This document shows positions 1-64,000 of a DNA stretch of 64,000 nt, piece after piece (the first letter of the stretch is position 1; each line of letters opens with the position of its first letter). The DNA comes from Octopus sinensis (taxonomy: Eukaryota), in assembly GCF_006345805.1 (NCBI RefSeq), contig NC_043000.1, forward strand, positions 132,308,001 to 132,372,000, given 5' to 3'. The translations under genes and the position numbers were made by a program. The notes beneath the pieces were generated by a model. The model ran no database searches. It was given only the letters and a program-made list of their open reading frames with translations, and had not been told where the DNA came from.

Positions 1-554
1 CTACGATTTATTTATCAAACTCGATAACAAAAATAAAATGTCTTTCTCATTCGCAAAATGAACCCCCTTTAATTTTGCTCAGATTGCTTTCAATTTCGGT
101 GTATCGATGCAACTCTGAATTTTGATTACGATCACCCAATTACTGTATCTCGTAAATTAAATAATCTGATGTTATTTAGAATTAAAGTTGGGAAATTTGG
201 GTAATTTTTAGCCAATCAACAGGCAGCGTGCCATTAGCAGCTTATTACTACGACAACCGCACGCCGTATTGTGGTTCACTTCACTGTTGTCTGTGACACA
301 CGTTGGTCTATGTTGATTTTTCATACTTGATTCTTCACACCACGAGATTCTTTTCACCCGCGTGTTTTGTTTTAATTTTTCTGTGTGTTAGTAAATTACA
401 TATTTTTGAATTCTGCGTGCAAAAACATATAAGATACAGGTATTCTTTTCCTTGGGACAAATTCTTTGTTGACCAATGTTATTCTTATCGTAGTTTACAA
501 ATACACACACCGTTTCTTTTGTCTCTCAATGAAGAGACGAAAGAAACATGTTAA

Positions 555-1143
555 TTTTATTCTTTTACTTGTTTCAATCATTTGGACTGCGGCCATGTTG
601 GAGCACCGTCTTTAGTCGAACAAATCGACCCCAAGATTTATTCTTTGTAAGCATACTACTTATTTTATCGGTGTCTTTTACCGAACCGCTAAGTTATTTG
701 AACGTAAACACACCAATATCGCTTGTCAAGCGATGGTGGGGAACAAACACAGACACACAAACACACGCGCGCGCACACACACACACATATACGACGGGCT
801 ACTTTCAGTTTCCGTCTACCAAATCTATTCACAAGGCTTTGGACTTATACTTTGTAAGCCTAGTACTTATTTTATCGGTCTCTTTTGCCGAACCGCTAAG
901 TTACGAGGATGTAAACACACCAGCATCGGTTGTCAAGTGATGTTGGGGGGACAGACAGAGATACACAAACATATACACACATATACATATGTATATACAT
1001 ATATACGACGGGCTTCTTTCAGTTTCCGTCCACCAAATCTATTCACAAAGCTTTGGTCGACCCGAGAAGACACTTGCCCAAGGTGCCACGCAGTGGGACT
1101 GAACCCGGAACCATGTAGTTGGAAAGCAAACTACTTGCCACAG
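555..1143 (-). mobile_element. SINE family A (tRNA-derived head, CORE-like CCTTGGGCAAGTG segment, internal microsatellite, (GTAAAAGA)n tail) with internal ~207-bp duplication
   Basis: Matches ~19 other copies in the window; B-box-like GGTTCAGTCCC on minus strand; 635-841 is repeated at 842-1056. Confidence 0.9.
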
Positions 1144-3102
1144 GTATTTCTGTTTATTTAGAAACCTACAATGAACAGGTCATGTCACAGACGCTAAACA
1201 ATAAATTTCACAGGATACAAGTTTAAAGTCGACACCACTCCGCTAAACGCAGAAAATTTCTGTCTCGCTATTGGCTAAAAATAGAGTGCTTTTCCGATTT
1301 TTAAACCTCTGTAATTTTTCCCTCCATTTTTTTCCCTTCCACAATATCATACCTTCATAGCAATGAGACTGGAAGACTACATTATTATAACCGATTTTCA
1401 GATTTTTCTTACTTCCTTTTAAAAAAATGCATATTTTGCGAATGAAAAAGCTAGATCCATAAAATGCGAAGTTGACTTTGGCGGGATTTGAACTCAGAGC
1501 GCAGACAGCCGGAAAGAACACAGTAAGGCAATGTATCTGAAACTTTAAAAACACGGTCAATACTGGAATTTCCCATTAAGCAATATGTCACCTACTTTGA
1601 GCAACAAGGAAGTTGGCCTAAGGTTAAAAGCGAAACCATGGAAAGCTGTATGGTGGATATGAAACTGCGGCAAAAGATTCATCTGCTAACGAGTTGCGAC
1701 ACTCACATCATGTTGGTCAGAGGGACCAAATCCCCGAAGTACGTTACAAATGACGTCAACAGACAGAGCGACCGTGGGCCGACCATGGATGCAATTAGGC
1801 AATGAAAGATCAATGTCTGTAAGCTCGATCAAATGATTCATTCATCGACTTTGGCGAATCTGACAGGTTAAGTCAACCCCAGCTGAATTCGAAACTCGGA
1901 ACGAGAAATAGCATGTAATAAATTATCACGTGGCATTGTGATATTTCTGCTATCACTACAAGATTCTTAGATGTCTTTGTTAGAAACCACTTTGTTGAAA
2001 TCATTCCAGCTTGAAGATAATTCATGATTATGAAAATAATCCAAGTCCCCGATTTGAAGATATTTCCACCCCACGCTCTTGAGTTTCAGAGGCCTTATAA
2101 AGAGATCAGGAATACTACCTTCCTTCACCACAATAAAAAAAATCAGTACAGTGCTCTGTCGTTGCTGTCATCCACTGTTCTTATGTTAACTTTTGCTATC
2201 TCTGCATCAAATGTATAAAATTAAAAGAAAAAAGAAGAAGAAAAAAACCAACGCCAAACTTAAATCTAACATCTAAACCGCATGCTAACTTCAGAACTTT
2301 TACACCATCTAAATCCCACCTGTCATCTCTAATTATTCCCAGGGTTTTTACTTCAAGGAAGACAAGTGTAAACTGGAAATAAACTCGTTTACATTTTATA
2401 AGAGTTTGTAGCCTGCTATCTCCTCAACTACTTTGCTGATAGACATTACAAAAAGCAAAGGAAAAAAAAGAACCGTGTTTAAAAGTTGGAAAAATTTCGT
2501 TTTAAGACAATAAACTGATCTTTTTTCTATAAGTGAGAGGAGATAAACAAGATTGCCCTTTCTCTTATATAATGACTGAATTTATAAAAAAGAAAAACTC
2601 GAAACCGTTAGACATATGGCCCAGCATTCTATTAATTGCGTCATTTCCACCCCCGTTGATATTTGTAAAAAATACTTTGTTGTTGACTGATAAGAGAGAA
2701 TACCAATTTATTCCGCTTCCTATAAACTGCATTTTTTTTTTACCTAGCATACTGTCAAAGTTTGTCAGAGAGTACAGCTGGTAAAGGATTCTCAGACCAT
2801 GAATATATAAGATAGGGACCCGGCTCCACAAGACGGTGTATAATTCCATATCCTCTTTTACTCTCAGTGCATAATTGGTGTATCATAAGCACTGGATTTT
2901 GAAAGGCCTACCCGCTGTCATTGACTTTCAGACGGCCTACAGACAAACATAGAAGAATGGTACCGACTTATGATTTTTTGGTATCCTCTCCTCTTTTTCT
3001 GAAAGCAAACAAAAGCGTCCCAGCCCACACATACAAAATTCGCAAAGTGACATACCTTGCATCTTGGGATGATCATTACTCCAACAATAATAATACTACT
3101 GC

Positions 3103-3145
<43 letters not shown>

Positions 3146-3147
<2 letters not shown>

Positions 3148-3538
3148 GGCGAAAGAATTTGACAAGCTCAGAAAATATAAAGACCTGCTCATTGAAATTG
3201 AGAAAATGTGGCATCTCAAGGTGGTTACAATACCAGTGATCGTAGGAGCACTAGGAATGATCAAGAAGGGAACCGAAAATTATATGAGAATGATCCCTGG
3301 CTTACCATCCCTGCAAGAAGTGCAAAAAATTGTCTTAACTGGTACACCATACGTACTGAGAAGAGCATTGTCGATGTGAGAACTATTACTACCCATGTAT
3401 TTTAATTTAACTTTATTTCTATAAAAAAAAAGTGAACGAACTAGTGAGTTTAGTTTAATGGCCTACAATGTATACTATGAGTTTCTTTGCCCTAGGAGTC
3501 GGGAAGACACTCGGCAAGAAATGGAAGCAAATTTGAAA

Positions 3539-3540
<2 letters not shown>
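3146..3540 (+). mobile_element. 5'-truncated R4/Dong-like (restriction-like endonuclease) non-LTR retrotransposon, 3' end
   Basis: Peptide KEFDKLRKYKDLLIEIEKMWHLKVVTIPVIVGALG...LQEVQKIVLTGT typical of the RLE C-terminus; stop at 3379, 3'UTR, (TAA)n on both sides. Confidence 0.85.
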
Positions 3541-3594
<54 letters not shown>

Positions 3595-3757
3595 GTTTCA
3601 GATGTTGCCAGAAGGGCCTCAGTGTTGAACTGGTACTTAATTTAGTGACCCCGAAAAGATGAAAGGCAACGTCGACCTCAGCGGAATTTGAACTCAGAAG
3701 ATAACGGCAGACTAAATAGTGCTAAGCATTTCGTCCAGCGCGCTAACGATTCTGCTA
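3595..3757 (-). mobile_element. SINE family B, diverged copy
   Basis: Reverse complement of ...GAGTTCAAATTCCGCTGAGGTCGACGTTGCCTTTCATCTTTTCGGGGTC... shared with other B copies. Confidence 0.8.
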
Positions 3758-3763
3758 ATAATA

Positions 3764-4232
3764 AATACCTTGATGCAGTACCAGGCAGTGGCTCTCATGG
3801 TTTCTGATCTTAACTGACTAGAAGGGTTATCATGTACATTGTTATGTCTTGATATGAAAGGTGGGCTACAGCAAATATTCTGCTCAATACCGCATATTTG
3901 CTTGTCAGTTGTTTGACCTTAACCAGTTGAGAATGTTCGTTGGTGGCTGACGATATGTGCATCTCTGATCACAAGTAGAAGTTGTAGGGGAGCATCATAC
4001 CCATGTGTTGAGAGGAATTCTTTGGGGTTTGAATAATTCACCTCTGGAAACATGGGTGTTTCGTTCATCATCCTTAAACAAACCTTATTCAGGGCATTTT
4101 TGAGCGGGATGGGCTACCACATATGGTTGTGATACCTGTGCTCGGTGTACCCTTATCATACGGGTAGTCGTGATGGGTTTCGTATAATTGTACCCCAGTG
4201 TCACTTTGATGGCACGTACTGCTATCTCAACC
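3764..4232. repeat. Unclassified ~470-bp insertion between (TAA)n tracts, probably a non-autonomous element
   Basis: Higher-GC block bounded by TAATAATAA (3756-3764) and (TAA)n (4233-4278); no ORF; single copy here. Confidence 0.45.
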
Positions 4233-4278
<46 letters not shown>

Positions 4279-4279
4279 G

Positions 4280-4665
4280 TAAGGCGGTGAGCTGGTAGAA
4301 TCGTTAGCACGCCGGGCAAAATTTCGTCTGCTGTTACGTTCTGAGTTCAAATTCCGCCGAGGTCGACTTTGCCTTTCATCCTTTCGGGGTCGATTAAATA
4401 AGTACCAGTTACGCACTGGGGTCGATATAATCGACTTAATCCGTTTGTCTATCCTTGTTTGTCCCTTCTGTGTGTAGCCCCTTGTGGGCAGTAAAGAAAT
4501 AGGTATTTCGTCTGTCTTTACGTTCTGATTTCAAATTCTACCGAGGTCGACTTTGCCTTTCATCTTTTCAGGGTCGATAAATTAAGTACCAAACGCATTC
4601 TGGGGTCGATCTAATTGACTGGCTCCCTCCCCAAAAATTTTAGCCCTTGTGCCTAGAGTAGAAAA
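4280..4665 (+). mobile_element. SINE family B, dimeric (head plus two body units)
   Basis: Head AAGGCGGTGAGCTGGTAGAATCGTTAGC, B-box GAGTTCAAATTCC; second unit joined at AAAGAAATAGGTATTTCGTC; (TAA)n flanks. Confidence 0.88.
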
Positions 4666-5233
4666 TAATAATAATAATAATAATAATAATGATGATGATG
4701 TCGATAACAACAACAATAATAATAACACACGCACCGGTTCAATATCATTTCTTTATCGGCTAAATATCTAATCAACTAACTAATCTGTCGTTTGTTTAAT
4801 GTGTTGGCTAAACAATCTCTTCAAGGTAGACCTTGAAGAGAGGGGGCATGTCATTGCGGAGGTCGCAAATAGCGACAAAAGGACATTGACAAACAAACCG
4901 CACACAGTGCGTGTGTTTATCATTGGCGTAATGATCTTCCCAACTCACAACAACATTAGTTTCAACACACGAAGTCACATCAAGAATGTTGCAAACCACA
5001 TACAGACACGAAGAAAAATGATATATGTATTCAAACTAGGGTATAGTACTGGTACTTGTTTCAATGGCGACATGGTCTGAAATATTGAAATTTGAACCTT
5101 AAACGAGCAATATGAGATACTGAACGAAGTACTGTGGAGCAGCTAGCTCCAGTAAATATAAATGTCAATGCACTTAGTTCCATATCAAATTTTTGGTCTC
5201 TAATAGGACTTTATAGGAGAGGTGGGGGCGGGG

Positions 5234-6056
5234 AGGCGAACTGACAGAATCGTTAACACACCATTAAAATGCTGCTAAGCATTTTATCTTTCTTTATGTT
5301 CTGAATTCAAGTTCTACTGCGGTGGACTACTTTGTCTTTCATTCTTTCGGAGTCGTTAAAATAAGAACCTATTTCTTTACTACCCACAAGGGGCTAAACA
5401 CAGAAAGGACAAACAAGGACAGACAAACGGATTAAGTCGATTATATCGACCTCAGTGCGTTACTGGTACTTATTTAATCGACCCCGAAAGGTTGAAAGGC
5501 AAAGTCGACCTCGGCGGAATTTGAACTCAGAACGTAGCGGCGGACAAAATACCTATTTCTTTACTACCCACAAGGGGCTAAACACAGAGGGGACAAACAA
5601 GGACAGACAAACGGATTAAGTCGATTATATCGACCTCAGTGCGTTACTGGTACTTATTTAATCGACCCCGAAAGGATGAAAAGCAAAGTCAACCTCGGCG
5701 GAATTTGAAGTCAGAACGTAGCGGCAGACGAAATACCTATTTCTTTACTACCCACAAGGGGCCAAACACAGAGGGGACAAACAAGGACAGACAAACGGAT
5801 TAAGTCGATTATATCGACCTCAGTGCGTTACTGGTACTTATTTAATCGACCCCGAAAGGATGAAAAGCAAAGTCGACCTCGGCGGAATTTGAACTCAGAA
5901 CGTAGCGGCAGACGAAATACGGCTACGCATTTCGCCCGGCGTGCTAACGTTTCTGCCAGCTCGCCGCCTTCGATAAAATAAGTACCAGTTCAGCACTGGG
6001 ATCGATGTAATCGACCCACCTTTCCCCCATGATTTGTGCCGATAATAGAAAGGAAT
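5234..6056 (+). mobile_element. Old SINE-B copy split by a younger antisense SINE-B multimer
   Basis: 5' part 5234-5369 and 3' part 5971-6056 are collinear with the B consensus; TSD TCGTTAAAATAAGAACC / TCGATAAAATAAGTACC. Confidence 0.75.
5367..5970 (-). mobile_element. SINE family B trimer (one head plus 3 x 184-bp body)
   Basis: Near-identical units start at 5367, 5551 and 5735; single head at ~5920-5970. Confidence 0.92.
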
Positions 6057-6591
6057 ATTTATAGGATAGGAGAGGTATGAACATATTAGCGACAAAAAGC
6101 GACAAAAAGTAGGCATAAATAGCTATATCTGAGAATGGACACTAAAAAGCATGGTGCTAAGATTTTCCCTATTATGCATAACATAACATTCATATTGACT
6201 ACTAGCATTAAAAGTGCACATGAATTTTCAACGAGTGACGCTTATATCTTTATGAGTTTTTGCAGTTGGGGGGTTGTTTTAATGTCAGACGCACCAGAGA
6301 CACAAGGTGACGTTAGCATTACTACTGCTGATATAGAGACAGACGCAGTAAGATGGATAAATACACAAGGGGAGGGCGAAAGAGAAAGTAAGAGAGGGTA
6401 CTTAGAAAAAAAGATTTTACTTGTCACTCCTTAATGCTATATACATACAATCCCCAATGGACTTCCTGTGGTTATAATTTGGTTAACCTAGCTCTGGTTT
6501 GAATATAAAAGATTTTATTGAAATATAATACTGCCCCTCTCTCTTGAATTTCTCAAGATCCATTTCCCTCACTTCAGCTCCCGTTCCCCAG

Positions 6592-6593
6592 TA

Positions 6594-6629
<36 letters not shown>

Positions 6630-6674
6630 ACACACACAACACACACACACACACACACACACCACACACACACA

Positions 6675-6738
<64 letters not shown>

Positions 6739-6758
6739 GCACGCACGCATATATATAT
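6592..6758. repeat. (CA)n microsatellite
   Basis: Directly visible. Confidence 0.97.
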
Positions 6759-6794
6759 TTGACCATTTTCAGAATTGTCGTTCAAGTAAGTTTA

Positions 6795-6895
6795 TATATA
6801 TAATTAATAATATCAGGGTAATAAAGGTTTTAGAAATTTTTACTACCAGTGGCCTAGCGTATAGAAAAATTAGTCAATAGGCTAATAATATATAA

Positions 6896-6933
<38 letters not shown>

Positions 6934-7053
6934 AATTAAGGACTAAACATCCTTAATTGGTATATATAAATATTTAATCTTCGGATTCTTTTTTAATATG
7001 CTAGACCACTGGTTTTTAATTGATAAATATCAATTTCTACCCTTAATTAATTA

Positions 7054-7128
<75 letters not shown>

Positions 7129-7260
7129 GATTCAAATGAATATGGTACTTAAGTTGAGGCACCAGAATTTAGTACAGTATTATCCATACGATTTCAAAGT
7201 AAGGAGATTAAAATCAAAACCAAAATATTGCTTATTTTGATTATATATATATACATACTA
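6795..7260. repeat. (TA)n cluster with small embedded repeat fragments
   Basis: ACCAGTGGCCTAGCGTAT (~6845) is an inverted match to ATATGCTAGACCACTGGT (~6996); 7129-7225 is homologous to 20619-20712. Confidence 0.7.
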
Positions 7261-7419
7261 GCCTTGTGCGGCCTTGTGCTTACAGTAGAAAGCGTTTATT
7301 AAAGTTGAAAAAGTGACACACTGACACTTATTATATGTTTAATTTTGGGGAAATTTGATTTCAATGAAAGTGTATTTTTTATATATATATATATTTATAT
7401 ATTTATATTTGTGTGTGTG

Positions 7420-7485
<66 letters not shown>

Positions 7486-7488
<3 letters not shown>

Positions 7489-7696
7489 GAAGCTTTATGA
7501 AAATAGACAAAAGACGAAGGCAGGTGGAAAACAAACGAACAATTGTATTAGTATAGCGCTCAGGAAATATAAATAAAACAAGTCTTTAACGTTTCGAGCC
7601 TACGCTCTTCAACAGAAAGATACACAGAGAGAGAAAAACACAGAAAGAAGGAGAGAAAAAAAAAATGCGTGCAGTAGCTAACGAATCAACATGGCG
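7486..7696 (-). mobile_element. ~210-bp (TA)n-embedded element with hammerhead-like motif (Penelope pseudo-LTR / retrozyme-like), copy 1
   Basis: Homologous end-to-end to 19741-19939; (TA)n on both sides. Confidence 0.75.
7583..7620 (-). ncRNA. Minimal type I hammerhead-ribozyme-like motif, variant core CUGUUGA
   Basis: UCUUU-CUGUUGA-A-GAGC(GUAG)GCUC-GAAA-CGUU-AAAGA; stems I and II pair perfectly; palindromic ACGU stem III. Confidence 0.6.
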
Positions 7697-7733
7697 ATAT
7701 ATATATATTTATATATTTATATTTGTGTGTGTG

Positions 7734-7806
<73 letters not shown>

Positions 7807-7827
7807 ATATAAATATGTATATATTTG

Positions 7828-7880
<53 letters not shown>

Positions 7881-8371
7881 TTTAATGAAAGCAAAAATGA
7901 TAGTGTTCAGTGTGTTGGTTTAGTATGCTGGCCACAGGAATTTCTGTCAAAGAGACATGGTTAATCAAAGTTGTACATCATCTCACTCTTTCTCTCTCAT
8001 TATTACTCCCACTGCTACCATCAACACTACTACTTTTAATAAAATAACAACACTCCCTAAATTTCTTTGTCTCTCTTTCTCTCCACCTCTTTTTTCTTTC
8101 TTTCTTTCCTAATCGTCTCTATGCCTACTATTACTTTCACCCCATCATGAGGAATAGTAGAAGAGTCATTGAATAGTGAGAGAGGGGGTGGGGGTCAAAG
8201 TGCGACACGCTGACACACAAAAATTAGTTTTCGCATTTATTATATTAAAGAGGTGGGGAAGAGAGGACTATAAATTCTGAAAACAGCCATGTAAAGAATC
8301 CTTTTTTATATATTTTCCAAAATACTATTAATTATACATCACATGATCGACCAAACTATTAGGTGTTGTTA

Positions 8372-8726
8372 GTATAGGATAAAGTTCTTCTTTGAGTAAG
8401 AAAGAAGAGGAATAAACGTAACATCGGGTTATCAACACCAAATTGCATTCAGCATCGTTATAAATTATTATTGTTAAATCATGGTATCAATCAAACTGAC
8501 GGATGTTGCTTTTCATCGCTGGTCATGATGCGCCTTGCAGCGTTTTAGCTTTGGAATGATGCCACCCCGTGGCTAGCCGAGCAGGCCAACATTTCCCCTG
8601 ATCGGAAGGTTATTCCGTTACAGGTGGACTGCAACAACGTGAAATGAAGTGTTTTGCTCAAGAACACAACACACGTCCCGGTCCAGGAATCGAACTCACG
8701 ATCTGGTGACCATGACTGAAACATCC
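8372..8726 (-). mobile_element. Old tRNA-headed SINE (D-type head) with extended 3' region
   Basis: Collinear with 18050-18402; head carries GTTCGATTCCTGGACC and TGTGTTCTTGAGCAAAACACTTCATTTCAC. Confidence 0.65.
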
Positions 8727-9243
8727 TTGCTATCTGACATTAAATTTTACCTTCAGTAGAGCATATGCAGATTAAAAATCCCTTCTACTTCCTAATTTTA
8801 AATGTTTGTCCACTTCTAAATGTCCGTGTGTATTACATTCTGTAACATGATGTTAGTAATGACGTCAACGTTCTATTCTGATGAGAAAAACTAACCAATA
8901 GATAGCACCAACTGTAGAACAAAGACCAATCGTGACATGACATATGCATTTGTTATCCTTTCATTTTATGCGTAAATGTGAAATAAATAGATTTGTAATT
9001 GTTATTTAAGCAGAAAAACAAGAGAAGTAAACTAAACTTTACATAGTTTTAGATAGTGTCATTTAATTACTGCGTAAAATGAGTATGATCATTGCACGTT
9101 TTGGGAATATGGCACACTTATTGTATTCACTGGAACAGTATAGCCTCCTGTGACGTTACCCATGGAGCGAAGTCCCTGTCTTACATGCAATGGCGCTAAA
9201 TAGGCTTTTTTTCTGTAATAAACACAAGTAATATTAACAGTAT

Positions 9244-9663
9244 AGGCGTAATGTGGTCGTGTGCTAAGTAGCTTGCTTACCAACCACATGGTTCCGGGTT
9301 CAGTCCCATTGCGTAGCACCTTGGGCAAGTGTCTTCTACTATAGCTTCGGGCCGACCAAAGCCTTGTGAGTGGATTTGGTAGACGGAAACTGAAAGAAGC
9401 CCGTCGTATATATGTATATACATATGTATGTGTGTGTGGGTGTTTGCGTGTGTCTGTGTTTGTCCCCCCCCCCACCAACATCGCTTGACAACCGATGCTG
9501 GTGTGTTTACATCCTTGTAACATAGCGGTTCGGCAAAAGAGACCGATAGAATAAGTACTAGGTTTACAAAGTATAAGTCCTGGGGTCGACTTGCTCGACT
9601 AAAGGCGGTGCTCCAGCATTGCCGCAGTCAAATGACTGAAACAAGTAAAAGAGTAAAAGAGAG
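9244..9663 (+). mobile_element. SINE family A, full length
   Basis: Head through (GTAAAAGA)n tail. Confidence 0.92.
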
Positions 9664-9934
9664 TGTGAGCTTGTCTGTTCTGAAGCTGACTAAAACTTGC
9701 AGCAGAAAGTTATTGGAAGTTAAGTTTATTGGGGAATCGAAACAGTACAAAGATTCTCAGATACACTAATCACACGTCATGGCCGGCTGAACACCGATTT
9801 GAAAACTTTTAAAAGGGGAATATGGAAATGTATGAAGGAACTGGAGAAATCTATTCAGATTGTTGAATGTTACAGGGTTTCTTGTAAAACAAGAATTAAT
9901 CTGCCATCTATCGTCGTCGTCTGCAATCCATCTA

Positions 9935-10582
9935 AAGTGGTGGTTCTCAAGGGTCCTTGAGGCCCTTGGGAGTTCATATAAGATTTTGTTGCTAAAATAT
10001 ACGTACAATAAATTGCTTATACTTCAATAAACAAAATATCGCATTTTTTAAAAATAGAATTGCGTGATAAGTAGCTTGCTTACAAACCACATGGTTCCGG
10101 GTTCATTCCCACTGCGTGGCATCTTGGACAAGTGTCTTCTAGTATAGCCTCGGGCCGACCAAAGCCTTGTGAGCGGATTTTGTAGCCGGAAACTGAAAGA
10201 AGCCCGTCGTATATATGTATATAAATATATATGTGTGTGTATGTTTGTGTGTCTGTGTTTGTCCCCATAGCATTGCTTTACAACCGATGCTTGTGTGTTT
10301 ACATTCCCATAACTTAGCGGTTCGGCAAAAGAGACCGATAGAATAAGTACTCGGCTTACAAAGAATAAGTCCCGGGGTCGGTTTGCTCGACTAAAGGTGG
10401 TGCTCCAGCATAGCCGGAGTCAAAGAACTGAAACAAGTAAAAGAGTAAAAGAGAATAATATTTAATTATATAAATACAGAAGGGTTTTTTTGTATACATG
10501 GAACAACTATGGAGGTCCAGAAGAAGAAAATAGGGATCAAAGGGTTCCATAGGCAAAAAAAAAAAAAAAAATGAGAATCATT
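9935..10582. mobile_element. Degenerate hAT-like MITE interrupted by SINE-A
   Basis: GTGGTTCTCA near the left end and TGAGAATCAT near the right end form imperfect TIRs; GGGTCC-like subterminal motifs. Confidence 0.4.
10061..10453 (+). mobile_element. SINE family A
   Basis: Consensus match, slightly 5'-truncated. Confidence 0.9.
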
Positions 10583-10645
10583 GATCCAACGGATTTTGAA
10601 ATTAAGGGAATTCCCTCGAGCTGCAGAAATTGCTGAAATGCTATA

Positions 10646-10877
10646 CAGTAGCACCTCGACTATCGCTGGTGTTACCTTCCAAAACTCCCTGCAATAGGTG
10701 AAAATCCGCGAAGTAGAAACAGGACTGTATATTTAAAAATTCTTTTTTCATAATTTGTATATATTAATCTTATTATAAATGCAACACAACATCACGGAGT
10801 AATCACCGTAAGCTTAAATGATAAACCGCGATAGGCGAACCGTGATAGGTGAACCGTGATATGGCGAGGGGTTACTG
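10646..10877. mobile_element. Tc1/mariner (Tigger/pogo-type) MITE, 232 bp
   Basis: TA|CAGTAGCACCTCGACTATCGC ... GTGATATGGCGAGGGGTTACTG|TA: imperfect TIRs with CAGT termini and TA TSD. Confidence 0.8.
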
Positions 10878-11339
10878 TACTATCATTTTTTTCAATGTAT
10901 TTGAATTTCTGCAACCATAATGAAGCATACTTAAACTACCAAGTACAAGAAAACTTCATATACAAGCTCTTAGTGATTTCTCCCTTTTAAAATATCGGAA
11001 AAGAGAAAAAGTATTTATATGATAATAAAATCTAATGATGGACCGCAAATTATCAATTATCAAACAGAAATGCGAAATTGAAAAAGTGAAAAGAAAATCT
11101 GTCACACGATTGTTTGCTATGAATTTAAAAACTGACTCCAACCAACCCTACCACTTCAATATATAATATGAAAATAACACTGAAAGGTTCCAGAAACGCC
11201 TGTGTCAACATAGAGAGGGAGAGGCAATTATTATTATTCCAAGCAATGGAAGCTCGTATGAAAATATCTGAAACAATGAACCGTTAGCACAAGCATACAT
11301 AATCGTAGGTATACATACATACATACATACATACATACA

Positions 11340-11399
<60 letters not shown>

Positions 11400-11401
11400 T
11401 A

Positions 11402-13072
11402 CAAGGGATATCTCGCGGGTTCACAAGGAAACAGAAATAAGAAAATGGTACGCTGTTTCTTTGAGGATGACTTGAAACTTTATGTAAAGAAAATGCATAA
11501 GATGAAAAAGAACCTTGGCCTAGTTACAATAATCTCAAAAGATGTAGGGTTGGAGTTTGCTCAGGATAAATGTTGTTATATGGTTGTGAAAAGGGGGAAA
11601 ACTATAAACTAGACTAGCATCATCTCCAATGATTTGACTGTTTCCCCTATATTTGACGAGGAATGTTACAGATATCTAGGGGTGCATGAAAACATATCTT
11701 ACAATGGTACCAGTAATAAAACACGTGTCACTAAAGAATATTACCGTCGAATAAAGAAAATAATTTGGACCTCAGAACTCTCTGCATTCAATAAAACAGT
11801 GGCCCACTGAGCTGCTTATTGGACACTTGATGAGATCCGTGCCATTGATGTGAAAACCCGAAAAATATTAACAAGCATACATAATTTCCATATAAATGGT
11901 GAGGTAGACGGTCTTTACCTAAAACGAAAACAAGGAGGCAGAGGCTTAACACCGATCCGGAATGCCTTCGAATGTCGTATCACATCCCTTCGGCAACAGC
12001 CTTTAACCACCAAGTGTCGAAGTACATCCCTTGACCAAGTTTGCATACACGAGACTGATAACATCATAAGACTTGGAAGGGAGTTCCTTGAGCAACATTT
12101 CTTGTCTGGTAACCTAGAATTTATGTCCAAAGAAATCGCACGACTCTACCGCAACGAATCATCAGATGAATGGAGGACCCTGTATAAGCATGGATATGTT
12201 AGTAGAAATCTCCGAGATAATAGTGACATTGATCATCAAATCAGTCTATCATGGACCAATAGCTGGGTTACTACCTCCCACTTTGAAGGGTATGCATTTG
12301 CAATCTAGGAACATGAAATATCAACCAAGTACCTGATACACAAAAAGGATAGAGATGCAGGAAAACCAGAAAAAATGACAACCGATGCAGACTTGGCGTA
12401 GTTGTCAGAAAATGTCATCACGGTATTATCTACCGATGAGACATGATGTAGCTAGGGCACTATAATGAAATCTGTCGGAAGGATAACCCGAGGTCAAAGA
12501 AACAAGTACCCTCAATATGTACTAGTGGAATGTCTCAATGATTTGGGATAGAGAAAAGAAACTGTGTACGGTTGTGGAAATTAACTGCCCAGCGGATGTG
12601 AACATAAAGCTGAAGATCAGTGAAAAAGAGAATATCTACGCTGAACTATTGAGAAATCTGCAGTTACTCTATTCAGATTACAAGTTCAGGTTTATACATG
12701 TAATTATTGGGGCCCTGGGATATGTAACACACTGCCTAATTAACAATCTTGAGAAATTAGTTTCTCAAAACCAGAAAGGAGAAAGCTAATTCGAAGACTA
12801 CAAATCCAAAACCATCACTGGAACTGTAAAAATCTGTAAAACTTTCCAGAGATTTATTATTTAAATGTATATGGGCATGTCTAGATATGCAACTATATGC
12901 ATGAGAATACAAACATAAAACATACAAATCTGCACATACATATATACATACATACAAGCAAAAGTACCCTGTTGTTGATGTTGAAATTCCAATGAAGGAG
13001 CCTTGGATATAGGTTACAAACCGGTTCTTTCTCTATTGGCAAGAAATCTCGAAATAAAATGAATAATGACAA
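11402..13072 (+). mobile_element. Degenerate 5'-truncated R4/Dong-like LINE (RT C-terminus, CCHC region, RLE, 3'UTR)
   Basis: FEDDLKLY, LYLKRKQGGRGL, YLPMRHDV, IWDREKKLCTVVEINCPAD...EKENIYAELL; frameshifts and stops; (CATA)n tracts on both sides. Confidence 0.88.
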
Positions 13073-13198
13073 ACATACATACATACATACATACATACAT
13101 ACATACATACATACATACATACATACATACATACATACATACATACATACATACATACATACATACATGCATAGATACATACATACATACATACATAC
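13073..13198. repeat. (CATA)n microsatellite
   Basis: Directly visible. Confidence 0.97.
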
Positions 13199-13805
13199 AA
13201 GCGGACACCCACTTAAAATTAGGAAGTAGAAGTGATTTTAATCTGCATAAGCTCTGCTGTAGGTAAAATTTAACGTCTGGTATCACATCCAATTACAGTC
13301 GATCACATAGATCCCGGTGCTCAACTGGTACTTGTGTTATCAATTTCACTACTCGAGGGTAAGAGTATAAAAACTACACCCTTCTACCAACTCATGTCGA
13401 GTCAAAGTATCAGAATAGGTTCATCAAACTAGTATGATCTGGAGCTCAAATTAACTGCCTCGTCATCAGACCGTGGTCGGTGGAGAGAGCATGGTGAGGT
13501 CTTCGTCCTGCATTGGACAATACACAGGCAAGCCAATCCAATCCATCATATCCAATATCATCTCCATTATAAAGAAGAAAAAGAAAAGTATTTCGGACAT
13601 TTTCATGAATTCCATAACCCTCAATCCTCACGGTCACATGCAGAAACTGAACCGGCTTCATCATCAGCAAATGACTCAACAGTGTATGTAGAGATGAACC
13701 TGATGAAATCAGTCATCGGTGGAAGGCAAAAAAAAATAGCATGGTGTAGTTGATAAAATGAAATATCTGGAGGGACTATACGCTGACAATACTGGAGAAA
13801 CAAAG

Positions 13806-14056
13806 CTCTTTTACTCTTTTACTTGTTTCAGTTACTTGACTGCGGCCATGCTGGAGCACCGCCTTTATAGTCGAGCAAATCGACCCTAGAGCTTATTCTT
13901 GGTACTTATTCCTAGTACTTATTCTATCGATCTCTTTTGCCGAACCGCTAAGTTATGGGGGCGTAAACACACCAGTATCAGTTGTCAAGCGATGCTGGGG
14001 GGGGACAAACAGACACACAAACATATACACATACAAACATACATACACACACACAC

Positions 14057-14088
<32 letters not shown>

Positions 14089-14258
14089 CATATACGACGG
14101 GCTTATTCCAGTTTCCGTCTACCAAATCCACTCACAAGGCTTTAGTCGGCCCGAGGCTGTAGCAGAAGACACTTACCCAAGGTGCCACGCAGTGGGACTG
14201 AACCCGGGACCATGTGGTTGGTAAGCAAGCTACTTGCCACACAGCCACTCCTGCGTCT
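13806..14258 (-). mobile_element. SINE family A, full length
   Basis: Consensus match. Confidence 0.92.
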
Positions 14259-15044
14259 CAACCGACAGTCAGCAGCATACTCAGAAAAGGGAATACAATA
14301 TAGAAAAGGGGTTGTTGAAAATCACATCCAGAGTAATGTTCATCGAACATGTTTGAAAATAGAGCAATCTTTTTCATTAAATAAAACTAATTGAAACAAA
14401 CTCACTCCCCAATACACAACTTCTGGCCCACTGACGCGATATCTTTACTCTCTGTCATTACTACAATGACCACAGTTTCTATAAAGCTGTTATGTTGATT
14501 ATCGCCATACCAACCCATTTTACTCTCGTCATCTCTATTGTGTCTCATCCCAGGCTCCATTATAACAACTATGCCCATTCCTTCCTTGTCAGACCGTCAA
14601 CTGCTGAAATTCTCTTTTCGACTTCGTCTTTTAACCCTACGAAACACTCATTTCAGATGTTTAAACTGAACATCAACCGCATCAATCTCAACAGTCTGGG
14701 TCGACTTGAAAAGGTCACGAGCAGCAGTAGAAGTCTTCCTATGACTTGCCTAGAAAAAAAAAAGCGGAAAAAAAAAGAAGAAAATCAAAACAGGATATTT
14801 ACAAAAGAGAGTATATATTAACAAGATTTCTTTTTTCAATTAAACGACCGGATACATCTTTCTTATACAAAGGTTTCCTTCATTTCCCTTATGTTCATCA
14901 TTAGAAAATTGATCAAAGGAATTATTCAACCCTACATGACATAATTTTGTTTAAAGTCTAACTTTAATTAAAGCAAAATTGTTGATTGCTGCTTCTGTTG
15001 GTTTGTCCATGTCTTTCTTCAGAACAAACTAATTTATAGTAATA

Positions 15045-16704
15045 CTAGCAGTATCGCCCGGCGTTGCTCGGGTTTGTTTCGACCCGCTGGAATTGTAATT
15101 TTGAAAAGTAAAAATTTTGTGAACATTTTTCTGGTCGAAATACACCGAAAAGTGACGACACAGCAGTGAAAAAATCGTAAAAAATAGGGATTTTCATAGA
15201 AAAAAGCATCTTTTTGATGTAAATAATTTTGGTGTTAACATGGTCCGATTTGAATTTTATGTTCTACGGAAGGAAGAGCAACCCTTCTTCTACCATACTC
15301 TCAATTTTGGTCAACTTGCGCCGCAGGGTCTCGGAGGAGATAGTGTTAGTTGAAGGTTACCATTGTAGGTGCCTGAGTAACAACCTCGCGGATTTACAGA
15401 TAAATGAATTACTATTTTACAGAATAAAATTAAATAATTCTTGAAAATTAATTAATATTAATATTTTTTGAAGAAAGTAAATAATTTTTAAAACTTAAAT
15501 AATAATTTTTTTTACACAAACGCGAACGGGGAAAACGGGGTGGCGAATTCGATTTACATACCTAAATATTTCTTTTTCATGACATTGTAGCAAAATAGTA
15601 GTGAATTATATAAATACCAGCAGTACATTTTTTTTTCTGGGGTATTTTTTTTCAACCTCGTCACATATTTGCCCCTTTCAATTTAAACAAAGTCTTAATT
15701 AAGCAATTACGGCAGCTTAGCAATGGTTTCAATACAGGCGTGACATGTGTATCTCAATTGTTCAAAACCCTTCGAATTTTTTCGCACGTGATGATATCAT
15801 AGTGAAAACTTTCAATTACGCGCGCTTAGAAGTACGCTCGCAAATTAATACTACCAAAATTTTGAAGTTCGCGCTCCGCTTGTGTGTGTGTGTGTGTGTG
15901 CGTGCTTTAGGTGTACGTAGGTATGTGTTTTTGTGTGTGTGTGTCACTGAAGCCATACATACATATATACATACATAACCTCTCTCTCTCTTTCTCTCTC
16001 AGTCACTCACTACAAAAAGTGAATAAAAAAAGTTGTTATTTCTGTCTTTCACTCTGTCTGTCTCTTTACACACACTAACAAAAGCACTTCACTACACACC
16101 ACACTTTCTGTGTCGCACAACCCATCAAACACACACACACACACACACACACTCACGCACGCACACATGTACATCAATGCTTTCGGAGTGAAATGTTAAA
16201 TATTGAGTTTTCTCGAATTTTGTCTTAATTGGGGGTGAAATTGAAAGAAATATATTATGGCATGACCGAATGGAGTACTTTGAAAAATCTTAGGTAAACT
16301 CTAATTGAAGAAATTGTGTGAGGAGTAAATCGTTATGTATTTATTTGTTTCTGTTTGCTGTGTTTTTTTTTATTTAAATACTTTCAGTTTAAATACTTTC
16401 AGTTTAGTCTTCCTCAAATCACTCTGTCGCTATTTACTTTCATTTTATTCGTTGCACACTGTGTGTGTGCGTGTGCGTGTGGTGTAAACCACATTAAGAA
16501 AAGCATTTGACATACACACCAGAATGTGAGTTTTCTGTAAATTTTGCTTAATTGGAGTTTAAATTTTAAAAACTGGACCTGGCATGACCCGATGCATTCT
16601 ACTCTTAAAAATGCTAGGTAAATTGTAATTGAAGAAATCCTATATTGTAGATTTCTATAAGTTACAAAGGGAGGCAGATAAAATCTGCCTTTTATAATAA
16701 GAGA
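15045..16704 (-). mobile_element. Non-autonomous Helitron, 1660 bp, both termini intact
   Basis: Minus strand a|TCTCTTATTATAAAAGG ... CCCGAGCAACGCCGGG-CGATACTG-CTAG|t: 5'-TC, 3' GC hairpin, CTAG end, A|T insertion site, no TSD. Confidence 0.85.
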
Positions 16705-17100
16705 TATAATATTCTATTGCTACTACGCTACATTATCTCTATTTCATATTTTACTCGTTGCTTTATAAACTTAGGAAACTTCGTTTAAATACATGACATG
16801 TCTTAGAAAACGATATTCAAAGTTGCTTTTTAATGTTTTCATAACTTCCAGTATTTAAAATTGCAAAACGCTTAACCATCATAATTTAATATTACATTTT
16901 GGCAGACGGCAGTGGATTAGAAAATGCTGTAAATTTACTTGCAACGAGGAACTACTTATAACTTTTGGTAAGTTACCCACCACCACCACCACCATCACCA
17001 CTATCACCACCACAAACAGCAGCAGCAGCACAAGCACCATCATAATCACCATCACTACCACTACCACTACCACCAGAATCACAAGCAACATCACAAGCAC

Positions 17101-17338
17101 CAATACCTATTTCTTTACTACCTACAAGGGGCTAAACACAGAGAGGACAAACAAGGACAGACAATCGAATTAAGTCAATTACATCGACTCCAGTGCGTAT
17201 CTGGTACTTAATTTAATTGACCCCAAAAGGATGAAAGGCAAAGTCGACCTCGGTGGAATTTGAACTCAGAACGTAACGGCAGACGAAATATCGCAAAGCA
17301 TTTCGCCCGGCGTGCTAACGTTTCTGCCAGCTCGCGCC
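17101..17338 (-). mobile_element. SINE family B monomer within a (CAC)n-rich tract
   Basis: Consensus match; sense 3' end reads AAAGAAATAGGTATT. Confidence 0.88.
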
Positions 17339-18049
17339 ACCACAAACACCTTCACACTACCACCGCCATCACCACCACTACTACCACCACCGCCACCACC
17401 ACAAGTAGTTGTACCCCATCCACCACCGCTTATGGCAATATTTTATCCGTTATTGCAACATTATCATGACTATCATTTAGAAACGCAAAGAATATTTTAT
17501 GCATCGTACATCTTACGAACTCTCCTGCCAACCAAATTGTAGCAGAACCTTTGATCCCTTGTCAAGATACTCTGCAACAATTTTGCTGAATCCACACACC
17601 CACTCCTTAACCCATATAACTCAGCAGCCAACCAACAGAAAAAGCTCCCAACTTTGCAGCTTACTTCGTTTCCAACTCCACACCACTCCCAACTCCACAC
17701 CTCCTTTCTCATCACTCATTATTCCTTCTGAACATTAACCACCTGCTTGCTGTCATCTCTAACATCGCTCGTTCCTGTGCAAATGATAGCATTTCTTGCT
17801 TTTTTCTTAACTTCCCACATTCTGTGTCAAAGTTAAAAATCAATAAGATGTTCTAACCTCTTGTTTTAGAATTTTACCTTATATCCTAATTCATTGCAAG
17901 ATTAAACATGTTTATACATAGAAAGAAAAACGTTCAAGTCGTTGTTCTGACTAACACTTTCTATATTATCCGGTTGTTTGATCGTAGACTGAAATCTATA
18001 AGAAGCTTATGCCTGAACATAAGAACAGTGGACCTCGGTTGCATTGCTG

Positions 18050-18402
18050 TCATAGGATAAAGTTTTTCTTCGGGACACATAAACAAGGAGTATAAACGTA
18101 ATAATGAGTTATCAGCAACAAATAACATTTAGTATCGTTATAAATTATTATTGCTATATCACGGTATAACATCGCTGGTCACACTGCGCTTCGCATTGTT
18201 TTAGCTTTCGAAAGATGCCACTCCGATGGCTTGGTGAGCAGGCCAACGTTCTCCTCGATCGGAAGGCTATTCCGTCACAGAGTTACTCATTTACAGCTGA
18301 GCGAACTGGAATGACATGAAATGAGGTACTTTGCTTAAGAACAAAACGACAGCCCGGTCTGGGAATCGAACATACGATCTGGCGATCGTGAGTGCAATAC
18401 CT
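18050..18402 (-). mobile_element. Old D-head SINE with extended 3' region
   Basis: Collinear with 8372-8726. Confidence 0.65.
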
Positions 18403-18544
18403 TATTGTTGTAGTGAAAATGGTATACCCTCTCCCAAGTGGTATGACTCAGTCACTATAAAGTCAGACATTCAGTCGTAGGATGTGAGGAGTAGTAGAGT
18501 TGTTGAACGAGTTCTCAGTCGAAGACGTCGTATGAGCGTTCAGC

Positions 18545-18742
18545 TTTTTGCAAACGACCAGCACAAATGATTTTTTTATAGTGATCAAATGTTCGTACCG
18601 TACATTAGCTCACTCTCTCCATCAAATTGAACAGATGCACAGTGTACCACGCGTTAGGTGTCGCAGAGATCGCAGAGCAACGTAAAATGCCCAAGAACAC
18701 AACGCACCACCCGGTCTAGGAATTGAAATCACGATCTAGTGA
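18545..18742 (-). mobile_element. Old D-head SINE with another tail type
   Basis: Inverted homology to 20031-20256. Confidence 0.55.
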
Positions 18743-18763
18743 TATATACATATACATAGATAC

Positions 18764-19046
18764 ATGGTGGCTGCCCCCTCGTTATCGAGTATGGCCATTG
18801 CACAAGTTTAATCAATGTTGTTATCGTGCAATGCCTGTGCAAGGAGATATTTTTTAAAGTGAGGAAAGGCTGTGCACTGAGTCAATCCCACTCACTAAGC
18901 AACAGCAGCCATAATCCGAAAAGAAGAACAAGTCAACATCATCGGTAACCACTGGGCCGCAGGTTTTATGTCGGAGTTATCCCAGTTTCCTGAGTTACCT
19001 TCTCCTAGAAGGATGCCCTAACAAAGGCTAGGAGTCCTTCACTCCC
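18764..19046 (-). mobile_element. Bipartite RTE-derived non-autonomous element (5'UTR plus 3' tip)
   Basis: Minus strand GGCATCCTTCTAGGAGAAGGTAACTC...AAAACC (RTE 5'UTR-like motif) and 3' tip GGCCATACTCGATAACGAGGGGGCAGCCACCA; 18883-19046 matches 22313-22474. Confidence 0.65.
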
Positions 19047-19072
19047 AATAGATACATACATACATACATACA

Positions 19073-19169
<97 letters not shown>

Positions 19170-19354
19170 TATAGTAGTTATAATGTGGATCCTCGTCCAC
19201 TTATATGTTGTCGTCGGCACTATAATATTCTTGTCGCCATTATTATGTTGTGGCGGTATTCCGCGTCTTAATATCTTTGACTCATCTATAGTGCTATCAC
19301 TGATAGCTCCACAAGACAATGACTTTGAAACGTCTACCTTGACGGTAACTAGAA

Positions 19355-19612
19355 CTCTTTCCTCAGGTGCTTACCACCACATGCCATTCATGGGTTTATC
19401 TCCTGATATATATCATGTTTTTTTGTGAAACACTTTATCCGTCTGCGACTTTTCCACACTGATTTTATCTGTAAACAATCTCTGCGTTGGATTTCTTCTC
19501 TGTCGTGCCTTACTTTTAATATCATAGTGCATTCTTCTGACAGTTTCTGGAGAGTTATATTCTGGTTCATTTCCAGGTTTGTGAGAAATTTGGTTCTGAC
19601 TTCTGCATCCTT

Positions 19613-19616
<4 letters not shown>
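19355..19616 (-). mobile_element. Ty3/Gypsy gag fragment
   Basis: KDAEVRTKFLTNLEMNQNITLQKLSEECTMILKVRHD...INP*MACGGKHLRKE (decayed Zn-knuckle); similar in type to the gag at 42856. Confidence 0.6.
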
Positions 19617-19669
<53 letters not shown>

Positions 19670-19740
19670 TATATATACGTGTATGGTCTATGTATGTATA
19701 TGTGTATATATATATATATATATAATATATATAATATACA

Positions 19741-19939
19741 CGCCGCCATGTTGGATCGTTAGCCCCTACACGCATTTTTTCTCTCCTTGTTTCTTTTCTG
19801 TGTATCTTTCTGTCGAAGAGCGTAGGCTCGAAACGTAAAAGACTTGTTTTATTTCTATTCCTGAGCGCCATACTAATACATTATTTGTTTGTACTCCACC
19901 TGCCTTCGTCTTTTGTTTATTTTCGTAATCCTTCCCGTT
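19741..19939 (+). mobile_element. ~200-bp (TA)n-embedded element with hammerhead-like motif, copy 2
   Basis: Homologous to 7486-7696 with the same boundaries (CGCCATGTTG ... CTTCCC). Confidence 0.75.
19805..19842 (+). ncRNA. Minimal type I hammerhead-ribozyme-like motif, variant core CUGUCGA, GUA cleavage triplet
   Basis: UCUUU-CUGUCGA-A-GAGC(GUAG)GCUC-GAAA-CGUA-AAAGA. Confidence 0.62.
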
Positions 19940-19982
19940 ATATATATATATATATGTGTGTGGGTGTGGGGGGGGGAGAGAA

Positions 19983-20030
<48 letters not shown>

Positions 20031-20033
<3 letters not shown>

Positions 20034-20256
20034 ACATGGCTCTGTGGTTTGGCTGTGGCATTCACGGTTCTGAGATAGTGGTTTCAATTCCTGAACCGAG
20101 CGGTGTTGTATTCTTGAGCAAAATACTTCATGTCACATGGCTCTGTGATCGCTTCGACGCCTGATGTATGGTTACGCCATGCACCTGTTCAGGCAACGTC
20201 GATTTGATGGAGGGAACGAGCTAATGTTGAACACAAATCATTCGATCACATTTGTA
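20031..20256 (+). mobile_element. Old D-head SINE
   Basis: GGTTTCAATTCCTGAACC and TTCTTGAGCAAAATACTTCA; tail shared with 18545-18742. Confidence 0.6.
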
Positions 20257-20257
20257 C

Positions 20258-20485
20258 AGGCGAACTGGCAGAAACGTTAGCACGTCGGGCGAAATGCTTA
20301 GCGGTTTTTCTTCTGCCGTCACGTTCTGAGTTCAAATTCCGCGGAGCTCGACTTCGCCTTTCATCCTTTCAGGGTCGATAAATTAAGTACCAGTTACGCA
20401 CTGGGGTCTATGTAATCGACTTAATCCCTTTGTCTGTCCTTGTTTGTCCCCTCTATGTTTAGCCCCTTGTGATCAATAAAGAAAT
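20258..20485 (+). mobile_element. SINE family B monomer
   Basis: Consensus match. Confidence 0.88.
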
Positions 20486-20529
20486 CAGAAATTGCAGTAC
20501 CGTCTTTCTCAGACTACCAGAGACTACCA

Positions 20530-20579
<50 letters not shown>

Positions 20580-20950
20580 TTTATTTACACATACATATAT
20601 GAGTTCAGCAAAAATTTAGATTCAGATGAATATGGTACTTAAGTTGGAGCATCAGAATTTAGTATGGTAATATCCATACAATTTCAGAATAAGGTGATTA
20701 GAATCAAAATAAGCAACAAGGATATCCAGAGGTAATGCAGTACGATGGTTTCACGTAAATCCATTTAATTGAACAATGCAACGATTACATCAATTTAAAT
20801 GCAGAGCAATCCCCAGCTGCACAAAGACATAGAAGTTAATTAAATTAAACAGATGGACACATTAGTAGCTTCTAAGTAGAAGGAAAGGCAGCATGTTCTT
20901 TGTCTATCTCCTTAACTTCTTGGAGATTTCAGGCAAATTTATACTAATGA

Positions 20951-21072
<122 letters not shown>

Positions 21073-21081
21073 TATACACAT

Positions 21082-21112
<31 letters not shown>

Positions 21113-21245
21113 ATATAATATACATATATATACACATGCACACATATATATATATACACATACACATACACACACATATATATATATAGACATACATATA
21201 TATACGTACACACATACACATACCTATATATATATATATATACAC

Positions 21246-22552
21246 CGAGAGCCTTCTAATACCCTCAAGATCACTGATGCGGCCCCTCACACTTAATGCC
21301 ATAGATCCGTCTGAGATACTTCTGATGGAAACGTTCCAGTTGTTTAATGTGGTATCGCAGGCATAAAGAAGAGAAGAGAGCACACATTCCTTGTACACCT
21401 TTATCTTTGTCTTCCTGCATATGTCTCATCGACTCCAGAGGCGCCTTTCTAGCTTTCCGAAAGCATCACTTGCTTTCCTAATTCTGTATGGAATTTGACT
21501 ATCCAAATTTCTATATCTATTAACTGTGCTTCCCAGGTAGACAAACTGATCAACTATACCTAGTCGTTTACCATACACATAGATATTTGGTTCACTATAC
21601 TACTTATCAGGGGCAGGTTGGTACATGACAGCAGTTTTCTTGAGACTGACTGTCAATCCTAAGGCAGTGCAAGCATCAGAGAATGCATTCAAAATGTGTT
21701 GCATATCAATCTCTGTGTGCGCTACTAGATCACAATCATTTGCATGCAAAAGGTCTCTTATGATAGAGGTAAATACCTTTGTTTTTGCAGCAAAGCGCCT
21801 GTTATTAAATATGCTGCCAGAGGTTCGATAATGGATGTAAACACCATATCTGCAATTTCTGAACGCAATACAGAAAACCATTGCAAAATGAATATCCCCC
21901 TGTTTCACTCCATTTTTTATTGTGATGGGCTCCGACATTTTACCCTTGACATTAACCCTACCCTTCTTGTCTTCATGAAAAGACCTAACCAAAGCAAGGA
22001 ACTTTTCAGGATATCCAAGTTTCCGGAGGACTTTCCACGGTGCATTTCTGTTAACGGTATCGAAGGTTTTTGTCAGATCGACCAAAACTTGAAATAAATC
22101 CAGATCCTGTTCCACACACTTCTCCTGAAGCTGTCTAGCTGAGAAGATCACGTCAGCAGTGTCGCGTCCCACACGAAAGCCAGACTGACTTTCTGGAAGA
22201 ACACAATCTGGAACGTGTTTCAGCAGGCGATCCAGAAGTACCCTGCATAAAAACTTCCCTACGACAGAAAGCAATGATATTCCCCTATAGTTACCACAAT
22301 CATTCTTATTGCCAATCCCACTCGCTAAGCAACAGCAGCCATAACCCGAAAAGAAGAACAAGTCAACATCATCGGCAACCATTGAGCCGCAGGTTTTATG
22401 TTGGAGTTATCCCAGTTACCTGAGTTGCCTTCTAGAAGGATGGTCTAATAAAGGCTAAGGGTCCTTCACTCCCAGTGGTTTAACCGCGTGATCGGGTATT
22501 CAGTCCGATTATTTCTATGTCCTCACGCAAGATATAACCATAGGCTGGGTAA
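21246..22552 (-). mobile_element. Internally deleted RTE-clade LINE (5'UTR fused to RT)
   Basis: ORF 21600-22382: NYRGISLLSVVGK, LPESQSGFR, FSARQLQEKCVEQ, FDTVNR, GVKQG, LHANDC (degenerate YADD); no APE domain between 5'UTR and RT. Confidence 0.9.
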
Positions 22553-22760
22553 TATATATATAAATAAAATATAGATAAAAACGTACAATATATACATAAA
22601 ATATACGATATGGGATACATAAGATTGACATACAATATATACAATTTAAAAACACAATATACAATATGCACACACACATGCTAAACGCACACAAACACTC
22701 TACAAACATACATAGCTGAATGGCCGTTGACTGTGTTGTAGCTCCTCCGCCCTTTGAGAA

Positions 22761-23138
<378 letters not shown>

Positions 23139-23522
23139 TAAAGAAATAGATGTCCTAAAAAGATAAGTTTCAAAATCTGTCTGTACGTAATAACATGCAG
23201 AACAAGTAAAGTGTTAAATGTGTTCAATACGATATTTTGGCTGATCGTCAACTGAGTTAGCTGGTTCCATGTTGTTTCAATAACATTAAGCAGCTGATAA
23301 AATCCCAACATTCTGTGAAGGCATTTAAGCTAGAGTTCATAAAAACAATCGCGAACAAGTGTTTATCAACGAATTAAGAGTTTCACTATTTTGACAAGGA
23401 AGCGTTCTAGTAATTCCATGTTTTCTATGTCAACTTTTGCCACTACCGTATTTTCAATTTATTTCTGGCACTTTTTGCTGAGTTTACGAAAGGGATTGAC
23501 CATCACGTCTACAGCTACCGCA

Positions 23523-23897
23523 GTGGAGGCGCAATGGCCCAGTGGTTAGGGCAGCGGACTCGCGGTCGGAGGATCGCGGTTTCGATTCCCAGACCGGGCG
23601 TTGTGTGTGTTTATTGAGCGAAAGCACCTAAAGCTCCTCGAGCCTCCGGCAGGGGATGGTGGCGACCCCTCTTGTACTCTTTCGCTCCAACTTCCTCTCA
23701 CCCTTTCTTCCTATTTCTTGTCCCCGACTTCCTACGCAACCGCTGAGCCTGGATGCGCATTCATCCATCCGTCAATGCTCTCGGTGTCGGGGGTTGACCT
23801 GCTTTATCTTCTGCGGGTCTTACGAATAGCAAAGGACCACGTTTCGGACTTCTCCCATCTTGCGAGCTCTGGGACGAAGACCGTTCGCTCAACAGCA
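23523..23897 (+). mobile_element. SINE family C, tail type 1
   Basis: A-box TGGCCCAGTGG, B-box GTTTCGATTCC; 12-bp TSD ACAGCTACCGCA (23511-23522 / 23898-23909). Confidence 0.9.
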
Positions 23898-23917
23898 ACA
23901 GCTACCGCAACATGTGG

Positions 23918-24380
23918 GTGGAGGTGCAACGGCCCAGTAGTTAGGGCAGCGGACTCGCAGTAGTAAGAACGCGGTTTCGATTCGCAGACTGGGCATTGTG
24001 AGTGTTTATTGAGCAAAACACCTAAGCTCCACGAGGCTCCGGCGGGGTGGGGAAGGTGGTGAACTTCACAGTACTCCTCCACCACAACTTTCTCTTACTC
24101 TTTCTTCCTACTTCTGTCACAAAGCAGAGGAACCGTGGTTTAACCCACTATGGTGTGGTAAGCTTTCAGACCCTAGTCTAGATTGCGAATCCTCTGTACC
24201 CCAGGATGGTTCAGCTCTCCACCCGTTAAAAGCCACCGTTTACGGAATGAGGATAACAACGTAGCTTTCGCGCCCGTGCAACCGCCAGTCTATCGCGTGT
24301 GGTGGGTGGATCTTCAAGTTACCACACGCATTCTTAGTAGTTTAGAGTAGGCTACTAGAGCTTAGAGTAGGCTATTAGAG
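23918..24380 (+). mobile_element. SINE family C, tail type 2 (3' boundary uncertain)
   Basis: Same head and body to ~24110, then an unrelated tail ending in a 20-bp tandem duplication. Confidence 0.7.
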
Positions 24381-24834
24381 ATTATTCTTTGTGGCTAATG
24401 GCGTGAGTCCTGATTGGAAGAAGAAGAAGAAGAAGAAGAAGAAGAAAACAGCATGTGTCTAGTGAGTGTTGGATTTGCTAGAAGTAGCGACCATATTTCT
24501 CCCAAATCATATAATGGTGTCGTAAATGAAGAAGGATACATTGATACGTTACACAATGTAGTGCTGGATATGCAAAAAAAAAACAGTATGGTTATGGAGT
24601 GAATGCCTTTGATCATAGACCTGTTAGATCAGAACTGACCTGGGGTTAAATAACAACAACAATAACAGCAACAATAGCAGCAACAGCAAAGCACGAACAG
24701 CAACACTGTCACTAATGAAGCCCTGCTATCAGCTACCCCTCAGCGCAGTTGTTGAAATTATTGTCAGATCCCCACTACTCTCTGAAATAACTGTAAAACG
24801 CCTTATTTGATATACCCCTAAATGGATATATGTT

Positions 24835-27091
24835 GTTGTTTTTTTATATAATTAACTTCTTATTTCTAGTTCTCCTGGTTATAATTTAAAACAGCACAGC
24901 CAGGGGACCGTGAAGTCTTGTATAAAACAAGCGGAGAACAAGACCTTTTTTTTTTGAAAAGAAATAAAAAGAGAAAGCAACAAAAATATAAATAATATTA
25001 ATAATAAATAAATAAATAACAAAGAAAGAGAAGAGAGAGAAAAGAAGGAATAAAAAATAAAGAAGTAGAATAAAATAAATTAGACTACACATTACTACAC
25101 ATTCACTCATCAATCACCCATAAAATCTTAATCAGTTCTACAAGAAGTAACACTAGAGGACTACCACGCGTTTACAGACTCATGGTAGAGCCTCCATTTT
25201 TTATAAAATTCCCCTTGCTTGCTTTTATTATATGATCTGTTCTTTTTTTCAATTAGATATCTGTCGTGCACAAAGTATCTAAAATGTTTGAAGCTGAGAG
25301 TGTTTTTTGACACTTTGGTTTCATATATAAAAAAATTTTGCTGATAATATTAGCAGGTCAAAGATGCCATCCGTATATATGTTTTTTCCTCAATCCTAAC
25401 TGAATGAGCTGTGGGTCAAGTTTCATATTGCGAACATGTATGCACTTTTCATACAGCAAATCTAAGAAGCATTGTCAGAAGGCCTGAACACATTCCCAAT
25501 ATAAGAAAAGGTATGATACCGTCTCCACCTCACGTTGACAAAAAGTGCTCATGTTGCTTTCGGCCAACTTAATCTTGAATAGTAGAAAATTAGTTGCTAA
25601 AATATTGTGTATAATTCTGAATTGGAACCATCGTAGTTTAGTATCTGTTGTTGCCTTTATAGGTAGTAAAAATATTTTTTTCCATTCCAGTTCAACAGGC
25701 ATACACTCTTCCCATTTGTGTTTGAATATTAAACAAGTCTCAGCATTGTTTAAAACATAATAGTATCGTTTGGCTCCTTTCTTAACAGACATGAGCTTTC
25801 GGATAGCTATATTATCATCTAAATTTTGGAAAGCAGTAGGTTTGCTTATTTTAAATTTTGTTTGGTAGCTTTTAATAGCCCTGATTAGCTCATTATACTG
25901 GAGAAAATTTATATCTAGTTTTAAAAAATTCAGGAATTCTTCCAAGGTGCGGTAAGACCCATCTAAATTGCTAAAGTCACGAATCTGGCTAACACCTCTC
26001 TCAAACCACGCAGGAAAAAAAAAAAGATTGCCTCTTTACCAACACTTAAGTGTTTATTAAAGTATATTGGTTCATGTTATGAATTCATCAAATGAATTAG
26101 GTTCCGTCTTATTTGTAAACTTGTCAAAGGCAGAAATACAGTCATGCCAAAAATCATTCCTGATAGTGTTAGCTAGTTTGTTCGGGAAAGCGTTACCAAA
26201 TACAGCTAAATTTTTCAGTTTTGTGGAGGAGGCATGGCATGCACTTCCATTTGGATTCATCGTGAATGTCCAGCAACTTTCTCATCCAAGATAGCTTTAA
26301 AGGGCTGACGTAAGCAAAAGCTTCGATCATACCAAGTCCACCTTCTTTGACAGGCTTACAAGCAACGACTCTCTTAATTTTATCCGGTTTTTCACTCCAG
26401 AGAAATTTAAATAATATTTTGTTAAGTTCCTGGAGAAATTTACCCGGTGGATTTGGGAGAGTAAGGTAGAGATAGTTCAATTTTGAAATGAGTAGTGATT
26501 TTATAACCGCAATTCTACCCGGTGGTGTAATTATTCTTTTCATCCATCCATTTATTATTACCTAAATTTCAAATAATTTATTTTCAAAATTCTTTTTGAC
26601 CATATCCTTTAAATCTATTGAGAATAATATACCCAGAAGCTTGAAGTGATCTGGGTTTCCATTTTATATTTAAATAAGTTAAGTATCTGACTGAACTACC
26701 CTTCTTGAACCTATACATATCACCTGAGACTTATCATAGTTAATTTCAAATCCGGATATATCAGCAAAAAAATTCAAGGTGTCAACTGTAGGTTCAAAAG
26801 ACTCTTGAGAACCGTCTAAAATGAATTCTGTATCGTTTGCATATTGCGTCAAAACAGATACTTCCCACCATCAACTGTAATTCCTTTAATATATCGTTTT
26901 TTTTCTTATAAGACCAGCCAGGACCTCGACGCAAAAGATAAAAATACATGGAGAGAGGATCGCCCTGTCTACAGCCTCGCTCAACAGGGAACCAAGGAGA
27001 CAATGTACCGTTAATTCTCAGGCAAGATCTAGCACCATCGTATAGAATATTAAACCACTTATGGATGTCGTCACCAAAACCCAAAAAGTTA
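24835..27091 (-). mobile_element. 5'-truncated L1/Tx1-clade LINE, degenerate
   Basis: [15 protein letters not shown] (YADD), GRIAVIKSLLISKLNY, zf-RVT-like KLRWFQFRIIHNILATN...FCQREVET; 3'UTR boundary approximate. Confidence 0.88.
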
Positions 27092-27520
<429 letters not shown>

Positions 27521-28452
27521 TATGTGCCTAATAAATAAAAGAATTACGAAACCTCTCCTCGCCCTTTACTCACAAACCATTCATTCTAACAGTTCTGTCA
27601 CAACAATCATTCGGTACCAATTACTAAAATTAGTTTGTTTAAAGTATAATACCGCATCAAAAACTACCCGAGATATCGATATAGCTAAAATCAATATTTT
27701 TTCTATCATTGTCAAAACTGGAAGAGCAGCACCCATTATTTTCCCCAGGACTTGCAAAACTGCTAAGAGAAAGGGGAAAAAGAAAGGCCTACCTACAAAA
27801 GTGAGGTCTCTATCCCGACTTAGTTTTCTTCATAACTACCTTAAAATTTGAGAATTTTTAATGAAAATTTCAGGGGATACATTTTAGATGGTCACGATTA
27901 CGGTTTTGTCGGAAAAAAACTGTAACAAAAAAATTTTGGACGAGTTTTAGATACCTCTCCTTTTCCCTATGACTTTCCATCTCATTTTGCTCATGAAAAT
28001 TCCCTGAAAATTCTCATTGGAAACATATTTCTCTTGTGATTACACTGGAAATTTTTTGAGAAAGGAAGAAATATTAAATAAAACTTGAAGTGGGAAATAA
28101 TCTGAAATCTTAAAATGTTTTTAAAAATTAAAATTTGATCAAAATAATCGTACTCTACACTTCTGAAGACGTACCTCTGGAAAACTTCATGAAGCAAAAA
28201 TACATTTAGCGAAGTCCGGTGTGTCTGAACCGAAAGTTTATAACAAAGAGACTTTGTTAAAAGCAAACAACGTGTGAGGTGGTGGTGTTAAACAGGGTGG
28301 AGGATTAAGTTAGGTGTCAATCTAATGTGCGTCCCACTTTCGATTACTGGTGTGGGTCTAGCCAAGAATGGTAGAAGACACTTACCCAAAGTGCCAGCAT
28401 CACATGCTTTGGAATCAGACTTTATAACAAACCACACAGCTACTATTACTGT

Positions 28453-28834
28453 TTAGGAGGCGCAATGGCCCAGTGGTTAGGGCAGCGAACTCGCGGTCGT
28501 AGGATCGGGGTTTCGATTCCCGGACCGGGCGTTGTGAGTGTTTATTGAGCGAAAACACCTAAAGCTTCACGAGGCTCCGGCAGGGATGGTGGTGATCCCT
28601 GCTGTACTCTTTCACCACAACTTTCTCTCACTCTTCCTGTTTCTGTTGTACCTGTATTTCAAAGGGCCAGCCTTGTCACTCTCTGTGTCACGCTGAATAT
28701 CCCCGAGAACTACGTTAAGGGTAACGTGTCTGTGGAGTGCTCAGCCATTTACACGTTAATTTCACGAGCAGGCTGTTCCGTTGATCGGATCAACCGGAAC
28801 CCTCGTCGTCGTAACCGACGGAGTGCTTCCATCC
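28453..28834 (+). mobile_element. SINE family C, tail type 3
   Basis: 11-bp TSD ACTATTACTGT (28442-28452 / 28835-28845); matches 30508-30873. Confidence 0.92.
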
Positions 28835-29939
28835 ACTATTACTGTACCCATTCATATGAAGGATATTAGTAGAATTTGTAGTCCAAACACAACGTTAATT
28901 CAACATGCCTAACATGACAGAAAATAAATAATGAGCTGTTGTAGAGGCCAGATGTTTCTTGATAACTTAAACCACTTATATGCATTTGCAGTGAATGAAG
29001 TTGTTAGCAATATATTTAATCATTAATATGTCAGCCTATATAGCAGAATCTATATATATTATCTAGAGAGATAGGGTCTTTCCATAAGAAGAACAAATTT
29101 ATATCTTTAGCACTAGATCTGTCAAAAAGAAAACAAAAATAAGAAACCCAAAGAGGTGTTGAATTTAATGATGAATACACATGTGCCATTTGTATACACT
29201 CATAGACAAATGCATATATTCAGCACTATAGATTCCATTGAAAGGCTGGTTGCTGCGTTGGGGGGCCAAATATTTTATTACAAAGAAAATATTGAATTAA
29301 AATCAAATAATGACATATACAATTTCACATATTCTTTAAAGATATGCCAGGTTTTCAAATACTATATATTTGGTGCCTTGATAACAAACTTTCAAAATTC
29401 TATGATTAACAATCTTGTTGCTGTTGTTACCGTCTAGTTCTAGACAGTCTTGATCGAGCAGTTTAATTCATTTATCTTTCTTTTTCATAATTTATGGCCA
29501 CCCCACTCCAAAAGAAAATTTGACATGCAAGCGATGCTTAATTAAAAGATAATGATGATGTGTTGATTTATATAGGGTGTGAGGGGTATTAGTAACACTT
29601 AATTATCAGTATATTACTTTCTTCAAACCAATTAAAATGTTATTTTATTCCTTTCAGAGGATTGCTGTGTGTAAATGCTTGTGCATAGATTTGTTGCTTA
29701 TATGCGATTTAACACTTTTCTTTCACAAGATTTATATTTGTCTGAAATGTATGTATTTACATATTTAACGGCACTCGCGTACTCTAGTTTTTGCAGTTTT
29801 CTTTACACCAGACACTTTAACTATTAGACATTGCCGGGTTTGGTAAACGCAAAATAATTCAGTTGTCGCTCAATCTGTTGACAAGGGCAGCTCAAACTCC
29901 CGCAAATCACACAGTTAACTAAAAGGTATGCTAAACGAT

Positions 29940-30201
29940 GTGGAGGCGCGTGGCGTAGTGGTTAGGGTGACAGCATCATGATCGTAAGTTTTGTGGTTTC
30001 GATTCCTGGACCGGGTTACGCATTGTGTTCTTGAGCAAACCACTTCATTTCACGTTGCTCCAGTCCACTCAGCTGGCAAAAATGTGTAACGTTGCGATGG
30101 ACTGGCGTCCAGTCCAGCTGGGGAACACATACGCCATTGAAACCGAGAAACCAGGCCCATGAGCTTGGCTAGGCTTTAAAAGGGCGCATTTATATTTTAT
30201 T
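29940..30201 (+). mobile_element. SINE family D (tRNA head, CORE-like body, GCGATGGACTGGCGTCC tail)
   Basis: 13-bp TSD TATGCTAAACGAT (29927-29939 / 30202-30214); A and B boxes present. Confidence 0.9.
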
Positions 30202-30507
30202 TATGCTAAACGATATTATTCCTGATATACAAGCGACAAAATTGTTAGGAGGAAAATGCCTTTCACTTCGATTTTAATATCTTTCTTATAGTTTTTCGAA
30301 TACAGCTGACCTGAGACTACACGACAACACTAAATTTGACTCAGATTCAACGACGGCAAGTCTTTATGCGGGCGCACGACCTTTGAGATATATTAGCATA
30401 ATTTCTCTCAGATCGCACCCTCCCGTCTTAAAGCAAGAAAGGATACTTTGAAAACTGTAGCCTCTTATATACAAACAGATGATTATATATATATGTATGT
30501 ATATATG

Positions 30508-30873
30508 TTGGCACTCCGTCAGTTACGACGACGAGGATTCCAGTTGATCCGATCAAAGGAACAGCCTGCCCGTGAAATTAACGTGCAAGTGGCTGAGCAC
30601 TCCACAGACACGTGTACCCTTAACGTAGTTCTCGGGGGAGATTCAGCGTGACACAGAGTGTGACAAGGCTGGCCTTTTGAAATACAGGTACAATAGAAAC
30701 AGGAAGATAGCGTGAGAGAAAGTTGTGGTGAAAGAGTACAGCAGGGTTCGCCCCCCCCCCTGCCGGAGCCTCGTGGAGCTTTAGGTGTTTTCGCTCAATA
30801 AACACTCACAACGCCCGGTCCGGGAATCGAAACCGCGAAATCCGCTACCCTAACCACTGGACCACTGCGCCCC
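30508..30873 (-). mobile_element. SINE family C, tail type 3
   Basis: Reverse-complement match to 28453-28834. Confidence 0.9.
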
Positions 30874-30892
30874 TAATTATATATATATATAT

Positions 30893-30951
<59 letters not shown>

Positions 30952-30992
30952 TGTACACACACACATACATATATATTCTTTTATTCTTTTAT

Positions 30993-31071
<79 letters not shown>

Positions 31072-31114
31072 TCTTTTATTCTTTTATTCTCTCACTCTCT
31101 CTCTATATATATAT

Positions 31115-31304
31115 TCTTTTATTCTTTTATTTGTTTCAGTCATTTCATTGCGGCCAAGTTGGAGCACCGCCTTTAGTCGAACAAATCGACCTCAAGTCTT
31201 ATTCTTTTGTAAGCCTACTACTTATTCTATCGGTCTCTTTTGCTGAACTGCTAGTTTACGGGAACGTAAACACACCAACGTCGGTTTGTCAAGCGACGGT
31301 GGGT

Positions 31305-31344
<40 letters not shown>

Positions 31345-31504
31345 AGAGCTTCTTTTAGTTTCCGTCGACCAAATCCAGTCACAAGGCTTTTGTCGGCCTG
31401 TGGCTATAGTAGAAGACACTTGCTCAATTGCCACGCAATGGGACTGAAGCTGGAACCATGTGGTTGGTAAGCAAACAGCTTACCACACAGTCAGTCCTGC
31501 GCCT
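31115..31504 (-). mobile_element. SINE family A
   Basis: Consensus match. Confidence 0.9.
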
Positions 31505-31815
31505 ATGCACATATATATATATACACACGCGCGTGCACACACACACACACACATATACAGTGCAGACGGCCTTCGAACATCGCATAGTCTCTCTCAGCAC
31601 TTGCTAAACAACAGCAGTAAAGATACATAGACTTAGCACTGAAAAGTGAAGAAAATCTATATCCTATGTTTTTGAAGTGAGCTCCACAGGAAGCACTCTC
31701 TTCCTGATAACCTCCCATACAACTCCAAATCAACCGGACAAGCATACCCCCAGAAAGACCTGGAGTTGAAACGCTCAGCATACAAAAATAATAATAATAA
31801 ATAAATAAAATGAAA

Positions 31816-32219
31816 CAGGAGTGGCTGTGTGGTAAGTAGCTTGCTAACCAACCACATGGTTCCGGGTTCAGTCCCACTGCGTGGCATCTTGGGCAAGTGT
31901 CTTCTGCTATAGCCCCGGGCCGACCAATGCCTTGTGAGTGGATTTGGTAGACGGAAACTGAAAGAAGCCTGTCGTATATATGTATATATATATGTGTATG
32001 TGTGTGTTTGTGTGTCTGTGTTTGTACCCCTATCATTGCTTGACAACCGATGCTTGTGTGTTTACGTCCCCGTTACTCAGCGGTTCGGCAAAAGGGACCG
32101 ATAGAATAAGTACTGGGCTTACAAAGAATAAGTCCTGGGGTCGATTTGCTCGACTAAAGGCGGTGCTCCAGCATGGCTGCAGTCAAATGACTGAAACAAG
32201 TAAAAGAGTAAAAAGAGTA
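31816..32219 (+). mobile_element. SINE family A
   Basis: Consensus match, low divergence. Confidence 0.92.
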
Positions 32220-32289
32220 TTCATGTGCATATTTCCCGAAGACTTGAATAAGAAACATTTATATAAAGCGAAGCCTGTGTTGGACTCGT

Positions 32290-33074
32290 GACTGTTACAT
32301 CACATCACATTTCGAAGGATATACAGTCGCAATCGAAGAACAGGAGATTGCTACTAAATACCTAATCAACAACAGAGACCGAAAATGTAGCTTATGTCAT
32401 ATTTCTGTGGAATATATCACACATGTGATTAGCAGCTACTCAAAAGTGTCATCAAAGTACTACCTCCTGATGCGACATGACGTTGTCGCAATAACAATAT
32501 ACAATACCATTAGGAAAAAAGATTGTCCTGGAATAAATATAGACAATCCCCCTATTATTGAATATGTACACAAATATGAGTACAATGAATATTGATGAAA
32601 CATCCCCATCGAAACATGTCAAGTGTAAGCATAACGGGCCAGATATTGTTGTTTGGGATACCTAACAGGCTAGATATTGTTGTTTGGGAAAGACGAGGTC
32701 AGCTATTCTGCTGATGAGAATACCTCTTTGAAAATCAAAGAGAAAGAAGATAACTATGAACAACTACTTCGAAACTTCCAGCTTCTATATCCAGATTACC
32801 GATTGACATTTATACCAATAATAATTGGTGTAGTTGGTTTTGTAAGGAAATGCCTAACTGTCAGTCTGGATAAACTTGGATTTTCAGAAAAAGAAATCAA
32901 GCAACTGTCTCGCACATTACAAATACAGTCTGTAAGCAGAACAGCAGAACTATGCAAGACTTTTCTCAGGTTTAAAATCTGACATTGTTTTCCTCATCTA
33001 CATTCCAAAGATGGAGCTTTGTTTCTTTGTTAGAAACCAGCTCCTTCTTCAGAGGAAGAATTTAATTAATTAGA
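32290..33074 (+). mobile_element. R4/Dong-like LINE 3' fragment
   Basis: KCSLCH...HVISSY...YYLLMRHD, KHNGPDIVVW, KIKEKEDNYEQLL; 3'UTR runs into (CA)n/(CACG)n. Confidence 0.82.
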
Positions 33075-33123
33075 AACACACACACGCACGCACACACGCA
33101 CGCACACGCGCACGCACGCACAC

Positions 33124-33155
<32 letters not shown>

Positions 33156-33202
33156 GCACACACACACACACATAGACATACAAACAGACACACACACACA
33201 TA

Positions 33203-33457
33203 TTCTTTTATTTTTCTATTCTTTTACTTTTTCCAGTCATTTGACTGCGCCCATGCTGGAGCACTGCCTCGAAGGTTTTAGTCAAACAAATCGAACCCAG
33301 GACTTATTTCTTAAACCTAGTACTTATTCTATCGGTCTCTTTTGCCGAAGTCACGGGGATGTAAACACACCAACACCGGCTGTCAAGCGGTGATGGGATA
33401 CAAACACAGATAGATACAAAGACACACACACACACATAGATACATAGATGCATACAT

Positions 33458-33505
<48 letters not shown>

Positions 33506-33650
33506 GACGGGCTTCTTTCAGTTTCCGTCTATCAAATTCATTCACAAGATTTTGGTCGGTCCGAGGCTATAGTAGATGACACTTGCCCAAGGTGTCTCAC
33601 AGTGGGACTGAACCCGGAACCATGCGGTTACGAAGGAAGCTTCTTACCAT
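33203..33650 (-). mobile_element. SINE family A variant
   Basis: Consensus match with an extra GAAGGTT segment; a similar insert is present in the copy at 48733. Confidence 0.88.
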
Positions 33651-33930
33651 AGAATGTATATCCTATCATAATGGAATCTCGATTACATTTCTTTAGAGGG
33701 GAAAGTTAGCTTGATGATTCCTCTGTTTTATTAATAATGTAGATGACGAAAACCTGAGAAAAGTCTTGCATAGTTCTGCTGCTCTGCTTACAGATTGTAT
33801 TTATAATGTGCGAATCAGTTGGTTGATTTCTTTGAGTCTAATAACTAAATCTTTGATACTAATTCACCAGAAATGTATTAGTATGAAATGCGCGCGCGCG
33901 CACACACACACATCGACACATCGGGGTAAA

Positions 33931-34165
33931 TTTAGTAAAATATTTGTTGCTGTCACTCAAATTTTAGCTTGAAATCCAACCAAAGGCTAAATGGCTGGAT
34001 CGTCTTTTAATCATAGATCTTCTCGATTAAAGCTGAAGCGAGCCCAAGCATTGTCTAGATGTACTATATGGTTTAGCTACCGATAGGGGTTTTTTTCCAA
34101 ACCATTTAGCCTTTGGTTGGATTTCAAGCTAAAATTTGAGTGACAGCAACAAATATTTTACTAAA
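33931..34165. repeat. Perfect 64-bp inverted repeat with 107-bp spacer
   Basis: 33931-33994 is the exact reverse complement of 34102-34165. Confidence 0.95.
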
Positions 34166-34647
34166 CCTTCTAAAAATAGCTGTCAAACTTCACTTAAATT
34201 GCAAAACCCTTCAGTTAGGAAGAAGAAGGGTCACACTGGACAGTATATGAGGGTCACACTCCCTGATATGAGAGAAAAAAAAAGGGGAAAACAAGATACT
34301 TATGACTGAAACGTCTTTGAGCATAGGTTTGTTTGATCAAGGCTAACCTAAAGATAACTACCAATACTACTACGACCACCACCAACACTAGTATACACTA
34401 GTACGACAATAGCACACCCCACCACAATAAACAACAACAAACAGATCATAAATAGAAATACCTAAAAGGTTTCATTCATTTTATTTTAAGCTCTATTGAA
34501 ACAAACATTATTAGAGCAGCATTGATTTTTGTCCGTTTCCGGGCCTTTTCAAATATTGTGTAAACTGGTTTATGTTTGCATTTTCTGACTTGACTTCATA
34601 TTAACCCAAGAGAATTACTTTAATGTTCACTTACTCAGCGAATCGTG

Positions 34648-35185
34648 AAGCCGTGTGGCCTGGTGGTTCGGGTGATGCTCGCAAGATTGTGGGTTTGATT
34701 TCCGGACCGGGCGGTACGTTGTGTTCTTGAGCAAAACACTTCGTTTCATGTTGCTCCAATCCACTCCTTCTTTCTCGAGCCACGCCTGGCTCATAAGGGC
34801 AGGTTTCCCGGTTTTCTTGGCGTATAGGTTCCCCACATGGACGGGACGCCGGTCCGTCGCAGGTGAGCTGCAAGATGCAGGAGGGAAGGGTGAGAGAAAG
34901 TTGTGGCGAAATAGTCAGCAGAAGAAGTTCGCCATTACCTTCTGCCGGAGCCGCGTGAGCTTAGGTGTTTCGCTCATAAACACACACATCGCCCGGTCTG
35001 AGATTCGAACCCGCGATCCCTCAACCGCGAGTCCGCTGCTCTAACCACTAGGCCATGTGCCTCCACTCCAGTCCACTCGGTTGTGAATGAGTAATCCTGT
35101 GATGGACTGGTGTCCCGTTCAGGGGGAATGTTCTCTTCTCGATCCACCCACACGTCATGGAAATCGAGTAGCGGACCCTTTGACT
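34648..35185 (+). mobile_element. SINE family D interrupted by a C-type SINE
   Basis: 34648-34766 and 35066-35185 are collinear with 29940-30201. Confidence 0.75.
34767..35066 (-). mobile_element. SINE family C, tail type 4 (D-like tail)
   Basis: TSD CTCCAATCCACTC / CTCCAGTCCACTC; matches 56657-56954. Confidence 0.88.
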
Positions 35186-35318
35186 AGAGACTGTACTTAT
35201 GTACTCAACACGTCATGGCTGACACCTTCGGATTGTGCTGAATTAATTAAAGGTCTAGGTTTCTGGCCCATATGGTCACCATCTATATCTAATGCGCTTT
35301 CGTTAATTTGTAGACATT

Positions 35319-35533
35319 AAGGCGGTGAGCTGGCAGAATTGTTAGCTCGCCGGGCGAAATGCTTAGCGTCATTTTACCCGTCTTTACGTACTGAGTTCAA
35401 ATTCCGCCGATGTCGACTTGCTTTTCACCCCCTTTCGGAATTGATAAAATAAGTACCAGTTGAAGATTGGGATCGATGTAATCAACTTAACCCTTCCCCG
35501 AATTTGCTGACCTTGTACAAAAATTTGAAACCA
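35319..35533 (+). mobile_element. SINE family B, short-tail form
   Basis: Consensus match. Confidence 0.85.
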
Positions 35534-36356
35534 TGAATTTGTAAACATCAACAGAGTTAATGTACAGATGTTATTGGCAGTTTACGCTTGTAGAATACAA
35601 ACACTTCGATTAATGTCAACATTTCGTGTCCTCTCTGGTCAACATATACCGACAGTAGACTGCCTAGAAAAGTATATATGATATTTATTGCAAAAATTTA
35701 TTCATTGCCATTTAATAGACATAATATTAATATCTAAAGGAGGAGCAATAATAAATTACATTAATGCAATACTGTTATCGTTTTCTCAAGAGTAACGCTC
35801 TAGAATTGCCTACAATCCTGAAAGTGGGTCATGGACACATCGTTAGAAGGTGGGGACGTAAAATAAGATTGGGACAATCATGTCTTTCGCAAAATCATCA
35901 ACAAACTCTCTAGATGCCATTTAGCACACTACTTGAATGTTCCTTAACATAAATAGAGCGAAAAACATAACAGCCATCTGCAAGTAACCCAACTCCGTTT
36001 ATAGAAATAAAATAAACACATATACGGATTACGAACTCAATAACTCTCTAATTACACTTATGATTAATATGAAAATAGATAGATATTCATACTACATATG
36101 GTTAAAATAAAAGCGAACACTTTTAAAAGGACCGTTAAATTCATTTACTATGAAAAATGGCTTTGAAAATGATTCTGTTTATGATTCTGTTAGTACTAAT
36201 AGGTTGCATTTATAGTTTTTAAAACATTAAAAACAAATAAAACTCTCGATTATCTGCCGAGCTTCTCGCTTTCTGTCTCTCTTTCTCTTTCACTAAAATA
36301 CGTGTGTGTGCGTGCGTGTGTGAGTGTGAGTGTGCGCGCGTGTATGCGCGCGCGCG

Positions 36357-36389
<33 letters not shown>

Positions 36390-36431
36390 GCGTATATACA
36401 TGTATATATATATATATATGCGTATATACAG

Positions 36432-36469
<38 letters not shown>

Positions 36470-36947
36470 GCATATATACAAACATATATGTACATACTTG
36501 CATATACATGTATATACATATACCTATATGAGCACAAGACATCACAGTACGTAAACAACATGAAATACGAAAACAACAAGAAATTCGAAAAAATGGAATG
36601 CGAATTTTTTTTTTTGCGAACAACGAAAGAAACAAACGGAAAACAAGACAAGCAACATAAAAAAACGACTCTTCATCAGTTGTCGGCTGTTTTTCTACTT
36701 CGTATTTCGAGCAATTCACAAGATACGTCTTCGACAAAACAGTTCCTCCCGCAAAGCAAATTAAATAGTATTTGGGATTTGTGGAGAGTCAAAGCTGGTA
36801 ACAAAAACAGGATAGTGAAAACAAAACACGAAGGCCTGCTAACCCTCAGCGAGATGAGTTGGCGAACTCGGAGGAACAAGCCTGAGGTTGATCGGAAGGA
36901 AAGAAAGAAAAGATGGCCGATGGTCACGTGCGAGCAACGAGAGAGCA

Positions 36948-37361
36948 AGGCGCGGGCATGACTGTGCGGAAGTAGCTTGCTTACCATCTACATAGTTTCG
37001 GGTTCAGTCCCGCTGCGTGGCCCCTTGGGCAAGTGTCTTCTACTATAGCAGCCGATGAAAGCCTTGTGAGTGGATTTGGTAGACAGAAACTGAAAGAATC
37101 TCGTCGTATATATATATATATATATATATCTGTGTGTGTGTGTGTGTGTATGTTCGTGTGTGTGTGTTTATCCCCCCCATCATCACTTGACAACCAATGT
37201 TGGTGTGCTTATTTCCCCGAAAGCTAGCAGTTCGGCAAAAGAGACCGATAGGATAAGTACTAGGCTTACAAAATAAGTCCTGGGGTCGATTTGTTCAACT
37301 AAAGGTAGTGATCCAGCATGGCTGCAGTCAAATGACTGAAACAAATAAACGAGTAAAAGAA
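36948..37361 (+). mobile_element. SINE family A
   Basis: Consensus match. Confidence 0.9.
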
Positions 37362-37380
37362 TATATATACGTATGCATAT

Positions 37381-37415
<35 letters not shown>

Positions 37416-37416
37416 T

Positions 37417-37503
<87 letters not shown>

Positions 37504-37566
37504 AAAAATGAAGTTAACGCAGGTGTATTTTTTTCGTGTTAATTGTTAACAAGGTAAAAAATACAC

Positions 37567-37622
<56 letters not shown>

Positions 37623-37623
37623 A

Positions 37624-37655
<32 letters not shown>

Positions 37656-37761
37656 TCGTTCTATTACGTTTATATATTGAGACCACGCATGTATATATAT
37701 ATATATATATATACATGCGTGTGTGTCAATATATAAACGTTAATAGAACGAATAAAAGGAA

Positions 37762-38262
37762 TGATCTGCCCTGTCCACAAAGGAGGAAGCAGAGCAGACG
37801 CTATAAACTACAGGCCTGTCTCTCTGACCTCACATGTCAGCAAGATTATGGAACGCATTGTCAGAAAAAGACTGACCACGTTCCCAGAGGAAAATGACTT
37901 GCTTACATACACGCAACATAGTTTTCGTCCTGAAAGGAGCTGCCTAACACAGCTACTACAGCACTGAGTACTAAAACAACAGCTCAACCATTCAAATGTG
38001 GATGTGATATATCCGACTTTGCCAAGGACTTTGACAAAGTCGATCGTGGGATGATATGTCACAAATTGCATGACCTCGGGTTTACTTGTAGACTGGGAAA
38101 GTGGCTGCATGATTTCTTGACTAGCAGAAGTCAGGCTGTCACAGCAAATGATGCTCTCTCTGAAGCGAAACCAACCCTCAGTGGAGTCCCCCAGGGAACA
38201 GTGCTGGGACCCCAATTTTTTGTGGTTGCTCTCTCGGACATGCCCTCAGCCATAGAGTTAGC
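37762..38262 (+). mobile_element. CR1-group LINE RT fragment
   Basis: ICPVHKGGSR...NYRPVSLTSHVSKIMERIV, QHSFRPERSCLTQLL, FDKVD, SGVPQGTVLGP; stop and frameshift. Confidence 0.85.
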
Positions 38263-38522
38263 CACATACATATATACATATTGTCTCTTCATGTATATAC
38301 GAACATCTGTGTGTATGTGCACATATTTTGTTTGCAAAAAGTTTATACTGTTATGTAATCTTGTAATATGTTTACACATTAGTGTGTTTATATGTGTTTA
38401 GGGTGTCTCTTTTATTTACATTTTATTATTGTCTTAGGGGTTTCAGAAGAGCAGAAAGTCGAAATTGCAATTCTAAAGACAATCACGCGAGCGTACGCAC
38501 GCGCACACACACACACACACAC

Positions 38523-38554
<32 letters not shown>

Positions 38555-38561
38555 GCGCACA

Positions 38562-38609
<48 letters not shown>

Positions 38610-39560
38610 CTCTCTCTCTCGTCTCATTTATTATTTTCTCAACTCTTGTTTTACTGTCCCTCTGACCTGTTATGATAACACTCATTTACCGCAATATTTG
38701 CCAATCTAACACAGACACATTATACACGCATTCAATATCTCATATAAATTCTTATACACACATGCATTAATTTTAGCACCCGTCATATATATTCACAGTT
38801 CGGTAAACGTTGCAGCAGACTTTTTCCCTTGGGCAACATATGACTATCTACAAGGCCAACACAGGAGTGAAAAAATTATTGTAGTAAGTTTGTAATTATT
38901 AAACATCTGTTATTGTTGCAACAACAATATTCCGGTTTCAAGTTCCAGTCAGTCTCCTGCTGTTTTATGGTTTTATGACACGAAGAGACAGGGGTGGGGG
39001 GACGGTGTGAATAAGATATTTGTCTTGGGGCAAGACTCAACTGTATTTGAAATTTAAAATGTTCTAATAAATAGTTCATTATTTAATCAACATATACCGC
39101 ATATTTAGAGTGCATGAAAAGAGAGTTTATATGGCTGCCCAACCAGTTGTAATAGCGCTAGGGATAAGTCGACCAATAATTTTCAAGCATATGACCATGG
39201 TGTTCAACCCATCGCGTCCCAGGAAGTCAGTTTCTCTTCCATGTGTACGTTCTTGCTCGGGTTTTTGTCTAACGCACAGTTTTTTTTTTTGCTGATTTTA
39301 TTATATAACTTTACGGAGATGTACTCGCAGAGCAAGTAATTTGATCTGAGACCGTGTGCTGAAACGAAAACAATTGCAGCGTACGTTCAAATAGCAACCA
39401 TTTTTTCGTAATCCACACGTGAGCATCTTAAACAAATGGACACGTTAAATAATGTATTTCACAAGCATACACACACACACACTCACACAAAAATAAAATA
39501 AAGATGTGATCATGCCCGAAATGTTTTAATCATTGTAAGGATGACCTAGGGTTAAATAAG

Positions 39561-39775
39561 CCTTTCTTCTATAGGCACAAAGCCTGAAATTTTGGGGGAG
39601 GGGGCTTGTCGATTACATCGACCACAGTAGTCTACTGGTACTTATTTTATCGACTCCGAAAGAATGAAAGGCAAAGTCGACCTCGGCGGAATTTGAATTC
39701 AGAACGTAAAGGCATAACGTAAATGCCGCTAAGCATTATGCCGGGCGTGTCAACGAATCTGCCAGTTCGCCCCTT
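39561..39775 (-). mobile_element. SINE family B, short-tail form
   Basis: Consensus match. Confidence 0.85.
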
Positions 39776-40956
39776 TGCTAGTGGGAATTCGACGCACTGA
39801 ATGATTCCACCAACTCAATGTTCTAACCTATGGTTAAATAATGACAATAACAACAATGCTAGTAATATAGTTTAGAAACAGAATGGATTGCATTCTAATT
39901 TCAGTTATTGATTTTAATGGATTTCCTCAAAAAATTAACGTCGGTGGTAAAGCTACACAAACCGACGGTGGAATCTTCACCGTCGTTTTGTCTCAAACGA
40001 ATGAAACTGACGAAGGATCTATTTGATTTAATTTTGAATTTGCTGTAAATGAAAACTATGACCGTGTCTTCCGAAGCCATAATGTTGGCAAAACGTAAGT
40101 AGGAGCCAATTCAGCACAGCGTCTCCCTGTGATAATTTATTCAGTATCAATTATGGATGAGAACTACTTGGCGATGCCATACAGAACAATCTAACAAGCG
40201 ACAGTTTATTCAATGTTTATAATACAGGAGTGGCAGCAGAAGTTGCTCAGTGCAATTCTCCCTATAGACCATCTGTAAAGATCTGAATAGACTTATATCA
40301 TATCTATTACAGTTATATCAATCACGTACGCCATTTTTTTTTTTTTTTTCATATAAACGACTTCTTTTCAGGAGTGAAATATATAGACTAATGCATAAAG
40401 AGAAAAGAAAATAGATAAATAAATAAACATAGGAAAACATAAATAAAAAGAACGATAAAAAATGATCTGCCCAGATGGAGCCATGCTATTTCTTTTTCCA
40501 TTTTTGCTCTAATGACTATTTCCAAAATGCCTTGAGCTCCTCTCCGATTTTCTAAAGAGATACCTCAAAGAAATTGTCTGCGAAGAAAAGACCATAGAAT
40601 TTAAAGGGATCTGAAAGATATTTTGATAACAACCATCTGAAATATTCAACACGCAACACAGCTGGACACCATCTCTCACTATGTTTATTCAAATTTTATT
40701 TTTGTTTCTACTATTATGAATTTTATCTGCACTGATAAATGTAAAACCGAAGTTTTCTTTTCGCTTTTGATATTAGGGTTTCGCAGAGTATTTATATAAT
40801 CACATCGCAAGTTTAATATGTTTGCTACGTTGAGACTGAGTGCAAATGTTGGTGAGTTCAGTCTGTGTAACGTGATAATTTTTTCAGTCATGTTCAGTGT
40901 AAAAATATAATTAAGATTTCTCGCTTCAAATGCAATATTACACACACACACACACA

Positions 40957-40987
<31 letters not shown>

Positions 40988-41006
40988 TGTACATGTCTGT
41001 GTGTGC

Positions 41007-41042
<36 letters not shown>

Positions 41043-41119
41043 CATATGTGTGTATATGTGTATATAGATATGTATATGTATATGTGTGTGTGTATATATA
41101 TATATATAATATGTATATG

Positions 41120-41166
<47 letters not shown>

Positions 41167-41193
41167 TTGTATATATATATATATATATGTATT

Positions 41194-41249
<56 letters not shown>

Positions 41250-41276
41250 CATTATGCACACACATATTTGCGTGTC

Positions 41277-41410
41277 TGACTTATTCTTTGTAAGCATAGT
41301 ATTTATTCTATCGGTCTCACTTATTGATCCACTAAGTTACGGGGACACAAACACACCAAAATCGGTTATCAAGCGATAGTGGGGGACAAACACAGACACA
41401 CAAACATATA
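41277..41410 (-). mobile_element. SINE family A fragment running into an expanded micro/minisatellite
   Basis: ACTTATTCTTTGTAAGC...GGGGACAAACACAGAC. Confidence 0.8.
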
Positions 41411-42149
41411 CATACATAAATACATACACTCACACACAAACATATACATACATAAATACATACACTCACACACAAATATATACATACATAAATACACACA
41501 TAGACACGCACACACACACATATATATATGTGTGTGTGTGTGTGTGTGTATGTGTATGCATATATATATAATTTATATAAATGCATACACACACACACAC
41601 ATATATATATGCATATATATGCGTACACATATATACATATACATATATATGTGCATATACATGCATACACATATATGTGCATATACATATATATATATAC
41701 TTACAAACGCACACACGCACACGCACACACAAATGTAGGAGATATTGCACACACTGCATAATAATAATTATTATATTAAGTGGAGAGTTTCTTCACAGGA
41801 CCGCTCTACAAGAGGCCCTATTCACCGATTAGAGTCAAACATGAAAATTGCTTACTTTGCACTCGATCTGAAGCTAACATCTAATGGAACTTATGATCAA
41901 ACGTTTCGGCTTTATTATTCAAAAGTAATGAGGTTTCTTTAAATAGAAGATTTCTAACATGGAGCTATTAACTAAAGACCTACATTCTACAGTTAACTGC
42001 CCACAGAATTTCTTCGTAAGTCTTTATATCTCAGAAAACCAAGCATGTTATCTCAGTGCTCAGTGACCCTTGTATATATATAACGAAATGAAAGTATGCA
42101 CACACACACACACACACATACACACACACACACACACATAAATATACTT

Positions 42150-42192
<43 letters not shown>

Positions 42193-42855
42193 CTTGTATA
42201 TATAAATATACATGCATATATATATATACATATATACATTCATATATACTTACATATATATATATATTTAGTTATTTACATCTATCTATCTATCTATCCA
42301 AATATATATACATATATATACACATATTTATTTATGCTATCTATTTATATGTATATTTATGTGTATATTTATTTATATTACATTGTTTGTCTGATTAAAA
42401 GATGGACTCGTCGAACTCTTATAAAGAGTGGCGTGTCTCGTTGAGACGACAAGAAGGCGTTGGGGGATCATCATCATTTTTGCATCATTATCATCCACCC
42501 CATTAATGTCCGTGTCCAGCCCGCAAAGCTTCCATCTGTGTGATGCTCTTGTGGCAAATTATATGAAATAAAGAAGGCGTTGGGGGTTTCGCGTGTTGGT
42601 AACTGGAAGTTACGCCTGTGAATACCATGTTTTACCCCGCTTCGTTAAAATCATATAACCGCCACTTAGGATATAAAAGTGGTGACAAGATATTCAAAGC
42701 TTGCGTCAGACGTTCGAATTTTTTGGTACGAATCCAAAGAAAAATAATAGTTAACAGCAATATGGCAAGAATAAAATATCGAATATAACAGCAATAGTTG
42801 AAGAAGTCTGAAAGTACTTCAGAGTTGTTCATGCCGGACGTCGTGACGAACTCGA

Positions 42856-44130
42856 TTGGAGAGTTCGTTTATAATCCAGAAGAAGGTACTGCTTTCTGTG
42901 CATGTTTTCGAAGTTACGAAGAAATCTTCAAAGAATAATGTTGCAATTGAACTGCCAAGAAAAAAAGTGCACCTACTTTTAAGAAAGTTATCTCCTGCTG
43001 AACATGAAAAATATTGCAATTATATTCTGCCGAAGAAACCAGGTGAGATTTGTTTCTATGAAACAATTGACATTTTATCGAAAATTTTCAGTGAAGGAAG
43101 TTCCCTGTTCAATACTCGCTGGCAGTGTTTAAATTTGGTAAAAAGAGATTATAAAGATTTCGTCACCTATGCTGGGGTTTTAAGCAAAGGATGTGAAAAT
43201 TTAAGCAAAGGATGTGAAAAAGTAAGCAATAGCTTACCTTGACGACATACTCGTGGTTAGCATGCTGAGCATGTTAAAAAAAGTCTCCGAAAAAATATGG
43301 TAAGAATAAAATATCGAAGGCAGATTATCGACGAAAATGGACATAGACTAGATCCATTAAGGGCGAGTGCAATAAAAAATATGCCTCCTCCGACAAACAT
43401 TACAACGTTACAAGCATTACTACCAGGTATACATACTGAATATGCATGGTTTGAGAGCACCCCTGAATATGTGGAACTGGTCCGACAAGTGCTAAAAAGC
43501 TTTTGAAGAAATTCAAAACATCATAACGTCGGAATTGTCATTATCACATTTTAACCCAAATTTAGAAATAGTAGAGGCATCAGACGCTAGTGAAAGTGGT
43601 ACTGGAACGGTGATTTTACACAAATATGAAGATGGTACGTTCCTTATTACCGACTGAGAGAACTTACTGTCAAATAGAGAAGGAAGCATTAGCCATCGTA
43701 TTTGCGTTAAAGAAATTCCATAAATTTATACATGGAAGGAGATTTCGTTTGTAGACTGACCATCGCCCATTATAGTCAAACTTTGGATAAGAAAGGGTAT
43801 TTCTACACACACAACCAACGGATTGATGCGCTGAGGAATAATCCTACTGAATTATGACTTCAAGATGGAGTATTTGCCATCTAAAAAAATTGGGATATGT
43901 AGATGGCTTGTTGAAGTTAATACCAAAATACAGTGAACCACTAAAAGATAGTGATAGCGATGTTAAGAGCCGAAAGGGAAATAAAAATTATATTGTGCAA
44001 CGTTGTCACATTGGAGGAAATAAAAATTAAGACAGAGACGGACGAGTTTATCATGAAAACGAAAAATATAGTGAGATCGAAAGAAACAAAAAAAAAACGT
44101 GTTGCTGGACGTAACAGTTTCGAGGGTGAC
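42856..44130 (+). mobile_element. Internally deleted Ty3/Gypsy LTR retrotransposon (gag, RT end, RNase H)
   Basis: KKVHLLLRKLSPAEHEKYCNYILPKKP (gag), AYLDDILV (~43232), SDASESG, YCQIEKEALAIVFALKKFHKYLHGRRF, TDHRPL; 42400-42850 may be LTR/leader. Confidence 0.88.
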
Positions 44131-44132
44131 AG

Positions 44133-45283
44133 AAAGGATTTGCACAATAGTGTCTGATAGAACAACTCGGGACCTTCGTCTTGAAGACCTCAAAACAACG
44201 CTTATTGAAAGACAATATCCATCCCTCACTCATCGACGAGGGAATTAAACGTGCCAAACAATTAGACACAAAAACACTAAAAACAACAAAACACAACACC
44301 ACACCTCAACTCAAAACATTACTATTAGGCTTTCAACATTATTGTGCAAACTCTTCCTTTACTAACTAGAGGTCCAAAAATGAACGACATCCTGAAAACA
44401 CACAAACTCATCAAATGCAAAAAACAAGACGGTTGAAAAATCGCTAAAGAGACTACTACTAAGGAAATGCGAAGCTTTACAAAACAACCTCGAAACCAAC
44501 GGTTGAAAAATGCGGACGCCCAAACTGTGGGACCTGCCCCAACCTACTTGAAGGCTCGGATTTCCTTTTCAAAGAAGGACAGATGTTTACAATTAAAACT
44601 AGTTTCACTTATGCCTCTAAGAACCTAATTTATATAATAACCGGCTCGGGTTGCGGACACAACTATATTGGACAAACGAGTATGACCTTGAGAAAGAGAA
44701 CCACTCTACATAAAGAGCAAATCTGTTTCCCACAATACAGGTAAATTCCTCTCAGTGAACATATAGAAAAATGTGCAGATAACATCAAACCAAATTTCAC
44801 AGTCTTCCCCTTCTACCAGTGCAAAGACACAATCTCTCCACAAGAACGTTTAAATAAAGAAACTTTTTTCATTGAAAAATATACAACACATCTTAATATG
44901 CACGCATAACCAACTTTTATCCTTTTACATATTTCAATTCATGATTACATCACTGTACATAAACCCTCTCACTAAACAAGGTTTTCAAAACTTGTCTTTG
45001 TCTGTACATATATATTCCCCTCCCATAACCGAAAGCTGAACAGTTATCTCCCTTACCCACAACAATAGCAATAATAACGATAACCAATTACCCCTCTTTA
45101 TTTATCTACTTGTGAAGTCATTCACTCGTGAATTTCATCACACACAACATGGACAAAATTTCTTAAGGAAAAATACATATTCAAATAAGTAAAACATAAT
45201 ATCATGAATAGCGATAGCGAAACCGGTCGATATCTTAAAAATTATATTAAAACTATGTAAGTGTGCGTATTTTCTTTTTTTAA

Positions 45284-45289
<6 letters not shown>
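44133..45289 (+). mobile_element. Penelope-like element 3' fragment (RT end, GIY-YIG endonuclease, pseudo-LTR)
   Basis: RICTIVSDRTTRDLRL, KCGRPNCGTC, NLIYIITGSGCGHNYIGQTSMTLRKR...H, RLNKETFFIEKY..HLN; ends in (TA)n. Confidence 0.9.
45199..45233 (+). ncRNA. Decayed minimal hammerhead ribozyme in the Penelope pseudo-LTR
   Basis: AUAUC-augaaua-GC(GAUA)GC-GAAA-CCGGUC-GAUAU; core differs from CUGAAGA at two positions. Confidence 0.5.
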
Positions 45290-45322
<33 letters not shown>

Positions 45323-47477
45323 GTATGTGTATGCGATATGCTATATATTATGATATATAAGCAGAAATGCAAACATGCACAGGCACATTGTTGCTCTCCC
45401 AAATATTTGTCCATGTTTGTATGAATAGATAGTCTTTCAAGAAATCCTGCCTTTATTATTAGCTATTTATAAATGTGTGTGTGATTTCGGATGAATTACA
45501 AGTGATCGGGGTTGGTAATGTTTTAAAATGTCGGTGGCTTGTATCACGAGACCAGTAGTTATTCTATCTGCTTGGTAAATACACTTAACCCGAGATCATT
45601 TTGTTGTAAATCGGTACCATGTGAAGTACAGTTCATTGATATATGTAACGTGTGTCCTATGTAACTGACTATGGAATCACTTGTTAATCACATGATTCCT
45701 CAGCGGAGCTGGAATTCTATCACGATGCTGCTGTTTATTCCAATCAAGCAAATGTATGGATTAAAGCAAACCGGCCATAACTATCATAATTTTTTGAAAA
45801 TCTAGCATTACATTCGACCGCGTAAAAGAGATTCGACCGCGTAAAAGTTCCCTCGTTGACTTGATTTCTGTGATATGGAAAGACGTCGAAACGTAACCTC
45901 CATTTTCCTTTCCTCAATGATGATAATGGAGTTTAAAATTTTAATGAAAAGTGGAGCACGCGGCAAGAGAACTAATTGTTATTTTTTCGATATCTTTTGC
46001 TTCTGAATTTCAATTTTATCCTGATTTATTTAAAACAATGAGCTCTAACATTGGTCCAAGACCACATATTTATAGGAGAGTGAATACAGTTGGTTCTATC
46101 CACTCCCAATATTTCGATGAAAAAAAGACAAAAATCAAGTTCGACAGGATTTGAATTCAGAAAGAAAAATGATGAACCTAAACCCCACAATAATTTTGTC
46201 ATAAACATTCTATCTGGAATCTACTACATCTACTAATTCTAAATCTAAAACCAATTCTGGTACAACAAAATAAAAATCCCACTTTCTTAAAAGGGTCTTA
46301 AATAATGAAAAATAAATCACAAAACAAAAAAGATAACCACTTTGGCCATTACTGCGAAGAGTATGAATCACCGTTGAAGTCACAATAAGACCGAAAATGT
46401 CTGAAGTTGTCTCCCGTACTTGCAGCAAAAAATTAAAATATCAATCCTTGACTAATATTACTTTCTCTCACTGTACAATTATTTATTTTAAAGGTTTTTT
46501 GATGTTCTTGCAATAAATATGTAAACATAAACTTTATTAGTATAAAATGTTTTTTAGATTATTAAAAAGAGGGTCATTTGAGTAGACTAGGTCCCAGATT
46601 TACTTTACATCAATTACATCAGTAATAATACCACTATGAAAACATGGACACAACAATTTGCAACCCGCCTTTCTTAAAACACAGGGGTTTCGCGTTTAGT
46701 TGGAAATAAATATATTTAGCTGTTGAAATGAGCCCGAATAAATAAGAAGCGTTGTACTGATACGGTGCGGTACGCAACATAGTTTTCATTATTCATTTTA
46801 ACTTACACCACTAATGTCCTTTTAAAATGAACATTTTCACATTTTAATACCCTTCCTATATAAACCTAACGCTTAGTGCTTTGTCAAAATGAAAATAAAC
46901 AAATAATTGAATAAACCCTAACATAACTCATTGCTGAAATAGATCCATAATAGTGGAAAATTTATACTTTCGCTTTATTATTGTCGAGGAAACGACAAGC
47001 TTGTAGCAATGTCTCCTTAAATATTCATTAAATTTCGGAGAAACTGCCATTGTTGCAAAACAGTTGACACGGTTTTATTCTGGAGAAGTGCTGTAAGCCA
47101 CATGTTTATACAATTTAAATAGATAGTCAAAGAGATAAGAAAAGATTACAAAAAAATTACATAAAAATGCCTACCTCATTTTTTAATGACAAAATAATGA
47201 AAATAAATCAGACTGTAGTAAAACAAGCAAACTTACTTTCTTAAGTAAAAATAAAAGCAGTAAAGACAAAGAATTGACCTCCTCACGAGGAAAATAAACG
47301 TTTGACCGAGAACAGCAGCAGTGTTCTAATTATTCTTAATTAAAGAAAAGTAACAAGAAAACAACGTTTATGATGCCATGTTTGTTCAAGTAAGAATTCT
47401 CGTTTTCTTCTTTAGCAAGTTCGTTTGCTGTTAGATTTTGCTTTATTTTATTATTATTATATTAATATAAACACGAG

Positions 47478-47640
47478 AGAGTCTGTACGTGGTTGCTCGA
47501 TCTCCTAGAAATAGCAGCTAAATCTTTCTCAAATCGCGCCCTGCTTTCCTATGAAGGGAACATTGGATAAAGACACACTCGATAAAAGTGTCCTAGATGC
47601 ATATTCTCCGAAAGAAAAAAATACGATCTGGGACTAAACA
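47478..47640. repeat. Ancient interspersed repeat E (also near 24440-24660, 30370-30470, 34165-34350, 48240-48420, 59585-59790)
   Basis: Recurring motifs CTAGAAATAGCAGC.AAATCT..CTCAAATC and GATCATAG..CTG.T.GATCAG..CTGACCTGGGG.TAAA. Confidence 0.55.
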
Positions 47641-47754
47641 AAAACAACAGCAGCAACAACAATTCTCTAGCATTGACATTATATAAAATAGAACCCAACT
47701 GAAGGAAAATGGTTTATGGCTTCAATCTATGCCACTAGTTTACATAACAAATAT

Positions 47755-47952
47755 TGGTTTCAAATTTTCGCACAAGGCCAGCAATTTTGGTGAGGGGGTA
47801 AGTCGATTACATTGACTCCAGTGTTCAACTGGTACTTACTTTAGTGACCCTGAAAGGATGAAAGGTAAAGTCAATCCCGGCAGAATTTGAACGGATGAAA
47901 TGCCGCTAAGCATTTTGCCCGGTGTGTTAATGATTCTGCCAGCTCGCCGCTT
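47755..47952 (-). mobile_element. SINE family B, short-tail form with internal deletion
   Basis: Consensus match. Confidence 0.8.
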
Positions 47953-48732
47953 AACACAACATCAGATATTAATTTCTAACATTGTCACAGCCTAAACAAT
48001 TTGGACTTCAATTTATTTATTACTGGCCGTGCACATTAAACTCGTCCTTTTTACCTCACCAGATTTTTTATCTTTGACCCCAAATCATTATATTACTGGT
48101 GCTTATTTAATCGATATTGGAATATTGGGGTACAAAGTTAACAAAGCAAGATTTGAATGTAGTACACTGAATGACCGAACAGGAAGACTTAATGAAATAT
48201 TAATGCAATCCTTCGTGTTGTGTTTAGCTCTTCAGCACCAGGTTAGCCCTTTCAAGCAGACCTACCATCAAAGTCGCTCCAGCAGTGACTAACACTAATT
48301 AAGATATTCATTTTCAGATACAGTGTATCTAAGACTACACTGTGCAAATGTTTTGTCCTTTTTTAAGATGGCCGTGAGTGATTTGCAGGAGATTTGGCCG
48401 CTACCTTTAGCAAGTCAAGCGTTGTAATTTCAAATATCAGAGACTTATTTCACACTTCAGAACTTGTCGGTTAACGAAGACTCCCCATCCAACCATTGGA
48501 AAAAATGGTGAACATGCTCTAATGCAGACTAGCATGAATATGTATGGGACTTTTATGATCTCAGACAATTGTAATGCTAGTAATTAATGTTATAAAATAA
48601 GACAGAGAGTCAAAATCCATTGATAGGGTCACAAATGCAGCGGCGAAAAAGCTTTCTGGAATAAATAGATAAATAAATGAGTAGAAATTGAACCGGTGAG
48701 TGTGTTATATTAAGGCACTGTGACTCTCCCCA

Positions 48733-49118
48733 GACTTGTTTTAGTTTTTAGACTGCGGTCATGCTGGGGTACTGCCTTTAAGGGTTTTTAGTCGAACAAA
48801 TCAATCTCAGGACTTGTTTTTTTGAAGCCTAGTACTTATTCTATCGATCTATTTTGCGGAACCGCTAAGTTATGGGGACGAAAACATACCAACACCGGTT
48901 GACTAGAGGTGTTGGTGAACAATGACACACACATAAATGCACACACACACACATGTATGTATGTATGTATACGACGGGCTTTCAGTTCCTGCCTGCCTAC
49001 CAAATCAACTAATAAGGCTTTGGTTGGACTGAGGCTCACATTGAAGACAATACCCCAAGGTACCATGCAGTGGGACTGAACCGGAAACCATGTGGTTGGG
49101 AACGACAGAGTCACGCCT
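48733..49118 (-). mobile_element. SINE family A variant, diverged
   Basis: Consensus match. Confidence 0.8.
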
Positions 49119-50286
49119 ATCCTGTTTTACATTACCCGTACAATTAAAAATAGCGCGCCGAGATGACATGCCAAGCATTAGTAATTCGCGAGTAAAACAA
49201 AAAATTTCGTATTCAACAACATGAAATATAACAAAAAGATGTCATTCTTTATCCTTCTGACAGACAGATCATAATCATTCAAATAGGCATAATCATTCTT
49301 TATCTTCTTGATTATTATAATTGTAGTTGAGTAATAATGTGATATGTCACCCAGTCCCCCATTATTTACAATTTCCATACTTGTGTTATCATCATTCCTG
49401 ATGTTATCGCCATGAGCTGTATGAGCTGTTGGTGTGTGTGTGTGAGAGAGAGAGAGAGGGAGAGAGAGAGAGAGAGACAGACAGACAGAGACAGGCAAAC
49501 AGACAGACAAATAGAGACAGAGAGCCAACGGTATGGCCAAGGATCTGCAGTTTTCATCAGTGTTATCTTGATTTTTGAATCCAGGAGTTCGTGATAAATG
49601 ACTTGTTGAAACTGTAACTCATCTCCCCGCTGCAAACTGCATTAGGATGTAGTGGTAAAAGAACAGTACTACAATAACTAACGCTATTTCAACTAATGGG
49701 TCATATTTCAGCAGTCGAACATACTTTTACTGTCTACTAACAATGTTGGAGGATTAAGGAAAAGAATTATTCGGACCTTCCAGGGTTAAACAACGGGAGA
49801 CCTTAAACATTACGCTATGCTGGAATTGCATGCTTAATGTTCAAAACGACAATGATTCATTGAAAGAAATGAGAGAATTAAATGAGAGAATTAAAGTGGT
49901 GGGCGACAGGCGTGAGTGATCCGCTGCAATTTCGTCGGATGTTCAATACTTCCTCGATAAAACGATCAGCAAGCCGCCAACTACTTTCTCTTATAAGAAC
50001 TAAGCCACACAGTAACATTTAACTCAGTAAACATATTCGGAAGTGCAGTTAAAGCAGACCGTGATATGGAAAGAGGAGGATTCGATCGAGGCCAAGTTGG
50101 AAGGTGATTTCTAGACCAAGGGTGCTCAATCATTCATTATCTATGAATCACTTTGAAAGCTAGTTTATTCTGTTGGACCCCATAGTCACTCAATGTGATG
50201 TTTAAAAACTAGTTTTATAGAAATTTCTTTCAAACACCCTATTTTGTTTTCACACATTAACTTGTGTAGGTTGAACTATGTAAAAT

Positions 50287-50681
50287 AGGTGCAGGAATGG
50301 CTGTGGTAAGTAGCTTGCTTACGAACCACATGGTTCCAGGTTCAGTCCCACTGCGTGGCACCTTGGATAAGTGTCTTCTACTATAGCCTCGGGCCGACCA
50401 AAGCCTTGTGAGTGAATTTGGTAGACGGAAACTGAAAGAAGCCCGTCGTATATATGTATGTTTATGTGTGTGTATGTTTGTGTGTCTTAGTCCCCCCAAC
50501 ATCACATGACAACAGATGCTGGTGTGTTTACGTCCCCGTAACCTAGCGGTTTGGGAAAAGAGACCGATAGAACAAGTACTAGGGTTACAATGAATAAGTC
50601 CTGGGGTCGATTTGCTCGACTAAAAGGCGGTGCTCCAGCATGGTCACAGTCAAATGACTGGAACAAGTAAAAGGGTAAAGT
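50287..50681 (+). mobile_element. SINE family A
   Basis: Consensus match. Confidence 0.92.
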
Positions 50682-51292
50682 AGACTAGCTGTTTCTTGCA
50701 ATACGTACCAATACATACATCAAAAGCAAAATATTTTCTGGGGCCTTTAGAGTATCATTGTGGATCCCCCAATTTGCTATTTTGTTGTGTATTCCCGCCC
50801 AATCTAATATGGCCCCTCCGAGGCTATATGAACCCCGATTGAAAACTATTGTTTAAGACGAAGGGACAAATGTTACAACGGAAACGAAAGCAGTCACAGG
50901 TTTTTGATTATGTGTGTTGTGACCCCGTCTGAAGTAGGGGTGACGGTGTTTAAGAAAGAGGTAAATAGTGTGGAGATGCCAGGCAGTGGATTACAAGGAT
51001 ACTGGGTGTCCTTCATAATAAAGAATACTGCTGAAGGCCCAGTCTCAAACAGAAGTGACAGATATCTTTGTAATGCACATTGATGTACGACAGACGTTTG
51101 TCAATTCAGAAACATCTGTAGACATTTATCTAACTTTAAAGTTTTTCTTCAGTCTACGTAAGTAATTTTGTTAGACTTTAGCCTGTGTACGTCGAATATT
51201 GACAGAGTGTGTGAATACGCACGCATATATGAACTCATAAATATATAATATACATACACACGTGCACATACATACATACATACATACATACA

Positions 51293-51323
<31 letters not shown>

Positions 51324-51406
51324 GTGTGTGTGTGTATGTGTATATATATCTATAAATAGATTGATAGATATAAATATAGATAGATATAAGTATGCATCAA
51401 TGTATG

Positions 51407-51444
<38 letters not shown>

Positions 51445-51658
51445 ATGTATATATATATATGTATATATATATGTATGTATGTATGTATATATATATATAT
51501 ATATATACACATACATAAACACACACACAGACACACACACACTAACACACACATATATTTTCATTGTCTCCAGACAAAACCTTTTAGTAGTGATTGATTT
51601 TCTTTTGATAAGCCTTCACATATTATGTATATGTGCGTGCCCATACACGCATACACGT

Positions 51659-51689
<31 letters not shown>

Positions 51690-51918
51690 CATACATACAT
51701 ACAACACACATAAACCCACATATATCTTTACATAGCGTATGTGCGCATTCGCGCACGCATGTGTGTGTTCGTGTACATCTTAGTGTGTTTGTGTGTGTGT
51801 GTTTGTGTTTGTTTGCAAGCCCAATCAAGATATATTTCCACTAATTCATATAGACACATAAGAAAACGCAAAACAGAGATGAATTCACGACGTACATACC
51901 CACCTATATAAACAGACA

Positions 51919-51997
<79 letters not shown>

Positions 51998-52146
51998 TAT
52001 GTCTGCAATTATGCGTTTGTATTTGTGTATCGTGCGAGAAAATAATGTCGTTTGTGATTATTCGTTCCAGCTTGTGCTGTACTTTTAAGTTGTCTTAGGA
52101 ATTCCAAACTTCAGGTAGACATAGATACAATTCTCCCACGCTTTAT

Positions 52147-52222
52147 ACCTACCTACCTACATACATACATACATACATACATACATACATACATACATAC
52201 ATACATACATACATACATGCAT

Positions 52223-52253
<31 letters not shown>

Positions 52254-52361
52254 TACATACATACATACATACATAGATACATACATAGATACATACATAC
52301 ACACACACATACATACATACATACATAGATACATACATAGATACATACATACATACACACC

Positions 52362-52394
<33 letters not shown>

Positions 52395-52605
52395 CACACA
52401 TACATACATATATACACACATACATACACATACATACATACATACATACACATACATACATACATACATACACACACACATACATACATACACACACACA
52501 TACATACACACACACATACATACATACATACACACATACACATACATACATACATACATACATACATACATACATACATACATACATAGACAGACAGACA
52601 GACAT
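52147..52605. repeat. (CATA)n/(CA)n compound microsatellite
   Basis: Directly visible. Confidence 0.97.
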
Positions 52606-52901
52606 ATAATGCATGCATACCTACGTGCATACACACATAGATGCTAGTGTTAAATTGCTTACACACACATAGACACATCACCAGACATTTATTTACTTAG
52701 TATATGTCTGTTATGTGAAAATTTCGATCCACGCACATACGCAAATATTAACCGGCTGGCTGTCTGCCTGCCTGCCTACCTACCTATCTACCTACCATAT
52801 GTCTGTCTACCTGTCTGTCTGTCTGTCGGACTGTCTGTCTGCCTCCCACACCTTCCTGCCTGTCAGTCCGTCTGTCACTCATTCACTCACACACTCATTC
52901 A

Positions 52902-53457
<556 letters not shown>

Positions 53458-53619
53458 TAGGCTTTATAAGTGTCGTTGTTCGAAACTCTAACACTTAGAA
53501 TCGCTTATGTAGCTGCACAACTACATAAGTAAAGATGCACACACGCACGTATATAGATACTCATGCATATATAGATGCACACACATTCACACACACACAC
53601 ACACACATGTTTGCGTATA

Positions 53620-53654
<35 letters not shown>

Positions 53655-53896
53655 GTAGGCGCGCACACACATACCTGTATATGTTTTTATTTATGTGCGT
53701 GTACGTGCAAGCGTGTGTGTAGATCTCATATTTTAGTTGATAAAATTTACAAAGTCATAAAACCATGACAGTTCCTTTGTGAGAGACAATTTTATATCAT
53801 AAAGAATATAAACTTTGTAAATATGTTTGAGTACTTATTATTGATGTAACAATATCTGTATCTAACAGGATAAGCGTGTGCGTGTGTGTGTATATA

Positions 53897-54302
53897 TCTC
53901 TTTTACTCTCTTTTACTTGTTTCAGCCATTTGACTGCGGCCATACTGGAGCACCGCCTTTAATCGAGCAACTCGACCCCGGGACGTATTCTTTTGTAAGC
54001 CCAGTACTTATTCTATCGGTCTCTTTCCCGAACCGCTAAGTAACGGGGACATAAACACACCAGCATCGGTTGTCAAGCAATGCTAGGGGGACAAACAAAG
54101 ACACACAAACACAGACGCACATATATATACATTTACATATATACGACGGGCTTCTTTCAGTTTCCGTCTACCAAATCCACTCACAAGGCTTTGGTCAGCC
54201 CGAGACTATAGTAGAAGACACTTGCCCAAGGTGCCACGCAGTGGGACTGAACCCGGAACCATGTGGTTGGTAAACAAGCTACTTACCACACAGCCACTCC
54301 TG
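53897..54302 (-). mobile_element. SINE family A with fold-back at its 5' end
   Basis: Consensus match; head followed by an inverted 14-bp copy. Confidence 0.92.
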
Positions 54303-54597
54303 TGTGGTAAGTATATATATATATACATATACATACACATATACACCCACCCACAAACGTGCATACACATGTATGTGAATATGTCTATGCATTTCTTCTC
54401 TACTTGTGCTGTATGAACAGTTAAGGTGGTTTTAGAGTAAGGTTCTGGCTGCTATTTTCAGCATGGCGGTATCCCGTAGATACCCTAAATTATAATTTTA
54501 ATAATAATTATTACCTTTGAAGATTTTTATTTCCATGTTGGCCCCTTGATAGGATCGTTATTTATTTTAAATTAACGATCTTATCCTTATATATATA

Positions 54598-54615
54598 TGA
54601 AAGAAGCCTGTCGTG

Positions 54616-54656
<41 letters not shown>

Positions 54657-54882
54657 TTGTGTGTATGTGTGTTTGTGTGTCTGTGTTTGTCCCCCTAGCA
54701 TTGCTTGACAACCGATGCTGGTGTGTTTACGTCCCCGTCACTTAGCGGTTCGGCAAAAGAGACCGATAGAATAAGTACTGGGCTTACAAAGAATAAGTCC
54801 CGGGGTCGATTTGCTCGACTAAAGGCGGTGCTCCAGCATGGCCGCAGTCAAATGACTGAAACAAGTAAAAGAGTAAAAGAGT
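54598..54882 (+). mobile_element. SINE family A, 5'-truncated
   Basis: Consensus match. Confidence 0.9.
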
Positions 54883-55486
54883 ACATATACATATATATTT
54901 TGATTAATTTATATATATATATATATATGCATCTATCTATATATCACTATGTACATACACACGCACACACACACACGCACACCCACACGCACACACACAC
55001 GCGTATGCATGCACACGCACACACACACACACACACAAGTGAAAATCTGCCTGAATGTGTTTTGCAGATATGTATATGTATGCATAAATGCATCTACGCG
55101 TAAAACCGAAAGAAATTTTATAAATTAATTCTTGCAAGAAATCTTCCGATTCGCACTCGCAGACACACACACGTACAGGAATACAGGCATGCTCACAACC
55201 GCACACATATACACGCCAAGAAAAATCTGCTGACACAGCATTCGTACAGAAACTCCGACAGCTGTACCTAAACGCACACACGCAAATGTTACTAGTACAA
55301 ACAAGGCTTGTTTTCGCTTTGTTTATTGTTTGTTATCCTGTTATCAGTAGAAAATGTAGTTGTAACATTGAGTTCAATAAAGACGTCTATTTAATTGTAT
55401 TCATAGGATTAAGATGGCGAGCCGCAAAATCGTTAGCGAATCGGACATATTGCTTAGCCATGTTTGTTCCGGCTCTTTACATTATC

Positions 55487-56222
55487 TTTTTGTTTTTCTT
55501 GTTTCAGTCATTAAACTACAGTCATGCTGGGTCACCTCATTGAGGAAAAATCGACTCCAGTACTTATTTCTTTTTAAAGCCTGATGCTTAATTTATCGTT
55601 ATCAAAGAAGCTTGAGAGGCGGTTGGAATGAACCTACACTCGCCTCCTTATGAGAGCTCAAAATCTCTCGTGGAAGCGTCATCCAACCAAAATGCAAATA
55701 TATGGGAAACTACCACCTGTGTCATCTCTTGTGAAAGGTAGGAGAGTCCAGTTTGCTGGACATTGTTGTCGAGCTGTAAACGAGGCAATTTCTACTCTTC
55801 TCCTCTGGAAGCCATCTACTCGCAATACCAGAGGGCGCACACTCTCCTACCCTGATGTAATCTCCAGGGATACAAGCATCCAGCAACAGGACCTCCGTAA
55901 TACCATGATGGACCGTGAAGTCTGGCGTAGCATGGTAAATTCCATTGTCTCGACCACGGTCGAACAATGATGATGAATGATATTTTATCGCTAAGTTAAA
56001 CCCGATTCTTATTTTATCGTAAACACACCAACACCGGTTGTAAGGCGGTCGGTGGTTGGGGACAATATATATAACGGTCTTCATTTCATGAAATTCACTC
56101 GCAAGGCCTTAGTTGACGCGAGACTATAGTAGAAGATACTTCCCAAAGGTGCTACGCAGTGGGACCGAACCCGAAACCATGTGGCTGGGAAACAAACTTA
56201 CCACTCAACCACGCCCACGCCT
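55487..56222 (-). mobile_element. Old SINE-A split by a LINE fragment
   Basis: 55487-55598 and 55991-56222 are collinear with the A consensus. Confidence 0.7.
55599..55983 (+). mobile_element. RTE-group LINE 3' end, 5'-truncated (exact clade uncertain)
   Basis: LMRAQNLSWKRHPTK..IYGKLPPVS...RRVQFAGHCCR...LLLWKP...MMDREVWR; (TGA)n tail; TTTATCG duplicated at 55592 and 55984. Confidence 0.82.
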
Positions 56223-56333
56223 TACTTCAAATTCTGTCTTTCATTATTTCTTCGTTGACACAATAAAGAACCAACTCAAGCATTGGGGTCGATGAAATGA
56301 CTAACCCTCCAGTCCTCTCAAATTACTGATCTT

Positions 56334-56500
56334 GTGTGTACGTCCCCGTAACTTAACGGTTCGGCGAAAATAACTGATAGAATATGTACCAGGCTAAAAA
56401 ACAAAAAATTGCAGGAGTCGATTCATTCGACTAATTTTCTTTAAGGCGGTGCCGCAGCATGACCGCAGTCTAATGACTGAAACAAGTAGAAGATACAAAA
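56334..56500 (+). mobile_element. SINE family A 3' fragment
   Basis: Consensus match. Confidence 0.75.
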
Positions 56501-56656
56501 ATAAAATGTAACTCATCCACTGGCTTTTCTTCGAGATGCTGTTATAGGTTTTTAGCCCCAGATCAGCCCTGATTAAACAAATCTGTTATCTAAAGGATTT
56601 CAATCATGATTATATCGTTTTGACCATCTATGGTTGCGATTTCTAGTTGGTTGAAT

Positions 56657-56954
56657 TTGTTTGTTCCTTCTAGAGCCTCGCCTGGCTCATGAGGACCGGT
56701 TTCCCGGTTTCCTTGGCGTATAGGTTCCCCACCTGGATGCTACGCCAGTCCATCGCAGGTGAGCTGCAAGATGCAGGAAGAAAGAGTGAGAGAAAGTTGT
56801 GGCAAAAGAGTCAGCAGAAGTTCGCCATTACCTTCTGCCGGAGCCGCGTAGAGCTTAGGTGTTTCGCTCATAAATACATAAACATCGCCCGGTCTGAGAT
56901 TCGAACCCACGACCGCGAGTCCGCTGCTCTAACCACTAGGCCATGTGCTTCCAC
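56657..56954 (-). mobile_element. SINE family C, tail type 4
   Basis: TSD AGTTGGTTGAAT / AGTTGGCTGAAT; matches 34767-35066. Confidence 0.88.
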
Positions 56955-57278
56955 AGTTGGCTGAATGACTATGTAGGTGTCCCTTCTTAGATATTTTGAA
57001 TTATTATCTTCGTGTTTTTACTCTTTTACTCTCTTACTTGTTCCAGTCATTTGACAGTGGCCATGCATATATATAAGTGCTAACAGTCTTAATAAGGGAA
57101 ACATGTCAGTGAACGTTGGAAGAAATGAATTTGCTTATGATAGATAAGGTCTTATGAAGTTCTGGTTGAGTACTTGCATTGTTGCTTATTCAGTTCTCAC
57201 ATTTGATGTTTACTTGCATAACATACAGTGTGAGCATGATGTTGCGAGAGATATTAAGCTATTAAAATACATATACTA

Positions 57279-57500
57279 TTTTACTCTTTTACTTGTTTCA
57301 GTCATTTGACTGTGGCCATGCTGGAGCACCGCCTTTAGTCGAGCAAGTCGATCCCAGGACTTATTTTTGTAAGCCTAGTACTTATTCTATCGGTCTGTTT
57401 TGCCGAACTGCTAAGTTACGGGGACGTAAACACAACAGCATCGGTTGTCAAGCGATGTTGCGGGGACAAACACAGACACACAAACACACACACACACACG

Positions 57501-57537
<37 letters not shown>

Positions 57538-57674
57538 GACGGGCTTCTTTCAGTTTCCGTCTACCAAATCCACTCACAAGGCTTTGGTCGGCCCAAGGCT
57601 ATAGTAGAAGACACTTGCCCAAGGTGCCACGCAGTGGGACTGAACCCGGAACCATGTAGTTCGTAAGCAAGCTA
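57279..57674 (-). mobile_element. SINE family A
   Basis: Consensus match. Confidence 0.92.
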
Positions 57675-57769
57675 GCAAAGCAGGTAAGAAAATAGTGATT
57701 ACAAAACATTCGTGTAGCAATGGACTAACTAGAATAAAGAAGAAACTAATGTCCATGCAAGAATATATA

Positions 57770-57770
<1 letters not shown>

Positions 57771-57839
<69 letters not shown>

Positions 57840-58042
57840 TGCCTGTTTTTCCCCTGAACATCGCTTGACAACCGATGCTGGTGTATTTAAGTCCCTGTAA
57901 CTTAGCAGTTCGGCAAAAGAGCCCGATAGAATAAGTACTAGGCTTACAAAGAATAAGTCCTGGGATCGATTTGCTCGACTAAAGGCGGTGCTCCAGCATG
58001 GCCACAGTCAAATGACTGAAACAAGTAAAAGAGTAAAAGAGA
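57771..58042 (+). mobile_element. SINE family A 3' half, starting at its (GT)n tract
   Basis: Consensus match. Confidence 0.9.
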
Positions 58043-58216
58043 ATGAGTACTAATCTGTTCCATCGACAGTATACGATTTCACCACTTTTCCACAAAAATC
58101 CGACGTATTATCTATTACTGTCCATGGCAACGTATAAGTGAATGTGGATTTACTTGGAAAATGATTTAAGTCAAATAACAATTATCTGCTTCAATACTTC
58201 GCTAATATTTCTACAG

Positions 58217-58595
58217 AAATTTCGTCCGTTTTTACGTCCTGTGTTCAAATTCCGCCGAGATCGACTTTACTTTTCATCTTTTCGGGGTCGATAATATGAC
58301 TACTGTCGATACTATGACTAGGGTTGAATTACCTCCTCACCCGAACTTGCTGGGGTTCTTTTTTCTCCAAAATATGAAATCAGTATTCCTACAGAAACTA
58401 AGGCAGCGAGGTGGAAGAACTGTTAGCATGCCGGACGAAATGCTTAGCAACATTTCGTCTGTCTTTTTGTTCTGAGTTCAAATTCCGCCGAGGTTGACTT
58501 CGCCTTTCACCCTTTTGGGGTTGATAAGATAAGTACCAGCTGAACACTGGGATCGCTCTAATCGACTTAACCCCTTCCTCAAAATTGCTGGCCTT
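58217..58595 (+). mobile_element. Two adjacent diverged SINE-B copies
   Basis: TTCAAATTCCGCCGAG motif at ~58245 and ~58477. Confidence 0.8.
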
Positions 58596-58937
58596 TTAAT
58601 AATTCCACTAGAACTTTATAATCTGAACATGACCTAAACATAAAGTCAGATTTAAAGAGAATTTACAGAAAGCATTGCCTGTGAAGCGGCACAGGCAAAA
58701 TAATGAATTCACACATGCAGTAGTACACCAGTTAACCAAGATACTCATTTTGTTAATTTGCTTTGAAATTCATCCTTGATCCTTTTAACAAATTTCTTAA
58801 GCCCATCTAATCCATTTACTTGTTATTTCCCCCCAGTCATAATTCTGACAAAACTTTCTCACTCTTATGATTACTAAATCTTGACTTTTGAAATATTCCT
58901 ATAAAAATTATCTTCAACTAATTATAAAAATATTAAA

Positions 58938-59349
58938 TAGGAGTGGCTGTGTGGTAAGTAGCTTGCTTACCAACCACATGGTTCCGGGTTCATTCCCACT
59001 GCGTAGCACCTTGGGCAAGTGTCTTCTACTTAGCCTCGGGCCGACCAAAGCCTTGTGAGTGGATTTGGTAGACGGAAACTGAAAGAAGCACGTCGTATAT
59101 ATGTATATGTATATATATACATTTGTTTGTGTGTGTATATGTTTGTGTGTCTGTGTTTGTCCCTCCAACATTGCTTGACAACCGATGGTGATGTGTTTAT
59201 GTCCCTGTAACTTAGCGGTTCGGCAAAAGAGACCGATAGAATAAGTACTAGGCTTACAAAGAATAAGTCCTGGATTTGCTCGACTAAAGGTGGTGCTCCA
59301 GCATGGCCGCAGTCAAATGACTGAAACAAGTAAAAGAGTAAAAGAGAGT
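58938..59349 (+). mobile_element. SINE family A
   Basis: Consensus match. Confidence 0.92.
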
Positions 59350-59974
59350 AAACCTTAAACTGCGAGCAATGCCAAGTTTACGATATCATAGGTATTTAGA
59401 CAACGCGTACTTCTTATGTCAGAAGTTTCTTTCCGGAAGACATCCAGACATCAGAGGAATTTTTGCATCTCGACCGAAAAGAAAAACTTGGTATAATGAC
59501 TTCTTTTCTTATGAAGTAAGAACACAAAGAATGACTGCCATATTCAGCTGTTTCCTCTTCAGTTGTTGTTTTTCTTGTTGTTGTTGTTTAGCCCTAGGCT
59601 ATCTCTGATTGAGCCGACCTATGATCAAAGGCATTCTAACTGCCACCATCTATGTCTAACCAATATGTTCTTCCTTATTTAAGCCAGTAGGCCAGTAGTG
59701 TTGGTGTCAGAATAAAATGCCTCAGTACATCAAATAGAGAGATTGATGAGAATTTTACTGTTATTTCTTACAGGTCGAGTTACCACGAAGAGATTCTTTT
59801 ATTGGCTTATTATTTTTAGCAGTTGTTCTGTCGTGTATACTAGATTTCTATCTAAAATACGGGAGAGATCCTTGTATACATGAACTCTTTCTAGGATTGC
59901 GCCGACTCCTGCACTTTTCAGAATGTCATATTCAGCCATGCTGATTAATGCATTCCAAAACAGAGAGGATGGCT

Positions 59975-60240
59975 TTGCCATGTGCTAACACACCGACGAC
60001 AGTCTCTTCAACTCGGGAAGTCTCCGCATCAAAACCGAGGCAAAAGTGGAAACTATGACGGTGTCTATTTACTACTGCCTTGACTCACAATACAAGCTCA
60101 GAGCCTGAGATACAGTAGAGCACGAACAGGTCTTCAACTTGCAGTGATTGTAGACTCACCATCAGTATATAGAAAACCAAATTGACTGCATGAACCACCA
60201 CTTCACAAGGAATATGAGGCACCTGCAATATATAAAACTG
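59975..60240 (+). mobile_element. Highly decayed RTE RT remnant
   Basis: HTDDSLFNSGSLRIKTEAK and LTISI*KTK resemble the RTE motifs RTDGSLFNLRRL.AKTK and GLTISLKKT. Confidence 0.5.
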
Positions 60241-60434
60241 ACACTATCAAGTGTTTTGTAATGTCGACTAAGGTTGTTTAGAGGCTACGATACTACTTCT
60301 GGCACTCACCCTGAATTTGGCAAGCTGTAAACACCATGTCTGCTTTAAAGTAGCAAACACCATGTCCCTCTTTAAAGTAGCATTGTCTCTCAAGTAGGAG
60401 ATTCTAAAGTGAACAAGTAATTGTTCTTTCCAGA

Positions 60435-60746
60435 AGGCCGACCAAAGCCTTGGGAGTAGATTTGGTAGACGGAAACTGAAAGAAGCCCGTCGAATATATG
60501 TATATATGTATATGTATGTGTGTGTATATGTATGTGTGTCTGTGTTTGTCCCCCCCCCCAACATTGCTTGACAACCGATGCTGGTGTGTTTACGTCCCCG
60601 TAACTTAGCGGTTCGGCAAAAGAGACCGACAGAATAAGTACTAAGCTTACAAAGAATAAGTTCTGGGGTCGATTTGCTCGACTAAAGGCGGTGCTCCAGC
60701 ATGGCCGCAGTCAAATTACTGAAACAAGTAAAAGAGTAAAAGAGAG
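60435..60746 (+). mobile_element. SINE family A, 5'-truncated
   Basis: Consensus match. Confidence 0.9.
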
Positions 60747-61805
60747 GTTCCTAGAGGTTGTTACAACATTGACGATTTCCTTTTCTTTTTTTTAGTAGAG
60801 GTGGAAAATTAAGGCAAACATTAACTCCGATGGGATGTTCTTGCACCACATTGAGTTGAAGAGTTCAGAGAGGCCAGCGACAAATCAAGGACCAGCGCTG
60901 TGATATATTTCCGCTACAATGGCATCAGATCCAGGGACATTGACACTTGATAGAAAAGAATATTTGGCTCTCTTGATCTTATCATTCGTGGCAAAGTCAA
61001 TAAGGAACATGTGGACTTCAGTTGCCTTACCTCTTGCCAACACTCCATATTTCTATATTAACACCCACCAAACATACATGCTTCCCTATTACAACGTACC
61101 AACATGTCAGCTCTTCCATTTTACCTACCGCCAACTCTTCTATACTTTCCCACAAGTTTTTCTACACCATTACGTACCTAACATCTCACAGAACTCAGCA
61201 ATGTTCAATCTGTTCATACTTTTACTTTATTTTTTCTGGACAGCTTATGCATGAACTTTGTATGCTCAGGGTTGTGGAAACTATTAAAACCATTATTCTA
61301 GGTTCTCTTTATAAATATTCGATTGTATTAATTGTTTTCTTTTTTTTTTATTAATTTTTTTTCTCAGTCGAATTCAGCATCGTAAACAGTATGAACTAGC
61401 TCTAAAGCTAAAAGCTAATGCTTTTGTAGAAAGGAACTAATGTCATCACACCATCTTATTTTTCTTCCTAGAATCTACAACTCTGCACTACATCGCTCAC
61501 CATAAGTACAAAAATAAAACGAACAATATAACAGCAATGTACATCAACAACAGCAATAGCAAAAGAAACAACATCAACAATATATATACAATATACTCAT
61601 TAAGAAGAAATCAAAACTTGAAAAAAATAAATAAATAAACCAACAGAAAAATTAAAAAGTGGGGGGATTCTAGTATAAAGGCAGCAGGAAGAAGAGAATG
61701 ACATGAAAATAGAAAATAAATATAGGGGTAAACAAATAAATGAATAAAAATGATAAGGAAAAATAAAAGAGACAAAAGAAACAAAGTGTGTGATTGTGTG
61801 TGTGT

Positions 61806-61866
<61 letters not shown>

Positions 61867-63099
61867 TTTACTGAATAAAGGAAAAGAATACAGAAAAAAA
61901 AGAAGAGGCATTTGAAACTTATAATGACTATATGAAACAAAAGGGAAAATGCAAAGAGATAGAGATGAGGAAAATAAGGAAGAAGATTAAAGAAGAAAAA
62001 AAATGGTAAAAAGAGAAAAACTTTTGAAAAGCAGAAACGAGAATAATTGAGTAAATAAAAAGTAAAATTAAAAATAAAGCAGAAATGAAATAAAATAAAA
62101 GCAGTCATTGTGTCAGGTCAGAAGGTTAATGTGTATGTGCGTGTGTATGCGTGCGTGTGTGTGTGTGTGTATGTGTGTGAGTGTGTGTGTGTAAATGTGT
62201 GTAAATGTGTGTATGTGTATATTGCGTGTTGTGTATGTATTAAATTATGGTGAGACATTTGCAATAATTAAAGATTGATAAATCGCATACACGTGTATAT
62301 ACATAATAAAAAACACACATGCGCACATTTACGCATGCATATAAGTACATACGTACACGAACATATACACATGCATACTTATACACACACTAACACGCGC
62401 ACGCACAAACACACAATGATATATAAAGACTTCCAAAACGCATATGCGTCTATGTGTGTGTGTGTGTATGTGCGTACGTGTGTATGTGTCCGCGCGAGCG
62501 TATGTGTGTGTACGGTAAAGTTTTGGTATGTACTCGTGTATTGTAGTAGCTGCAGAGAGGACTATTATTCTCAGCTGTCTTCATACAACTTTCAACACAT
62601 ATATTCTCTGACTGTTAATATTTATCTTTAGTTAAGTGCTATTTGTTAAAATCTCGCTCACAGTGAGTAGAAAAGTCTTAAACGTTAATGGGAAACATGG
62701 AGTACGAGGTGAGATTGATCTTTGGCATGTTCAGAAACAGCTCTGGTTTTATTAGACCATATCATAAAAACATAGTATACCAAATTCTAAATGACTTGGA
62801 ACTATACATATTTTGCGTGAATGAACATTGATGGGAGTGATAACTTAAAAGAACCGATAGAGAAAGTTATCCAGAGACACCTTCTGCGTGAAAAACTTAT
62901 AGAATAAAATTAGTAGTCCCTAACCGCAAATCATCCTGCTTGTTACATATCTAGCCTATTTTTTTTTCTTTTAGATAGCAAAGTACGACAAGGTTAATTT
63001 TATCCTCCACTAATTAGGACGTTAAAAAAGACAAGAAAAATCAGCTTCATGTGCTTTTATTGAGTGGAGTAAATATTCAATATATTTTGATGTCACACG

Positions 63100-63475
63100 A
63101 CTTGCTTTGCCGTGAAACTGATATCTCGCTCACAACATCATAAGCGGAAAGTGTAACATCTCGAAAGAGCTGTTCTTCACTCCTGCTCCAGAGCGTCGGC
63201 TGCGGGGTCACTCCGAAAAGCTCTATCTGCGACGACTTTATCTCAATCGAAGGAGAGGGGCTTTCTCCGTCAGGGTTGCGAATCCGTGGAATAAGCTGCC
63301 GGACGAGATAGTGAAGATGCCGACGACCGCTCGGTTCAAAGTCTCTCTTGACCAGAAATGGCCTGAACTCTTTGCATGAACACCCTCCCTGTACATAACT
63401 CCATGTCCCCCTACATGACCTTGCTTTTGCTTTTTGAGTCAAAAATTAACTTAACTTAACTTAACTTAACTTAAC
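63100..63475 (+). mobile_element. CR1-clade LINE 3' end with (AACTT)n tail
   Basis: LRGHSEKL...RRGAFSVRVANPWNKLPDEIV...FKVSLD (CR1 C-terminal RGH..KL / FS.RV...WN.LP); short 3'UTR; pentamer tail 63446-63475. Confidence 0.88.
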
Positions 63476-64000
63476 GTTATGACTTCATTGTCATTTTGTA
63501 AATCTATTATTCTTCTGGAAGATTGTCTTCGTTGTCGATTACTTGACTTCAAGCTGGCTGTTACATAGAACTTGAACAGAGAGGGCAATAGTTTAGGATT
63601 GCTGAACCATGTCACCATGCAATCATTGCAGACAGTCACGATAGGTAACGATACACTTATGAAACAATTTATCTTTCAAAGCTATCCATTCGTTGAAACT
63701 GTGGACTTGAAGTGTAGATGTGTACCCCATATAAAGAGCCAATTTAGAAATGAATGCAGTGATGGACGCTTTGCAGGCAACAACCGGTTTTTGCTTTTTT
63801 TTCGACAACGTATTAAGATAATTTAGCCTGATGAATATGTCATTAAGGAACAGACATCAGATTTAGCAACCACCAGGGAAAAAGATTGCTGAGTGCTTTG
63901 AAAAAATATTCTATGCTTGCATTAAAGAGTCCAGTCCGCTAAAGGGGCAAAATTGTTGTCATTTATCAACCATCGTACAATACAAAATCCTTGCATAGTC

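What the first reader, a model, noticed from the sequence alone, without database searches (positions are those of the whole stretch)
19741..19939. Microsatellite-dwelling ~200-bp element carrying a hammerhead fold with a non-canonical CUGUYGA core
Seen: two copies (7486-7696 minus, 19741-19939 plus) with the same ends, no ORF, both inside (TA)n. The copies differ at many positions, but the 38-nt motif UCUUU-CUGU(C/U)GA-A-GAGC-GUAG-GCUC-GAAA-CGU(A/U)-AAAGA differs only at the two positions that are variable in hammerheads (N7 and the cleavage base H17). Established: Penelope pseudo-LTRs and metazoan non-LTR retrozymes carry minimal type I hammerheads with a palindromic stem III that work as dimers, and the canonical core is CUGANGA. 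Inference: U at the A6 position in both copies is a family trait rather than decay. Standard hammerhead searches would miss it, so this may be an uncatalogued ribozyme-bearing mobile family.
Basis: partly seen in the sequence, partly recalled or inferred. Interest (0 to 1): 0.8.

Follow-up and report, generated by a model that had tools for sequence, protein, structure and literature searches.

The report
Penelope retroelement hammerhead with altered core
The 200-base repeat is the cut-short tail of a Penelope-like jumping gene, and over sixteen thousand copies carry a hammerhead-shaped RNA motif with uridine at a normally fixed adenine while the rest of the motif stayed unchanged, so it is likely a slowed, untested ribozyme that lets one ask whether these elements need self-cleavage at all.

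Summary
Observation confirmed. The two copies are 5'-truncated 3' ends (pseudo-LTRs) of a 4.2-4.6-kb Neptune-type Penelope-like retroelement (RT, Cys linker, GIY-YIG; pLTR-ORF-pLTR tandems) that inserts into (TA)n. The motif has every feature of the minimal type I hammerheads of such elements except A6. U6 is the family state: 16,350 exact U6 copies against 657 with A, C or G, and 80 of 81 copies chosen without regard to the core. Across nine subfamilies N7 takes all four bases and H17 switches, 33 of the other 34 motif columns never change, and 55 of 133 flank columns do. A related lineage in the same genome keeps A6 and swaps a stem I pair, so U6 is derived and the fold stayed under selection. 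Cleavage is untested. Published position-6 changes cut activity sharply, and 5' truncations pile at a likely transcription start rather than at the cleavage site, in U6 and A6 lineages alike. Best reading: an attenuated dimeric hammerhead (about 0.45); main rival: a non-catalytic fold (0.35). No natural U6 hammerhead found in the papers I could search; three key papers were not held. New variant of a known kind.

The parts
19744..19939 (+). Solo pseudo-LTR: 5'-truncated 3' end of a Neptune-type Penelope-like element (young subfamily, N7=C, H17=A)
   Evidence: 39 further copies at 96-98% among the 40 scored; continuous with EN-bearing copies such as L003/L081
19805..19842 (+). Minimal type I hammerhead motif: stem I 19806-19809 with 19838-19841; core C3-A9 19810-19816; extra A 19817; stem II 19818-19829 (loop GUAG); G12-A14 19830-19832; palindromic ACGU 19833-19836; H17 19837; predicted cut 19837|19838
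   Evidence: sequence; architecture as in PMC4209133 Fig. S3
19813..19813 (+). U at core position 6 (A in canonical hammerheads)
   Evidence: 16,350 U versus 657 A/C/G exact 24-mers genome-wide
19738..19751 (+). Hot spot of 5' ends of copies (around CGCCATG); likely transcription start inside the pLTR (inferred)
   Evidence: 24 of 100 copies start between -5 and +7; stop rate 3.1% per base against 0.4% downstream and 0.3% upstream
19616..19738 (.). (TA)n target, 5' side of copy 1
19940..19955 (.). (TA)n at the 3' end of copy 1; the element's own end reads CCCGT-TATA
   Evidence: 86 of 100 copies have six or more TA letters right after the 3' end
7487..7696 (-). Second solo pseudo-LTR (youngest subfamily, N7=U, H17=U)
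   Evidence: 97.6% identical to copy L208
7583..7620 (-). Hammerhead motif of copy 2 (C3 at 7615, U6 at 7612, H17 at 7588)
7697..7868 (.). (TA)n target, 5' side of copy 2 (7380-7485 on its 3' side)

Best explanation
The element is the 5'-truncated pseudo-LTR of a Neptune-type Penelope-like retrotransposon that lies in (TA)n, and its hammerhead motif, which has carried U instead of A6 through all nine subfamilies seen while the rest of the core stayed fixed, is likely a slowed ribozyme that would still cut occasionally as a two-hammerhead dimer. Shown: full-length units are pLTR-ORF-pLTR with the U6 motif in both repeats; copies share a 3' end at CCCGT-TATA and vary at the 5' end; the pLTR/body junction itself reads TATATA. 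Inferred: the GIY-YIG nuclease nicks (TA)n, the nicked end primes reverse transcription on the UAUA of the RNA, and most copying stops early, often at the RNA's 5' end about 70-85 nt before the motif, which gives the ~200-bp solo copies. Inferred: a transcript of a tandem unit holds two motifs whose ACGU palindromes pair to complete stem III. Predicted: cutting after H17 is much slower than with A6, may prefer Mn2+ or need the element's protein, and touches only a small share of the RNAs that are copied.
For: Identity: 27 of 30 loci picked by the EN alone have the motif 193-986 nt downstream, 26 with U6; 6 of 13 long loci and 6 of 8 young loci hold two motifs 4.2-4.6 kb apart around the ORF; RVT_1 hit, E 2.7e-8; DKG, YIDD, CSRPRCRTC and IIYC..C..YI motifs. 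U6 fixed: 80 of 81; 88 of the first 100 in the oldest subfamily; no other base at 3% or more in four runs under three organism labels. Selection on the fold after U6: N7 takes U, C, G, A and H17 switches A/U between subfamilies, never G, while 33 of the other 34 columns never change against 55 of 133 flank columns (Fisher p 4e-6). G8, G12 and the palindrome, which serve catalysis and dimer formation (established knowledge; PMC4209133), are kept. The related A6 lineage swaps stem I C-G for G-C. A natural A6C hammerhead still cleaves, weakly in Mg2+ and well in Mn2+ (PMC3088659; PMC7151607).
Against: No cleavage measured. In a full double-mutant scan all changes in the CUGA turn except the C3-G8 swap gave low activity and none was rescued (PMC9901934 passage); A6C lowered one ribozyme from 0.3 to 3.6e-6 per min at 0.3 mM Mg2+; minimal Penelope hammerheads are slow even with A6. 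Loop II (GUAG) is also invariant in the U6 lineage, which cleavage alone does not require. 5' truncations show no consistent peak at the cut site, 81 of 100 copies run through the whole motif, and no compensatory change in stem II exists inside the family (14 double changes, random-looking). Subfamilies were assigned and ordered by eye; one has three members.
Confidence: 0.45

Rival explanations
1. Same element, but the U6 motif is catalytically dead and its fold is kept for a non-catalytic job: a structure that the element's RT binds or pauses at, or a dimerisation site that brings the two pLTRs of a transcript together for template jumping.
For: Position-6 changes are strongly deleterious in published assays. 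The lineage out-multiplied the A6 families (16,350 exact U6 24-mers versus 12,967 matches for all CUGANGA families of the ACGU type together; patterns differ in strictness). Copied RNAs were nearly all intact across the site. Naiad elements spread without canonical hammerheads (PMC8557442). Loop II is invariant.
Against: The only freely changing columns are N7 and H17, and H17 is never G at subfamily level, which is what catalysis predicts; the A6 lineage shows the same lack of a cleavage footprint, so that lack does not single out U6.
Confidence: 0.35
2. U6 is held by an overlapping signal: it extends a pyrimidine tract before the AG of GAAG (a 3' splice site, as the D. virilis Penelope intron ends at helix I) or belongs to the internal promoter, and the hammerhead was sacrificed or only hitch-hikes.
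For: A long pyrimidine tract precedes the motif and the first AG after it lies in the core; Penelope has an internal promoter and a 75-bp intron in its pLTR (PMC2377424 passages); 5' ends pile up 70-85 nt upstream.
Against: N7 next to it is A or G in three subfamilies; the candidate donor is GT in some subfamilies and GC in others; the A6 lineage has the same tract; such a signal would not keep stem II, GAAA and the palindrome.
Confidence: 0.12
3. The motif is a neutral relic: the ribozyme died with A6U and looks conserved only because the master lineage is short.
For: Other short blocks in the pLTR are also unchanged for 12-16 columns; no covariation inside the family.
Against: The same lineage changed 55 of 133 flank columns and changed N7 at least four times and H17 three times, but 33 of 34 other motif columns never; diverged subfamilies in four sequencing runs match the window copy only over about 19806-19845 (loose ends and depth peak).
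Confidence: 0.05
4. The 200-bp unit is an independent non-LTR retrozyme or SINE-like element that amplifies as its own small RNA.
For: Many copies are ~200 bp with a preferred 5' end; retrozymes are argued to derive from pLTRs (bioRxiv 10.64898/2026.07.22.740005). Solo pLTRs re-copied from their own promoter are not excluded as a source of some short copies.
Against: 5' ends form a continuum from inside the motif up to full-length ORF-bearing units; no array of short units was seen in the loci read, only occasional pairs (L084, L105).
Confidence: 0.05

Closest known systems
Minimal type I hammerheads in the pLTRs of metazoan Penelope-like elements (Cervera and de la Pena 2014, PMC4209133; main text parts 1-2 of 4 and supplement parts 1-2 of 3 read)
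   Same: Short stem I, extra base between positions 9 and 10.1, G10.1-C11.1, GAAA, palindromic 15.1-16.1 without a loop, U-rich 5' side, place in both pLTRs, thousands of solo copies.
   Different: All 56 motifs of their Fig. S3 have A6; the core variant they report is U3-A8. Here A6 is U with no visible compensating change.
Neptune clade of EN+ Penelope-like elements (features as described in PMC8557442, passages)
   Same: RT followed by CX2-5CxxC linker and C-terminal GIY-YIG with two internal cysteines; pLTR partial tandems; microsatellite targets.
   Different: Canonical hammerheads are said to be universal in these clades; this lineage lacks one. Clade placement rests on motifs, not on a tree with named references (Nematis shares the linker).
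Natural A6C hammerhead of phage Bcep176 (PMC3088659 passages; PMC7151607 parts 1-2 of 4)
   Same: Natural change at core position 6; low but real activity.
   Different: A single phage motif with C6; here U6 in a minimal, dimer-type motif, fixed in a retroelement lineage with over 16,000 copies.
Metazoan non-LTR retrozymes (PMC7229834 passages; bioRxiv 10.64898/2026.07.22.740005 part 1 and passages)
   Same: Small non-coding unit with a type I hammerhead, related to pLTRs.
   Different: Retrozymes are tandem arrays of short units with canonical cores; these copies are mostly solo and continuous with an RT-EN ORF.

Membership tests
Minimal type I hammerhead of Penelope-like elements | Core C3 U4 G5 A6 N7 G8 A9 | tested here: not met
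   Position 6 is U in 16,350 of 17,007 exact matches; the other core bases are canonical
Minimal type I hammerhead of Penelope-like elements | G12 A13 A14 A15.1, U16.1, H17 not G | tested here: met
   79, 81, 79, 80 and 77 of 81 copies; H17 A 52, U 28, C 1, G 0
Minimal type I hammerhead of Penelope-like elements | Palindromic stem III without loop, extra base after A9, G10.1-C11.1 | tested here: met
   ACGU, A, and G-C in all nine subfamily majorities
Minimal type I hammerhead of Penelope-like elements | Stems I and II supported by covariation | tested here: inconclusive
   One stem I pair swaps C-G/G-C between U6 and A6 lineages (one event; 12 hand-picked rows); stem II does not vary in either
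Minimal type I hammerhead of Penelope-like elements | Site-specific self-cleavage as a dimer | not testable with these tools
   No assay; genomic 5' ends give no consistent footprint
EN+ Penelope-like element | Single ORF with PLE-type RT (DKG, YxDD) | tested here: met
   RVT_1 E 2.7e-8; motifs; 104 longer homologues, most with RVT_1. Every copy read is broken; longest frame from the ATG 763 aa
EN+ Penelope-like element | C-terminal GIY-YIG endonuclease | tested here: met
   IIYC..C..YIGQ and downstream R, E, H residues; Pfam GIY-YIG did not score on our frame but is on record for several homologues
EN+ Penelope-like element | Pseudo-LTRs from partial tandems, upstream copy variably truncated | tested here: met
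   6 of 13 and 6 of 8 long loci; 19 of 30 young 5' ends have the upstream pLTR
Neptune clade | CX2-5CxxC linker between RT and EN | tested here: met
   CSRPRCRTC; also found in Nematis
Neptune clade | Insertion into microsatellites | tested here: met
   86 of 100 3' ends and 46 of 78 mapped 5' junctions abut TA repeats
Neptune clade | RT groups with named Neptune elements | not tested
   No named reference sequences were at hand
Non-LTR retrozyme | Tandem arrays of short units, each with a hammerhead, no own ORF | tested here: not met
   Copies read are solo or ORF-linked; arrays were not sought genome-wide
Non-LTR retrozyme | Abundant small circular RNA | not testable with these tools
   Only contigs of runs were served

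The most novel reading that the evidence does not exclude
The U6 motif no longer cuts, yet selection has kept its three-dimensional core, dimer palindrome and free positions through the whole recorded life of one of the genome's most prolific retroelement lineages. That would mean the hammerheads of Penelope-like elements serve first as a folded RNA element for their telomerase-related RT (binding, dimerisation or template jumping), with catalysis dispensable.
Probability: 0.3. Interest if true: 0.85.

Novelty: new variant of a known kind. Interest (0 to 1): 0.6.

Why it matters
The role of hammerheads in Penelope-like elements is stated to be unclear (PMC8557442; PMC4209133). This genome offers a natural experiment: a U6 lineage and a related A6 lineage with the same stem II, palindrome and (TA)n target. 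Either result is informative. If U6 cuts, a position treated as obligatory in search descriptors tolerates U in a motif with tens of thousands of copies, and elements scored as lacking hammerheads need a second look. If it does not, the fold has a job other than catalysis. The test needs only short transcripts. A second family with an A3-U8 core sits in the same window, which suggests that CUGANGA-based counts miss whole families.

Tried and rejected
Rfam: nothing at gathering score in the window and no hammerhead family at E up to 10 on either the U6 copy or an A6 copy; uninformative. Monomer folding z-scores: no signal. Covariation inside the family at stem II pair 10.2-11.2: only 14 double changes. 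Cleavage footprint in 5' truncations, counted by eye from complete listings: youngest subfamily 25 junctions at H17/1.1 against 6, 7, 8 at neighbours, but that site offers TA microhomology (another TA site gave 10); in subfamilies with H17=A the counts at 1.1 were 6 against 3, 5, 4 and 5 against 5, 12, 4; in the A6 lineage 13 against 7 and 18; windows up- and downstream gave 27 and about 60 junctions. Verdict: no consistent peak. Expression: no RNA holder listed; contigs of runs only guessed to be RNA cover the body but cannot show transcription, ends or strand; no joint fitting an intron in the pLTR was among those shown (52 were not shown). An A6 ancestor of the U6 lineage: A6 copies are scattered over subfamilies like back-mutations. 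Searches queried the wrong side of the element and were set aside. Pfam found nothing on three partial frames. Earlier scan notes: nothing. Literature for a natural U6 hammerhead: searches found none. Lunse et al. 2016 (RNA Biol, hammerhead variants of Penelope-like elements), Arkhipova et al. 2017 (Terminons) and Weinberg et al. 2015 were not held and may list core variants; the supplements of PMC8557442 and PMC3088659 were not read; Repbase and Dfam could not be searched, and the family itself is probably in repeat libraries as a Penelope.

Full report
Observation. Both copies exist, at 19744-19939 (+) and 7487-7696 (-), inside TA repeats. They are 83% identical. The 38-nt motif differs only at N7 and H17, while the flanks differ at 21 of 156 aligned bases plus 18 gap columns. 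Read as a type I hammerhead it gives stem I CUUU/AAAG, core CUGUNGA, one extra A, stem II GAGC-GUAG-GCUC, GAA, palindromic ACGU and H17, with the cut predicted at 19837|19838. This is the layout of the minimal hammerheads of metazoan Penelope-like elements; all 56 examples in Fig. S3 of PMC4209133 have A at position 6.

What the element is. The host genome G000 is 2.72 Gb; its size and repeat make-up recall an octopod, which is my recollection and not a call result. Of the 30 best-matching loci, several run on upstream, and L003 reaches a GIY-YIG fragment. Loci picked by that fragment alone carry the motif 193-986 nt downstream in 27 of 30 cases, 26 with U6 and one with A6. Walking 5' gave full units: 6 of 13 long loci hold two motifs about 4.1-4.5 kb apart around an ORF region, as do 6 of 8 young loci, at 4.2-4.6 kb (one of the other two was fetched too short, one from the wrong side). 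The frame scores RVT_1 at E 2.7e-8 and shows DKG, YIDD, a CSRPRCRTC linker and IIYC..C..YI, the features given for Neptune and Nematis in PMC8557442; with the microsatellite target Neptune is the likelier clade, untested by tree. A young 5' end has 150 matches; 19 of 30 read have the upstream pLTR with U6, the other 11 are cut shorter, and best pairwise identities are 96-98.7%. Every ORF read is broken (longest 763 aa from the ATG); whether by decay or assembly error I cannot tell. The window copies are thus solo pseudo-LTRs, that is 5'-truncated insertions.

U6 is the family state. The exact 24-mer with U6 occurs 16,350 times, with A, C or G 657 times, control 0; in the first 100 of the latter I count 70 C, 21 A, 9 G, a mutation spectrum rather than a subfamily. 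To avoid selecting on the core I took the first 100 of 20,519 matches to a downstream 19-mer. Of these, 81 hold the whole motif and 19 are truncated or deleted in it; position 6 is U in 80 of 81, N7 is U 40, A 16, C 13, G 12, and H17 is A 52, U 28, C 1. In the oldest subfamily 88 of the first 100 of 547 are U6, 10 C6, 1 A, 1 G. In four public runs under three organism labels no other base reaches 3% at 19813, while N7 and H17 vary widely.

The fold stayed under selection after A6 was lost. Clustering on the 3' part gave nine subfamilies, which I delimited and ordered by eye, adding ten copies to one of them; mean distance of copies from their subfamily majority falls from 9.7% to 1.0%. Along this series N7 changes at least four times and H17 three times; of the other 34 motif columns 33 never change and one changes in a three-member subfamily. 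In the flanks 55 of 133 columns change (15 anchor columns left out), with many indels; Fisher p 4e-6, columns treated as independent. N7 and H17 are the positions that hammerheads leave free (PMC3088659 consensus). Against this: loop II is invariant too, and stem II shows no compensatory change within the family.

U6 is derived. The genome also holds 12,967 canonical CUGANGA...CGAAACGU motifs (control 41). One set has the same stem II and palindrome, a homologous pLTR layout, TA targets and an upstream EN of roughly 45-58% identity to ours; its stem I is GUUU/AAAC against CUUU/AAAG here, one compensatory swap, and its loop II varies. A6 copies inside the U6 lineage are scattered over subfamilies.

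How it likely works. All copies end at CCCGT followed by TA repeats (86 of 100), and in tandems the pLTR joins the body through TATATA, so I infer priming of reverse transcription by nicked (TA)n on UAUA of the RNA. 5' ends are spread, but 24 of 100 fall within 14 nt of CGCCATG in all subfamilies, a stop rate about eight times that on either side. An initiator-like TCAG or GCATTC lies just upstream, TCATTC in the A6 lineage (the initiator consensus is recalled), and D. virilis Penelope starts transcription inside its pLTR (PMC2377424 passages); I infer that this is the RNA's 5' end. A transcript of a tandem would then hold two motifs able to pair through ACGU. If cutting were fast, copies should start at the cut site; they do not, in the U6 or the A6 lineage, so the RNAs that were copied were nearly all uncut or rejoined. 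This bounds the role of cleavage but does not separate the two cores.

Is it still a ribozyme? Not shown. For: the pattern of constraint above, and a natural A6C hammerhead that cleaves weakly in Mg2+ and well in Mn2+. Against: A6C cost one ribozyme about five orders of magnitude at 0.3 mM Mg2+, no second mutation rescued changes in the CUGA turn, and minimal motifs are slow even with A6. I found no measurement for U6. I give 0.45 to an attenuated dimeric ribozyme, 0.35 to a non-catalytic fold, 0.12 to an overlapping splice or promoter signal and 0.05 each to a neutral relic and a free retrozyme. The identity of the element and the fixation of U6 I hold at about 0.95.

Novelty. The element class, its pLTR hammerheads and its microsatellite targeting are known. 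A natural U6 core, fixed in a high-copy lineage, was not found in ten searches of the held library, but three papers most likely to list core variants were not held and two supplements were not read. It works like a minimal Penelope hammerhead by anatomy; it fails the CUGANGA membership test, and catalysis is open. Verdict: new variant of a known kind, interest 0.6.

Noticed in passing
window 45199-45233 (+); family loci L424-L435: A second non-canonical hammerhead-like motif: stem I AUAUC/GAUAU, core AUGAAUA (A3 paired with U8 in place of C3-G8), 2-bp stem II, palindromic ACCGGU, C17. 301 exact matches genome-wide, control 0, and 92 of the first 100 read AUGAAUA. It lies about 300 nt after a decayed GIY-YIG frame at 44286-44885; relatives carry RT and a Cys linker. 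Another Penelope-like family; the papers read report only U3-A8 in nature.
   Followed up: partly
G000, oldest U6 subfamily (L384-L393 and listing): C at position 6 in 10 of the first 100 copies against 2.8% family-wide; possibly a small C6 offshoot, which would echo the phage A6C variant.
   Followed up: no
L177, L179, L181 and others: A third high-copy canonical minimal hammerhead family (stem II GGCUG/CAGCC, stem I ACAC/GUGU) whose 5' ends abut (AAT)n or (AAG)n rather than (TA)n.
   Followed up: no
L163:3753-3826: Contigs of two runs show a tandem duplication of about 74 nt just before the start codon, and one 5' variant dominates in all four runs laid; it matches the youngest subfamily.
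   Followed up: partly
L067, L072/L073, L077, L169: Motifs on opposite strands 150-1500 nt apart, as in the inverted arrangements described for Penelope-like insertions.
   Followed up: no
window 5367-5920: Three tandem copies of a 184-bp unit, 97% alike, made from another interspersed repeat.
   Followed up: no
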